Shown here piece after piece: positions 1-41,524 of a stretch of DNA of 41,524 nt (position 1 is its first letter; each line of letters opens with the position of its first letter). The DNA comes from a virus. Its lineage: Duplodnaviria > Caudoviricetes. A program made the position numbers and the translations under genes. The notes beneath the pieces were generated by a model, which saw only the letters and a program-made list of their open reading frames with translations, was not told the DNA's origin and searched no databases. The stretch spans positions 1 to 41,524 of the IMG/VR virus record IMGVR_UViG_3300033067_000697; one strand, 5' to 3'.

Positions 1-129
1 GTCATTACCAGTAAAAAAGTCAGCCATTTCGTCAGCTCCTAACTGTCCCATATTTATTAACGCTCGGCGTACTGTGTTTCTTTGACGGCTCATAAAAGCC
101 TTCCATTGTTTGTCCGTGTAAATCCTCAT
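1..129 (-). CDS. hypothetical protein, partial (runs off window)
   Basis: ATG at 129 overlaps the stop of the upstream HTH gene (ATGA); open to position 1 (MRIYTDKQWKAFMSRQRNTVRRALINMGQLGADEMADFFTGND). Confidence 0.5.
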   Translation of the reverse strand, partial: MRIYTDKQWKAFMSRQRNTVRRALINMGQLGADEMADFFTGND

Positions 130-335
130 GTTGTTTTATTAGCTGTTTTAATTGTGTATTGAACCGTATAAGGGTGGTCTATCTTTAATTCTCTGGCTAT
201 TTCTCTGTAACCTAAACCTCTGCGGTACATCTTAAATATTTCTTTTCGTTGTTTGTCAGTAATGGTTTTACGCACAATACGTTTTACTTTTCCGTGACCA
301 TTACAAGCTATGCACTTTACTAGTTTAACTGTCAT
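126..335 (-). CDS. small DNA-binding protein: CxxCxGxG half zinc finger plus C-terminal HTH
   Basis: CIACNGHG followed by GLGYREIARELKI-type HTH; start at ATG 335 preferred because of ATGA coupling to the upstream ORF. Confidence 0.7.
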   Translation of the reverse strand: MTVKLVKCIACNGHGKVKRIVRKTITDKQRKEIFKMYRRGLGYREIARELKIDHPYTVQYTIKTANKTT

Positions 336-506
336 ATAACACACTTCATTACCTCATACGCTTGATAAGTAGTCCAGAAGTTATCGGCGGTCAGTGCTAC
401 TACTACGGTTAGTGTGGTTGTCATGCCTTCCATTGATTAGACTATTAACCACCTCCTCTGCCTTCCTCTCTGCTATTGCTCTAGCTGTCTTTAGTGGGTC
501 GGTCAT
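332..506 (-). CDS. two short overlapping ORFs (506..381, 433..332) or one frameshifted hypothetical gene
   Basis: MTDPLKTARAIAERKAEEVVNSLI.. then MEGMTTTLTVVVALTADNFW.. in a different frame; together they fill the gap between neighbouring genes. Confidence 0.4.
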
Positions 507-508
507 GT

Positions 509-844
509 TTATTTCTTATCTTGGTCTAGCTCGGAGTGGTTAAGCTCTTCTAATTGCTTATCTATCCATGTGACCACTTCATTACCTGAATGAAAACCTT
601 TATTTCGCCAGTCTATCAGTTTAATAATCCTCTCCCTCTCCTCCTCTCGTGCTTTCTTTTTCTGCTCAACAACAAAGTTGTGGATTTGTTCGTAACACTT
701 ACTGGTGTGATAGATACCGCACTTGGCTAGTTCTGGGTCTGGGTTTGGTGTGTCTAGCATATCGCTGACAAATTTCCATGCTCCCCATTCTTCTGAATTT
801 GATTTTTCTTCAAAGGTTTTCTCCTCTATACGTGGTGTTGTCAT
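509..844 (-). CDS. hypothetical protein, HSELDQDKK-tail family copy 2
   Basis: ORF track; shares PxIEE, KAREEE and HSELDQDKK blocks with 849..1190. Confidence 0.75.
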   Translation of the reverse strand: MTTPRIEEKTFEEKSNSEEWGAWKFVSDMLDTPNPDPELAKCGIYHTSKCYEQIHNFVVEQKKKAREEERERIIKLIDWRNKGFHSGNEVVTWIDKQLEELNHSELDQDKK

Positions 845-880
845 ATTATTACTTCTTATCTTGGTCTAGCTCGGAGTGGT
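513..880. repeat. 28-bp perfect direct repeat TTCTTATCTTGGTCTAGCTCGGAGTGGT at 513-540 and 853-880
   Basis: read directly; copies 340 bp apart, encoding the identical C-termini of two adjacent genes. Confidence 0.95.
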
Positions 881-1190
881 CTTTTATAAACTTGGCTACA
901 TAATCTAATGCTCGTTTTGTATCTTCACGCTCTAGGTAGAAGCGAACAGTAAGAGCTATTTGTTCAGCTTCCTCCTCTCGGGCTTTCTGTAGCTCTTGGT
1001 GGAGAAACTTCTCAATCTTAGGGGTCAATATTTCCTTAAAGGATTGTTGCAATTGAATAATCTCTTGATACTGCGGTTCATAATCACCGCCCCAGTAGTG
1101 ATTACCAACTTTTATTAAGTCCATTTCTGTTGGTAACAGCTCCTCAACCTCTCTGCTGTTAGTCTCCTCTATGTTTGGTATCTGATTCAT
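849..1190 (-). CDS. hypothetical protein, HSELDQDKK-tail family copy 1
   Basis: ORF track; tight operon spacing. Confidence 0.75.
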   Translation of the reverse strand: MNQIPNIEETNSREVEELLPTEMDLIKVGNHYWGGDYEPQYQEIIQLQQSFKEILTPKIEKFLHQELQKAREEEAEQIALTVRFYLEREDTKRALDYVAKFIKDHSELDQDKK

Positions 1191-1206
1191 GGTTGGTTGG
1201 GGTTAG

Positions 1207-1557
1207 TTACTGGTTTTCACTAATAATCTTTTCGATAGCGATAATCATTTTCGAGTTCATTACTGGGTCTTGGCGGAACTTGTTTACATTTTTCTCAATA
1301 GCTCCTTCAAGTTTAGCTACTAGGTTTTTTGCTACTTTGTGGCGGAACTCGTCTACGATAATGTCTTGGAACTTCTTGTCGGCAAATACTTTATCCAGAC
1401 AGCGATTCATCAATGCCTCAAACTCTGGTCGCCTCTGCTCTATTACGTTACCAATCATTGCGTGAGTTTCATGATAATTAATAGCACTTCCTATCTTCTC
1501 TTTTAATGCTGTGTAGATTATTTCTTCTACATTGATTGTTTCATTTAATATTTTCAT
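1207..1557 (-). CDS. hypothetical helical protein
   Basis: ORF track; operon spacing; no recognised motif. Confidence 0.7.
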   Translation of the reverse strand: MKILNETINVEEIIYTALKEKIGSAINYHETHAMIGNVIEQRRPEFEALMNRCLDKVFADKKFQDIIVDEFRHKVAKNLVAKLEGAIEKNVNKFRQDPVMNSKMIIAIEKIISENQ

Positions 1558-1558
1558 A

Positions 1559-2170
1559 CTACTCCTTAAAGATGCTGTTAATCTCTTTCCCCTCCCCTAA
1601 TGTTTCTTGTAATAGCTTCTTGAGTTGCGACTGATAACTTTCTATTGTCTTCATCTCTTTACTACGAAGGTCAGAACCTTCTTTGTATTGCTCTAGTTTT
1701 GCCGTGCAACTTTCTATCCAGTTTTGTAGTTTTACTATTTCCTTAGAAACAATCGAACTTTTATCTATTAACTCGTCGTAAATTTCGGTGCGGTCAAGTT
1801 GGTGCTGTAGGTTCTCAATCTCTTTCTGGATGCGTGTTTTGCGGTCTGTTTCCCAATTGGTGATTAGCTCGTCTTTGTGTTCGTTATAGGTGGCGATAAA
1901 AGCAAGGGTGCGTGCCTTATAGTCTGTAGTTGATATAAACCATTTCTTTTCATAGTCAAAACTTTGCCTTGCCATTTCGGTCATTTCGTCACTCATTGAC
2001 CAACGACCCCGTTCATCTCCCTCCTCTCGCCACTCAAGAACGCAATCAACTTCATCCACCTTTAGCGTCTTACCCTCGTTGTCTTTGATGACAATTTTCC
2101 AGTAAGTTGAATACTCGTCTGTGACCGCCCAATTAAAGTTCCCGTAGTCTTCTATAAATACTAGTTTCAT
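1559..2170 (-). CDS. hypothetical protein with C-terminal coiled coil
   Basis: ORF track; E/K/L-rich heptad-like C-terminus. Confidence 0.75.
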   Translation of the reverse strand: MKLVFIEDYGNFNWAVTDEYSTYWKIVIKDNEGKTLKVDEVDCVLEWREEGDERGRWSMSDEMTEMARQSFDYEKKWFISTTDYKARTLAFIATYNEHKDELITNWETDRKTRIQKEIENLQHQLDRTEIYDELIDKSSIVSKEIVKLQNWIESCTAKLEQYKEGSDLRSKEMKTIESYQSQLKKLLQETLGEGKEINSIFKE

Positions 2171-2179
2171 ACTACCCCA

Positions 2180-2776
2180 TTAAACTTCTTTCTTAATAAT
2201 CTCGTACCCATTAGACTTCAATAGTGCAATCGCTTCACTAGTAGCGTCTGTTTCTTTTACTTCTTCTGGCATACCAGTTTCAATCAAGTCGCCATAAGCG
2301 ATAGTGCCTTTGAGTAGCTTGCCGCAAGTAACTGTCTTAGTAGCTGAATTTGTCCATGGTGCAGTGCCAGCAAATAGCTTGTATGAGAACGAAAGACTAA
2401 GTTCGCAAACGATACCCTCTCCTGCCTTTATGCCCTCTCCTGCCTCTATGCCCCAACCTGCCTTTATGCCGTAACCTGCCTGTATGCCCTCTCCTGCCTT
2501 TATGCCCGAACCTGCCTTTATGCCGTAACCTGCCTGTATGCCCTCTCCTGCCTTTATGCCCGAACCTGCCTCTATGCCCTCTCCTGCCTCTATGCCCGAA
2601 CCTGCCTTGGCAACTATTGAACCTGTTACATAAACACCCTTCTTAAATTTCACATAACCAAGTCCCTCTGCTATCTCAACACTACCGTCAAAATCCGGCC
2701 CATCAAAACCTATACCATCTTCTTTGTAATAGTTATCTTTGTTCAAATCAGCCTTTGTAATATAAATTGTTTTCAT
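2180..2776 (-). CDS. hexapeptide-repeat (GI[KEQ]AG[ESYW]) beta-solenoid protein
   Basis: about 11 tandem GIxAGx hexapeptides in the middle of the ORF. Confidence 0.8.
   Translation of the reverse strand: MKTIYITKADLNKDNYYKEDGIGFDGPDFDGSVEIAEGLGYVKFKKGVYVTGSIVAKAGSGIEAGEGIEAGSGIKAGEGIQAGYGIKAGSGIKAGEGIQAGYGIKAGWGIEAGEGIKAGEGIVCELSLSFSYKLFAGTAPWTNSATKTVTCGKLLKGTIAYGDLIETGMPEEVKETDATSEAIALLKSNGYEIIKKEV
2421..2606. repeat. 18-bp coding tandem repeat, 10 units (CCTGCCTNTATGCC-NNNN)
   Basis: units read directly at 2421, 2439 ... 2583; units 3-5 are duplicated exactly as units 6-8 (54-bp higher-order repeat). Confidence 0.95.
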
Positions 2777-2778
2777 AT

Positions 2779-2949
2779 CTAATTCATTAAACTTCCTAGT
2801 AAATAATCAGCTAGTCCAGTCCATTCCAAAATCAAAGCAGTAACTCCGGCCCCGACAGCAAAATTAACAAGGTTGATGAGTCGGACACTTGGTTCTTCTT
2901 TGTAGTACTCTCCGGTGATTTCGTTATCTAAGTTATGATGTCTTTTCAT
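2779..2949 (-). CDS. small membrane protein (56 aa)
   Basis: hand-translated MKRHHNLDNE...LINLVNFAVGAGVTALILEW...; ATGA overlap with the upstream ORF. Confidence 0.6.
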   Translation of the reverse strand: MKRHHNLDNEITGEYYKEEPSVRLINLVNFAVGAGVTALILEWTGLADYLLGSLMN

Positions 2950-3068
2950 AGTGATTCACTAACAATTACTTCCTCTCTTTTCATTTCAGTAAAGGTGTTG
3001 TAGATAGCTTGTTCTATTTCTCTGGCGGTGTAGCCATCTCCGGCTAACATAACAATAAATTTCTGCAT
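2946..3068 (-). CDS. hypothetical protein (40 aa)
   Basis: hand-translated MQKFIVMLAGDGYTAREIEQAIY...; 1-nt gap from the upstream stop. Confidence 0.55.
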   Translation of the reverse strand: MQKFIVMLAGDGYTAREIEQAIYNTFTEMKREEVIVSESL

Positions 3069-3069
3069 A

Positions 3070-3204
3070 TTAGTAAACTAAACCTTCTGCTGGATAATTG
3101 TTCATCTCCGCCTGTAGTGCTTCTCGTTCCTCTTGGTAACTCTGTTCATCTTCATTCTTTTCTACCCACGGTGCTACATCTCTATCGTCTAATGGTTGTG
3201 TCAT
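3070..3204 (-). CDS. small acidic protein (44 aa), first gene after a promoter
   Basis: hand-translated MTQPLDDRDVAPWVEKNEDEQSYQEEREALQ... Confidence 0.6.
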   Translation of the reverse strand: MTQPLDDRDVAPWVEKNEDEQSYQEEREALQAEMNNYPAEGLVY

Positions 3205-3226
3205 AATGATTTACTTAATTGATACC

Positions 3227-3273
3227 TGTATATAGTACTATATACACAATAGGGATGCAAGTGGATATCCCCA
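3227..3273 (-). promoter_or_regulatory. sigma70-type promoter TTGCAT-17-TACTAT with a perfect 20-bp palindrome over -10 and an upstream DnaA-box-like site
   Basis: -35 at 3260-3255, -10 at 3237-3232; palindrome TGTATATAGTACTATATACA 3227-3246; ATATCCCCA 3265-3273. Confidence 0.75.
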
Positions 3274-3278
3274 GGTAC

Positions 3279-3304
3279 AAAAAACCGCCAGTTAAGGCGG
3301 TGTT
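3279..3304 (-). terminator. rho-independent terminator
   Basis: ACCGCC-loop-GGCGGT hairpin followed by a T run on the minus strand. Confidence 0.8.
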
Positions 3305-3307
3305 CTG

Positions 3308-3484
3308 TTATTTATTCTTAACGTATTCTTTTAAAGCTCTAGCTAAAGTGGTATAGGAGTGAGTCATGTTCACTGTACCAAGTTCGCGGGCTACTTGAGC
3401 TAGACTTACTTCATCGTTTGCCCAATTTACTGCTAACTCGATTACTTCAGTGGTAATCTCACGGGTGCTAGTTTTTTTAATCAT
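3308..3484 (-). CDS. small HTH protein (58 aa), candidate repressor
   Basis: hand-translated ...VSLAQVARELGTVNMTHSYTTLARALKEY; TGnTATAGT extended -10 lies a few nt before the ATG (near-leaderless). Confidence 0.65.
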   Translation of the reverse strand: MIKKTSTREITTEVIELAVNWANDEVSLAQVARELGTVNMTHSYTTLARALKEYVKNK

Positions 3485-3505
3485 ATCCTATACTATAGCA
3501 CATGT

Positions 3506-3856
3506 TTAATGGAAAAATACTGGAGTGGGTGTATTTTTTTCTTCAGTTTTAAGCCGGTACATTCTGGTTCCAATAGATGACCTAGAGTGTCCACTTTGTA
3601 GTGAGAATTGACGAATGGCTCTAGTTTTATCTACTCCTGAAGGCATAGAAGCTATCTCTTTTAAAGTAGCTTTATCCGCCTCAGTCCAAAAAATGTAGTT
3701 CTTAACTTTCTTTCGTTTCTTAATTACTGAAACTGCTACAGGTTTTACTGTAGTAAAGAGCATATCGTGAATAAATTTTGATACCTTTTCTACGTCTGAC
3801 TTGCTCAACTCAACCCTTGCTCCCGATGGGAACGATACTTCTAGTTTTATGTGCAT
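3506..3856 (-). CDS. hypothetical protein with C-terminal Myb/GcrA-like HTH
   Basis: FWTEADKATLKE...GHSRSSIGTRMYRL pattern. Confidence 0.65.
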   Translation of the reverse strand: MHIKLEVSFPSGARVELSKSDVEKVSKFIHDMLFTTVKPVAVSVIKKRKKVKNYIFWTEADKATLKEIASMPSGVDKTRAIRQFSLQSGHSRSSIGTRMYRLKTEEKNTPTPVFFH

Positions 3857-3898
3857 GTTTTATTATTATTAACTAACATAAGCTACTATATATCATCC

Positions 3899-4078
3899 CT
3901 ATTTAATTATCAAGCCCTTGTAGTGGAGAAGTTGTGAAGTAACGTGGTACCAGCCACACATTGGACATTTATATGGCTTTAATCTACTGATATTGCCACG
4001 CTTTTCAGAGCTACGAATCTGTTTCATCGCTTGCTGTTTAGTTTGGTGGCAGGTTTTGTTGCTAGGACAATTCATGTA
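3899..4078 (-). CDS. small zinc-finger protein (YKCPMCGWYHVT)
   Basis: common phage YxCxxCxxWHxT motif; the internal Met (MNCPSNK) is the likely start. Confidence 0.7.
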   Translation of the reverse strand, partial: YMNCPSNKTCHQTKQQAMKQIRSSEKRGNISRLKPYKCPMCGWYHVTSQLLHYKGLIIK

Positions 4079-4592
4079 TTTTTTCTGTGTAATAGTTAAT
4101 CTTTTCTGTATACCAATGGCGGTCATATTTGACTGGGGTGTGACGAAGTTTTTTCATATCCTCCACGTATTGTTCGCCTAGTTCTTTCTTTAAGTTCTCT
4201 TCAAAGTCAAGTGGTTTTCCGCCACCAAAGACGTTGCAACCGACACATTGAGGTCTACAGTTATCTTCATGGAACCTAGTAGCAAGGTAAGCTCTGGAAA
4301 TAAAGTGACCACACTGAAGATTTTTACGGCGTTTAGAAATTCCACAGGTATAGCATCGAGCAGGGTGATTTTGACGAATGTAAATACTAAAAACTGAATC
4401 TAGCTGTTTTTTGAGTTGTGCCTGAGTCTTTAACTTCTTCTTTTTGCCACCTAATTTGACCGTAGAGCGTTTTTTTAGTGCTACCCTAGGCTTTGTAGCT
4501 TTTGGAGGTTTTTGCATCAATTTAGAGCGTTTTAACGCTTGCTTTTCTTTTACCTCTTCGAGTGATTGTTTACGAAAGCCAGACCTAATCAT
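4062..4592 (-). CDS. ninG: NinG/Rap-like recombination endonuclease
   Basis: LDSVFSIYIR, CYTCG, CGHFISR, RFHEDNCRPQCVGCN motifs typical of lambda NinG. Confidence 0.85.
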   Translation of the reverse strand: MIRSGFRKQSLEEVKEKQALKRSKLMQKPPKATKPRVALKKRSTVKLGGKKKKLKTQAQLKKQLDSVFSIYIRQNHPARCYTCGISKRRKNLQCGHFISRAYLATRFHEDNCRPQCVGCNVFGGGKPLDFEENLKKELGEQYVEDMKKLRHTPVKYDRHWYTEKINYYTEKIHELS

Positions 4593-4723
4593 TTTACGGT
4601 TTGTTTTTGTTTAGCTCGCCAAGATTTTATTCTAGGTCGAGAATAGTCCGCCCACGCTTTAGTACATAGTTCGCATCTACATTTTACTCCTGAGGCATAG
4701 TTGCCTGGTTTTCCGTGTGTCAT
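4589..4723 (-). CDS. small HGxxxxY..CRCxxC zinc-binding protein (44 aa)
   Basis: hand-translated MTHGKPGNYASGVKCRCELCTKAWADY...; ATGA overlap with ninG. Confidence 0.65.
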   Translation of the reverse strand: MTHGKPGNYASGVKCRCELCTKAWADYSRPRIKSWRAKQKQTVK

Positions 4724-4724
4724 G

Positions 4725-5051
4725 TTACATAATATTTTTTGCTTCGGCTGTCTTTAAGTAAACCAAAGTAGAAAGTGCTCTAGACATGGTCTCTGCTTTC
4801 TTCATCTGGTACTTCCAGTAGTTGTGTTCTATTCCTAGTTCACTGTTTTCAATAAACCTTTCCGTGGCGGTGTCACTCTTGTACTCGTTACGGATGCGGT
4901 TAAAGATTCTGGCGAACTCAGCGTTCTTCTTCACGTATTCATCGGCGGCTTTTCCGTACTTAGCCGATACGATTACTAAAAGGTCGGCGGCTCTTCCGGG
5001 GAGCATCTCCCCTTTCTCTAGTTCCTCTTGAATTTGGTCGAGTGTTAGCAT
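4725..5051 (-). CDS. helical hypothetical protein (possibly a UvsY-like recombination mediator)
   Basis: ORF track; all-alpha pattern and context only, so the function is a guess. Confidence 0.6.
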   Translation of the reverse strand: MLTLDQIQEELEKGEMLPGRAADLLVIVSAKYGKAADEYVKKNAEFARIFNRIRNEYKSDTATERFIENSELGIEHNYWKYQMKKAETMSRALSTLVYLKTAEAKNIM

Positions 5052-5218
5052 ATTTCATCTCTAGTTAGCCAGACGAGTCCTGCTCGTTGTGGGTTTGGTT
5101 CTATAATAATAAATTCTACCTCACCTGTCTCAAAGTTTTTGTTCCGGGTGGGGACAGCTTTGAGGCCATAGAGTTCCCAGCGTTTGATTGTTATATATGC
5201 TGGTGTCGATTGAATCAT
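5045..5218 (-). CDS. hypothetical protein (57 aa) overlapping the 3' end of the DUF559 gene
   Basis: hand-translated MIQSTPAYITIKRWELYGLKAVPTRNKNFETGEVEFIII...; stop overlaps the next start. Confidence 0.5.
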   Translation of the reverse strand: MIQSTPAYITIKRWELYGLKAVPTRNKNFETGEVEFIIIEPNPQRAGLVWLTRDEIC

Positions 5219-5831
5219 AAGCAAACAATATTTTATTAAGCTGACGTTGTTTATCCATCTGGTCTTCTTGTTTTTTTATTTCTTCTAAGATGTCCAGCGA
5301 ACAAACTAATTCTGAATCGTTAGGTGTTTCCCGGCGGTACATCCTTCTCTGTATTTCTTCTAGGATAGCTTCGGCGGTATCTGTTTCGTATTCAGGAGAC
5401 AACCAATCTCCGTATTCGTTTTGTTCTTCGTAGGTGTAGCGGTCTTTGTGTCTAAAAGTTTTCCAGCCGGGTATACGGATTACTTTCCACCCCTTCCTGT
5501 TTAAAAATTTAGTCTTTTCAGCATCACGCAAAGCGACCTCTGGTTCTTGGTGAATCTTACCATCTATTTCTAACGCTATTTTTTCAAACGGGTCAGCGAA
5601 GTCTATGTAGTATTTTCCAACTGGAAATTGCGGATAAAACGGTAGTCCTAAGTATCTGATGTCGTTCCAGACGTTACGTTCTATTGGGGTTAGGTATCTA
5701 AACCAGTCACCAAACTTATAAGGGTCTTGCCTTCTCCTTCCGTTCCAGTTTTGGATATACGCCTCCCTCACATCCTTCAACATATCGAAGTAATCAGAAG
5801 TCATATTCTTTAAATATTCCGTGTCTACCAA
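5130..5831 (-). CDS. DUF559/Vsr-like PD-(D/E)XK endonuclease
   Basis: TPIERNVW, QFPVGKYYIDFA, ALEIDGKIH, RDAEKTKFLNRKGWKVIRI motifs. Confidence 0.85.
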   Translation of the reverse strand: MVDTEYLKNMTSDYFDMLKDVREAYIQNWNGRRRQDPYKFGDWFRYLTPIERNVWNDIRYLGLPFYPQFPVGKYYIDFADPFEKIALEIDGKIHQEPEVALRDAEKTKFLNRKGWKVIRIPGWKTFRHKDRYTYEEQNEYGDWLSPEYETDTAEAILEEIQRRMYRRETPNDSELVCSLDILEEIKKQEDQMDKQRQLNKILFAYDSIDTSIYNNQTLGTLWPQSCPHPEQKL

Positions 5832-7038
5832 TAAACGTCATGTCCAGTGTTCCTACTCTACCGTGGCGGTTTTTCTTTACGTGCCACTTGATGTTCACTG
5901 GCTCATCCTCTTTCATCTTTCGGCGGAGTTCGTTTACGCTCTCTTCCCCTGAGACTAACTCAATGGCTAAGTCAGCCGCCGCCGCTATTGCACCTGAACC
6001 TTTGAACCCCATCACTGTCTGGTCTCCGTTCTTGGCACTCTCGTTAGAGACCTGGGATAAAACGATGATAGGGGTATTAAGTCTTTTGGCGGTGTTTTGT
6101 AGTTCCAGGATAACCTGGGTAATAGTTTCGTATTCACTTCGAGAGTTCTTTAGGGTAATAAGCTGAAGAAAATCAATAATAAAAACCGCTGGCTTATCTT
6201 TTAAGCTCTCCTCATACATCGACAAGAGAATTTGGTTCATCTCTGACTTGGTGCTGTAGATACTCAACTTAGTTTTCTCCACTAAAGCTAAATTCTTAGC
6301 CACTTTCTCCTGGTCTCCAAATCCTTTAGCGATTGAACTACCATTCTGTTCAGTCATAATCCCCAAGATACGACCAAGGATGTCTACACGGGACATTTCT
6401 AGCGAATAGAACACACCACGGTAGCCTTGATGGATTAGGTGGACTAGAATGTTTAGTGAAGCGTAGGTCTTTCCTAGGTTCGTGTAACCTCCAATTACCC
6501 AAAGGTGTCCCGGTCTTAATCCATCAATCACTTCATCCAGTTTAGGGAAGCCTGTTTCTAGTCCAAGTAGCTTACCGCCGTTCTTGTACTTCTCCTTAAA
6601 AACGTCTTGGTACTCTTGAAACTCTTTAGCAATAGATTCAATCTCGGCATTTTCTATCTTGGTGCCGGATATTGTTTGGACTATCTTCTGCTGAATATCG
6701 GCGGCAAAGTCTTCTATTTCGGAATCGGGTACGTTGTCTTTTGCATTAGAGAACAGGGTGCGTAGGTTCTCTGAAGTATTTAATTTTTTAAGGTTCCTAC
6801 AGGCTGAGTCTATGTTTGGGGTAAGAAAGTCTTGGATAAAAGTTGAAACCTTTAACCCCTTACTAACCAGCTCTCTCTCAATCGGTCTTTCTTCTTGCCA
6901 CGCCAACATTATTGCTTCAGCGTGTTGTGGGTAGTTCTTGAAGTCCCCAACAGACAGGGTACGGAATACTTTAGGGATAGAGTTCTTATCCGTAATCATC
7001 AAACCAATAATTTCTTCTTCCAGTAGTTTTGTTTTCAT
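5794..7038 (-). CDS. dnaB: DnaB-like replicative helicase
   Basis: TGFPKLD, Walker A GYTNLGKT, FYSLEMS, Walker B IIDFLQL, LSQV, GSGAIAAAAD, KKNRHG. Confidence 0.95.
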   Translation of the reverse strand: MKTKLLEEEIIGLMITDKNSIPKVFRTLSVGDFKNYPQHAEAIMLAWQEERPIERELVSKGLKVSTFIQDFLTPNIDSACRNLKKLNTSENLRTLFSNAKDNVPDSEIEDFAADIQQKIVQTISGTKIENAEIESIAKEFQEYQDVFKEKYKNGGKLLGLETGFPKLDEVIDGLRPGHLWVIGGYTNLGKTYASLNILVHLIHQGYRGVFYSLEMSRVDILGRILGIMTEQNGSSIAKGFGDQEKVAKNLALVEKTKLSIYSTKSEMNQILLSMYEESLKDKPAVFIIDFLQLITLKNSRSEYETITQVILELQNTAKRLNTPIIVLSQVSNESAKNGDQTVMGFKGSGAIAAAADLAIELVSGEESVNELRRKMKEDEPVNIKWHVKKNRHGRVGTLDMTFIGRHGIFKEYDF

Positions 7039-7826
7039 AGTTTTATATCTAACGATGCTTCGACCTGCGAGATTGGCCTATTATTCTTCTTTACCTTCCA
7101 CTGGGCGATGTAGTTACCAGAGAGCGGGAAGCCTAGTGATACTTTGGTTTCCATCGGAATCTTTTTGTCTGTCAGGAAATGTTTGAACAGCTCCTTTACA
7201 TCCGCCGGAGTTAGTCCGTGAGTCTTCATCGCAAACTTAATCTTAAAGAACGCTTTAGTCAGGTCTGGTTTAACTCCCGTTACCTTCTCTGACTCTGTTT
7301 CAAAAAAGAACGCCAGGGCTATCACTTCTTTCGGGGCGGAATTACTTTTAGTGCTCTTAGCTTTTTTGCTATAAGGAGAACCTGACTCGTCAACTGGCTG
7401 ATATGTATACATGCCTTTAGGCTTATCTTTTGTAATAGTTTCTTTCTTTTCTTTTGTGGGTCTCTCATGAGACAACCTTTTATTGTCTGGTGAGACAACC
7501 TTAGTTGTCTGGTGAGACAACCTCCTCCACTCTACTACCCACTCCTCATAATTTTTATTGACACATACTTTTTTACCTTCTCTTGATAAAACTTTTTTAC
7601 TTATAAGCGACTTAATTGTTCTCGATATGTTAGGTAAAGAAATCCCTGTCTCATCCATTATTTGGGAATTACTCACCCAGTCCTCTTTCTTGTTCCAACC
7701 ATACGTCTTACGCCAGATGCACATAACCAAACATCTTTCGTACTCAAGAAGTTTACAACGGTAAAACGCCTCAAACAGCTCATTAGCTATTGGTGTAAAT
7801 CCGTTTTCTTTTTGAGGTGAAGACAT
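7035..7826 (-). CDS. replication initiator, lambda O-like (Phage_rep_O N-terminus)
   Basis: ENGFTPIANELFEA, RKTYGWNKKEDWVSNSQI, VNKNYEEW; internal iterons; directly upstream of dnaB. Confidence 0.9.
   Translation of the reverse strand: MSSPQKENGFTPIANELFEAFYRCKLLEYERCLVMCIWRKTYGWNKKEDWVSNSQIMDETGISLPNISRTIKSLISKKVLSREGKKVCVNKNYEEWVVEWRRLSHQTTKVVSPDNKRLSHERPTKEKKETITKDKPKGMYTYQPVDESGSPYSKKAKSTKSNSAPKEVIALAFFFETESEKVTGVKPDLTKAFFKIKFAMKTHGLTPADVKELFKHFLTDKKIPMETKVSLGFPLSGNYIAQWKVKKNNRPISQVEASLDIKL
7421..7523. repeat. putative origin: iterons TTGTCTGGTGAGACAACCT (7483, 7505, partial 7461) plus adjacent AT-rich tract
   Basis: 22-23-bp spacing, each with dyad TTGTCT-N4-AGACAA, inside the initiator gene as in lambda ori. 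Confidence 0.8.
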
Positions 7827-7827
7827 A

Positions 7828-7932
7828 AATAAAACCCCTCTCAGGCCAGCGTACTACTAAAAGTAATACGACTGCCTCAAAGGGGTTTCAGAACAATTTT
7901 AGTCGCATTATTTTAATTGTCGCTGGCCACCC
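7828..7932 (-). promoter_or_regulatory. structured 5' leader/attenuator of the initiator with a 6-aa uORF (MRLKLF, 7908..7888)
   Basis: long hairpin 7888-7832 ending in a U run just before the ATG; alternative pairing with 7928-7921 and 7910-7901. Confidence 0.65.
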
Positions 7933-7996
7933 CGATTAGAGGTACTGTAATAATATCACAACTCAAACGGTGCACTAAATAAATCTGGGGATAAAC

Positions 7997-8017
7997 AAAA
8001 AAGCCCCGAAGGGCTTT
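7997..8017 (-). terminator. rho-independent terminator
   Basis: AAAGCCC-TTCG-GGGCTTTTTT on the minus strand after the SSB-like gene. Confidence 0.85.
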
Positions 8018-8021
8018 AATG

Positions 8022-8378
8022 CTAGAACGGTATTTCTCCCGGCTCAATTGGGTCAGCACTTGGTTTAACTAAGTGAGCATAGATAGCAGTCAACATCTTT
8101 TCAATCCTATCCATTTGCTCCTGGTTAACTCCACCACCAGCTTCTTTCTTCGGTGTCTTAAAGTTCCAATACTCACCCTTTTGCTCAATCACAATCTCTA
8201 CCTCATCTCCGGCGTTCCATGTCCTTGATGTCGGATTACCAAAGCCAGAAACTTTACGACCATCTACTAGGTCTAAAAGACAACGCTCATAAGGCTTACC
8301 ATCTTTAGTCTTTAATGGGTTACCCTCCTTGTCCTTTTGCATGTGAGACACTCGACTCAACTTTACTTTTTCAATCAT
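8022..8378 (-). CDS. single-stranded DNA-binding protein-like (OB fold)
   Basis: beta-rich N-terminus, flexible linker, SSB-type acidic tail EPGEIPF; lies between exonuclease and initiator. Confidence 0.65.
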   Translation of the reverse strand: MIEKVKLSRVSHMQKDKEGNPLKTKDGKPYERCLLDLVDGRKVSGFGNPTSRTWNAGDEVEIVIEQKGEYWNFKTPKKEAGGGVNQEQMDRIEKMLTAIYAHLVKPSADPIEPGEIPF

Positions 8379-8379
8379 A

Positions 8380-9078
8380 CTAGTATTTAATTAGTTTATT
8401 AACCTCTTGGTCTAATTTATAAACGGCCAGGATATTTTTAAAGGCATCTTCTAGTTGTTCAGTATCATACCGACAATAGACATTCCTCTCGGGGTTAAAG
8501 GACACTCCTTTAGGAATATGGACAATAATTGCACCACCTATTTCTGCCTCTGCTTTCATGTCCTTTATGGCTAGGGAATATGCTCCGCATTGCCAAAAAA
8601 ATTTAGTCTGCATTGAACCGGATGTCTTAAAGTCAAGGATATATTTCTTCCCTTCCTTCTCAACCGCCGCATCCATAATTCCGGCATACCATAGGTCTAA
8701 ATGGTAGACAGGAAACTCAGAACGCAACGGTGTATATCCTTCACTGTTCATCCAAGTTAAGACTGAATTTACTATTGGGTCAAGGGTAAACTTCATCTTA
8801 CCTTCAGCAATCCAATTATTCATCGCCTTCTCTAGTAAACTGTGAACCTCTTTCCCCTTGTCTCCGGCTTTGTCACGTATCTTCAAGTGAGCCTTACGTG
8901 CATCCTCTGGACTCTCTCCTCGCTCAATCGCGTCTACTGCTTGGTTCGCCGCCCAGTTCACAAGTGAGCCGGGGTCTCCCCACATCTTCAATACGCTGGT
9001 TACACCGTGAAGGTTCTTCCCATCGTAAGTGTGTATGTGCCGACTCTCCAGGAACTTATATCCTTTCGTCTGTTCCAT
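8380..9078 (-). CDS. PD-(D/E)XK exonuclease (Cas4/lambda-exo-like)
   Basis: GVTSVL, GKEVH, SEFPVY, YAGIMD, ILDFKTS, QCGAY motifs. Confidence 0.9.
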   Translation of the reverse strand: MEQTKGYKFLESRHIHTYDGKNLHGVTSVLKMWGDPGSLVNWAANQAVDAIERGESPEDARKAHLKIRDKAGDKGKEVHSLLEKAMNNWIAEGKMKFTLDPIVNSVLTWMNSEGYTPLRSEFPVYHLDLWYAGIMDAAVEKEGKKYILDFKTSGSMQTKFFWQCGAYSLAIKDMKAEAEIGGAIIVHIPKGVSFNPERNVYCRYDTEQLEDAFKNILAVYKLDQEVNKLIKY

Positions 9079-9105
9079 AATGATTATTTAATTGGTAACT
9101 TGTAT

Positions 9106-9150
9106 ATAATACTATACGTCAAGTAAATATTCAAGTTTATATGGGGAAAA
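9106..9150 (-). promoter_or_regulatory. sigma70-type promoter TTGAAT-17-TATTAT with upstream TTTTCCCCA box
   Basis: -35 9134-9129, -10 9111-9106; box 9150-9142; leader resembles that of the 3260 promoter. Confidence 0.75.
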
Positions 9151-9529
9151 ATCCTAGCAGAGCCGGGTCATCCTTACTCACCATTCGCACACTATGAGCA
9201 CAGCTTTTATAGTTAGTTTCTTCGATAAGGTAATGAGTATCTGTCTCACTTCGCACTACTGCATAGTGATGAAGTCCAATATTAGAATAATAGAAAACCG
9301 CCACTTTACCTTCTGGTTGTATGTTATTTAAAATAGTAGCTGTCGATGGAAGAGAAGGATAGACACCCTTAACGTACCGATAGCAATTACATAGCTCTGG
9401 TTGCAATAAAACAATCTCCCCGGAAACTTTAGAAAAGTCCATGAAGACCTCAGGTTCTATATATTCTCCCGGTTGAGCTATTGCTACGGAAGGGAGAAGT
9501 AAAAGTATTAAAAGTAATACACGTTTTAT
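9137..9529 (-). CDS. secreted CHAP-like cysteine peptidase/amidase with an apparent non-canonical (ATA) start
   Basis: C(NC)YRYVK...HYAVV...IEETNY catalytic pattern; frame extends 29 codons above the called Met to IKRVLLLILLLPSVAIA/Q, a signal peptide; no in-frame ATG/GTG/TTG before the upstream TGA. Confidence 0.7.
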   Translation of the reverse strand: MKRVLLLILLLLPSVAIAQPGEYIEPEVFMDFSKVSGEIVLLQPELCNCYRYVKGVYPSLPSTATILNNIQPEGKVAVFYYSNIGLHHYAVVRSETDTHYLIEETNYKSCAHSVRMVSKDDPALLGFFPI

Positions 9530-9616
9530 AAGCCATTTCTTACGTCATACTGAGTTCTCAAGTTAGATGCAGGGACTAATCCGCCGACTAACTATGCCTT
9601 GCTGTAAGATGGACTC
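9530..9616 (-). ncRNA. candidate structured cis-regulatory RNA upstream of the CHAP gene
   Basis: CCAU-CUUAC/GUAAG-AA-AUGG closing stem, CAUA/UAUG, GUUAG/CUAAC, GGA-UUAG-UCC, UGA-GAAC-UCA. Confidence 0.55.
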
Positions 9617-9637
9617 ACCGCCGTTTGTGGAACCCTA

Positions 9638-9697
9638 ATTGTATCACAGACTTATCCCCAATAACTCTCTGGTGTGGATTACCTTATGCTGTATAAT
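9638..9697. promoter_or_regulatory. central divergent promoter region with two DnaA-box-like sites
   Basis: leftward TGnTACAAT near 9646-9638, rightward TATAAT 9692-9697; TTATCCCCA 9652-9660 and TGTGGATTA 9673-9681; gene orientation switches here. Confidence 0.7.
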
Positions 9698-9719
9698 ATA
9701 TAAGATAGTTCTTTCAAAT

Positions 9720-9858
9720 ACCCCCAGATGGTCTTAGCTCCTCCTTCGTTCCAAATAGTTTTATAGCACTTCAAAATAACAACACGAATCTCTGGTGGCA
9801 ATCCCACCCAAATTGCGAAAGGTTACGGGGCCAGTTAAGTTCAACGCTTAACGGGGGT
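9720..9858 (+). ncRNA. candidate structured leader/ncRNA before the chaperonin operon
   Basis: ACCCCC/GGGGGT closing pair, CCAGA/TCTGG, TTCGT/ACGAA, GGTGG-CAATC-CCACC and GTTAAG-7-CTTAAC hairpins; no ORF. Confidence 0.45.
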
Positions 9859-9882
9859 TCATTAAAAATAATTTAAATAAAT

Positions 9883-10080
9883 ATGACAGAAGAAGAACGA
9901 AGAGAGAAAGGTGCCGTCTTTATGAAAGAGTATGGTGAATTAGTAGAGAAACACCAAATAGACTTTGCTACCTATCCAGTGTTCATCCCAGATGGTCAGG
10001 GAGGATTTAAGATAGTAGTCCAGAGTACACCAATAGACATCTCAAAGAAGCCGGAGCCACTTATCGCTAAAGAGAAATAA
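9883..10080 (+). CDS. hypothetical protein
   Basis: ORF track; first gene of the rightward operon, AT-rich leader. Confidence 0.75.
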   Translation: MTEEERREKGAVFMKEYGELVEKHQIDFATYPVFIPDGQGGFKIVVQSTPIDISKKPEPLIAKEK

Positions 10081-10081
10081 T

Positions 10082-10303
10082 ATGTTTAAGCGGATTAAAA
10101 ACCTGCTAGAACTTAGCAAATACACAGTGGATGAAATAAGACAGAAAGAACCCACAGTCTTTCACACTGATGGAGATTCTCTGTTCCCTCACAGTCACGA
10201 ATACCGCCCGGCTACGATAGTAGATTTAAAAGGCACTAACCCCTTTGATGAATATGAAACCACTGAACAATCATCTAATGATACAACCCCTAGAAACGGA
10301 TAG
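10082..10303 (+). CDS. hypothetical protein
   Basis: ORF track; 1-nt gap from the previous stop. Confidence 0.65.
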   Translation: MFKRIKNLLELSKYTVDEIRQKEPTVFHTDGDSLFPHSHEYRPATIVDLKGTNPFDEYETTEQSSNDTTPRNG

Positions 10304-10502
10304 CTTCATGGCTATGCAGAAGACCACCTACGAAGAGGTTGGTGTGGTTTTAGATGCCGCAGAATCAGGTAAGCTCTTGATTGGTTGCCACGTTTACTTT
10401 GACTCATGGTTAGCTAAGAAGTTCCCAGTTACAGGTATGACAGATAAGTTTGTCTGGTTTGTTAAGTTTGAAGACGTAGTAGCTTATGAGCCGTTACCTT
10501 AA
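10254..10502 (+). CDS. groES: co-chaperonin GroES (Cpn10)-like, divergent
   Basis: MKPLNNHLMIQP (cf. IRPLHDRVIVK), GVVLDAA, GCHVYF, FVKFEDVVA (cf. IMSESDILA); 82 aa; same operon as groEL. Confidence 0.75.
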   Translation: MKPLNNHLMIQPLETDSFMAMQKTTYEEVGVVLDAAESGKLLIGCHVYFDSWLAKKFPVTGMTDKFVWFVKFEDVVAYEPLP

Positions 10503-10704
10503 CTCAGAGTGTCGGCGGAATATGCTGCACGACTTTAAAATCCTGCCTTATGACCGTGGTGGATTACTAGAGCGATGTACTAGGTGTGGACTCAAGATGC
10601 ATTTCCCGGAAAACACCCCCAACCACAAGTACATGGAATACCATGTGAGGCAAGCGTTACAGCCTTCTGACCCCAGGTTCAAGATTGAGTATCCACAAAA
10701 ATAG
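10486..10704 (+). CDS. small zinc-ribbon protein (C..H..ERCTRCG)
   Basis: Cys/His pattern. Confidence 0.7.
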   Translation: MSRYLNSECRRNMLHDFKILPYDRGGLLERCTRCGLKMHFPENTPNHKYMEYHVRQALQPSDPRFKIEYPQK

Positions 10705-10707
10705 TTT

Positions 10708-11223
10708 ATGAGAGATTCAAAAGGTAGATTTGTAAAAAATAACGAACCTTGGCATAAGGGTAAGACTGGTGTTTACAGTGAAGAATCTTTAAAGAAATTT
10801 TCTGACGCTAAAAAAGGTAAACCTAACTGGCGTAAAGGAGTTGTTGGTAAATACAAACACACTGATGAATGGAAAAAGAAAGCCTCTGAAGCCAAACAAG
10901 GTCATCCGGTTTCGGAAGAAACAAAGCGTAAAATATCCGAAGCAAATAAAGGTTCTAAAAACGGATGTTGGAAAGGTGGTGTCTGGGATAAGAATAAATC
11001 CAGATTATCGGAATACACGTACAGACAATTTCGTAAACGGGTTTTAGAAAGGGATAAAAAATGTGTCTTGTGCGAATCTGAGGAAAGACTGGAAGTAGAC
11101 CACATTAAACCGTACTCCCAGTTCCCTGAGTTAAGATTAGATATAGAAAATGCCCGTGTATTATGCCACTGTTGCCACAAAAAGACGGATACGTACGGAA
11201 AGGTTATTAGGTTAATTAAATAA
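10708..11223 (+). CDS. HNH homing endonuclease with NUMOD3-type repeats
   Basis: HTDEWKKKASEA and SEETKRKISEANKG repeats; RDKKCVLC..LEVDHIKP..NARVLCHCCHKK. Confidence 0.9.
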   Translation: MRDSKGRFVKNNEPWHKGKTGVYSEESLKKFSDAKKGKPNWRKGVVGKYKHTDEWKKKASEAKQGHPVSEETKRKISEANKGSKNGCWKGGVWDKNKSRLSEYTYRQFRKRVLERDKKCVLCESEERLEVDHIKPYSQFPELRLDIENARVLCHCCHKKTDTYGKVIRLIK

Positions 11224-11225
11224 AT

Positions 11226-12734
11226 ATGTTTGATGATAATTTACATGTTGGTAAAGAAGCAAGAAGTGGTCTAATACAGGGAATAATGAAAGCGGCAAGT
11301 GCTGTTGGAGCAACAATGGGGACAAGAGGTGCAAACTGTTTAATCCAATGTATTGAAAACCCACAACATTACGTAACCAACGATGGAGCTACTATCCTCC
11401 AGTCAATCCACTTTGCTGACCCACTAGAAGAGATGGGTAAAAACATTCTGGTTGAAGCAGTATCAAGAGCTAACAAGCAATCAGGCGATGGTTCATCGAC
11501 TACTACCGTACTCACCGCCGCCATCATTGAAGAAGGACTGAAGTGTACAGACAACGCTATAGACATTAAGCGTTCACTAGAAGAAGCTCTACCGATTGTA
11601 GAAGAGCAAATCAAAGCTCAGTCCAAGGAGATAACGGTAGAAACAGTAGCTCAAGTGGCTACCATATCCGCCGAAGATGAAGAGATAGGTAACAGAATAC
11701 AAGACATCTATCAACAGATAGGCAAGGATGGAATAGTCTATTGGGATGTATCAAAGACCACCGAAGACTCATACTCTATTGGTACGGGAATCAACATCCA
11801 CGATGCCGGGTTCCTTTCACCATACATGTGTGATGCTAATGATGCTGGACAGAACACCAACCAAATCCGCCTCAAGAATCCATACATCCTAGTAACTAAA
11901 CAGAAGATTACCTCAGCCGTAGACTTTGAGAAGATAGGAGCTGAACTATTCGCTAAGACAGTCACAGACCTAGTAGTGTTTGCGGATGAAGTAGAACCAC
12001 TAGTAGTCCCAGACCTCATTAAGACTCGTATGATGCGTGGCTTCCGTTTCATTATCGTAAAGATGCCAACTATCTGGAAAGACCAATGGTTTGAAGACAT
12101 AGCTCTAGCCAGTGGAGCCAAGCTCGTAGACCCTAGTGCTGGACTACCAATGCGTGAAGTCAAGATGGAACACCTAGGTACAGTCGGAGACATCATCATC
12201 ACTAAGTCAGACACCTACATTGATGGGATTAAAGACCTAAGTGAACACGTAAAGAAGCTAGAGGATGAAGCAACCGATGAAACAGCACACCGAGCTTCAC
12301 GACTCAACACCAAAACCGCCAGATACTTTGTGGGAGCACCAAGCGAATCAGCCCTTTCTTATCGTAGACTAAAGGTAGAAGATGCTATCTCAGCCGCCTA
12401 CCAAGCCCTACACGGTGGTATCGTTCCGGGAGCTGGTAACGCTATGGCTTGTGTTCACCTACCAGATACGATTGGAGGAAGAATACTTGAAGTAGCCCTA
12501 CTCAAACCAATGCTTCAGATTATGAGTAACGCCGGGATAACAATTAAGACCGAGCCAGCCAAAGGTAAAGGCTATGACACACGTACCCGTGAGTTAGTAG
12601 ACCTAGTAGAAGCTGGAATAGTAAACCCAACCAACGTGGAGATTAACGCTATCCGTAACGCTATCAGTGTAGCCGCCACAGTATTATCAGCACCAACAGT
12701 TGTAACCTTACCAAAACATGATACGCCTCTTTAG
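11226..12734 (+). CDS. groEL: chaperonin GroEL (Cpn60), phage-encoded, divergent
   Basis: TMGTRGAN, VTNDGATI, GDGSSTTTVL, QVATISA, EDIALASG, KVEDAISA, GIVPGAG, AGIVNP motifs. Confidence 0.95.
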   Translation: MFDDNLHVGKEARSGLIQGIMKAASAVGATMGTRGANCLIQCIENPQHYVTNDGATILQSIHFADPLEEMGKNILVEAVSRANKQSGDGSSTTTVLTAAIIEEGLKCTDNAIDIKRSLEEALPIVEEQIKAQSKEITVETVAQVATISAEDEEIGNRIQDIYQQIGKDGIVYWDVSKTTEDSYSIGTGINIHDAGFLSPYMCDANDAGQNTNQIRLKNPYILVTKQKITSAVDFEKIGAELFAKTVTDLVVFADEVEPLVVPDLIKTRMMRGFRFIIVKMPTIWKDQWFEDIALASGAKLVDPSAGLPMREVKMEHLGTVGDIIITKSDTYIDGIKDLSEHVKKLEDEATDETAHRASRLNTKTARYFVGAPSESALSYRRLKVEDAISAAYQALHGGIVPGAGNAMACVHLPDTIGGRILEVALLKPMLQIMSNAGITIKTEPAKGKGYDTRTRELVDLVEAGIVNPTNVEINAIRNAISVAATVLSAPTVVTLPKHDTPL

Positions 12735-12873
12735 CAAGTGCGAGAACTGCAAGAAGAGAAGTCTATTCGTAATGAATAGAACTATTGAAGTACCAAAGAG
12801 TAACTTAACCGCCACATCTAAAACACTATTATGTCAGACCTGCACCAACAAACTAAAGAAAGTCCTCTCGTAA
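12718..12873 (+). CDS. small CxxC..CxxC zinc-finger protein (51 aa)
   Basis: hand-translated MIRLFSKCENCKKR...LLCQTCTNKLKKVLS. Confidence 0.6.
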   Translation: MIRLFSKCENCKKRSLFVMNRTIEVPKSNLTATSKTLLCQTCTNKLKKVLS

Positions 12874-13007
12874 AAGAAGGAGAGATACTACTCAAACGCC
12901 AGGAAGACGGGAACTGGAAGGGGTACCTGCTACGAGATAAGGAACTACTCCAAGTCCGCGAGATAGACCCCTATACATCCTTGATGAAACTACTCACCCA
13001 CCCCTAA
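12831..13007 (+). CDS. hypothetical protein (58 aa)
   Basis: hand-translated ...KEGEILLKRQEDGNWKGYLLRDKELLQVREIDPYTSLMKLLTHP. Confidence 0.55.
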   Translation: MSDLHQQTKESPLVKEGEILLKRQEDGNWKGYLLRDKELLQVREIDPYTSLMKLLTHP

Positions 13008-13009
13008 AA

Positions 13010-13150
13010 TTGGGCAAATCCGGGAAAGCACTTTAAAAAAAGACCTTTCCAAAAAAAGTTTTTGAAAAAAGTCAGGAAACAGTTGAAAAGTTTTGGAAAA
13101 AAGGTCCTTACGCGTACGCGCGCGGGGATAGGGGTATACCTAGGGGGAAC
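13010..13150. other. candidate packaging/terminus region: A/T tracts, imperfect repeats, CG-alternating run, TAGGGG..CCTAGGGGGA
   Basis: non-coding; AAAAGTTTT(T/G)GAAAAAAG(G)TC twice; TACGCGTACGCGCGCG 13109-13124. Confidence 0.45.
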
Positions 13151-13295
13151 CAAATAAAATAACCTTCTATGGGGTATTTCTGATGTCGCACAATATTATT
13201 TATTACACAATAATATTGCAATATGTAAATAGTTAGTATTACACAATACAATTATATAATGTCTAGCTACTAAGCAATACTATATATGACAAAGT

Positions 13296-13322
13296 ACCCC
13301 GCTATTTTACAAGCGGGGTTTT
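13296..13322 (+). terminator. rho-independent terminator
   Basis: ACCCCGC-loop-GCGGGGT-TTT. Confidence 0.7.
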
Positions 13323-13354
13323 ATGTTGCCTATTACCTAGCTGATAGGTATAAG

Positions 13355-13393
13355 TGGGGATAACTTGACATAGCTAACTGTTAGGTATAGTAT
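13355..13393 (+). promoter_or_regulatory. strong early sigma70 promoter TTGACA-17-TAGTAT with TGGGGATAA box 1 nt upstream
   Basis: consensus -35 at 13365-13370; box 13355-13363. Confidence 0.85.
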
Positions 13394-13439
13394 AGTAATA
13401 GATAGCAGTAAGGACATAAAAAACTGCTACAAAATAATT

Positions 13440-13541
13440 ATGCAATATATAGCAATAGGAAAGATTAAAAATATAAACGGCGTGTGGACTATGTATTACT
13501 ATGCTGGTGGTAGATTTATGGCAGTTATAAAACTTATATAA
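13440..13541 (+). CDS. early peptide (33 aa)
   Basis: hand-translated MQYIAIGKIKNINGVWTMYYYAGGRFMAVIKLI; starts ATGCAA like its neighbours. Confidence 0.5.
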   Translation: MQYIAIGKIKNINGVWTMYYYAGGRFMAVIKLI

Positions 13542-13545
13542 CAAC

Positions 13546-13908
13546 ATGCAAAATAAAAAAATTATAATAAGTGTTAGTCATAATGATGAAACGGGCAAGT
13601 ACTACAATGATAGTTACATCAAAAATAAGACTATAGAAATACTAGACAGGGAAACTATACACGATGCCATTGCCCGGGTATTACTAGCAGATGACTATTG
13701 CACTATGTCATACAATGGCAAGCCGCAAGGAAACGTATACCGCGATGACAAAGATGGCAATAGTCATATTGTAGGCTACTACTATCGAACCAAACATTAT
13801 ATTGAAAACCGTAGCGAAAACATACAAAAAGAAAACGTGCCGTTTACTACGTGGGTAACTATTCACGGCGAACTATCCCCTATTGAATTAGTAGATATTG
13901 AAAACTAA
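13546..13908 (+). CDS. early hypothetical protein
   Basis: ORF track. Confidence 0.75.
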   Translation: MQNKKIIISVSHNDETGKYYNDSYIKNKTIEILDRETIHDAIARVLLADDYCTMSYNGKPQGNVYRDDKDGNSHIVGYYYRTKHYIENRSENIQKENVPFTTWVTIHGELSPIELVDIEN

Positions 13909-13910
13909 CT

Positions 13911-14045
13911 ATGACTATAGAAAAAACCTATCCACTAGCCGGGTACCGTATAACCGACATGATAGATGGCCGTTATATATCTTGTTTATACCTAGACTTT
14001 ACCAAAAAACAAGCTATAGCACGTTTTAAAAAAGATAACTATTAA
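13911..14045 (+). CDS. early hypothetical protein (44 aa)
   Basis: hand-translated MTIEKTYPLAGYRITDMIDGRYISCLYLDFTKKQAIARFKKDNY; fills the gap exactly. Confidence 0.6.
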   Translation: MTIEKTYPLAGYRITDMIDGRYISCLYLDFTKKQAIARFKKDNY

Positions 14046-14048
14046 ACA

Positions 14049-14480
14049 ATGCAAAACATAAAAGCATTAAGAATAAAGTACACAATATCCAGAGGCCGTG
14101 ATACTTATGGTTATAACTTAGTGACACTATACGTAGACGGCAAAAAGCATAATCGAACGTGTGGCGGTGGTTATGACATGACCGGCACTGTATTAGGTGA
14201 ATACTTAACGCAAGAATACCCCGACCGCCTAAAGGAATTGCCCGCTAATTATGGCAGTTTAGACACTAAAGATGGTTTTTATGGCCTAGGCTTTTATAGT
14301 AAAACAGAAAATAAGCGACATAATACATATCAAGACGGCGATAGTGTCTATGTCGATGGTGCGTGCGGGCAAAATGCTGTTAAGGAAATAACAAAGGCAA
14401 TAGGCTTAGACTTAGAATATAGCCACGGTTTTAGTACTAAAGACGTAACAGCTTATTACTTAACAGATAACCGCTCATAA
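14049..14480 (+). CDS. early hypothetical protein (GGGYDMxG motif)
   Basis: ORF track; SRGRDTYGYN, CGGGYDMTG, DGACG motifs. Confidence 0.8.
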   Translation: MQNIKALRIKYTISRGRDTYGYNLVTLYVDGKKHNRTCGGGYDMTGTVLGEYLTQEYPDRLKELPANYGSLDTKDGFYGLGFYSKTENKRHNTYQDGDSVYVDGACGQNAVKEITKAIGLDLEYSHGFSTKDVTAYYLTDNRS

Positions 14481-14481
14481 C

Positions 14482-14670
14482 ATGCAAGACTTTAAACTAA
14501 TAGCAAGCATACTAGGCAGTATCAAAACCCCTAAAAAGGCACAATCTAGCCGGGATAATGGCAAACTAGGGGGTTACTGGCTACAAAAACGTAACCGCCA
14601 TAAGTTACCTAATGAATTAAACAGAAAATACGAACGGTATATAGATATTGATAGCCTAATGAGTAAATAA
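14482..14670 (+). CDS. small basic protein with KTxKKAxSSRxNGKxGG motif (probably nucleic-acid binding)
   Basis: motif seen in small phage proteins. Confidence 0.7.
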   Translation: MQDFKLIASILGSIKTPKKAQSSRDNGKLGGYWLQKRNRHKLPNELNRKYERYIDIDSLMSK

Positions 14671-14671
14671 C

Positions 14672-15010
14672 ATGCAAAACAAACTACAATATATAAAAAA
14701 TAGCTGGACTTATAACCATAAAATGCTTATAATAGCTCTAGCACTAACAGTGGCACACTTATACCCACTAATTGAATGGCCGACACTATACGCTGAAGAG
14801 ATAACGTACACAAAACCGCCACAAGTCACGTATAACCTAGACACTGAGATATTAAAGCGAACTATAGAGTTATACGAACAAAACCGCGATATAGACTTAG
14901 AACGCTATAGACTTGACGCCATAGGCGAAATAAACAAGGAACTACAAAACAAAGTATATAGCAGTGACCACGTAAACTATGAGGAATTGAAAGCTAAATA
15001 CGGCTACTAA
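14672..15010 (+). CDS. membrane-anchored hypothetical protein
   Basis: N-terminal hydrophobic stretch MLIIALALTVAHLYPLI. Confidence 0.7.
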   Translation: MQNKLQYIKNSWTYNHKMLIIALALTVAHLYPLIEWPTLYAEEITYTKPPQVTYNLDTEILKRTIELYEQNRDIDLERYRLDAIGEINKELQNKVYSSDHVNYEELKAKYGY

Positions 15011-15027
15011 TACCCTTATTGTGAATT

Positions 15028-15052
15028 AAAGCCCTTTAAACGGGGCTTTTTT
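15028..15052 (+). terminator. rho-independent terminator
   Basis: AAAGCCC-loop-GGGCTTTTTT. Confidence 0.85.
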
Positions 15053-15070
15053 CATGTATTATAGTGGTAT

Positions 15071-15508
15071 ATGAGTACTAACGAGGCCACACTAAACAAA
15101 CCCCGCAGGACTTTAAAGCCTAGAATAACGCCAAAACAAAGGCGAGCCGCCAAAATAATATACGATATTGCCACAGGTGAACGCACAGATATAAAGAACA
15201 CAGGGGATATAGTTATAGAGGCTGGATATTCCGCCACAGTAAAAGATGTCCCGCATAAAATTCTGGATACTTCTGGGGTACAGATGGCACTAGATGAACT
15301 AGGATTTAATGAGATAACAGCTAAAAACGTAGTCAAACATATACTAACTAACGAGATTAGCGCAGATAAGGATAGGCTGAAAGCGGCTGACATGGTGTTT
15401 AAAGTACACGGAACGTATGCTATAGAGAAACACGTGAATCTAAACATAGATGTACAGACTGCAGATGACAGACTGATTGAGTTAGCCAATAGGCTTAGGA
15501 ACGCGTAA
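15071..15508 (+). CDS. terS: terminase small subunit
   Basis: TPKQRR...EAGYS HTH motif, DRLKAADMVFKVHG; upstream of terL. Confidence 0.75.
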   Translation: MSTNEATLNKPRRTLKPRITPKQRRAAKIIYDIATGERTDIKNTGDIVIEAGYSATVKDVPHKILDTSGVQMALDELGFNEITAKNVVKHILTNEISADKDRLKAADMVFKVHGTYAIEKHVNLNIDVQTADDRLIELANRLRNA

Positions 15509-15511
15509 ATT

Positions 15512-15531
15512 GCCCCATAGCGGGGTTTTTT
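15512..15531 (+). terminator. rho-independent terminator
   Basis: GCCCC-ATAGC-GGGGT-TTTTT after terS. Confidence 0.65.
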
Positions 15532-15873
15532 ACTAGCTAGATGATGTACCCTACTACTAGCCTATCTAGCACACGCTATAAGCCGTATACAGTGCGAGTA
15601 CTAAGCACTATACAATCTAGCCTTAGTTAGAGCCATGGATTATATAACAGCGTATAATAGTGATTATACTCAGTTATTTTTATTTATTTATAAAACCCGT
15701 AGGGGACCCTAGGGGGACTAGTAACTACCCTATAGGTACCTGCTTATCTATAAATCTTAGTTCTTATCTCCCCCCTAAAATAATCTTATTTAAAGCCGTA
15801 GTATCTTTTTCCCAAAGGTCACTACCCTAAACCCCATAAAAAAAATTATTGATTTTTAACTCCTTACACCAAT

Positions 15874-15982
15874 GTATATCACCGCCGTATATCATTGATG
15901 TAAAACTTACGTAAATGTATATCATCTGTGTATATCATCTGTGTATATCATCGTTGCATATCATTGATGATGTAGCTATAAT
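15874..15982 (+). promoter_or_regulatory. six GTATATCA repeats (13-bp period) overlapping promoter TTGCAT-17-TATAAT of a leaderless gene
   Basis: copies at 15874, 15887, 15917, 15930, 15943, 15956 (1 mismatch); -35 15954-15959; -10 15977-15982; ATG 15989. Confidence 0.85.
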
Positions 15983-15988
15983 TTACGT

Positions 15989-16495
15989 ATGTTTATAGAA
16001 ATATCTGCGTACCAATGTACCTGTGAACGATGTGATTATCAGTGGAGTGCTCTAAAAATGCCTAAGACTTGTGCTAAATGTAGAAGCCCTTATTGGAATG
16101 AACCCCGTGGCGGAATTTCCCCTACTGTCACTACCCTTATAGAAAAAACCCCGGAAATTAAAAAAAATTCGGCGGCTTCGCCTACTACAGAGAGAAGTTA
16201 CACTGAACGAGCACAGTTACCTTTGGAGCATCCTGAGCATCCATTAAATGAAGAACCTTGGGTGGCACGAATTCCTACCGATTACCTACGTCATCAAATG
16301 ACTGGAGAGGAACCTCCAAAGACTGGCCCTCATGCTGGCCGGACTAAAGAAGAAAGATTGGCTATGATTGAAAATCTTAAACCAATAGTAGACAAGGAGA
16401 ACTATAAAAAAGAATCTGTGCTTCCTGATTATGGAAAACAACCAGTAGTTGAAGACCAGCCCTCTTATGATGATTATGGCCCAGTAATATCATGA
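15989..16495 (+). CDS. N-terminal zinc-ribbon protein with disordered C-terminus
   Basis: CERCDYQW..PKTCAKCRSPYWN; ATGA-coupled to terL. Confidence 0.75.
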   Translation: MFIEISAYQCTCERCDYQWSALKMPKTCAKCRSPYWNEPRGGISPTVTTLIEKTPEIKKNSAASPTTERSYTERAQLPLEHPEHPLNEEPWVARIPTDYLRHQMTGEEPPKTGPHAGRTKEERLAMIENLKPIVDKENYKKESVLPDYGKQPVVEDQPSYDDYGPVIS

Positions 16496-18177
16496 TTCAA
16501 GACTTCACAGACGATGAGATTCTGGCGGCGGCTGAGTTATTTCCGTCACTTTGGGTCTTAAAATATAATATGAAGAACGAGGTGGGAGTACCTTTAGACT
16601 TTACTCGGAGAAAGTTCCTAAAGGACATGTATGACGATTTATCGCCTAGACAAGCAATTTTAAAACCACCTCAGGTGGGTATGACCGTTATGAACGTACT
16701 CAAGACGTTCTATGTGGCGAAGAAGCATCGAAGACAAACCATCTACACTCTCCCTACTGACGGAGATATAAAGGATATGGTTGGTGGTTCTTTTAATAGA
16801 ATCATCGCCCAGAATCCTATCTTATTAGATTGGGTAAAAGATAAAGACACGATTGAGCAGAAGGCGGTAGGAGACTCTATGGTGTTCTTTCGTGGTACCT
16901 GGACAAGCCGTGCAGCTATGATGGTTCCCGCCGGACTCCTGGTACACGATGAAATCGACGCGTCAGACCCTGACACAATAAATCAATATCAAACTCGTCT
17001 ACAAGCTCAGGAGGATGGTGGTTGGACTTGGGTGTTCTCTCACCCCTCTCTCTCCAATCACGGTGTAGACATCTACTGGCAACAATCTGACCAAAAGGAA
17101 TGGTACATCACCTGTCCTCATTGTGATGAAGAACAAGTACTTACTTGGCCGGATTCGATTGACCCGGAACGGAAATGTTATCAGTGCAAGGCTTGTAAAG
17201 GTGAGATTGAGAATCACGTTAGGATTAACGGTAGATGGAAAAACAAATGGGGTGTTGCTTGGGATGCCCAACCCCTTAAAGGAACCGTGTCGGGCTGGCA
17301 TGTTTCCCAGTTGATGCTTTATAACAAATCCGCCGAGGATATTCTTAATGCTTTTAACGACCCCCAGAAAGACAAACAGTATTTCTATAACTACGTTCTC
17401 GGACTGCCATACATCGGCTCCGATGACCGTATTGAACCAGAAGTAGTCCTTAGAAACTGTGAAGACGTAGTAAACCCTCAAACCTCCAGAGTTATTATCG
17501 GTGCTGACACCGGCCACGGCATCCACTACTCCCTAATGAATAACGAGGGAGTCTTCTACTATGAACACGCCACTCTACAAAATTACAAAGACCCTTACGA
17601 TAGAATCGAAGAACACCTTAAAAAATTCCCAAGAAGTATTGCTATGTTTGACCAGGGTGGAGACTTGATTGGAGTAAGAAAACTCCAGGCTAAATACCCC
17701 GGTAGAGTATTCCTTTGCTGGTATCGTAAGGATAGAAAGACAGTTGACCTTGCCACTTGGGGTCAACACGAAGAATACGGCAAGGTGATTATAGACCGAA
17801 ACCGCCTCATGACTTTGATTGTTGAACAGATGCGTGACACGGGAAGAATCAGACTAAACGGCACTCCTGAAGAATGGGAGGAATGGGCTTCACACTTTGG
17901 TTATATCTATCGAGAACAGATTAAAACCAAGGAAATGAAAGATAAGGATGACAGGTCTCTCTATACTAATGAGTACGTCTGGAAACGTAATGGTCCCGAC
18001 CACTTTGTTCACACCTTGATGTATGCCTATGTTGGACTACAGAAATTTGGTGGAGGTGAAGCCGCAATAATCACTGGAGACAAACTCTTTAATGTCCCAA
18101 CTGGAATGACCACTGACCAGAACAATTACATCCCTCCGACTGCCTTTTCCAATTCAGAGTACCAAATTGAGTTGTGA
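16492..18177 (+). CDS. terL: terminase large subunit, lambda gpA-like
   Basis: KPPQVGMT (cf. KSARVGYS Walker A), LVHDEID, FSHPS, CPHC..CKAC zinc module, YNYVLGLPY, IIGADTG nuclease, DHFVH. Confidence 0.9.
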   Translation: MIQDFTDDEILAAAELFPSLWVLKYNMKNEVGVPLDFTRRKFLKDMYDDLSPRQAILKPPQVGMTVMNVLKTFYVAKKHRRQTIYTLPTDGDIKDMVGGSFNRIIAQNPILLDWVKDKDTIEQKAVGDSMVFFRGTWTSRAAMMVPAGLLVHDEIDASDPDTINQYQTRLQAQEDGGWTWVFSHPSLSNHGVDIYWQQSDQKEWYITCPHCDEEQVLTWPDSIDPERKCYQCKACKGEIENHVRINGRWKNKWGVAWDAQPLKGTVSGWHVSQLMLYNKSAEDILNAFNDPQKDKQYFYNYVLGLPYIGSDDRIEPEVVLRNCEDVVNPQTSRVIIGADTGHGIHYSLMNNEGVFYYEHATLQNYKDPYDRIEEHLKKFPRSIAMFDQGGDLIGVRKLQAKYPGRVFLCWYRKDRKTVDLATWGQHEEYGKVIIDRNRLMTLIVEQMRDTGRIRLNGTPEEWEEWASHFGYIYREQIKTKEMKDKDDRSLYTNEYVWKRNGPDHFVHTLMYAYVGLQKFGGGEAAIITGDKLFNVPTGMTTDQNNYIPPTAFSNSEYQIEL

Positions 18178-18221
18178 AAATAACTTATTACATTACTAAA
18201 CTACTCTAGTAGTATGTATGA

Positions 18222-20129
18222 ATGGCTAATCCTACTGACCCGTTTTCACTAAACATGCAAGGTGTCTCGGACCTTGTATCTAATGGAACAAATAAAACAG
18301 ACTTTAATCGTAATGGACTAGAGGAAGGACCTGTTGGTGAAAAATACGGAGCACTGACTCTCTCAATGTCAGATGAAGAACTCCTTAAACTTCGTGAAGA
18401 ATGGGAACTTCGTTATGCTCCCTACGAAACAAGAATCAAAGCTATTGGGGAACGCAACAAAGAATCTTATATTGGGAAGAGACCCAACGGTCAATGGTTG
18501 ACTGACAATGACCTACCAATTTCCGCCAACCTTCAGTTTGAAGCTGAGGAAACTTTCCTTGCTTCCGCCCTATCAAAGAACCCTGAACCTGTTGTTTACT
18601 CTGACGATTCACCAGAAGGTGATGCTATTTCTCGTTCTGTTCGAGTAATGCTCCAGTACCACGCTGACCAACTAGTTCTGCGAAGAAAGTTAGCTCTTAT
18701 GGTTCGTCAATGGTCCATCTATCAACTTGGTGTTCTTAAACATGGCTGGAATAACAAAGTCAACGATGTAACAATTGATAACCGCAAAATACAAAACTTT
18801 GTCTTTGACCCACAAGGCTACGTCGATGCCTATGGAGATTTCATTGGTTATCTTGGTGAAAGAATAACAGTCACCGCCGAGAAATTAATTGAACTTTTCC
18901 CAGAACATAAAACTTACATTTCTGAAACAGTTGAAGGAAAACTAGGGACTGAAGTCAAATACACTGAATGGTGGAGTGCTGATGATACCTATACTTTTAA
19001 TACCTACGAAAAGAAAGTCCTGGCTAAATACAAAAACCCTTATTTCAATTACCCAGAGCCAGTAGTAGACCCAATGACGGGGGAAGTGGCTGTCAATGGT
19101 AACAACTCAGAATTAGAACAAGACGGCAAGAACCACTTTGCTGTTCCTAAGAAACCATATACCTTTCTTTCTGTCTTTTCCCTACAGGAACAACCACACG
19201 ACATTACTTCTCTAGTTGAACAGAACATTCCTAACCAAAACCGAATCCGTAGACGAACCGAACAGATTGACTACAACACTAACGCCGCTAACAACGCTTA
19301 CGCTTTCTCGGCTGATAACTTTAACGAGGAAACTGCTAAACAAGCCGCCGCCGCTAGAGCTAAAGGTAATCCAATCTTGGTTCCTTCGGGCAAGCCAATG
19401 GGTGAAGCTATCATGCCTCTTAACGCTCAGGACTTACCACGTACTGTCTTTAATGAACTTGAGATAGCGAAAACAGACCTCCGCCAATCATGGGGTATCT
19501 TAGGCATGACTACTCAGCCTTCTAACGAAGACATGACCGCCAGAGGAATGATTCTCAACAATCAAAACGACTCAACTCGTATTGGTGGTGGAATTGGTCA
19601 AGCGATTGAACAAGTGGCCGACAACGTATTCAACTGGCTAACTCAAATGTATTACGTGTTCTACGATGAACCACACTTTGCGGCTGTCATGGGAACTGCC
19701 AAGTCATTAGAATACGTACAGCTCCAAGCCTCAATGCTCACTGTTCCACTTCTTGTCTCTGTCTCTCCAGATTCACTCCGACCCCGTGACCAAATTACTG
19801 AAGTCAACCTAGCTCAAACTCTATTTGATAAGGGAGTTATTGGCCCTAAGACTCTTCTAAAGATGTTGGCTTTCCCTTCTCCAGAGGATGCTGCCGCTGA
19901 TGGTCTTTTATACAAGTTAGACCCTATGAGCTACATGATGCTCAACTTCCCTGACTTCGCCCAACAACTACAGCAAGCCCAGCAAATGCAAATGATGCAA
20001 CAAGCTAGTGCTATGGATGGTCAACCAGGGGGCGGAATGGCTCCAGAAGACACTACGGAACCAGAACAAAATCTAGCTCAGAATCCAGCCGATGCTGGAC
20101 TGGACCAAGTGCAGTTACCGCCAATGTGA
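18222..20129 (+). CDS. portal protein
   Basis: 635 aa directly after terL; TARG motif and Q/M/P-rich C-terminus typical of podovirus portals. Confidence 0.8.
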   Translation: MANPTDPFSLNMQGVSDLVSNGTNKTDFNRNGLEEGPVGEKYGALTLSMSDEELLKLREEWELRYAPYETRIKAIGERNKESYIGKRPNGQWLTDNDLPISANLQFEAEETFLASALSKNPEPVVYSDDSPEGDAISRSVRVMLQYHADQLVLRRKLALMVRQWSIYQLGVLKHGWNNKVNDVTIDNRKIQNFVFDPQGYVDAYGDFIGYLGERITVTAEKLIELFPEHKTYISETVEGKLGTEVKYTEWWSADDTYTFNTYEKKVLAKYKNPYFNYPEPVVDPMTGEVAVNGNNSELEQDGKNHFAVPKKPYTFLSVFSLQEQPHDITSLVEQNIPNQNRIRRRTEQIDYNTNAANNAYAFSADNFNEETAKQAAAARAKGNPILVPSGKPMGEAIMPLNAQDLPRTVFNELEIAKTDLRQSWGILGMTTQPSNEDMTARGMILNNQNDSTRIGGGIGQAIEQVADNVFNWLTQMYYVFYDEPHFAAVMGTAKSLEYVQLQASMLTVPLLVSVSPDSLRPRDQITEVNLAQTLFDKGVIGPKTLLKMLAFPSPEDAAADGLLYKLDPMSYMMLNFPDFAQQLQQAQQMQMMQQASAMDGQPGGGMAPEDTTEPEQNLAQNPADAGLDQVQLPPM

Positions 20130-20248
20130 ACATAAACCCTTTCTTTATTGAAAATCCTAATACAATACAAGTATGGAAATAAAACAAGAGGTATATACAG
20201 GAGATGGGAAGCATTGTTTTAACTTTGAATCAAATAAAAAGAAATAAT

Positions 20249-20497
20249 ATGCACTTAATAGATAAAGACCCAATGACACCAGAGATGAAGAGGAAACATA
20301 CTCTGAACATGGCGTTACGGAATAAGATTTCACCGTCAAAATACACTACGAATCCTCTTTTAAAGATGGTTCCACCTAAAGAAAAAGCAAAACCAGTAGA
20401 AGTACAAATTCGCACCACTTCATCAAAAAAGCCACAGATGAAGCAGTATGGAGATAAAGGTTATAAGCCCGCCACAGGAAGTGGCACAGGAAACTAG
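20249..20497 (+). CDS. small basic hypothetical protein
   Basis: ORF track 20204..20497; ATG at 20249 preferred. Confidence 0.55.
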   Translation: MHLIDKDPMTPEMKRKHTLNMALRNKISPSKYTTNPLLKMVPPKEKAKPVEVQIRTTSSKKPQMKQYGDKGYKPATGSGTGN

Positions 20498-20498
20498 T

Positions 20499-20687
20499 AT
20501 GGCACTATCACGCGAGGACAAAGGAGATGTAAAGAACGCACTAGGTAAAGCTCTTGCTAATAAAGTTAGTAAGGTTACTAGGGACAAGTTTGATATTGCC
20601 AGAACTCCTGATGCCAGAAAAGACTTACTAGCAAAGTCAAACAGACAAAAAGCTAACATGGACTTTAAGTTTAGAAAGAACGACTAA
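20499..20687 (+). CDS. small basic hypothetical protein
   Basis: ORF track 20448..20687; ATG 1 nt after the previous stop preferred. Confidence 0.6.
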   Translation: MALSREDKGDVKNALGKALANKVSKVTRDKFDIARTPDARKDLLAKSNRQKANMDFKFRKND

Positions 20688-20697
20688 TCGCTTCCCG

Positions 20698-20789
20698 TTT
20701 CTAAGGATGTCGGGTGAACAATCCTGAAGAATCATTTATTAAAGTCCCTGAAAAGGGCACTTCCGCAAGGAGGTTAACCTGAAAAAGGT
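20698..20789 (+). promoter_or_regulatory. multi-hairpin 5' UTR of the scaffold gene
   Basis: CCCT-GAAA-AGGG, ACTTCC-GCAA-GGAGGT, ACCT-GAAAA-AGGT abutting the ATG. Confidence 0.65.
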
Positions 20790-21545
20790 ATGAATCCAAA
20801 CGAAACACAGCAGTTCCTTGACGAATTTAATAAGCCAGAAGATAACAACGACCCATTTGCGTTTCTTGAAAAGCCGACTGAAAAGCCAGCCGAAGAGAAT
20901 AAAGGTGAAGAAGCTCCGGAAGGAGTACCAGAACCACGTAACCGCCGTGAAAAGCGATTGATGGAAAAACTCCAATCAGAACGGGAAGCAAGTATCGCTC
21001 TGGCAGCAAAGTTAGAAGCTATCACTGAATCTAAGAATACCCGTAACTCTGAAGAGGCCGAGTATTTGACAGTAGCGGAACGTATCTATGGAACACAAAC
21101 TCCAGAACTACGTGAAGCCACTGAGCTTCTCAAGACCGCCTTAAATGGTGTGAAAGAAGAAGCTAAACGTGAAGCCCTAGCCGAGTACCAAAGAATCCGC
21201 CAAGAAGAACAATCAGTTGTTTCAAGAGCCGAGAAGAGAATTGACTCAATGCTTGAAGAGATAGAAGACGAATATAACGCCGACTTATCTTCAGGTGCAC
21301 ATCGAACGGAGTTCCTTAAACTTATCGAGAAGATGTCCCCTAAAGACAGTGAAGGTAACATCGTAGAATACGCTGACCATCACGCCGTCTGGGAGATGTA
21401 CCAAGATAAACTAAACCGCAATAAGCCTGTAAATCCAGCTAAAAATATTGTGGCACGGGGAATGACACAGAGTGCAGGTGCCAATGACGCCAGCCTTAAT
21501 AACGATGCCCACGTTCGATTCTTAAAAGAACACGGTATCATTTAA
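20790..21545 (+). CDS. capsid scaffolding protein
   Basis: acidic N-terminus, coiled coil, directly before the capsid gene. Confidence 0.75.
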   Translation: MNPNETQQFLDEFNKPEDNNDPFAFLEKPTEKPAEENKGEEAPEGVPEPRNRREKRLMEKLQSEREASIALAAKLEAITESKNTRNSEEAEYLTVAERIYGTQTPELREATELLKTALNGVKEEAKREALAEYQRIRQEEQSVVSRAEKRIDSMLEEIEDEYNADLSSGAHRTEFLKLIEKMSPKDSEGNIVEYADHHAVWEMYQDKLNRNKPVNPAKNIVARGMTQSAGANDASLNNDAHVRFLKEHGII

Positions 21546-21555
21546 TTAAATTAAT

Positions 21556-22584
21556 ATGCCTCCAGGCTTAACAATTACAACCGTTACCAATCAATTCCTA
21601 GCACCAGCTTGGGTAGATATTGTATTGCGTGACAACTATTTCTTCGGAAAAGTAATGCAGAAGACAAAGAAGTGGAATGGTTCTCAAATGTTGTTCCCAC
21701 AGAAATACCAAAAAGGTATTGCTACTGTTGCTTTCAACGGTTTTGACCTACTTCCAATTTCACAGCAACCAGTAGCCGTGAACTCAACTTTCTACGCTAC
21801 TTTCACCGCTACTAACGTAGCACTTGCTGGAACAGACCTGTCTATCAACGCAACTCAAATGCAAACTCTTGACCTTATGAAGGTTACTATGGAGTCACGT
21901 GCACAAGACGCTGCTGACGATATTGGTAACTTCCTACAAGGTGATGGTACTGGTTTTGGTGGAAAGGCTCCTATGGGTCTAGCAGGTATCGTAGACAACG
22001 GTACTACTCTAGCTACTTACGGTGGTCTATCTCGAGCTACTTACTCTGGCCTTAACGCTACAGTAACAGCTTCAGGCGGTACTATCTCTCTAGTAAAGGT
22101 ACGTACTCTCTGGAACTCAATCTCAGACGGTCCAGTCATTCCTGATTTCATCATCACTGACTACACCACTTGGGGTTATTTCGAGCAACTACAGACTCCA
22201 TTCCAAAGAAACAACATGGACTTTACTGCTAACAACCGAACAGTTGCACAAACTTCAGGTTACAGTGAACAACGATGGGATGGTATGGTTATCAGTCGAG
22301 ACAAGAAAGTTACAACTGGTAACTTCTACATGCTCAACATGAACTACCTAGACTGGTACGCTCTAAAGTACTTCGATGGACAAACAGTTTCACCAAAGGC
22401 TAACAAGATTGAAGGTAACGTCTACGGAGACAGTATGTATGCTCCAGGAAATGCCTTTACATGGACTGGTATGATTAAGTCATACAACCAAGCAGCAATT
22501 AACGGCTTCATGGTATTGGGTGGACAGCTCATTTGTACAGCTCCACTACGTCAAGGTGTACTCACAGGAGTTACAGGTGTCTAG
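21556..22584 (+). CDS. major capsid protein
   Basis: 342 aa after scaffold; LQGDGTG..GLAGIVD..YGGLSR and C-terminal GQLICTAPLRQGVLTGV typical of HK97-fold capsids; biased codon use. Confidence 0.85.
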   Translation: MPPGLTITTVTNQFLAPAWVDIVLRDNYFFGKVMQKTKKWNGSQMLFPQKYQKGIATVAFNGFDLLPISQQPVAVNSTFYATFTATNVALAGTDLSINATQMQTLDLMKVTMESRAQDAADDIGNFLQGDGTGFGGKAPMGLAGIVDNGTTLATYGGLSRATYSGLNATVTASGGTISLVKVRTLWNSISDGPVIPDFIITDYTTWGYFEQLQTPFQRNNMDFTANNRTVAQTSGYSEQRWDGMVISRDKKVTTGNFYMLNMNYLDWYALKYFDGQTVSPKANKIEGNVYGDSMYAPGNAFTWTGMIKSYNQAAINGFMVLGGQLICTAPLRQGVLTGVTGV

Positions 22585-22612
22585 TTATTATTAGCCTAAT
22601 ATATAGTCTAAT

Positions 22613-22978
22613 ATGGCTCAATATATCGAAGATTTCCTTCCGCCAATTCAATCAGCGGGACTTAACACACAGGAGAACGTATCTATCACTGGTACACTAG
22701 CTTCAGGAGCACAAACCGTCACAGGTACAATGGCTTCTACAGGTGGTGTAACAGTAGAAAGTACTACAGCCGTTCCAGCCTCAGCCGGAGCAGTTGCAGC
22801 CGGAGCACCTATCACAATGTTTAGTAATGGTCCTTCCATTTACGTAACATCAGATGTTCCAGCTTTCTCAGCAATTAAAGGTTCTCTCTGCATCAACACA
22901 GCAGGTAGTAGTACTTCAACACGTTTGTACGTGAACAACGGAACAACTAACTGGGTAGCAATTACAACTGCCTCTTAA
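22613..22978 (+). CDS. minor capsid/decoration protein
   Basis: KGSLCINTAG..RLYVNNGTTNWVA motif; T/A/S/G-rich; follows the capsid gene. Confidence 0.6.
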   Translation: MAQYIEDFLPPIQSAGLNTQENVSITGTLASGAQTVTGTMASTGGVTVESTTAVPASAGAVAAGAPITMFSNGPSIYVTSDVPAFSAIKGSLCINTAGSSTSTRLYVNNGTTNWVAITTAS

Positions 22979-22980
22979 TT

Positions 22981-23154
22981 ATGATTTCTATGGCTACAAT
23001 TAAAAAGGCCGTGAAAAAGATAGTTAAGAAAGCGGTTAAAAAAGAAGTAAAGAAGAAAGAAGTTGTACTCACTGATTGTACAGTTTGTGACGGAAGTGGA
23101 CTTGAAACCAAGTACACCCTCTGTCGTTATTGTCACGGTTCAGGTCGAGTCTAA
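22981..23154 (+). CDS. 57-aa protein: Lys-rich histone-like N-terminus plus DnaJ-type zinc finger
   Basis: hand-translated MISMATIKKAVKKIVKKAVKKEVKKKEVVLTDCTVCDGSGLETKYTLCRYCHGSGRV; below the ORF-track cutoff. Confidence 0.75.
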   Translation: MISMATIKKAVKKIVKKAVKKEVKKKEVVLTDCTVCDGSGLETKYTLCRYCHGSGRV

Positions 23155-23162
23155 CTATGCCG

Positions 23163-23206
23163 CCTGTCTTGCGACCCCCGGACTTCGGGCCGGGGTAACA
23201 AGCAGG
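23163..23206 (+). promoter_or_regulatory. GC-rich intergenic stem-loop with UUCG loop and no U tail (mRNA processing/stability element)
   Basis: CCTG.CTTG..ACCCC.GG.C-TTCG-G.CCGGGGT..CAAGCAGG. Confidence 0.55.
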
Positions 23207-23230
23207 GAATTAGTAAATTAAATTAAAATT

Positions 23231-23983
23231 ATGTCCAGAATTACACAAAAAGCTGCCGTAAGTCCACTAGGTGTAGTAGCTAACGGTATCTTCCAAACAT
23301 CAACAGATTCCTCTCTAGCCACACTAGTAGGTACACGTTTTGACCTATCAGATGGTCGTGAAATCATGCTTGTTAAGGCAGGAGCAGTAGCAGTTGTTCC
23401 AGGTAAACTTTACCAGGATGCAGCTCTTGTTGCTAACCACCAAAACATTGCTGTAACTGCTTACACAGCATATTCAGCTAACGGAAATGTACCGCCAAAA
23501 GTTACAGTAACTCTTGGAGCTACTGCCGCTACAGCTAACCAATACGCAGGAGGCTTCGTAGTTGTTAATGACAACAACGGTGAAGGTCAAACTCTACGTA
23601 TCGCTTCACACCCTGCCGCAAACTCAGGTGCTTCACTAGTTATCACTCTTGAAGAAGGTGGTACTACAGCCCTAACAACAGCTTCAGAAGTTTGTCTAAT
23701 TCCAGCACATGGAGATAGTATTATTCTTGCTCCAACAACCCTTACAGGTGCGTTGGCAGGAGTTTCACTATACGACATCGCTATCGGTGCTTATGGTTTT
23801 GTCACAACAAAAGGTCTTGCCTCTTGTCTAGCTGATGGAGCTATCGCTGTAGGTGCTATGGTTGGACCATCAAACGCTGTTGCAGGAGCAGTAGAGGTTG
23901 CAGTTTTGGCACAAGGTATTGTAGGTAACGCATCACAAGCTGGTGTTGATACTGAATACCGAACCATCTTTGTTAATCTTTAA
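23231..23983 (+). CDS. virion structural protein, probable head decoration/cement
   Basis: A/G/V/T-rich; GTRFDLSDGREIMLVKAGA and DIAIGAYGFVTTKG motifs; capsid-like codon bias. Confidence 0.6.
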   Translation: MSRITQKAAVSPLGVVANGIFQTSTDSSLATLVGTRFDLSDGREIMLVKAGAVAVVPGKLYQDAALVANHQNIAVTAYTAYSANGNVPPKVTVTLGATAATANQYAGGFVVVNDNNGEGQTLRIASHPAANSGASLVITLEEGGTTALTTASEVCLIPAHGDSIILAPTTLTGALAGVSLYDIAIGAYGFVTTKGLASCLADGAIAVGAMVGPSNAVAGAVEVAVLAQGIVGNASQAGVDTEYRTIFVNL

Positions 23984-24080
23984 GCTATCCACTCTGTTCT
24001 CTAGTGTCATGGCTAGAGAATGGGGATGGGCAGCTTAGTCCCTTCGCCCTAGAAAATAGGGTTTAACATCTGAAAAAGAT
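23982..24080 (+). promoter_or_regulatory. multi-hairpin intergenic element ending in ATCT-GAAAA-AGAT abutting the ATG
   Basis: TTCTCTAG/CTAGAGAA long stem, CCCTA-GAAAA-TAGGG, terminal hairpin like that before the scaffold gene. Confidence 0.6.
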
Positions 24081-24590
24081 ATGATTGACGATAAATCAAT
24101 AATGAAGTACGACACCACGTTACCAGAAGACTTTGATGGCGTGTTCCGCTTCACTAACTGGTCTAATGAAGAGTTTATTGGTGGTTGGGGAGGTAAGAAA
24201 TATATCTTTGCCGCCGAAACTACTTCACCAATGGTTATTCCAGAACATTCTCCTTTAGAGATTCAATACATCCGCAAGAAATTTGCTAAAGATTTAGCCG
24301 AACGAGAGTTCTACAAATCACAAAGCTATAAATCTTTGATGAAACAAGAGCGAAATCCAGACGGTTCACCAAGATTAAACGGTCTACACTCAGCCGGGAC
24401 ATACTCAGTAGACCAATTAGCACCGTTAATCCAAAGATGTCTGGAACCGTTACCAATGTCTAAGGCTTTAGTACAGGAAGTACACAAAGTTCCAGTAGAA
24501 GAGACATTAAGTAGAAACAATAAAGGTAAATTAAACACAGAAGCAATAGATGGTTCAGAAAGTTTGACCGAAAAAGCAAGACAATCCTAA
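24081..24590 (+). CDS. hypothetical protein (morphogenesis region)
   Basis: ORF track. Confidence 0.75.
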   Translation: MIDDKSIMKYDTTLPEDFDGVFRFTNWSNEEFIGGWGGKKYIFAAETTSPMVIPEHSPLEIQYIRKKFAKDLAEREFYKSQSYKSLMKQERNPDGSPRLNGLHSAGTYSVDQLAPLIQRCLEPLPMSKALVQEVHKVPVEETLSRNNKGKLNTEAIDGSESLTEKARQS

Positions 24591-24591
24591 T

Positions 24592-25305
24592 ATGCCAATA
24601 AAACTACTCTCAAAACAAGAAATCAACCAAAAACAAGCCCTTCAAAGACATGCAGAAATAGAAGAAGGAAGAAAATTGGCCAAAAGAGTAGATAATTTAC
24701 GGGAGTTAGCAGTACAAGAGGAGGCTTCTTTAGCCTCCTTTCGTGCTAATACCCTAAAAAGCATCAACCAAGAGATAAAAAAAGCCAGTAAAGAGCACGA
24801 AGCTATACTTAATGAGGTTAAAACGCTCAGAGGAGAGCTAGAAACAGGCTTTTCTGAGCTAGAAAAGGCTAAAAATGAAGTTAAACTAAAGGAACAAGAC
24901 CTTGTTTCCCGTGAAAACCAAGTAGAAGAGCGTATTAAGCTCGTTAAAGCCAAGGAAAAAGAGATTAAAAAGGGATTTGAAGAGAATCTAACTATGGCTT
25001 CCCGGCTAGAATATGCCAACGAACGTCTATTAAAGATAAACATGGAGGCAGATGCCAAGATACAAACCGCCAACGATATGTTTGATGATGCGGAATTAAG
25101 AAGAGGTCAAGTAGACAGACTATATCAACGTGTTACTGAAGAACTACATCATAAGGATATAACGGTTGCATCTAAAGAGCGTGACCTTATTATTAGAGCA
25201 GAGCACCTTGACGAACGGGCAGAAGCTCTAAGAGTTAAGGAACTAAACTTAATAGACCGAGAACAGACTCTTGACCGTGAATTTAAACGATTAAAAAATA
25301 TATGA
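24592..25305 (+). CDS. long coiled-coil protein
   Basis: E/K/R/L-rich heptads throughout. Confidence 0.8.
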   Translation: MPIKLLSKQEINQKQALQRHAEIEEGRKLAKRVDNLRELAVQEEASLASFRANTLKSINQEIKKASKEHEAILNEVKTLRGELETGFSELEKAKNEVKLKEQDLVSRENQVEERIKLVKAKEKEIKKGFEENLTMASRLEYANERLLKINMEADAKIQTANDMFDDAELRRGQVDRLYQRVTEELHHKDITVASKERDLIIRAEHLDERAEALRVKELNLIDREQTLDREFKRLKNI

Positions 25306-25604
25306 ATCCAACAGTAAGAACACAAAACGCCACTGTAACTCCCGTTGCCTCAGCAACAACCGCTTTGGCTTCTAACCGAGCACGTGTGGGTTTTATGTTG
25401 CAAAATCTTGGAACAAACCCACTATTTGTTAAATATGGGACAGGAGCTACCACCTCTGATTTCAGTGTGGTTTTAAAAGGTTCAAGTGTCCAAGACGATG
25501 GAACAGGTGGTATTTTAACTTCAGCCGATACAGCCGTATTTACTGGAGTAATTAGTATTGCTGGAACATCGCCACGTTACTCAGTAACAGAACTAGCACC
25601 ATAA
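25302..25604 (+). CDS. small beta-sandwich virion protein
   Basis: ALASNRARVGFMLQNLGTNPLFVKYG motif common in small phage structural proteins. Confidence 0.65.
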   Translation: MNPTVRTQNATVTPVASATTALASNRARVGFMLQNLGTNPLFVKYGTGATTSDFSVVLKGSSVQDDGTGGILTSADTAVFTGVISIAGTSPRYSVTELAP

Positions 25605-25605
25605 T

Positions 25606-26088
25606 ATGCAGGTAGATAACTCGGGCACAACTGTAGTCTTTGATGCAAAAACTACTCAAGCAATTGAGGAGGGTAAAAACCGTATCACAATGCTACAGGT
25701 AGAAGAACTCCGCCTCAAAAACCTAAAGAAAGAACTTGAGCAACAAATCATTAGCCTAGAAGCTGATATTGACTACAAGGATAGCCGTTTAGTTATCATA
25801 GCTTCTCTTATTGAAGTAAAAGAAAAAGAATTGGCTGAATTAGATGCAAAAGTAAAGAGAGTTCTTTTCCAATATGATGAGGTTGATAAAGATTGTCGTC
25901 AACGAGAAAGAGAAGTACAAGCCAAAGAAACCGCCTTACACGAAAAAGAGCTAGAGGTTAACGCTGAACAAGCTAAACTCAGTGACCTTATAGAACGAAC
26001 ATCAAAAGATAGTCTACTAGCAGAAAAAGCTAAAGATATAGCAGACGAAAGAATAAAAAAAATAGATGACTTCTTAAAATCCCTATGA
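25606..26088 (+). CDS. coiled-coil protein
   Basis: E/K/L-rich heptads. Confidence 0.75.
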   Translation: MQVDNSGTTVVFDAKTTQAIEEGKNRITMLQVEELRLKNLKKELEQQIISLEADIDYKDSRLVIIASLIEVKEKELAELDAKVKRVLFQYDEVDKDCRQREREVQAKETALHEKELEVNAEQAKLSDLIERTSKDSLLAEKAKDIADERIKKIDDFLKSL

Positions 26089-26582
26089 GAATACACCAAC
26101 CAGGAGCTAGTAAATTTACCCAGCTATCGGATGTACCGAGTAGCTACCTTGGTGAAGCCAATCAACACCTAGCGGTAAACGCACTAGAAACTGGTATAGA
26201 TTTTGTTACTCCTGGGGGTGGTGGGGTAAGTTCAGTTGTGGCTGGTACAGGGATAGCGGTAGACAACACTGACCCAGCTAATCCAGTTGTATCAGCTACA
26301 GGTGGTCCAGGGGGTTTTGCAATCACGGAAACAGAAGTAAATTTTGGGACTACCCCTGTCGTGGAAAAAACTTTTACTGTCACTGATGCCGCTATTACTC
26401 CCACTAGTAAAATTATAGTTACCGAAAGTGGTAGTATTGGAACTGGTAGAGTTGCTTCAGGTGACTCACTATGGGACACAATTACTTATGCTTGTATTCC
26501 CGCCACAGGTTCATTTACCTTATTTGCTAAAGCTAGTGGTTCAGTAGTTGGATTTAGGAAACTTTTTTATTCATATTCATAA
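26085..26582 (+). CDS. short fibre/adaptor protein
   Basis: FTQLSDVPSSY..LAVNALETGIDF and VSSVVAGTGIAVDNTDPANPVVS fibre motifs. Confidence 0.7.
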   Translation: MRIHQPGASKFTQLSDVPSSYLGEANQHLAVNALETGIDFVTPGGGGVSSVVAGTGIAVDNTDPANPVVSATGGPGGFAITETEVNFGTTPVVEKTFTVTDAAITPTSKIIVTESGSIGTGRVASGDSLWDTITYACIPATGSFTLFAKASGSVVGFRKLFYSYS

Positions 26583-26588
26583 TAATAT

Positions 26589-28115
26589 ATGGCAGTCATT
26601 GATTCAGGTTCTAGTTCAGCAGGAAAAGCAAATGTAGATGCGGCTTTTAACCTGCAAACAACACTCCCACAAGTGACCACTCCAGCAGGGGTTACAGCTC
26701 CTCAATACGTTGGTGCATCTCGCTTCTTTTCAGAAAACGACCCCGGAACAATAACAGGAACAGCTTATCTTAATAGTCCAGAAACATCATCTGATTATCG
26801 ACTTCGTGTTGGTATAGACACTGTTTTGTTTACAGATACATTTAACGCCAACATACAAAATACTTCTCTATGGGCTTACACGTTCGCTACACTTACAGCT
26901 ATTCAAAGTACTAACGCTGGATTTGTTACCTTTAGTGCCGTACAAGGAACCACTAATGCTCATGGTGCTTTTATGAGGACATTTCAGCAATTTCCTTTGA
27001 TAGGTACTGCCCCACTTGCAGTAGAGTTTACGCTTGGTCAGTTTGGTGCGGCTTTAGTAACTAATGAAGAATTTGTTTTTGGTTTAGGTATACCTGTCTC
27101 AGCCGTTGCGGTTCCTCTTGATGGTGTATGGATTCGTCTTTCATCGACAGGTGTGACAGGAGTTCTCAGATTCAACGGTGGTGCTGTCTCAGAAAAGACG
27201 TTTGGGACTGGATATGCTTTGTCAAACCTCACTGTTGGAGAGCTCGATAAGTTTACTATTGTTGTTGGTGAAAGAGAGGTTGAGTATTGGATAAATGACG
27301 TACTTCTTGGAGAACAAACTATTCCTGTTGCTAACGGACAGCCATTCATCGCAGCCTCACAGCCAGCGTTTATGATGAAGTACAACACTGGTAACGTATC
27401 TAACACCAACACAATAAGAGTGTCAGACGTAACTATTTCGCTAATGGACTTGGCGACAAATAAGCCTTGGGCACATCAATTAGCTGGAATGAATCAAAAT
27501 GGACTATACTTACAAAATGGTCATATTCCTGCTTCAACAGCCTTAATGTCTACACAAGCAATTGGAACCATCACAACAGGCTCTAGTCCTCAAACACCTA
27601 ACACACCTGCGGCTGGTTCAAACACAACTGCTCCAGTAACAGGACTTGGTGGTTGGGGTGCTACTAACATGGTAGCTGCCGCCGCCACTGATTTCTTAAT
27701 GATGGCGTATCAAAACCCAGTACCATCTAACATTGTTAGTGGTAAAAATCTCTATATTTGTGGAGTTTATATTGACTGCATTAACACAGGTGCCGCAGTA
27801 GCAACAACACCAACAACAAACCTCATTACACTAGGAGTAGGAGCGACTGCCGCAACACTAGCTACTGTAGAAACAGCCTCATTTGCAACAGGAACAACTC
27901 ATGCCGCTAGACGTATGCAACTTGGTATCGTGAGTGCTCCTGTTGGTACAGCTATCGGTGGTTCTTACACACCTAATATTGTTAGAAACTTTACTGTTCC
28001 TCTTTGTGTTCGCCCTGGAGAGTTTGTGGAGTTGTTCTTCAAGACTTTAGTTGGAACAGCCACAGCATCTCAAACTTGGACTTATAACGTAGTATTTGAC
28101 GCCTATTGGGAATAA
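26589..28115 (+). CDS. virion structural protein with lectin/ConA-like beta domain (candidate receptor-binding protein)
   Basis: DGVWIRL..KFTIVV..VEYWINDVLLG pattern; T/A/G-rich. Confidence 0.6.
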   Translation: MAVIDSGSSSAGKANVDAAFNLQTTLPQVTTPAGVTAPQYVGASRFFSENDPGTITGTAYLNSPETSSDYRLRVGIDTVLFTDTFNANIQNTSLWAYTFATLTAIQSTNAGFVTFSAVQGTTNAHGAFMRTFQQFPLIGTAPLAVEFTLGQFGAALVTNEEFVFGLGIPVSAVAVPLDGVWIRLSSTGVTGVLRFNGGAVSEKTFGTGYALSNLTVGELDKFTIVVGEREVEYWINDVLLGEQTIPVANGQPFIAASQPAFMMKYNTGNVSNTNTIRVSDVTISLMDLATNKPWAHQLAGMNQNGLYLQNGHIPASTALMSTQAIGTITTGSSPQTPNTPAAGSNTTAPVTGLGGWGATNMVAAAATDFLMMAYQNPVPSNIVSGKNLYICGVYIDCINTGAAVATTPTTNLITLGVGATAATLATVETASFATGTTHAARRMQLGIVSAPVGTAIGGSYTPNIVRNFTVPLCVRPGEFVELFFKTLVGTATASQTWTYNVVFDAYWE

Positions 28116-28117
28116 TT

Positions 28118-28390
28118 ATGACTAACGCTAAACGAGATGACAATAACAAACCAGCCATCCTTGCTGTGTTAAACACAGATGGGACTACTGTGGCTCCTGT
28201 GGAAATAAACCCAACAACTCATGGACTTTCAGTAGATAATGCTAGTACAGGTACAGACCAAGGTCCCGCCAGAGCCTTACGAGATGAAAACTTTGTTCCT
28301 ACCTTGCTGGCGGTATCAAGTGTAGATGGAGTCACCCCGGTTGCCCTATACGTAGACTCTAATGGAAAATTACTAATAGACGAAACATAA
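28118..28390 (+). CDS. small structural protein made of two RDxN..LAVSSxDGxTPV repeats
   Basis: internal repeat also found at the N-terminus of the next gene; ATG 28118 preferred. Confidence 0.75.
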   Translation: MTNAKRDDNNKPAILAVLNTDGTTVAPVEINPTTHGLSVDNASTGTDQGPARALRDENFVPTLLAVSSVDGVTPVALYVDSNGKLLIDET

Positions 28391-28392
28391 TT

Positions 28393-30213
28393 ATGAGTAC
28401 AGCTTCAAGAGATTCAAATTACGTAACCACCCTACTTGCCGTTTCTTCAGTAGACGGTGTGACTCCTGTTACGCTATATGCTAATCCAACCACCCACCGT
28501 TTACTGGTTGACCTTGCTGGTGGTGGTTCAGGAACAGTACAGACTGTAGCAATAGCCACCGCTAATGGATTTGCTGGTACTTCAGATGGGAACGCCGCGG
28601 CTCCTACTCTTACTCTTACTACGTCAATAACAGGTATTCTTAAAGGTAACGGAACCGCTATTTCTGCTGTAACAATTGGTTCTGGCCTTTCTTACGATGG
28701 AACCACTCTTTCCGCTAGTGGAGGTGGTTCAGGGGATGTAGTTGGTCCGGCTTCTGCTACAGACAATGCCGTTGCTCGTTTTGACTCCACTACAGGTAAG
28801 TTAATTCAAAATTCCGCCGTATTGATAGCAGACACAACAGGCGTTATTTCAGGTACACAAGGAGTTACTTTTTCAGGAGCAACTAGTGGTACAACCGCTT
28901 TGGTTCCAACTGCTGTTGCAGGCACTACTACCTTAACGCTCCCGGCTCTGACAGACACTATTGCTGTCTTAGGTGCTGGACAAACCTTTACAGGAGCAAA
29001 TACCTTTAGTGGATTAAACGCTATGTTGGTATCAAGCTCTGGCTTGACTGTCCGAAACCCGGCCAACACTTTTAGTTACACTATAACTGCGGCCGCAATA
29101 GCCGCTAACAGGGTACTTAATCTTCCTTTAATTACTGGTACTGATACATTAGCTACTCTTGGTTTAGCTCAAACATTTACCGCTACACAAACATTTGGCA
29201 CACTTGTAGCCACAACAATAAACGGTAACACCTTCACAACAGGTACTTACACCCTTACTGGAACTGCTGGAAAGACTTTAAACTTCACTAACACACTAAC
29301 CCTCTCTGGTACAGATGGTACTACTATGACGTTCCCAACAACGTCTAAGACACTTGCCGCCAACGATGGTTCTAACTGGACATTTACTTCTCAAGCTATT
29401 GGAGATTTAGTTTACGCTTCAAGTGCAACTGCATTTACTCGCCTAGCCGCTGTAGCTACGGGTCAAGTTTTAGCATCAGCCGGAACAGGAACAGCTCCAG
29501 CCTATACAGCCACACCACTTATTACTTCTATTGATATAGGTAACGCTGATACAACTATTTCAAGAGCCGCCGCCGGAGTAATTGCTGTAGAAGGAACCAT
29601 TCTTAATGGTTACGCTACTACTGCAACCGCTGCAGGAACTACAGCTCTTACAATTGCCAGTGCTCAAACACAATTCTTTACTGGTTCAACTACTCAAACT
29701 GTAACCCTACCAACAACCAGTGTTCTTGCGGGACAGACTTACAGAATTGTAAACAATTCTACAGGGAACGTAACAGTTCAGTCATCTGGAGCTAACACAA
29801 TACAAATTCTTGGTGCGGGAATGTCAGCAATCTTCACCGCAATTGTAGCTACACCAACTACTGCCGCCAACTGGAGTTTTGCCCTTACTTCGTTTACTGG
29901 TCAAAACATTGCTCAAACAGCTTCAGCTAACGCCGCCACAGTAAACTTGGCTTATGTTACAAACTCAATTACTAACAACTCAGCCGCGACACTTACAATT
30001 ACTTTACCAACCGCCGGAGCTATTGATGGTGAATTAAGAGTAGTAAGGGTGTATGATTTTTCAGCCGTAGCTCAAACCATTACTTGGGTAAACACTCAAA
30101 ACAGTACTGTAACAGCTCCTGTAACCTCTAATGGTTCTACCACATTACCAAGAACTATAGGTTTTCAATATAACTCTGCCTCTAGTTTGTGGAGATGTAT
30201 AGCAGATGCTTAA
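28393..30213 (+). CDS. tail fibre protein
   Basis: GDVVGPASATDNAVARFDSTTGKLIQNS, GDLVYASSAT..RLA..GQVL, TVTLPT..GQTYRIVNNSTGNVTV fibre modules; very T/A/G-rich. Confidence 0.85.
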   Translation: MSTASRDSNYVTTLLAVSSVDGVTPVTLYANPTTHRLLVDLAGGGSGTVQTVAIATANGFAGTSDGNAAAPTLTLTTSITGILKGNGTAISAVTIGSGLSYDGTTLSASGGGSGDVVGPASATDNAVARFDSTTGKLIQNSAVLIADTTGVISGTQGVTFSGATSGTTALVPTAVAGTTTLTLPALTDTIAVLGAGQTFTGANTFSGLNAMLVSSSGLTVRNPANTFSYTITAAAIAANRVLNLPLITGTDTLATLGLAQTFTATQTFGTLVATTINGNTFTTGTYTLTGTAGKTLNFTNTLTLSGTDGTTMTFPTTSKTLAANDGSNWTFTSQAIGDLVYASSATAFTRLAAVATGQVLASAGTGTAPAYTATPLITSIDIGNADTTISRAAAGVIAVEGTILNGYATTATAAGTTALTIASAQTQFFTGSTTQTVTLPTTSVLAGQTYRIVNNSTGNVTVQSSGANTIQILGAGMSAIFTAIVATPTTAANWSFALTSFTGQNIAQTASANAATVNLAYVTNSITNNSAATLTITLPTAGAIDGELRVVRVYDFSAVAQTITWVNTQNSTVTAPVTSNGSTTLPRTIGFQYNSASSLWRCIADA

Positions 30214-30640
30214 TAGTAATTATATCAATATGTACATAGCAAAAAAGAAAAACACAGAAATCAATGAGGGTATTCCAAAAGTTTACGTAGATTTTACTAA
30301 CGGGACTAATACTTTTACTGAGTGGTGTGTTCCATCTGATGATGTTGGTCTAAGGTTTTGGGTTAAATCAAGATTAGCCGTTTATAATGCAACACCAGTA
30401 ATCAATACTACCTATGCTGATGGTGCGGTTATTGATGTATCTGACCCTGTAGTAACCCCACCCGAACTAACTCCGGCTGAAATAGCGCGCAATACTTGGC
30501 TTACTAAGTATCGTACTTGGGTAAAGATAAAGACAACAGTTGTTGATACTGGCATTGTACCTATTACAAACACGAAGATTGCCAACATGCTCGCCGACCT
30601 TAAAGCTACTCTCTTACCAGAGTATATAGACTACATCTAA
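30206..30640 (+). CDS. hypothetical protein, possible fibre assembly chaperone
   Basis: position between fibre and Gly-rich adhesin. Confidence 0.6.
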   Translation: MLNSNYINMYIAKKKNTEINEGIPKVYVDFTNGTNTFTEWCVPSDDVGLRFWVKSRLAVYNATPVINTTYADGAVIDVSDPVVTPPELTPAEIARNTWLTKYRTWVKIKTTVVDTGIVPITNTKIANMLADLKATLLPEYIDYI

Positions 30641-30641
30641 C

Positions 30642-31487
30642 ATGGCATACGGTGATATTGAATATCTAGTAATCGCCGGAGGTGGTGGTGCTGGGTCTGG
30701 AGGTGGAGGTGGTGGTGCTGGAGGCTATAAAGCTGGCACTACTACGGGTGTTACTACTGCTCAAACTATTACTGTGGGTGGAGGTGGAGCTGGCTCTTCT
30801 ACAAATACTGTTGCTGGTACAAATGGAAGTAACTCAAGTCTTGGTTCGCTAGTAATCTCAACTGGGGGCGGTGGTGGGCAAAGTGCTAACGTAAGTGCAG
30901 CAGCTCCATCTGGAGGTTCTGGAGGTGGTGGGCAAGGTAGACAAACAACTAAGACAGGTGGTTCGGCTAGTCCTGCCGGGCAAGGAAACGCCGGTGGTAA
31001 CGGAGTACGAACAACACCTGATGTGAATGAACCTGGAGGTGGAGGTGGAGGTGCGGGAGCAGCAGGTTCAAATGGTGGTGTGCCAGGTAACGGTGGAGCT
31101 GGTACAGCTTCTTCTATAACTGGTTCGTCTGTTACTAGAGGTGGCGGTGGAGGTGGTGGTAACTGGGCCACTTCTGGAGGTTCAGTAGGTTCTGGTGGTT
31201 CTGGTGGTGGTGGTAATGGTTCATTTACAGCCCCAACAGCAGGTACAGCCAATACAGGAGGAGGTGGTGGTGGTGGTTCTGACACTGGTGGAGTAGGTGG
31301 TGCTGCCGGTGGTTCAGGAATCGTAATAATCCGCTACCTAACAGCAGACTTTGGAACTTGTACTGGTGGAACTATTACCACCGATGGTTCTTCAACTGTT
31401 CACACATTCACAAGTAATGGTACTTGGACTCCAGCCGCGCCAAGTAGTGGAAATACAGGAAGATTCTTTAATTTTATGACTGTATAA
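30642..31487 (+). CDS. glycine-rich (polyglycine II bundle) adhesin-like protein
   Basis: IEYLVIAGGG...GGGGAGG...ANTGGGGGG...GGSGIVIIRY...TGGTITT..TVHTFT. Confidence 0.8.
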   Translation: MAYGDIEYLVIAGGGGAGSGGGGGGAGGYKAGTTTGVTTAQTITVGGGGAGSSTNTVAGTNGSNSSLGSLVISTGGGGGQSANVSAAAPSGGSGGGGQGRQTTKTGGSASPAGQGNAGGNGVRTTPDVNEPGGGGGGAGAAGSNGGVPGNGGAGTASSITGSSVTRGGGGGGGNWATSGGSVGSGGSGGGGNGSFTAPTAGTANTGGGGGGGSDTGGVGGAAGGSGIVIIRYLTADFGTCTGGTITTDGSSTVHTFTSNGTWTPAAPSSGNTGRFFNFMTV

Positions 31488-31494
31488 TATATCT

Positions 31495-34419
31495 ATGACA
31501 TGGCGAACCGAAGATACAGATGAAGGCCAAGACCTTGTATACGATGGAATGGAAGCTGGAATAGCTCCCTCACCGCATAAAGGAACCGCCAACATACAAA
31601 ACGCTAACATCTCTACTGAACAAGGAGAGGTGCTGGCTTCTTTTGGTCGTACTTCTCAACAACAAGCAGCTATATCTGGCGGAACTTTAACCCCTGATGG
31701 GGCTACTTTATTTGATGCTCCAGCTACTTTAAAAGCAGGTCAATGGATTACTGTTTCAGCCTCAACTGTAACTTCTATAAGTACTACAACTACTCCAGCT
31801 TCAGTAGCGATTGATTATCTAGCAGTAGCTGGAGGAGGAGGTTCTGGTGGTTCTATTTCAACTACCGTCTCTGGAGCTGGAGGTGCTGGAGCTGTACGTA
31901 CTGGTTCATCTACTGTAGTAGCTGGTTCTTATGCTGTGACTGTGGGTGCTGGCGGTTTGGCTGGTGCTGTATCTTCAGGTGTTGGCGGTACTGGTGGTAA
32001 TTCTGTTTTAGGTTCTATTGTAACAGCTTCAGGAGGAGGAGGAGGTGGTGCTGGCTCTACTAATCTTAATGGTGCTAACGGAGGTTCTGGAGGAGGTGGA
32101 GGTGGTGGAACTGGAGCAGGTACAGGGGGTACAGGAACTACAGGAGGTAATAACGGAGGAGCTGGTAATGGTACAGGTGTTGATTCAGGAGGTGGTGGTG
32201 GTGGAGCAGGTGCGGTTGGTTCCGCTGCCGCTGATGGTGTTGGAGGAGCCGGAGGAGCCGGTACAACTTCTTCTATTACAGGAACTTCGGTTACTTACGG
32301 TGGTGGTGGAGGTGGTGGTTGTAATGGTGGGACTGCTGGAACAGGTGGTACAGGTGGAGGAGGTAATGGTTCTACAACAACAAGGGGTACTAATGGTACA
32401 GATGGTTTGGGAGGGGGTGCAGGAGGAGGAACTTCGACAACTACTGGAGCAGTAGGAGGTTCTGGTGTAGTTATAATCTCATACACCACTAACTCAATGG
32501 TAGCTACAGGTGGTAAAATCACTAAAGCAGGAGGTAAAACTATTCACACCTTTGAAGAAAGTGGTACTTTTGAAGTACTTAGCTTAGTGCCTAATCGTTA
32601 CTATGTTTCCTATGCTGTGGGAGGCAAGATTAAATTATCTGCCAAATATGACCCATATTGTCAAAACGCTTTAACTCACGGCACCACTGGGTCAATCACA
32701 TTTAGCACTGTAGCCACTCCTGGAGCAGCTTTAGCTAAAGCCACTGAACGATTTGGAACCGCTACAAGTAATGAATATAGGTACTACGTACTAGATAATA
32801 GTGGGTATGTTTGGGTATACGATACAGATGTTTATGACACTAACGGCACCACTTGGATGTTGCCCGACCCAAGTAACTATTCAACTTTGGCTTTTACAGG
32901 AATGAACGTCTTAAATGGCTGGTTATTCTGTTTAAATAGTTCTCAGATTTACGCTAAACCAACAGTAGATTTAGGTTCGCTTTTTTTGCCGGGAAGTAAT
33001 ATGGTGTTTGTAAATCCATTCCCTACTCACATTAACTACGCGTATACTGGAAATCAAGGAAAGATGTACTACACTGACCTTAATTATATTGGTGAGGTAT
33101 TTCCAACTACTTCATTACTGACATCTTTAGCTAATGTTCAATCCTACGGTAAATATACAGCTAGTTCTACTACAGGTACCGTTACTGCTTTGATAAACGG
33201 TTCTCTTCCATACACGCAAAACGCAAGTGGAACGACAGCCCGTATTCCTGCCATATTTTTCACTGATGTTTACGGAACGGCACCAACTAACTTATTAGGT
33301 GGCACTGTATATTGGATTGAATATTCTTATGAGGCCGATACTTTTGCTGTATATGACTCTTCTACAAGTAGCGCGGCTATAAACATAGCTACAGGAGCCG
33401 CTGGAAATCAATATTTTAATACTTTTGGAGTATTTGGAGATGCTGGAGTAAATGGTGCTAGTGCTACTGTTCAATTCACTCAACAAAGAGTAAACCTTCC
33501 GGCTTATGAAGTAGCTCAAACTTTAGTTGAAGTAGGAAATATAGTCATTATTGGTGGTAAAAGCAACGTACTCTATCCTTGGAATCAGATAGATGCTACC
33601 CCTTCAGACTTCATAGTTCTACCAGAAAATGATGTTAAATCCATGTTAAATGTCAATAACATGGTGTATGTTTTTGCTGGAAATAAAGGCAATATCTATA
33701 TAACAAACGGCTCTGTAGCTTCTTTGGCTCTTAAAGTACCAGATTATTGTGCTGGAGTACCAGGAACACCTAACTCATACATTGAACCTTACTTCACTTG
33801 GTTTGATTCAATGTTCTTACGAGGAAGAGTTTACTTTTCTATCTTAGACCAAACCGCCACTAAAGCCGGAAATTGTGGTGGTGTATGGTCATTTATCCCA
33901 ACAGGTAACATGGCTTCTACTGATGCTGGATTAGCTCTCCGCCTAGAGAACCAAAACTCTTATGGCGATTATGATGGCTGTGCTCGTATTTTAATTCCTA
34001 ACCAAGAACAAAATGCTATCTCACCGCAATACTGGTCTTGGTGGCAAGACAGCTACACCACAGGACTTTCAACCTTTGGTATAGATACAACTTCCTCTTC
34101 ACCAGTAACTACTTTTGTGATTGAAACAGACCTTATTCCTACAGGAACTTTATTGTCACAAGATACATTTACTCAATTAGAATATAAGTTAAGTACAAAC
34201 GCTTTGACGGGTGATACAGTACAGTTGTACTACCGCCTAAATTCTACTGATGCTTGGGCAAGTTGTGGTACAGCAAAAATAGAAACAACCGTTCCCCTTT
34301 CTGGTTATTACGATATGGCGTTTCAAAAAACTCAGTGGTTGCAATTTAGAGCAGTTTGTACCACTCCAGGAACTACTACTTCATCGTTTACTCGGTTAGC
34401 ACAGATAAGGTTGCGTTAA
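31495..34419 (+). CDS. large tail protein (nozzle/tubular-B-like) with inserted glycine-rich domain
   Basis: 974 aa; propeller-like aromatic strands; C-terminal ETDLI..FTQLEYKL..QWLQFR typical of podovirus nozzle/stabilisation proteins. Confidence 0.65.
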   Translation: MTWRTEDTDEGQDLVYDGMEAGIAPSPHKGTANIQNANISTEQGEVLASFGRTSQQQAAISGGTLTPDGATLFDAPATLKAGQWITVSASTVTSISTTTTPASVAIDYLAVAGGGGSGGSISTTVSGAGGAGAVRTGSSTVVAGSYAVTVGAGGLAGAVSSGVGGTGGNSVLGSIVTASGGGGGGAGSTNLNGANGGSGGGGGGGTGAGTGGTGTTGGNNGGAGNGTGVDSGGGGGGAGAVGSAAADGVGGAGGAGTTSSITGTSVTYGGGGGGGCNGGTAGTGGTGGGGNGSTTTRGTNGTDGLGGGAGGGTSTTTGAVGGSGVVIISYTTNSMVATGGKITKAGGKTIHTFEESGTFEVLSLVPNRYYVSYAVGGKIKLSAKYDPYCQNALTHGTTGSITFSTVATPGAALAKATERFGTATSNEYRYYVLDNSGYVWVYDTDVYDTNGTTWMLPDPSNYSTLAFTGMNVLNGWLFCLNSSQIYAKPTVDLGSLFLPGSNMVFVNPFPTHINYAYTGNQGKMYYTDLNYIGEVFPTTSLLTSLANVQSYGKYTASSTTGTVTALINGSLPYTQNASGTTARIPAIFFTDVYGTAPTNLLGGTVYWIEYSYEADTFAVYDSSTSSAAINIATGAAGNQYFNTFGVFGDAGVNGASATVQFTQQRVNLPAYEVAQTLVEVGNIVIIGGKSNVLYPWNQIDATPSDFIVLPENDVKSMLNVNNMVYVFAGNKGNIYITNGSVASLALKVPDYCAGVPGTPNSYIEPYFTWFDSMFLRGRVYFSILDQTATKAGNCGGVWSFIPTGNMASTDAGLALRLENQNSYGDYDGCARILIPNQEQNAISPQYWSWWQDSYTTGLSTFGIDTTSSSPVTTFVIETDLIPTGTLLSQDTFTQLEYKLSTNALTGDTVQLYYRLNSTDAWASCGTAKIETTVPLSGYYDMAFQKTQWLQFRAVCTTPGTTTSSFTRLAQIRLR

Positions 34420-34430
34420 GCAAAAGTAAT

Positions 34431-35069
34431 ATGGATGAACAAAAAATACGACAAATAGTACAGCAAGAACTACAGCGTAGTAACAACGCTAGTCGTTTTA
34501 GTGTCAACTCCATTCCTCAACATACTCACGATGGTATCAATAGTCCTAAGATTAAAGAAGAAAACCTTATTCGTAGTGTTAATACGGCTGGTTCGATTAC
34601 TTTTGGTACTCAAGGAGCAACATACACAATAAAACTTACTTCTAATTTTACACCATCTTCAATATTAGCTTATGGGATTGTAGTAGATAACGCTGTAGCT
34701 GCCTCTATAACTATACGATGTCATTCAGTGGGAAGTGCTCAGTTAAATAATGGTTTTTATCTTCAATCAGAAACTAATCGTTCTGTTGTAATGGGTGGGC
34801 CTGAATATCCTTTACCAACTACTCAGCCAGATGGTTCTAAAGCCGCCGTACCAATACAAGGTAGTAGTTTTATATATGCTAATGAATCTTCAGGAGCAAT
34901 AAGAGCAGGAGTAAGTGAAGACCATTTAGTGGATGTTTTTATTGGTGATGCTATTGCAGATATTAGAGCTAGAGTGACAGTAGTTGATTTTAGTCGCGAC
35001 TTTATAAAGTTATATGTTCCTTATCTCACATCTGGTTGGAGAGTCAGTATCAACTACGTAATTACATAA
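34431..35069 (+). CDS. virion structural protein (HTHDG motif)
   Basis: PQHTHDGINS metal-binding needle/fibre motif; ATG 34431 preferred over the track start 34356. Confidence 0.65.
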   Translation: MDEQKIRQIVQQELQRSNNASRFSVNSIPQHTHDGINSPKIKEENLIRSVNTAGSITFGTQGATYTIKLTSNFTPSSILAYGIVVDNAVAASITIRCHSVGSAQLNNGFYLQSETNRSVVMGGPEYPLPTTQPDGSKAAVPIQGSSFIYANESSGAIRAGVSEDHLVDVFIGDAIADIRARVTVVDFSRDFIKLYVPYLTSGWRVSINYVIT

Positions 35070-35070
35070 T

Positions 35071-36186
35071 ATGAAAACCTACACCCAATTAACTAGTCTA
35101 GCGACTAACCTATCAAATAACACTACATCTTCAAACACAGCTTTGATGGGTCAGCTTATAAATGACCAACATCGTTATCTTATTCAGAAATTCTTTAATA
35201 ATGAACGTACTTACACCACCCTTACTATAGGGGCGGAAGATTTAACTGTCACTGGCATCCCGGCTTTAGGTGCCACAACAGCTACACTTTCAACAGCTTG
35301 GACTAATATTACCTGTTCTCAATTAGTAGTTTTTGATAACTCAGAGCAACGAACAGTTACTTTCCGCCAAGGTTCTACAGCTATTACTTGGCAATCACCA
35401 CTTACCTCAGCTTGTACCACCACTACTATCGCTACAGTAGGTGTCCAGTCATACCCAATCCCCGCCAACGTATCTAAAATAAAAAATACTACTATTACTG
35501 TAGGACAGCTAGTATTCACTCCAGCTCCTATTCGTACTATCCAAGAGTGGACAATGATTAACGCCTTACCATACACCTCAAATATCCCAAACTACTACTT
35601 CATCTACAATAATCAAGTACAGTTCTGGCCGATTCCTTCTGCTTCAGGTCAAGTAATAACTTTCAACTACAAAGCTCGTACTCCAGACCTTTCCTTTGCT
35701 GATTACTCAACTGGGACTCTTTCAAGTATTGCCGCCGGAGATAATCAAATTACAGGTACCGCTACAGCCTGGAATACTACAGGAGCTTTTCCACTCAATA
35801 CCGATGTAACTATCTTTAACCTCTATTTAAGAATTACCCCACCAAGTGGAGATGGTATTTGGTACCCAATTCAAAGATTTACTTCAGACACAGACCTACT
35901 TTTAGCCAGCCCAATTCAAAACGCTCCAAGTGCTACTGCCTCTGTGTATACAATAGGACAATTACCCTTACTAGAAGAAGATTTTCAAGATATGCTAGTA
36001 AATGGAGCACTACAGACCTACTACTCATCTATTGTCAGTAACGACAGTGCGTTCAAGAAGTACAGTAGTTTATATAACGATAAACTAACCCTCTTAGAGG
36101 ATTACGCTGGAACAAAGAGTGTGAACGTGGATTTAGGGACACAACCAGTACCGTTTAACCCTAATCTTTTCTACCAGGGAACTTAA
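35071..36186 (+). CDS. head-tail adaptor (tubular-A-like) with inserted beta domains
   Basis: MKTYTQL..LINDQHR, QSYPIPAN, IPNYYFIYNNQVQFWPIPS, LEEDFQDMLVNGA motifs. Confidence 0.7.
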   Translation: MKTYTQLTSLATNLSNNTTSSNTALMGQLINDQHRYLIQKFFNNERTYTTLTIGAEDLTVTGIPALGATTATLSTAWTNITCSQLVVFDNSEQRTVTFRQGSTAITWQSPLTSACTTTTIATVGVQSYPIPANVSKIKNTTITVGQLVFTPAPIRTIQEWTMINALPYTSNIPNYYFIYNNQVQFWPIPSASGQVITFNYKARTPDLSFADYSTGTLSSIAAGDNQITGTATAWNTTGAFPLNTDVTIFNLYLRITPPSGDGIWYPIQRFTSDTDLLLASPIQNAPSATASVYTIGQLPLLEEDFQDMLVNGALQTYYSSIVSNDSAFKKYSSLYNDKLTLLEDYAGTKSVNVDLGTQPVPFNPNLFYQGT

Positions 36187-36195
36187 TAATTACTT

Positions 36196-37821
36196 ATGGC
36201 ACAAATTAAAAATAATCAAGTAAGAGGAAACATGAGAACTACTACTCCACAAATGCGTGGTACGGTAGATATGCAGTCCGCCATGAGAGGAATGGTTGGT
36301 GGCACTCCTTTCAATATGTCGATGAACCCTGGGCCACAGAGTAAAATTCCTGCTCCAGCTCCTTTGGTAAAATTTACTCCTACTTCAATTCAAGCGTTGA
36401 CTTCTCCTCGAACAACCCCTCAAGACACAACAGGAATGACTGGTAGTACTCAACCAAACATTTCTCCATCATTTCCACAGACTGGTCAAACTGCTGGCCC
36501 GGCTACTAACTCTACTCAAAACTCTATTAACAGTCTTAGTGCTGGAGTACAAGGTGTACAAGACTTGCTAAATCAAAAGAAGACTAATGAGACCCCAGCC
36601 AGAACTTTAAAGACCAATGACACCTCATTTAGAGGAATACTAGACACTCTACTTGGTCGCTCTAATCCTCAAAAAGAACAAGAACGTGCTCGAAAAGAAA
36701 TGGAGCGTATTTCTGCCGGAAATAAAGCTATTGGTGAGCAAGCTAGAAACATATCCGATAAATACTCAAAAGAGATTGACCGTGTTGGTGGACTTAAAGC
36801 TGGTGCTGTAGCTGGTAACTTATCTACTGGCTCTAACGTAGTCGGTTCAGGTAACGCCGCCATCGCTTCTCAATCAGCTTCTTCTCGTATGGATGCTTTA
36901 GCTAAAGCACAACAAGCCGCCCTAGAAGGAACAGCTCAACAATTAACTGGTCAAGAACAAGCTGCTCAAGCCTTTAGACCATCACTAGATGCTACATTAA
37001 CTCAACAACAAACTGGAATCACAGGACTTTCTAACGCTGCTAATTACGCTCAACCAACACAGGTTCCTTACAGTAATCAATTTATTGACCCAATTACTGG
37101 TCAATCTGCTGGTGGTGCTGGTCTAGGAGGATACTCAGGTTTCAAATCAATGGAACAGGCTTTTGATATTGCAGGTCAATATCCTGATGCTGGTTTTCAA
37201 TACGACCCTAAACAAACCCCACAAGAAAACCTTGCTCGTATGCAACAAGCTCAACAGAGTTCACCTACTTACCAAAAGAATACTTATGGTGTTCCTGGAC
37301 AACAAAGTTTTGCTGATGCGACTGTTCAACAAACGGCTCAAAAAGGCTACCAAGATGCTTACCAAGCCTACCAAGATATTGCAAAACAGAAGACCTATGC
37401 AGACAATATTTCTAGTCAGTTGTCGGGAGTAATGAGCCAATACGGTATTGGAGAAAATGATGTAAGAAAAGTAAACGAAATCCAAAACTACTTAGGTCGT
37501 CAATTTGGTGAAGAAGGACAAATTGCATTTCAGACAGCTCTTACTGAAGCACAGAGAGCGTACAGTACACTTCTTACTATTGGTGGTGGAACAGTACCTA
37601 CAGAGGCTACCGCTGCTTCTAATGCAATCCTCAATCCTAACTCAACTATCGCTCAAATTAACGCCGCCATTAAACAACTAAAAATAGCCGGAGAAGAACG
37701 TCTACGTACACAAGGCAGTCAAGCAAATACTTATTATCAACAACTCCAACAAGGTTCTCAACGGGGTGGAGGAATGGGAGGTAATAATGCAGGAGGTAAT
37801 GTTTTTGCTGAAACTTGGTAA
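36196..37821 (+). CDS. internal virion/ejection protein
   Basis: Q/A/G-rich helical, low complexity; after the tail genes. Confidence 0.65.
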   Translation: MAQIKNNQVRGNMRTTTPQMRGTVDMQSAMRGMVGGTPFNMSMNPGPQSKIPAPAPLVKFTPTSIQALTSPRTTPQDTTGMTGSTQPNISPSFPQTGQTAGPATNSTQNSINSLSAGVQGVQDLLNQKKTNETPARTLKTNDTSFRGILDTLLGRSNPQKEQERARKEMERISAGNKAIGEQARNISDKYSKEIDRVGGLKAGAVAGNLSTGSNVVGSGNAAIASQSASSRMDALAKAQQAALEGTAQQLTGQEQAAQAFRPSLDATLTQQQTGITGLSNAANYAQPTQVPYSNQFIDPITGQSAGGAGLGGYSGFKSMEQAFDIAGQYPDAGFQYDPKQTPQENLARMQQAQQSSPTYQKNTYGVPGQQSFADATVQQTAQKGYQDAYQAYQDIAKQKTYADNISSQLSGVMSQYGIGENDVRKVNEIQNYLGRQFGEEGQIAFQTALTEAQRAYSTLLTIGGGTVPTEATAASNAILNPNSTIAQINAAIKQLKIAGEERLRTQGSQANTYYQQLQQGSQRGGGMGGNNAGGNVFAETW

Positions 37822-37822
37822 T

Positions 37823-39559
37823 ATGAATCCTAATCAACTAGACCAACAAGCTCTAAACCTAGCCAAAGCCATTCGGCGGGCGGAAACAGGTACTTCTACT
37901 GACCCTTACAATGCTAAGGGTGCTTCTGGTGAATCTGGTGCTTACCAGTACATGCCAGATACTTGGAAACAATGGTCAAAACAATATCTTGGTCAAGAAG
38001 ATGCTCCTCTTTCTATTGAAAATCAAAACAAAGTTGCTTATTCTCGTATCAAAGAATTAAAAGACCAAGGTTTAAACCCGGCTGAAATTGCTTCTATGTG
38101 GAATAGTGGTGGAGCAGATAAGTACAAGCAAAATTGGAGGGGTAAAAACGCACAAGGAGTAGAATACGACACCCCAGCTTACGTACAAAAAGTAAGTCAG
38201 TACTACAATGAGACAAAGATGGGTGGACAAGCCCCAGCCTCTTTACCTGGAAGCGTGAATCCAATGGAGGGTATACAGACTATTGAAAACAGACCAGCTC
38301 CAGAACCAGAACCAATTGCTCAAGTTCCTACTAAGCCAGCTCCCGAAGAAGAAAAAGAAAATGTTGACTTAGGTACTCGTCTGGGAAAGGGAGTATTAGA
38401 CTTCGTAGCACCCATCCTTACTGATAAGGAACGAACACCTGGTCAATGGGTTGGTGATGCCGCCTTAACTGCAATGAATGTTATCCCCATAACAGCAGGG
38501 CTTAAATATGGTCTTGGAGCAGCTAAGTTAGGAGTTAAAGCTCTACGTGGAGCAAACGCTCTTTCCAAAACAGAGAAAGCCGCCGACATAGCTTCAGGTG
38601 TAGTAAAGAAAACCCTATCACCTAAAAACATAGCTATCGGTGGTGCTACTGGATATGGTATGGATGTTGCTTCTTCCCTTTCTGGTGGAGAGACAGATGC
38701 AGGAGATATATTGACTCCAGGAGTAGGAACTATTCTTGGTACAGCAGGTGGCGTATTAGCTCGTAGAGTTCCACGGGCTGAAGTAGATAAAGCCGCCAGA
38801 GATTTAATCCCAGAACTTACTAAAGGTAAAGCTGTTTCTAGTACTGGTAGAACTGGTTTGGAGAAGAGTGGTATCTTCGGAAATGTTAGCCAACCTATTG
38901 GTACCCAAACCTATCAAGTAACTGAGGCGACTCTAAGAAATGTTCCTAACTTCAATCGTCTAGGTACTTACACTGAAAAGCTAAATGCAGTTAATTCCGC
39001 CAACCAAAGACTAGCGGAGAAACTAGCAAAGGATGTCGTACAAAACGGCGATGACATTCTTTACCCTTACCGTGAACTAGCTAGTAAGATGAAAGCTATT
39101 GAGCCACCAATTCAAATACGTGCCGACAATACACAGCTGCGTCAATACCAAATTGCTCAACAATCAGCACTCAAATTAGCCCAAGATAATGGAGGTAAAA
39201 TTTCTGGTCTATTTAAAGCCCGCAAAGAATTTGATGCTTTGGTGGAGAAAGAGTTCCCTACTCTATACGACAGAGAGAACGCACCTATGCGACAGGCTAT
39301 TACTGATATTCGTAAGGTAATGAACGAAACTATTGAACAATCATTAAAGGGTAGAGGAGTAGATTACTCCGGCTCTTTAAAAGAACAAATGTATTTATAT
39401 GATGCTAGGGAGGCTTTGGCTTCTAAAGCCTACGGTGAATTAGGGACGAACTCCCCACAGCGACTTATGCAACAATACCCAGGCGTGAAAGGGGTACTTA
39501 ATACTTTAGGACTAGGAGGTGCTGGTGCCGCTACTTATAATTGGTTAACGAAAGATTAG
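37823..39559 (+). CDS. ejection protein with N-terminal lytic transglycosylase (lysozyme-like) domain
   Basis: AIRRAETG, GAYQYMPDTW, ENQNKVA, ASMWNSG, TPAYVQKV; ATG 37823 preferred. Confidence 0.8.
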   Translation: MNPNQLDQQALNLAKAIRRAETGTSTDPYNAKGASGESGAYQYMPDTWKQWSKQYLGQEDAPLSIENQNKVAYSRIKELKDQGLNPAEIASMWNSGGADKYKQNWRGKNAQGVEYDTPAYVQKVSQYYNETKMGGQAPASLPGSVNPMEGIQTIENRPAPEPEPIAQVPTKPAPEEEKENVDLGTRLGKGVLDFVAPILTDKERTPGQWVGDAALTAMNVIPITAGLKYGLGAAKLGVKALRGANALSKTEKAADIASGVVKKTLSPKNIAIGGATGYGMDVASSLSGGETDAGDILTPGVGTILGTAGGVLARRVPRAEVDKAARDLIPELTKGKAVSSTGRTGLEKSGIFGNVSQPIGTQTYQVTEATLRNVPNFNRLGTYTEKLNAVNSANQRLAEKLAKDVVQNGDDILYPYRELASKMKAIEPPIQIRADNTQLRQYQIAQQSALKLAQDNGGKISGLFKARKEFDALVEKEFPTLYDRENAPMRQAITDIRKVMNETIEQSLKGRGVDYSGSLKEQMYLYDAREALASKAYGELGTNSPQRLMQQYPGVKGVLNTLGLGGAGAATYNWLTKD

Positions 39560-39706
39560 GTTAAAGACTAACACAACCATTAAGCCAGCAAAAAGAGCTT
39601 GCCAGTCTTTGATAATTACAAAGTAAACAATTGCCATAATACCAAACCCTATTATTAAGTAGGAGATTAAGTAGAAGAAAAATTCTATAATTTCATCGTA
39701 TATCAT
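39545..39706 (-). CDS. small two-TM membrane protein, antisense to the late operon (superinfection-exclusion candidate)
   Basis: MIYDEIIEFFFYLISYLIIGFGIMAIVYFVIIKDWQALFAGLMVVLVFNLIFR. Confidence 0.6.
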   Translation of the reverse strand: MIYDEIIEFFFYLISYLIIGFGIMAIVYFVIIKDWQALFAGLMVVLVFNLIFR

Positions 39707-39840
39707 ATTTGTGGAAAGAGAGTTAATCAACTTAATAAAAGTACGCTACTATTAAGTAATACTTTTATTAAACACTCTATCTTTCATTCCTACTACACTA
39801 CTATAGTATAGTATATCATGCAAGGGAATAACATATCATT

Positions 39841-40116
39841 ATGACCGAAGAAGAACTTAAAAGAGTTATTGAGGCCATAAATCACTCTACCGCCGCCACA
39901 GTTGAATCTACTGTTAACGGGAAAATACGAAAAATAGATGAAAAATTATCTGAATACATACACTCAGATTTAAAATGGAAAGAAGATAAGGTTGAACCTT
40001 TAATTGATGCACATAGAACAATAAAAAATGTAGGACTATTTATAAAGTGGGTGGCGGGTATTGTAATTGCTGGAGGAATCATTCTTAAATTGTTTATTGT
40101 AGAAAAAATAATATGA
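39841..40116 (+). CDS. lysis-module membrane protein (coiled coil plus C-terminal TM)
   Basis: C-terminal hydrophobic helix; ATGA-coupled to the endolysin. Confidence 0.7.
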   Translation: MTEEELKRVIEAINHSTAATVESTVNGKIRKIDEKLSEYIHSDLKWKEDKVEPLIDAHRTIKNVGLFIKWVAGIVIAGGIILKLFIVEKII

Positions 40117-40613
40117 AACCCAATCTTAGTACTACTGACTTAATTACTAAGAAAAACCTCTTAGAATCGCTCGTAGCCCTCTACAGACGATTATTGGCGG
40201 CTAACAACCAAACAGGACTCAAACCCTGCGTACAACGTGGAGCCGAAGCGATTATTGCTGAGATGAAGTTAATGGGCCACCCAGTTAGACTAGTACAAGG
40301 TTATCGAAGTATAGAAGAGCAGAATAGACTCTATGCTCAAGGTCGAACAACTCCTGGAAACATCGTTACTAACGCTAAAGGTGGTCAATCGTTCCACAAC
40401 TACGGCTGTGCGGTGGATTTTGTGTTTATCAAAGAAGGTTACAACGCCAGTCAAGCCCTTTGGGAAACACTAGGAGTTATTGGAAAAAACCAAGGCTTTG
40501 AATGGGGAGGAGATTGGGTTGGTTTTACAGACCGCCCGCATTTTGAAATGAAGCTGGGATATACCCTAAAAGATTTTCAAAACGGTTTAGTAGATTACAA
40601 TAAATTTAAATAA
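40113..40613 (+). CDS. endolysin, M15 family L-Ala-D-Glu peptidase (CwlK/Ply500-like)
   Basis: QGYRSIEEQNRLYAQGRT..VTNAKGGQSFHNYGCAVD..EWGGDW..DRPHFE. Confidence 0.95.
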   Translation: MKPNLSTTDLITKKNLLESLVALYRRLLAANNQTGLKPCVQRGAEAIIAEMKLMGHPVRLVQGYRSIEEQNRLYAQGRTTPGNIVTNAKGGQSFHNYGCAVDFVFIKEGYNASQALWETLGVIGKNQGFEWGGDWVGFTDRPHFEMKLGYTLKDFQNGLVDYNKFK

Positions 40614-40614
40614 T

Positions 40615-40773
40615 ATGTACGCCAAAGCTATCGCCGCACTTATTACACCACTAGTTATTAGTCTATTGATGCCATTTGGTATTACTGAAACTAGTACACT
40701 TTCACAAATTATCGAAGCACTGATTGTGGCAATATCAACTGCCGTAATGGTTTACGTAGTTCCCAACAAGTAG
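40615..40773 (+). CDS. holin (52 aa, two TM)
   Basis: hand-translated MYAKAIAALITPLVISLLMPFGITETSTLSQIIEALIVAISTAVMVYVVPNK; follows the endolysin. Confidence 0.75.
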   Translation: MYAKAIAALITPLVISLLMPFGITETSTLSQIIEALIVAISTAVMVYVVPNK

Positions 40774-40806
40774 TAGAATAAGTGTTCGGTGGAGAAACCG
40801 TGCCAA

Positions 40807-40835
40807 AAGCCGTACTAATCTAACTAGTGCGGCTT
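40807..40835 (+). terminator. hairpin ending the late operon
   Basis: AAGCCGTACTA-loop-TAGTGCGGCTT; weak U tail. Confidence 0.55.
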
Positions 40836-40841
40836 GGTGGT

Positions 40842-40885
40842 TTATACACAGCTCTTGTTATTTTTTAAAAATGGTGTGGTACTAT
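40842..40885 (+). promoter_or_regulatory. consensus DnaA box TTATACACA followed by an extended -10 promoter (TGnTACTAT)
   Basis: box 40842-40850; -10 40880-40885. Confidence 0.65.
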
Positions 40886-40912
40886 TGTTAGTATAACAAC
40901 ACTAAATTAAAT

Positions 40913-41257
40913 ATGCGTAAAGTAGTACATCGGTACACCAAAGATGATTACGTTTTTGTTTATCAAATGCTCCGTTTTCGTTCCGAAGGTTGGTCTTACG
41001 TAAAGATTGGAGAGATGTTCAATAAACATCACTCTACTATCATCCACTGGTGCAAAAGATTTAAAGTGGATATAAATAAAGACTTTCCAGATTTAGATGA
41101 ACTAGACCACGTTTTAAATAAGAAGCCTCTTCCCAACCAATATAAATACAAACACCTGATTGATGAACCAATCAATACAGGCAAGAAATCCTACGCGGAT
41201 TATTTACGAGAATCCGACTTAATTAGATTTAGAAAACACTTCAACCCTCACAACTAA
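40913..41257 (+). CDS. HTH DNA-binding protein
   Basis: GWSYVKIGEMFNKHHSTIIHW, resembling the DnaA domain IV/TrpR-like HTH (SLPxIGxxFG.RDHTTVLH). Confidence 0.75.
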   Translation: MRKVVHRYTKDDYVFVYQMLRFRSEGWSYVKIGEMFNKHHSTIIHWCKRFKVDINKDFPDLDELDHVLNKKPLPNQYKYKHLIDEPINTGKKSYADYLRESDLIRFRKHFNPHN

Positions 41258-41384
41258 CGCACTTAGAATCTCCTGGTGCTGTATGAATCCTCACTTTAGG
41301 TACTTCTTGACTGTTAAAGAAATCATCTAAACTCTGTGGATTATGTGACATATAAAAATAATTGTAGCATATACTTAATGGTAG

Positions 41385-41437
41385 GGTAGTGATTAAGTTC
41401 TCAGACTAAGAGGGGTTAGAATCCTCCACTACCGCCA
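41385..41437 (+). ncRNA. minimal tRNA-like element ending in CCA
   Basis: perfect 7-bp GGTAGTG/CACTACC stem, discriminator G, CCA, T-arm-like GAGGG-GTTAGAA-TCCTC, only 18 nt for D and anticodon arms; TATACT -10 at 41370-41375. Confidence 0.5.
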
Positions 41438-41460
41438 CGTTCTTAACCAAGGAGTACAAG

Positions 41461-41524
41461 ATGCGAAACGGTCAAAACCTGCGTGACTTGCAAGACAAGA
41501 AGAAGGCTCAACAAGAAGAGTCCT
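41461..41524 (+). CDS. hypothetical protein, partial
   Basis: MRNGQNLRDLQDKKKAQQEES open to the window end. Confidence 0.35.
   Translation, partial: MRNGQNLRDLQDKKKAQQEES

What the first reader, a model, noticed from the sequence alone, without database searches (positions are those of the whole stretch)
9137..9640. Multibranch RNA abutting an apparent ATA start of a secreted CHAP hydrolase
Seen: the CHAP frame extends 29 codons above the called Met and encodes a clear signal peptide (IKRVLLLILLLPSVAIA/Q), but there is no ATG/GTG/TTG before an in-frame TGA. The plausible start, ATA at 9529, follows directly on the 3' strand of an ~87-nt three-way-junction structure (9616-9530) that also buries an out-of-frame AUG. 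The gene is first in the leftward arm, far from the lysis cassette. Inference: a riboswitch-like or initiation-directing RNA limits a wall-remodelling enzyme expressed early, for example for superinfection exclusion, host resuscitation, or action on the partner cell of an epibiont host.
Basis: partly seen in the sequence, partly recalled or inferred. Interest (0 to 1): 0.72.

Follow-up and report, generated by a model that had tools for sequence, protein, structure and literature searches.

The report
Folded RNA leader for AUA-started hydrolases
A conserved folded RNA sits directly in front of a secreted wall-cutting enzyme gene that has no standard start codon, and the same RNA followed by an isoleucine codon recurs before a second, unrelated enzyme family, so it likely gates translation from a weak AUA start in phages that probably infect Patescibacteria.

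Summary
The missing start codon is real. Contigs from two other studies span 9480-9668 with no indel at 9524-9536. In 25 related loci an AUA/AUU/AUC codon, never AUG, opens the signal peptide, usually after GRCUU; 18 have no in-frame ATG/GTG/TTG, and in four a stop lies two codons upstream. The protein has the NlpC/P60-CHAP fold. The 87-nt fold is no more stable than shuffles (z -0.43) and its closing stem does not covary. Its central arm is real: a 40-43-nt GCA...UGAGA hairpin with a UAGUC loop, covarying in two disjoint sets (0/500 shuffles), behind an extended -10 promoter. An RNA-only search found the same element before a secreted lysozyme/SLT-like family, again with ATA. Five Patescibacteria genome loci share the GRCUU-AUH start; 16 AUG-started relatives lack it. 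No Rfam match. Best reading (0.5): a translational valve, in which a weak SD-less AUH start is gated by the hairpin. Bolder reading (0.2): a natural bacterial IRES-like element. Nothing was tested experimentally; the host is inferred.

The parts
9638..9646 (-). Extended -10 promoter-like motif TGATACAAT; predicted transcription start near 9631
   Evidence: Same motif class 103-121 nt above the start codon in 11 of 12 class I loci (the L030 match is a plain -10 hexamer, none in L028); not reported by the two-hexamer scan; not tested
9530..9631 (-). Predicted ~100-nt 5' leader RNA (class I element)
   Evidence: Alignments; covariance models R1 and R2 built on disjoint sets detect each other's members
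9557..9597 (-). Conserved long hairpin: GCA, outer helix, inner helix, 7-nt loop, closing UGAG
   Evidence: Outer 43/48 and inner 54/60 pairs vs 28.0 and 41.8 in partner swaps, 0/10000; 80.3% and 76.5% of cells paired, 0/500; C9583/G9570 changes to U-A in the X3 contig
9574..9580 (-). Hairpin loop AUUAGUC (consensus NYUAGUC); complementary to GGCU at 9534-9531
   Evidence: 4 possible pairs in 8 of 12 loci, 3 in three, 1 in L030; no two-sided change
9530..9560 (-). Conserved 3' segment: UGAGA, CWG (9552-9550), UAA (9542-9540), GGCUU (9534-9530)
   Evidence: GRCTT precedes 0 of 45 ATG genes of the window
9527..9529 (-). Inferred start codon AUA
   Evidence: AUH in register in 25 loci; in-frame stop two codons upstream in L009, L026, L083, L161; preceding codon is not CTT in L030, L083
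9476..9529 (-). Sec-type signal peptide IKRVLLLILLLLPSVAIA, predicted cleavage before QP
   Evidence: Hydrophobic window KD 2.99; AIAQP/AIAEP conserved; no signal-peptide predictor was available
9137..9529 (-). 130-aa secreted CHAP/NlpC-P60-fold protein; candidate catalytic C49, H88, E104, N106
   Evidence: C, H, N invariant and E at least 90% conserved in 30 sequences (numbering); model and fold searches
9450..9536 (-). Out-of-frame AUG ORF of 28 codons overlapping the start; not conserved
   Evidence: ATG at this position in 6 of 25 loci, a stop codon in 3

Best explanation
A conserved hairpin RNA and a GGCUU motif lie directly before an AUA codon that is the only plausible start of a secreted CHAP-fold protein, and together they likely act as a translational valve that keeps this predicted wall hydrolase low and conditional. 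Steps. (1, inferred from a conserved motif) The host's housekeeping polymerase transcribes a ~100-nt leader from an extended -10 promoter. (2, shown by comparison) The leader folds into a 41-nt hairpin whose helices vary freely while GCA, the UAGUC loop, UGAGA, CWG, UAA and GRCUU stay fixed at set distances from the start. (3, strongly inferred) Translation begins at AUA/AUU/AUC, read by initiator tRNA as in infC, without a Shine-Dalgarno sequence; the 3' module UAA-N-GRCUU is the entry signal for such starts, since it persists in host genes and other phages whose upstream structure differs; U at -1 would add the known pair with tRNAfMet A37. (4, inferred, untested) The hairpin domain gates that signal: its loop can dock on GRCU and hide the bases next to the start, and the conserved junction bases would bind the ligand or protein that shifts the balance. 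The near-cognate codon adds sensitivity to IF3 and nutrient state. (5, inferred) The protein is exported by Sec and cuts peptidoglycan outside the cell; sharing the start signal with host secreted lysozyme-like genes would put it under the same control.
For: No standard start and no indel. AUH in register in 25 loci of two unrelated enzyme families; 18 lack any in-frame NTG. With one fixed rule on 58 genes with an h-region, RCTT-ATH occurs in 1 of 25 that have a nearby ATG and 19 of 33 that do not (p 1.5e-5, relatedness not corrected). Hairpin covariation in disjoint sets. RNA-only pattern search returned 4 loci: one known, two new ones with ATA plus signal peptide plus lysozyme/SLT-like domain, one with no ORF; R1 scores the two at E 2.4e-8 and 4.2e-5. 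Positions -5..-1 are more paired than in the phage's ATG genes (median 0.60 vs 0.35). The phage's other genes: 45 of 46 start ATG, 5 of 46 have an SD-like word. 15 of 30 Patescibacteria infC genes have no in-frame NTG, so these hosts use such starts. AUA/AUU/AUC are known IF3- and nutrient-sensitive starts (PMC5499595, abstract and sections 20, 23; 10.1101/2025.06.19.660503, passages).
Against: No expression, start-site or ligand data. The loop:GRCU pairing has only one-sided changes, fails in L030, and the loop reads UUCGUC in L002 and in one X4 contig while GGCUU is unchanged. The higher pairing at -5..-1 goes with higher GC (0.34 vs 0.30) and the ensemble energy of -35..+15 does not differ (p 0.17). 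In L010, L024 and L062 an in-frame TTG two codons up could serve as the start, and 7 of 25 loci have some upstream NTG. The conserved AUH rather than any weak codon, and the conserved bases touching the start, fit an activating element equally well.
Confidence: 0.5

Rival explanations
1. The leader is an activating, IRES-like element: the 7-nt loop (U-UAG-UC) pairs with the in-frame CUU codon and two bases above it as an anticodon mimic, holding AUH in the ribosome without an SD sequence and perhaps bypassing IF3 proofreading.
For: Loop size and register match an anticodon loop; UAG can read CUU; fixed spacing of loop (-48 to -56) and UGAG (-30 to -35) to the start; element and AUH go together and exclude ATG; only 5 of 14 readable 16S 3' ends in the class of G338 keep the anti-SD (48% of Parcubacteria in PMC9297842, passage), so another positioning device would be useful. 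The likeness to the dicistrovirus IGR-IRES pseudoknot is recalled, not from a call.
Against: No two-sided covariation of the pseudoknot; UUCGUC loop variants; L030 has the loop but ACC before AUU; GRCUU-AUH persists without this loop in L027, L160, L161, L162 and class II. No Rfam family, IRES families included, matched at E<=10. An IGR-type element would not need the first codon to be AUH.
Confidence: 0.22
2. The weak AUH start alone limits a toxic enzyme, and the hairpin has a separate job (mRNA stabiliser, binding site for a phage or host protein acting on transcription or decay, or a small RNA released from the leader).
For: Upstream structures differ among classes while the start signal stays; L027 has only a ~55-nt leader.
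Against: Fixed distance of hairpin to start in 14 loci and two gene families; no terminator-like site in 9000-9950.
Confidence: 0.17
3. Translation starts at the out-of-frame AUG 9536 and shifts +1 in the A run after AUG GCU UAU AAA.
For: ATG at -7 in 6 of 25 loci and a one-mismatch codon in several more; AAAA follows in the window.
Against: The -7 codon is TAG or TGA in three loci and TCG, AAA, CAC, ACC, ACA, GAG in others; the A run is missing in L009, L026, L027, L028.
Confidence: 0.05
4. Assembly error or decayed gene.
For: The A run at 9523-9527 is an error-prone context.
Against: Independent contigs agree; intact frames and the same start in 17 other CHAP loci.
Confidence: 0.01

Closest known systems
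infC (IF3) and other AUU/AUC/AUA-started bacterial genes (PMC5499595; S. aureus infC, ccpN, cvfC1 in 10.1101/2025.06.19.660503)
   Same: Conserved near-cognate AUH start, presumably read by initiator tRNA, giving low and condition-dependent output
   Different: The S. aureus cases rest on an extended SD; many Patescibacteria infC leaders read also show an SD-like word and none shows GGCTT; here there is no SD, the gene is a secreted hydrolase, and a covarying RNA abuts the codon
Cis-regulatory RNA motifs and riboswitches before wall hydrolases (YjbJ motif, PMC11109978 passage; c-di-AMP riboswitch of rpfA, M23, NLPC-P60 and lysM-TM7 motifs, recalled)
   Same: Structured 5' leader tied to peptidoglycan hydrolase genes, with conserved unpaired bases
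   Different: No Rfam match; YjbJ lies about 30 nt above an SD and AUG; no ligand is known here
Dicistrovirus intergenic-region IRES pseudoknot I (recalled)
   Same: A hairpin loop complementary to the codon just before a non-AUG first codon
   Different: Bacterial, about half the size, first codon fixed as AUH, pseudoknot not supported by two-sided covariation, no Rfam match
CHAP / NlpC-P60 peptidoglycan hydrolases (PcsB 4cgk, S. saprophyticus CHAP 2k3a, T. thermophilus 4xcm)
   Same: Fold and conserved Cys, His, Glu, Asn
   Different: Minimal ~85-residue domain with only a signal peptide and a short linker; below Pfam thresholds

Membership tests
CHAP / NlpC-P60 superfamily | Papain-like alpha+beta fold | tested here: met
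   VIA-align Z 8.9 (rmsd 2.8, 84 aligned) to 4xcm and 8.0 to PcsB; the listed rows down to Z 5 are, by their titles, almost all of this superfamily; Foldseek top hit CHAP 2k3a, E 0.017
CHAP / NlpC-P60 superfamily | Conserved catalytic Cys and His with a polar third residue | tested here: met
   C49, H88, N106 invariant and E104 at least 90% conserved in 30 sequences; active-site geometry not measured
Pfam CHAP PF05257 | Score above the curated cut-off | tested here: not met
   No hit for the window protein; 2 of 30 homologues, best E 0.091
CHAP / NlpC-P60 superfamily | Peptidoglycan hydrolysis | not testable with these tools
   No assay
Any Rfam 15 family (riboswitches, leaders, IRES, tRNA, tmRNA) | Covariance-model match | tested here: not met
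   0 hits at gathering in the window, 0 at E<=10 in 9000-10000, none over the leaders of 11 related loci; ARAGORN 0
Riboswitch | Conserved structure and unpaired bases in a 5' leader tied to one functional gene class | tested here: met
Riboswitch | Ligand binding and two alternative folds | not testable with these tools
   The predicted closing stem is not conserved; no ligand data
IGR-type IRES | Codon-anticodon-mimic pseudoknot next to the first codon, supported by covariation | tested here: inconclusive
   4 pairs possible in 8 of 12 loci, one-sided changes only, broken in L030 and weakened in L002, L010, L028
IGR-type IRES | Initiation without initiator tRNA or factors | not testable with these tools
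   Fixed AUH argues for initiator tRNA (inference)
infC-type non-canonical start | Conserved AUU/AUC/AUA in place of AUG | tested here: met
infC-type non-canonical start | Repression by IF3 | not testable with these tools
   IF3 is present in 41 of 41 Patescibacteria genomes searched; effect not measured

The most novel reading that the evidence does not exclude
A natural bacterial IRES-like RNA: a ~100-nt leader that mimics a tRNA anticodon arm on the codon before AUA/AUU/AUC and so starts translation without Shine-Dalgarno pairing in Patescibacteria that have lost the anti-SD, used by hosts and phages as a dedicated channel for making secreted wall hydrolases.
Probability: 0.2. Interest if true: 0.93.

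Novelty: new variant of a known kind. Interest (0 to 1): 0.78.

Why it matters
It defines an RNA family absent from Rfam and a start signal (GRCUU-AUH) that gene callers miss: none of the 29 homologue calls begins at the conserved Ile, most being cut inside or after the signal peptide, so these enzymes are misread as unsecreted. How Patescibacteria start and control translation without an anti-SD is open, and their secreted lytic enzymes have been proposed to breach the partner cell (PMC11665869, passage). A 100-nt element with a clear start codon gives a direct reporter test for a new riboswitch or for structure-directed initiation in bacteria.

Tried and rejected
Stability of the 87-nt and 381-nt folds: z -0.43 and +1.20. 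RNAalifold on the 12-sequence MAFFT alignment gave no pairs because gaps misregister the 3' strand; pairs were then counted from anchors (the window's GCA anchor was off by one there, without changing its pairs) and on two smaller alignments. Closing stem: no cognate preference. First motif pattern: 8 loci, 3 known and 5 unrelated. R1 found nothing in 151 Patescibacteria genomes, R2 nothing in 151 of the class of G338 (strict filters, incomplete genomes: not found in those searched). The short core pattern is not enriched genome-wide in G338 or G325 (14 vs 8 and 15 vs 16 reversed controls) and only the SLT gene among 29 matches looked like a start. No match in INPHARED phages or by sequence in the PDB. 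Host CHAP relatives in 401 genomes were weak, longer proteins; R1 did not match their loci. No RNA holder listed. Complementarity of GRCUU to 16S rRNA near 1492 and likeness of the loop to the 16S 790 loop were set aside: 5-6 bases are expected by chance. A TPP-like UGAGA turn is a recalled likeness with no Rfam support. Cluster look-ups gave no organism names. Earlier scan findings: nothing relevant. A wider degenerate DNA search for distant CHAP genes was not done, so the CHAP sample stays at 18 loci.

Full report
Setting. The window is a complete 41.5-kb virus record with terminase, DnaB, replication protein O, NinG, a GroEL-like gene and an M15 lysin. Of 46 called genes that I tabulated, 45 start with ATG, 5 have an SD-like word, and the leaders are A-rich. 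That, a homologous cassette on a phage-like contig of a Saccharibacteria MAG (L030) and Paceibacterota/Parcubacteria names among relatives of the second enzyme family point to a Patescibacteria host; this is inferred, not shown.

The start codon. The frame 9544-9137 follows an in-frame TGA and has no ATG/GTG/TTG before Met 9442. Contigs of other runs show no indel there: X2 (same study) matches 9414-9555 exactly, X4 covers 9285-9543 without gaps, and X3 and X5 each span 9480-9668 in one piece with no gap at 9524-9536 (3 of 4 runs laid gave cover). Among 29 homologous proteins, most calls begin inside or after the signal peptide and the longer ones read RLI just before it. In DNA, 17 of 18 CHAP loci have ATA, ATT or ATC in register before the h-region, L029 being unclear. 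Adding the second family gives 25 loci (L162 and L163 nearly identical): 18 have no in-frame NTG between the stop and that codon, 7 have one at varying distances, and in L009, L026, L083 and L161 a stop lies two codons upstream; L030 and L083 lack the preceding CTT, so AUH is the invariant. Because I picked those anchors, I ran one fixed rule over 60 hydrolase genes (2 dropped for lacking an h-region; near-duplicate viral loci left out): RCTT-ATH was in 1 of 25 genes with a nearby ATG and 19 of 33 without (the rule misses L010 and L024; relatives are not independent). The out-of-frame AUG is in 6 of 25 and is a stop codon in 3, so a +1 frameshift is not the general route.

The RNA. Comparison shows what is kept. 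Twelve CHAP loci share an extended -10 or -10 motif 103-121 nt upstream (11 of 12), GCA, a 7-nt loop NYUAGUC at -48 to -56, YGAG at -30 to -35, then CWG, UAA and GRCUU. The arms between GCA and UGAG differ freely but pair: 43 of 48 outer and 54 of 60 inner positions against 28.0 and 41.8 in partner swaps, 0 of 10000 (bulge rules were the same in controls; relatedness is not removed). On two disjoint six-sequence alignments 80.3% and 76.5% of cells pair, with 14 and 13 two-sided changes, 0 of 500 shuffles, and all slid controls at or below 47% (structures drawn by me from these sequences). Model R1 found held-out L001 and L010 but L009, L026 and L030 only weakly (E 0.2-1.4) and L028 not at all; model R2, built on those plus L062 and L063, found the window (E 0.002), L001, L002, L003, L005 and L019.

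A second gene family. A pattern made only of leader motifs returned 4 viral loci: one known, one with no ORF, and two where ATA AAA opens a signal peptide and a lysozyme/SLT-like domain (Pfam Lys and SLT_3 below cut-off for L062, none for L063). R1 also marks L083 (E 0.036), whose ORF begins TGA CCG ATA. In 251 genomes of the class of G338, 23 carry a relative; 5 of the 6 best-scoring have GRCTT-ATH and no NTG, 16 more distant ones start with ATG and lack it, 2 are unclear. The host leaders keep the 3' module with other hairpins upstream; only L158 keeps an AGUC loop. L006-L008 carry a longer, different structure after tRNA genes that ends in TAAGC-N-GCTT-ATH, and L027 has a ~55-nt leader with only the 3' part. 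So the design is modular: a start signal, and a variable structured domain above it.

The protein. AlphaFold gives a confident domain from about residue 50; it aligns with NlpC/P60 and CHAP structures (Z 8.9 and 8.0) and keeps Cys, His, Glu, Asn. In close relatives the cassette sits at the divergence point of the two arms; in L009, L026, L028, L030 and L063/L072 it follows the lysin region (gene identities there read from N-termini and recalled).

Mechanism. AUA, AUU and AUC are known starts, autoregulated by IF3 in infC and weakened by nutrient limitation and ppGpp (PMC5499595: abstract, sections 20 and 23; in that work AUA was less IF3-sensitive than AUU). In S. aureus such starts come with extended SD motifs and give about 10-30% of AUG output (10.1101/2025.06.19.660503, passages). 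Patescibacteria keep IF3 (41 of 41), 15 of 30 infC genes lack an in-frame NTG, and only 5 of 14 readable 16S 3' ends keep the anti-SD (16 of 20 loci read; PMC9297842, passage). U at -1 can pair with tRNAfMet A37 (PMC10018350, passages), though U at -1 is common in the phage's ordinary genes too (33 of 46). I therefore read UAA-N-GRCUU-AUH as an SD-less entry site for a weak start and the hairpin as its gate. The loop can pair with GRCU in 8 of 12 loci, which would hide the bases next to the start; the same pairing, read as an anticodon mimic on the in-frame CUU, is the activating alternative. Against both, the support is one-sided, L030 breaks it and UUCGUC loops occur. Direction of control and ligand are untested.

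Novelty. No Rfam family matches. Ten full-text searches listed no paper that by title or abstract describes this element; of the motif surveys I read only passages of PMC11109978, and no supplements. Large surveys of candidate structured RNAs in metagenomes and phages (recalled) keep their motifs in supplements that I did not see and could contain it. I file it as a new variant of known kinds (infC-type start plus cis-regulatory leader), with a 0.2 chance of being a natural bacterial IRES-like element.

Noticed in passing
window 9720-9858 (+); L001 2592-2730 and L005 2629-2748 (minus strand of the loci): A second conserved RNA, divergent from the CHAP leader and just above ORF 9883: 6-bp terminal stem with two-sided changes, AGAUGGUC, a variable arm, and a T-arm-like hairpin with loop UUCRA; tRNA-like or Y-RNA-like. 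L019 matched only the 5' motif. No ARAGORN or Rfam hit.
   Followed up: partly
L006 ~2680-2820, L007 ~2645-2800, L008 ~2585-2743: A longer, different structured leader after tRNA genes, ending GGYGGGYAYTAAGC-N-GCTT-ATH before the same CHAP family; not modelled.
   Followed up: partly
L099-L128: 15 of 30 Patescibacteria infC genes have no in-frame ATG/GTG/TTG; several show an SD-like word followed by ATA, ATT or ATC, even though many genomes of the phylum lack the anti-SD.
   Followed up: partly
L164-L179: ATG-started host SLT-like genes share a short hairpin (for example CCGC-N5-GCGG then TTTT) between a -35/-10 promoter and the start.
   Followed up: no
window 11226-12734 (+): Phage-encoded GroEL-like chaperonin (Cpn60, E 3.7e-31), preceded at 10245-10502 by a small ORF without a Pfam hit that may be its co-chaperonin; conserved in L001-L005 and L019.
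   Followed up: no
L003 5712-5788: Weak YrlA (Y RNA-like) match, E 0.00084, below the gathering score.
   Followed up: no
window 12735-13545 and 2777-3505: Gaps of 700-800 bases with no ORF of 60 aa and no Rfam hit.
   Followed up: no
L074-L076, L082, L029: Further secreted hydrolase genes with no NTG before the h-region and no GRCTT motif; other non-AUG starts are possible.
   Followed up: no
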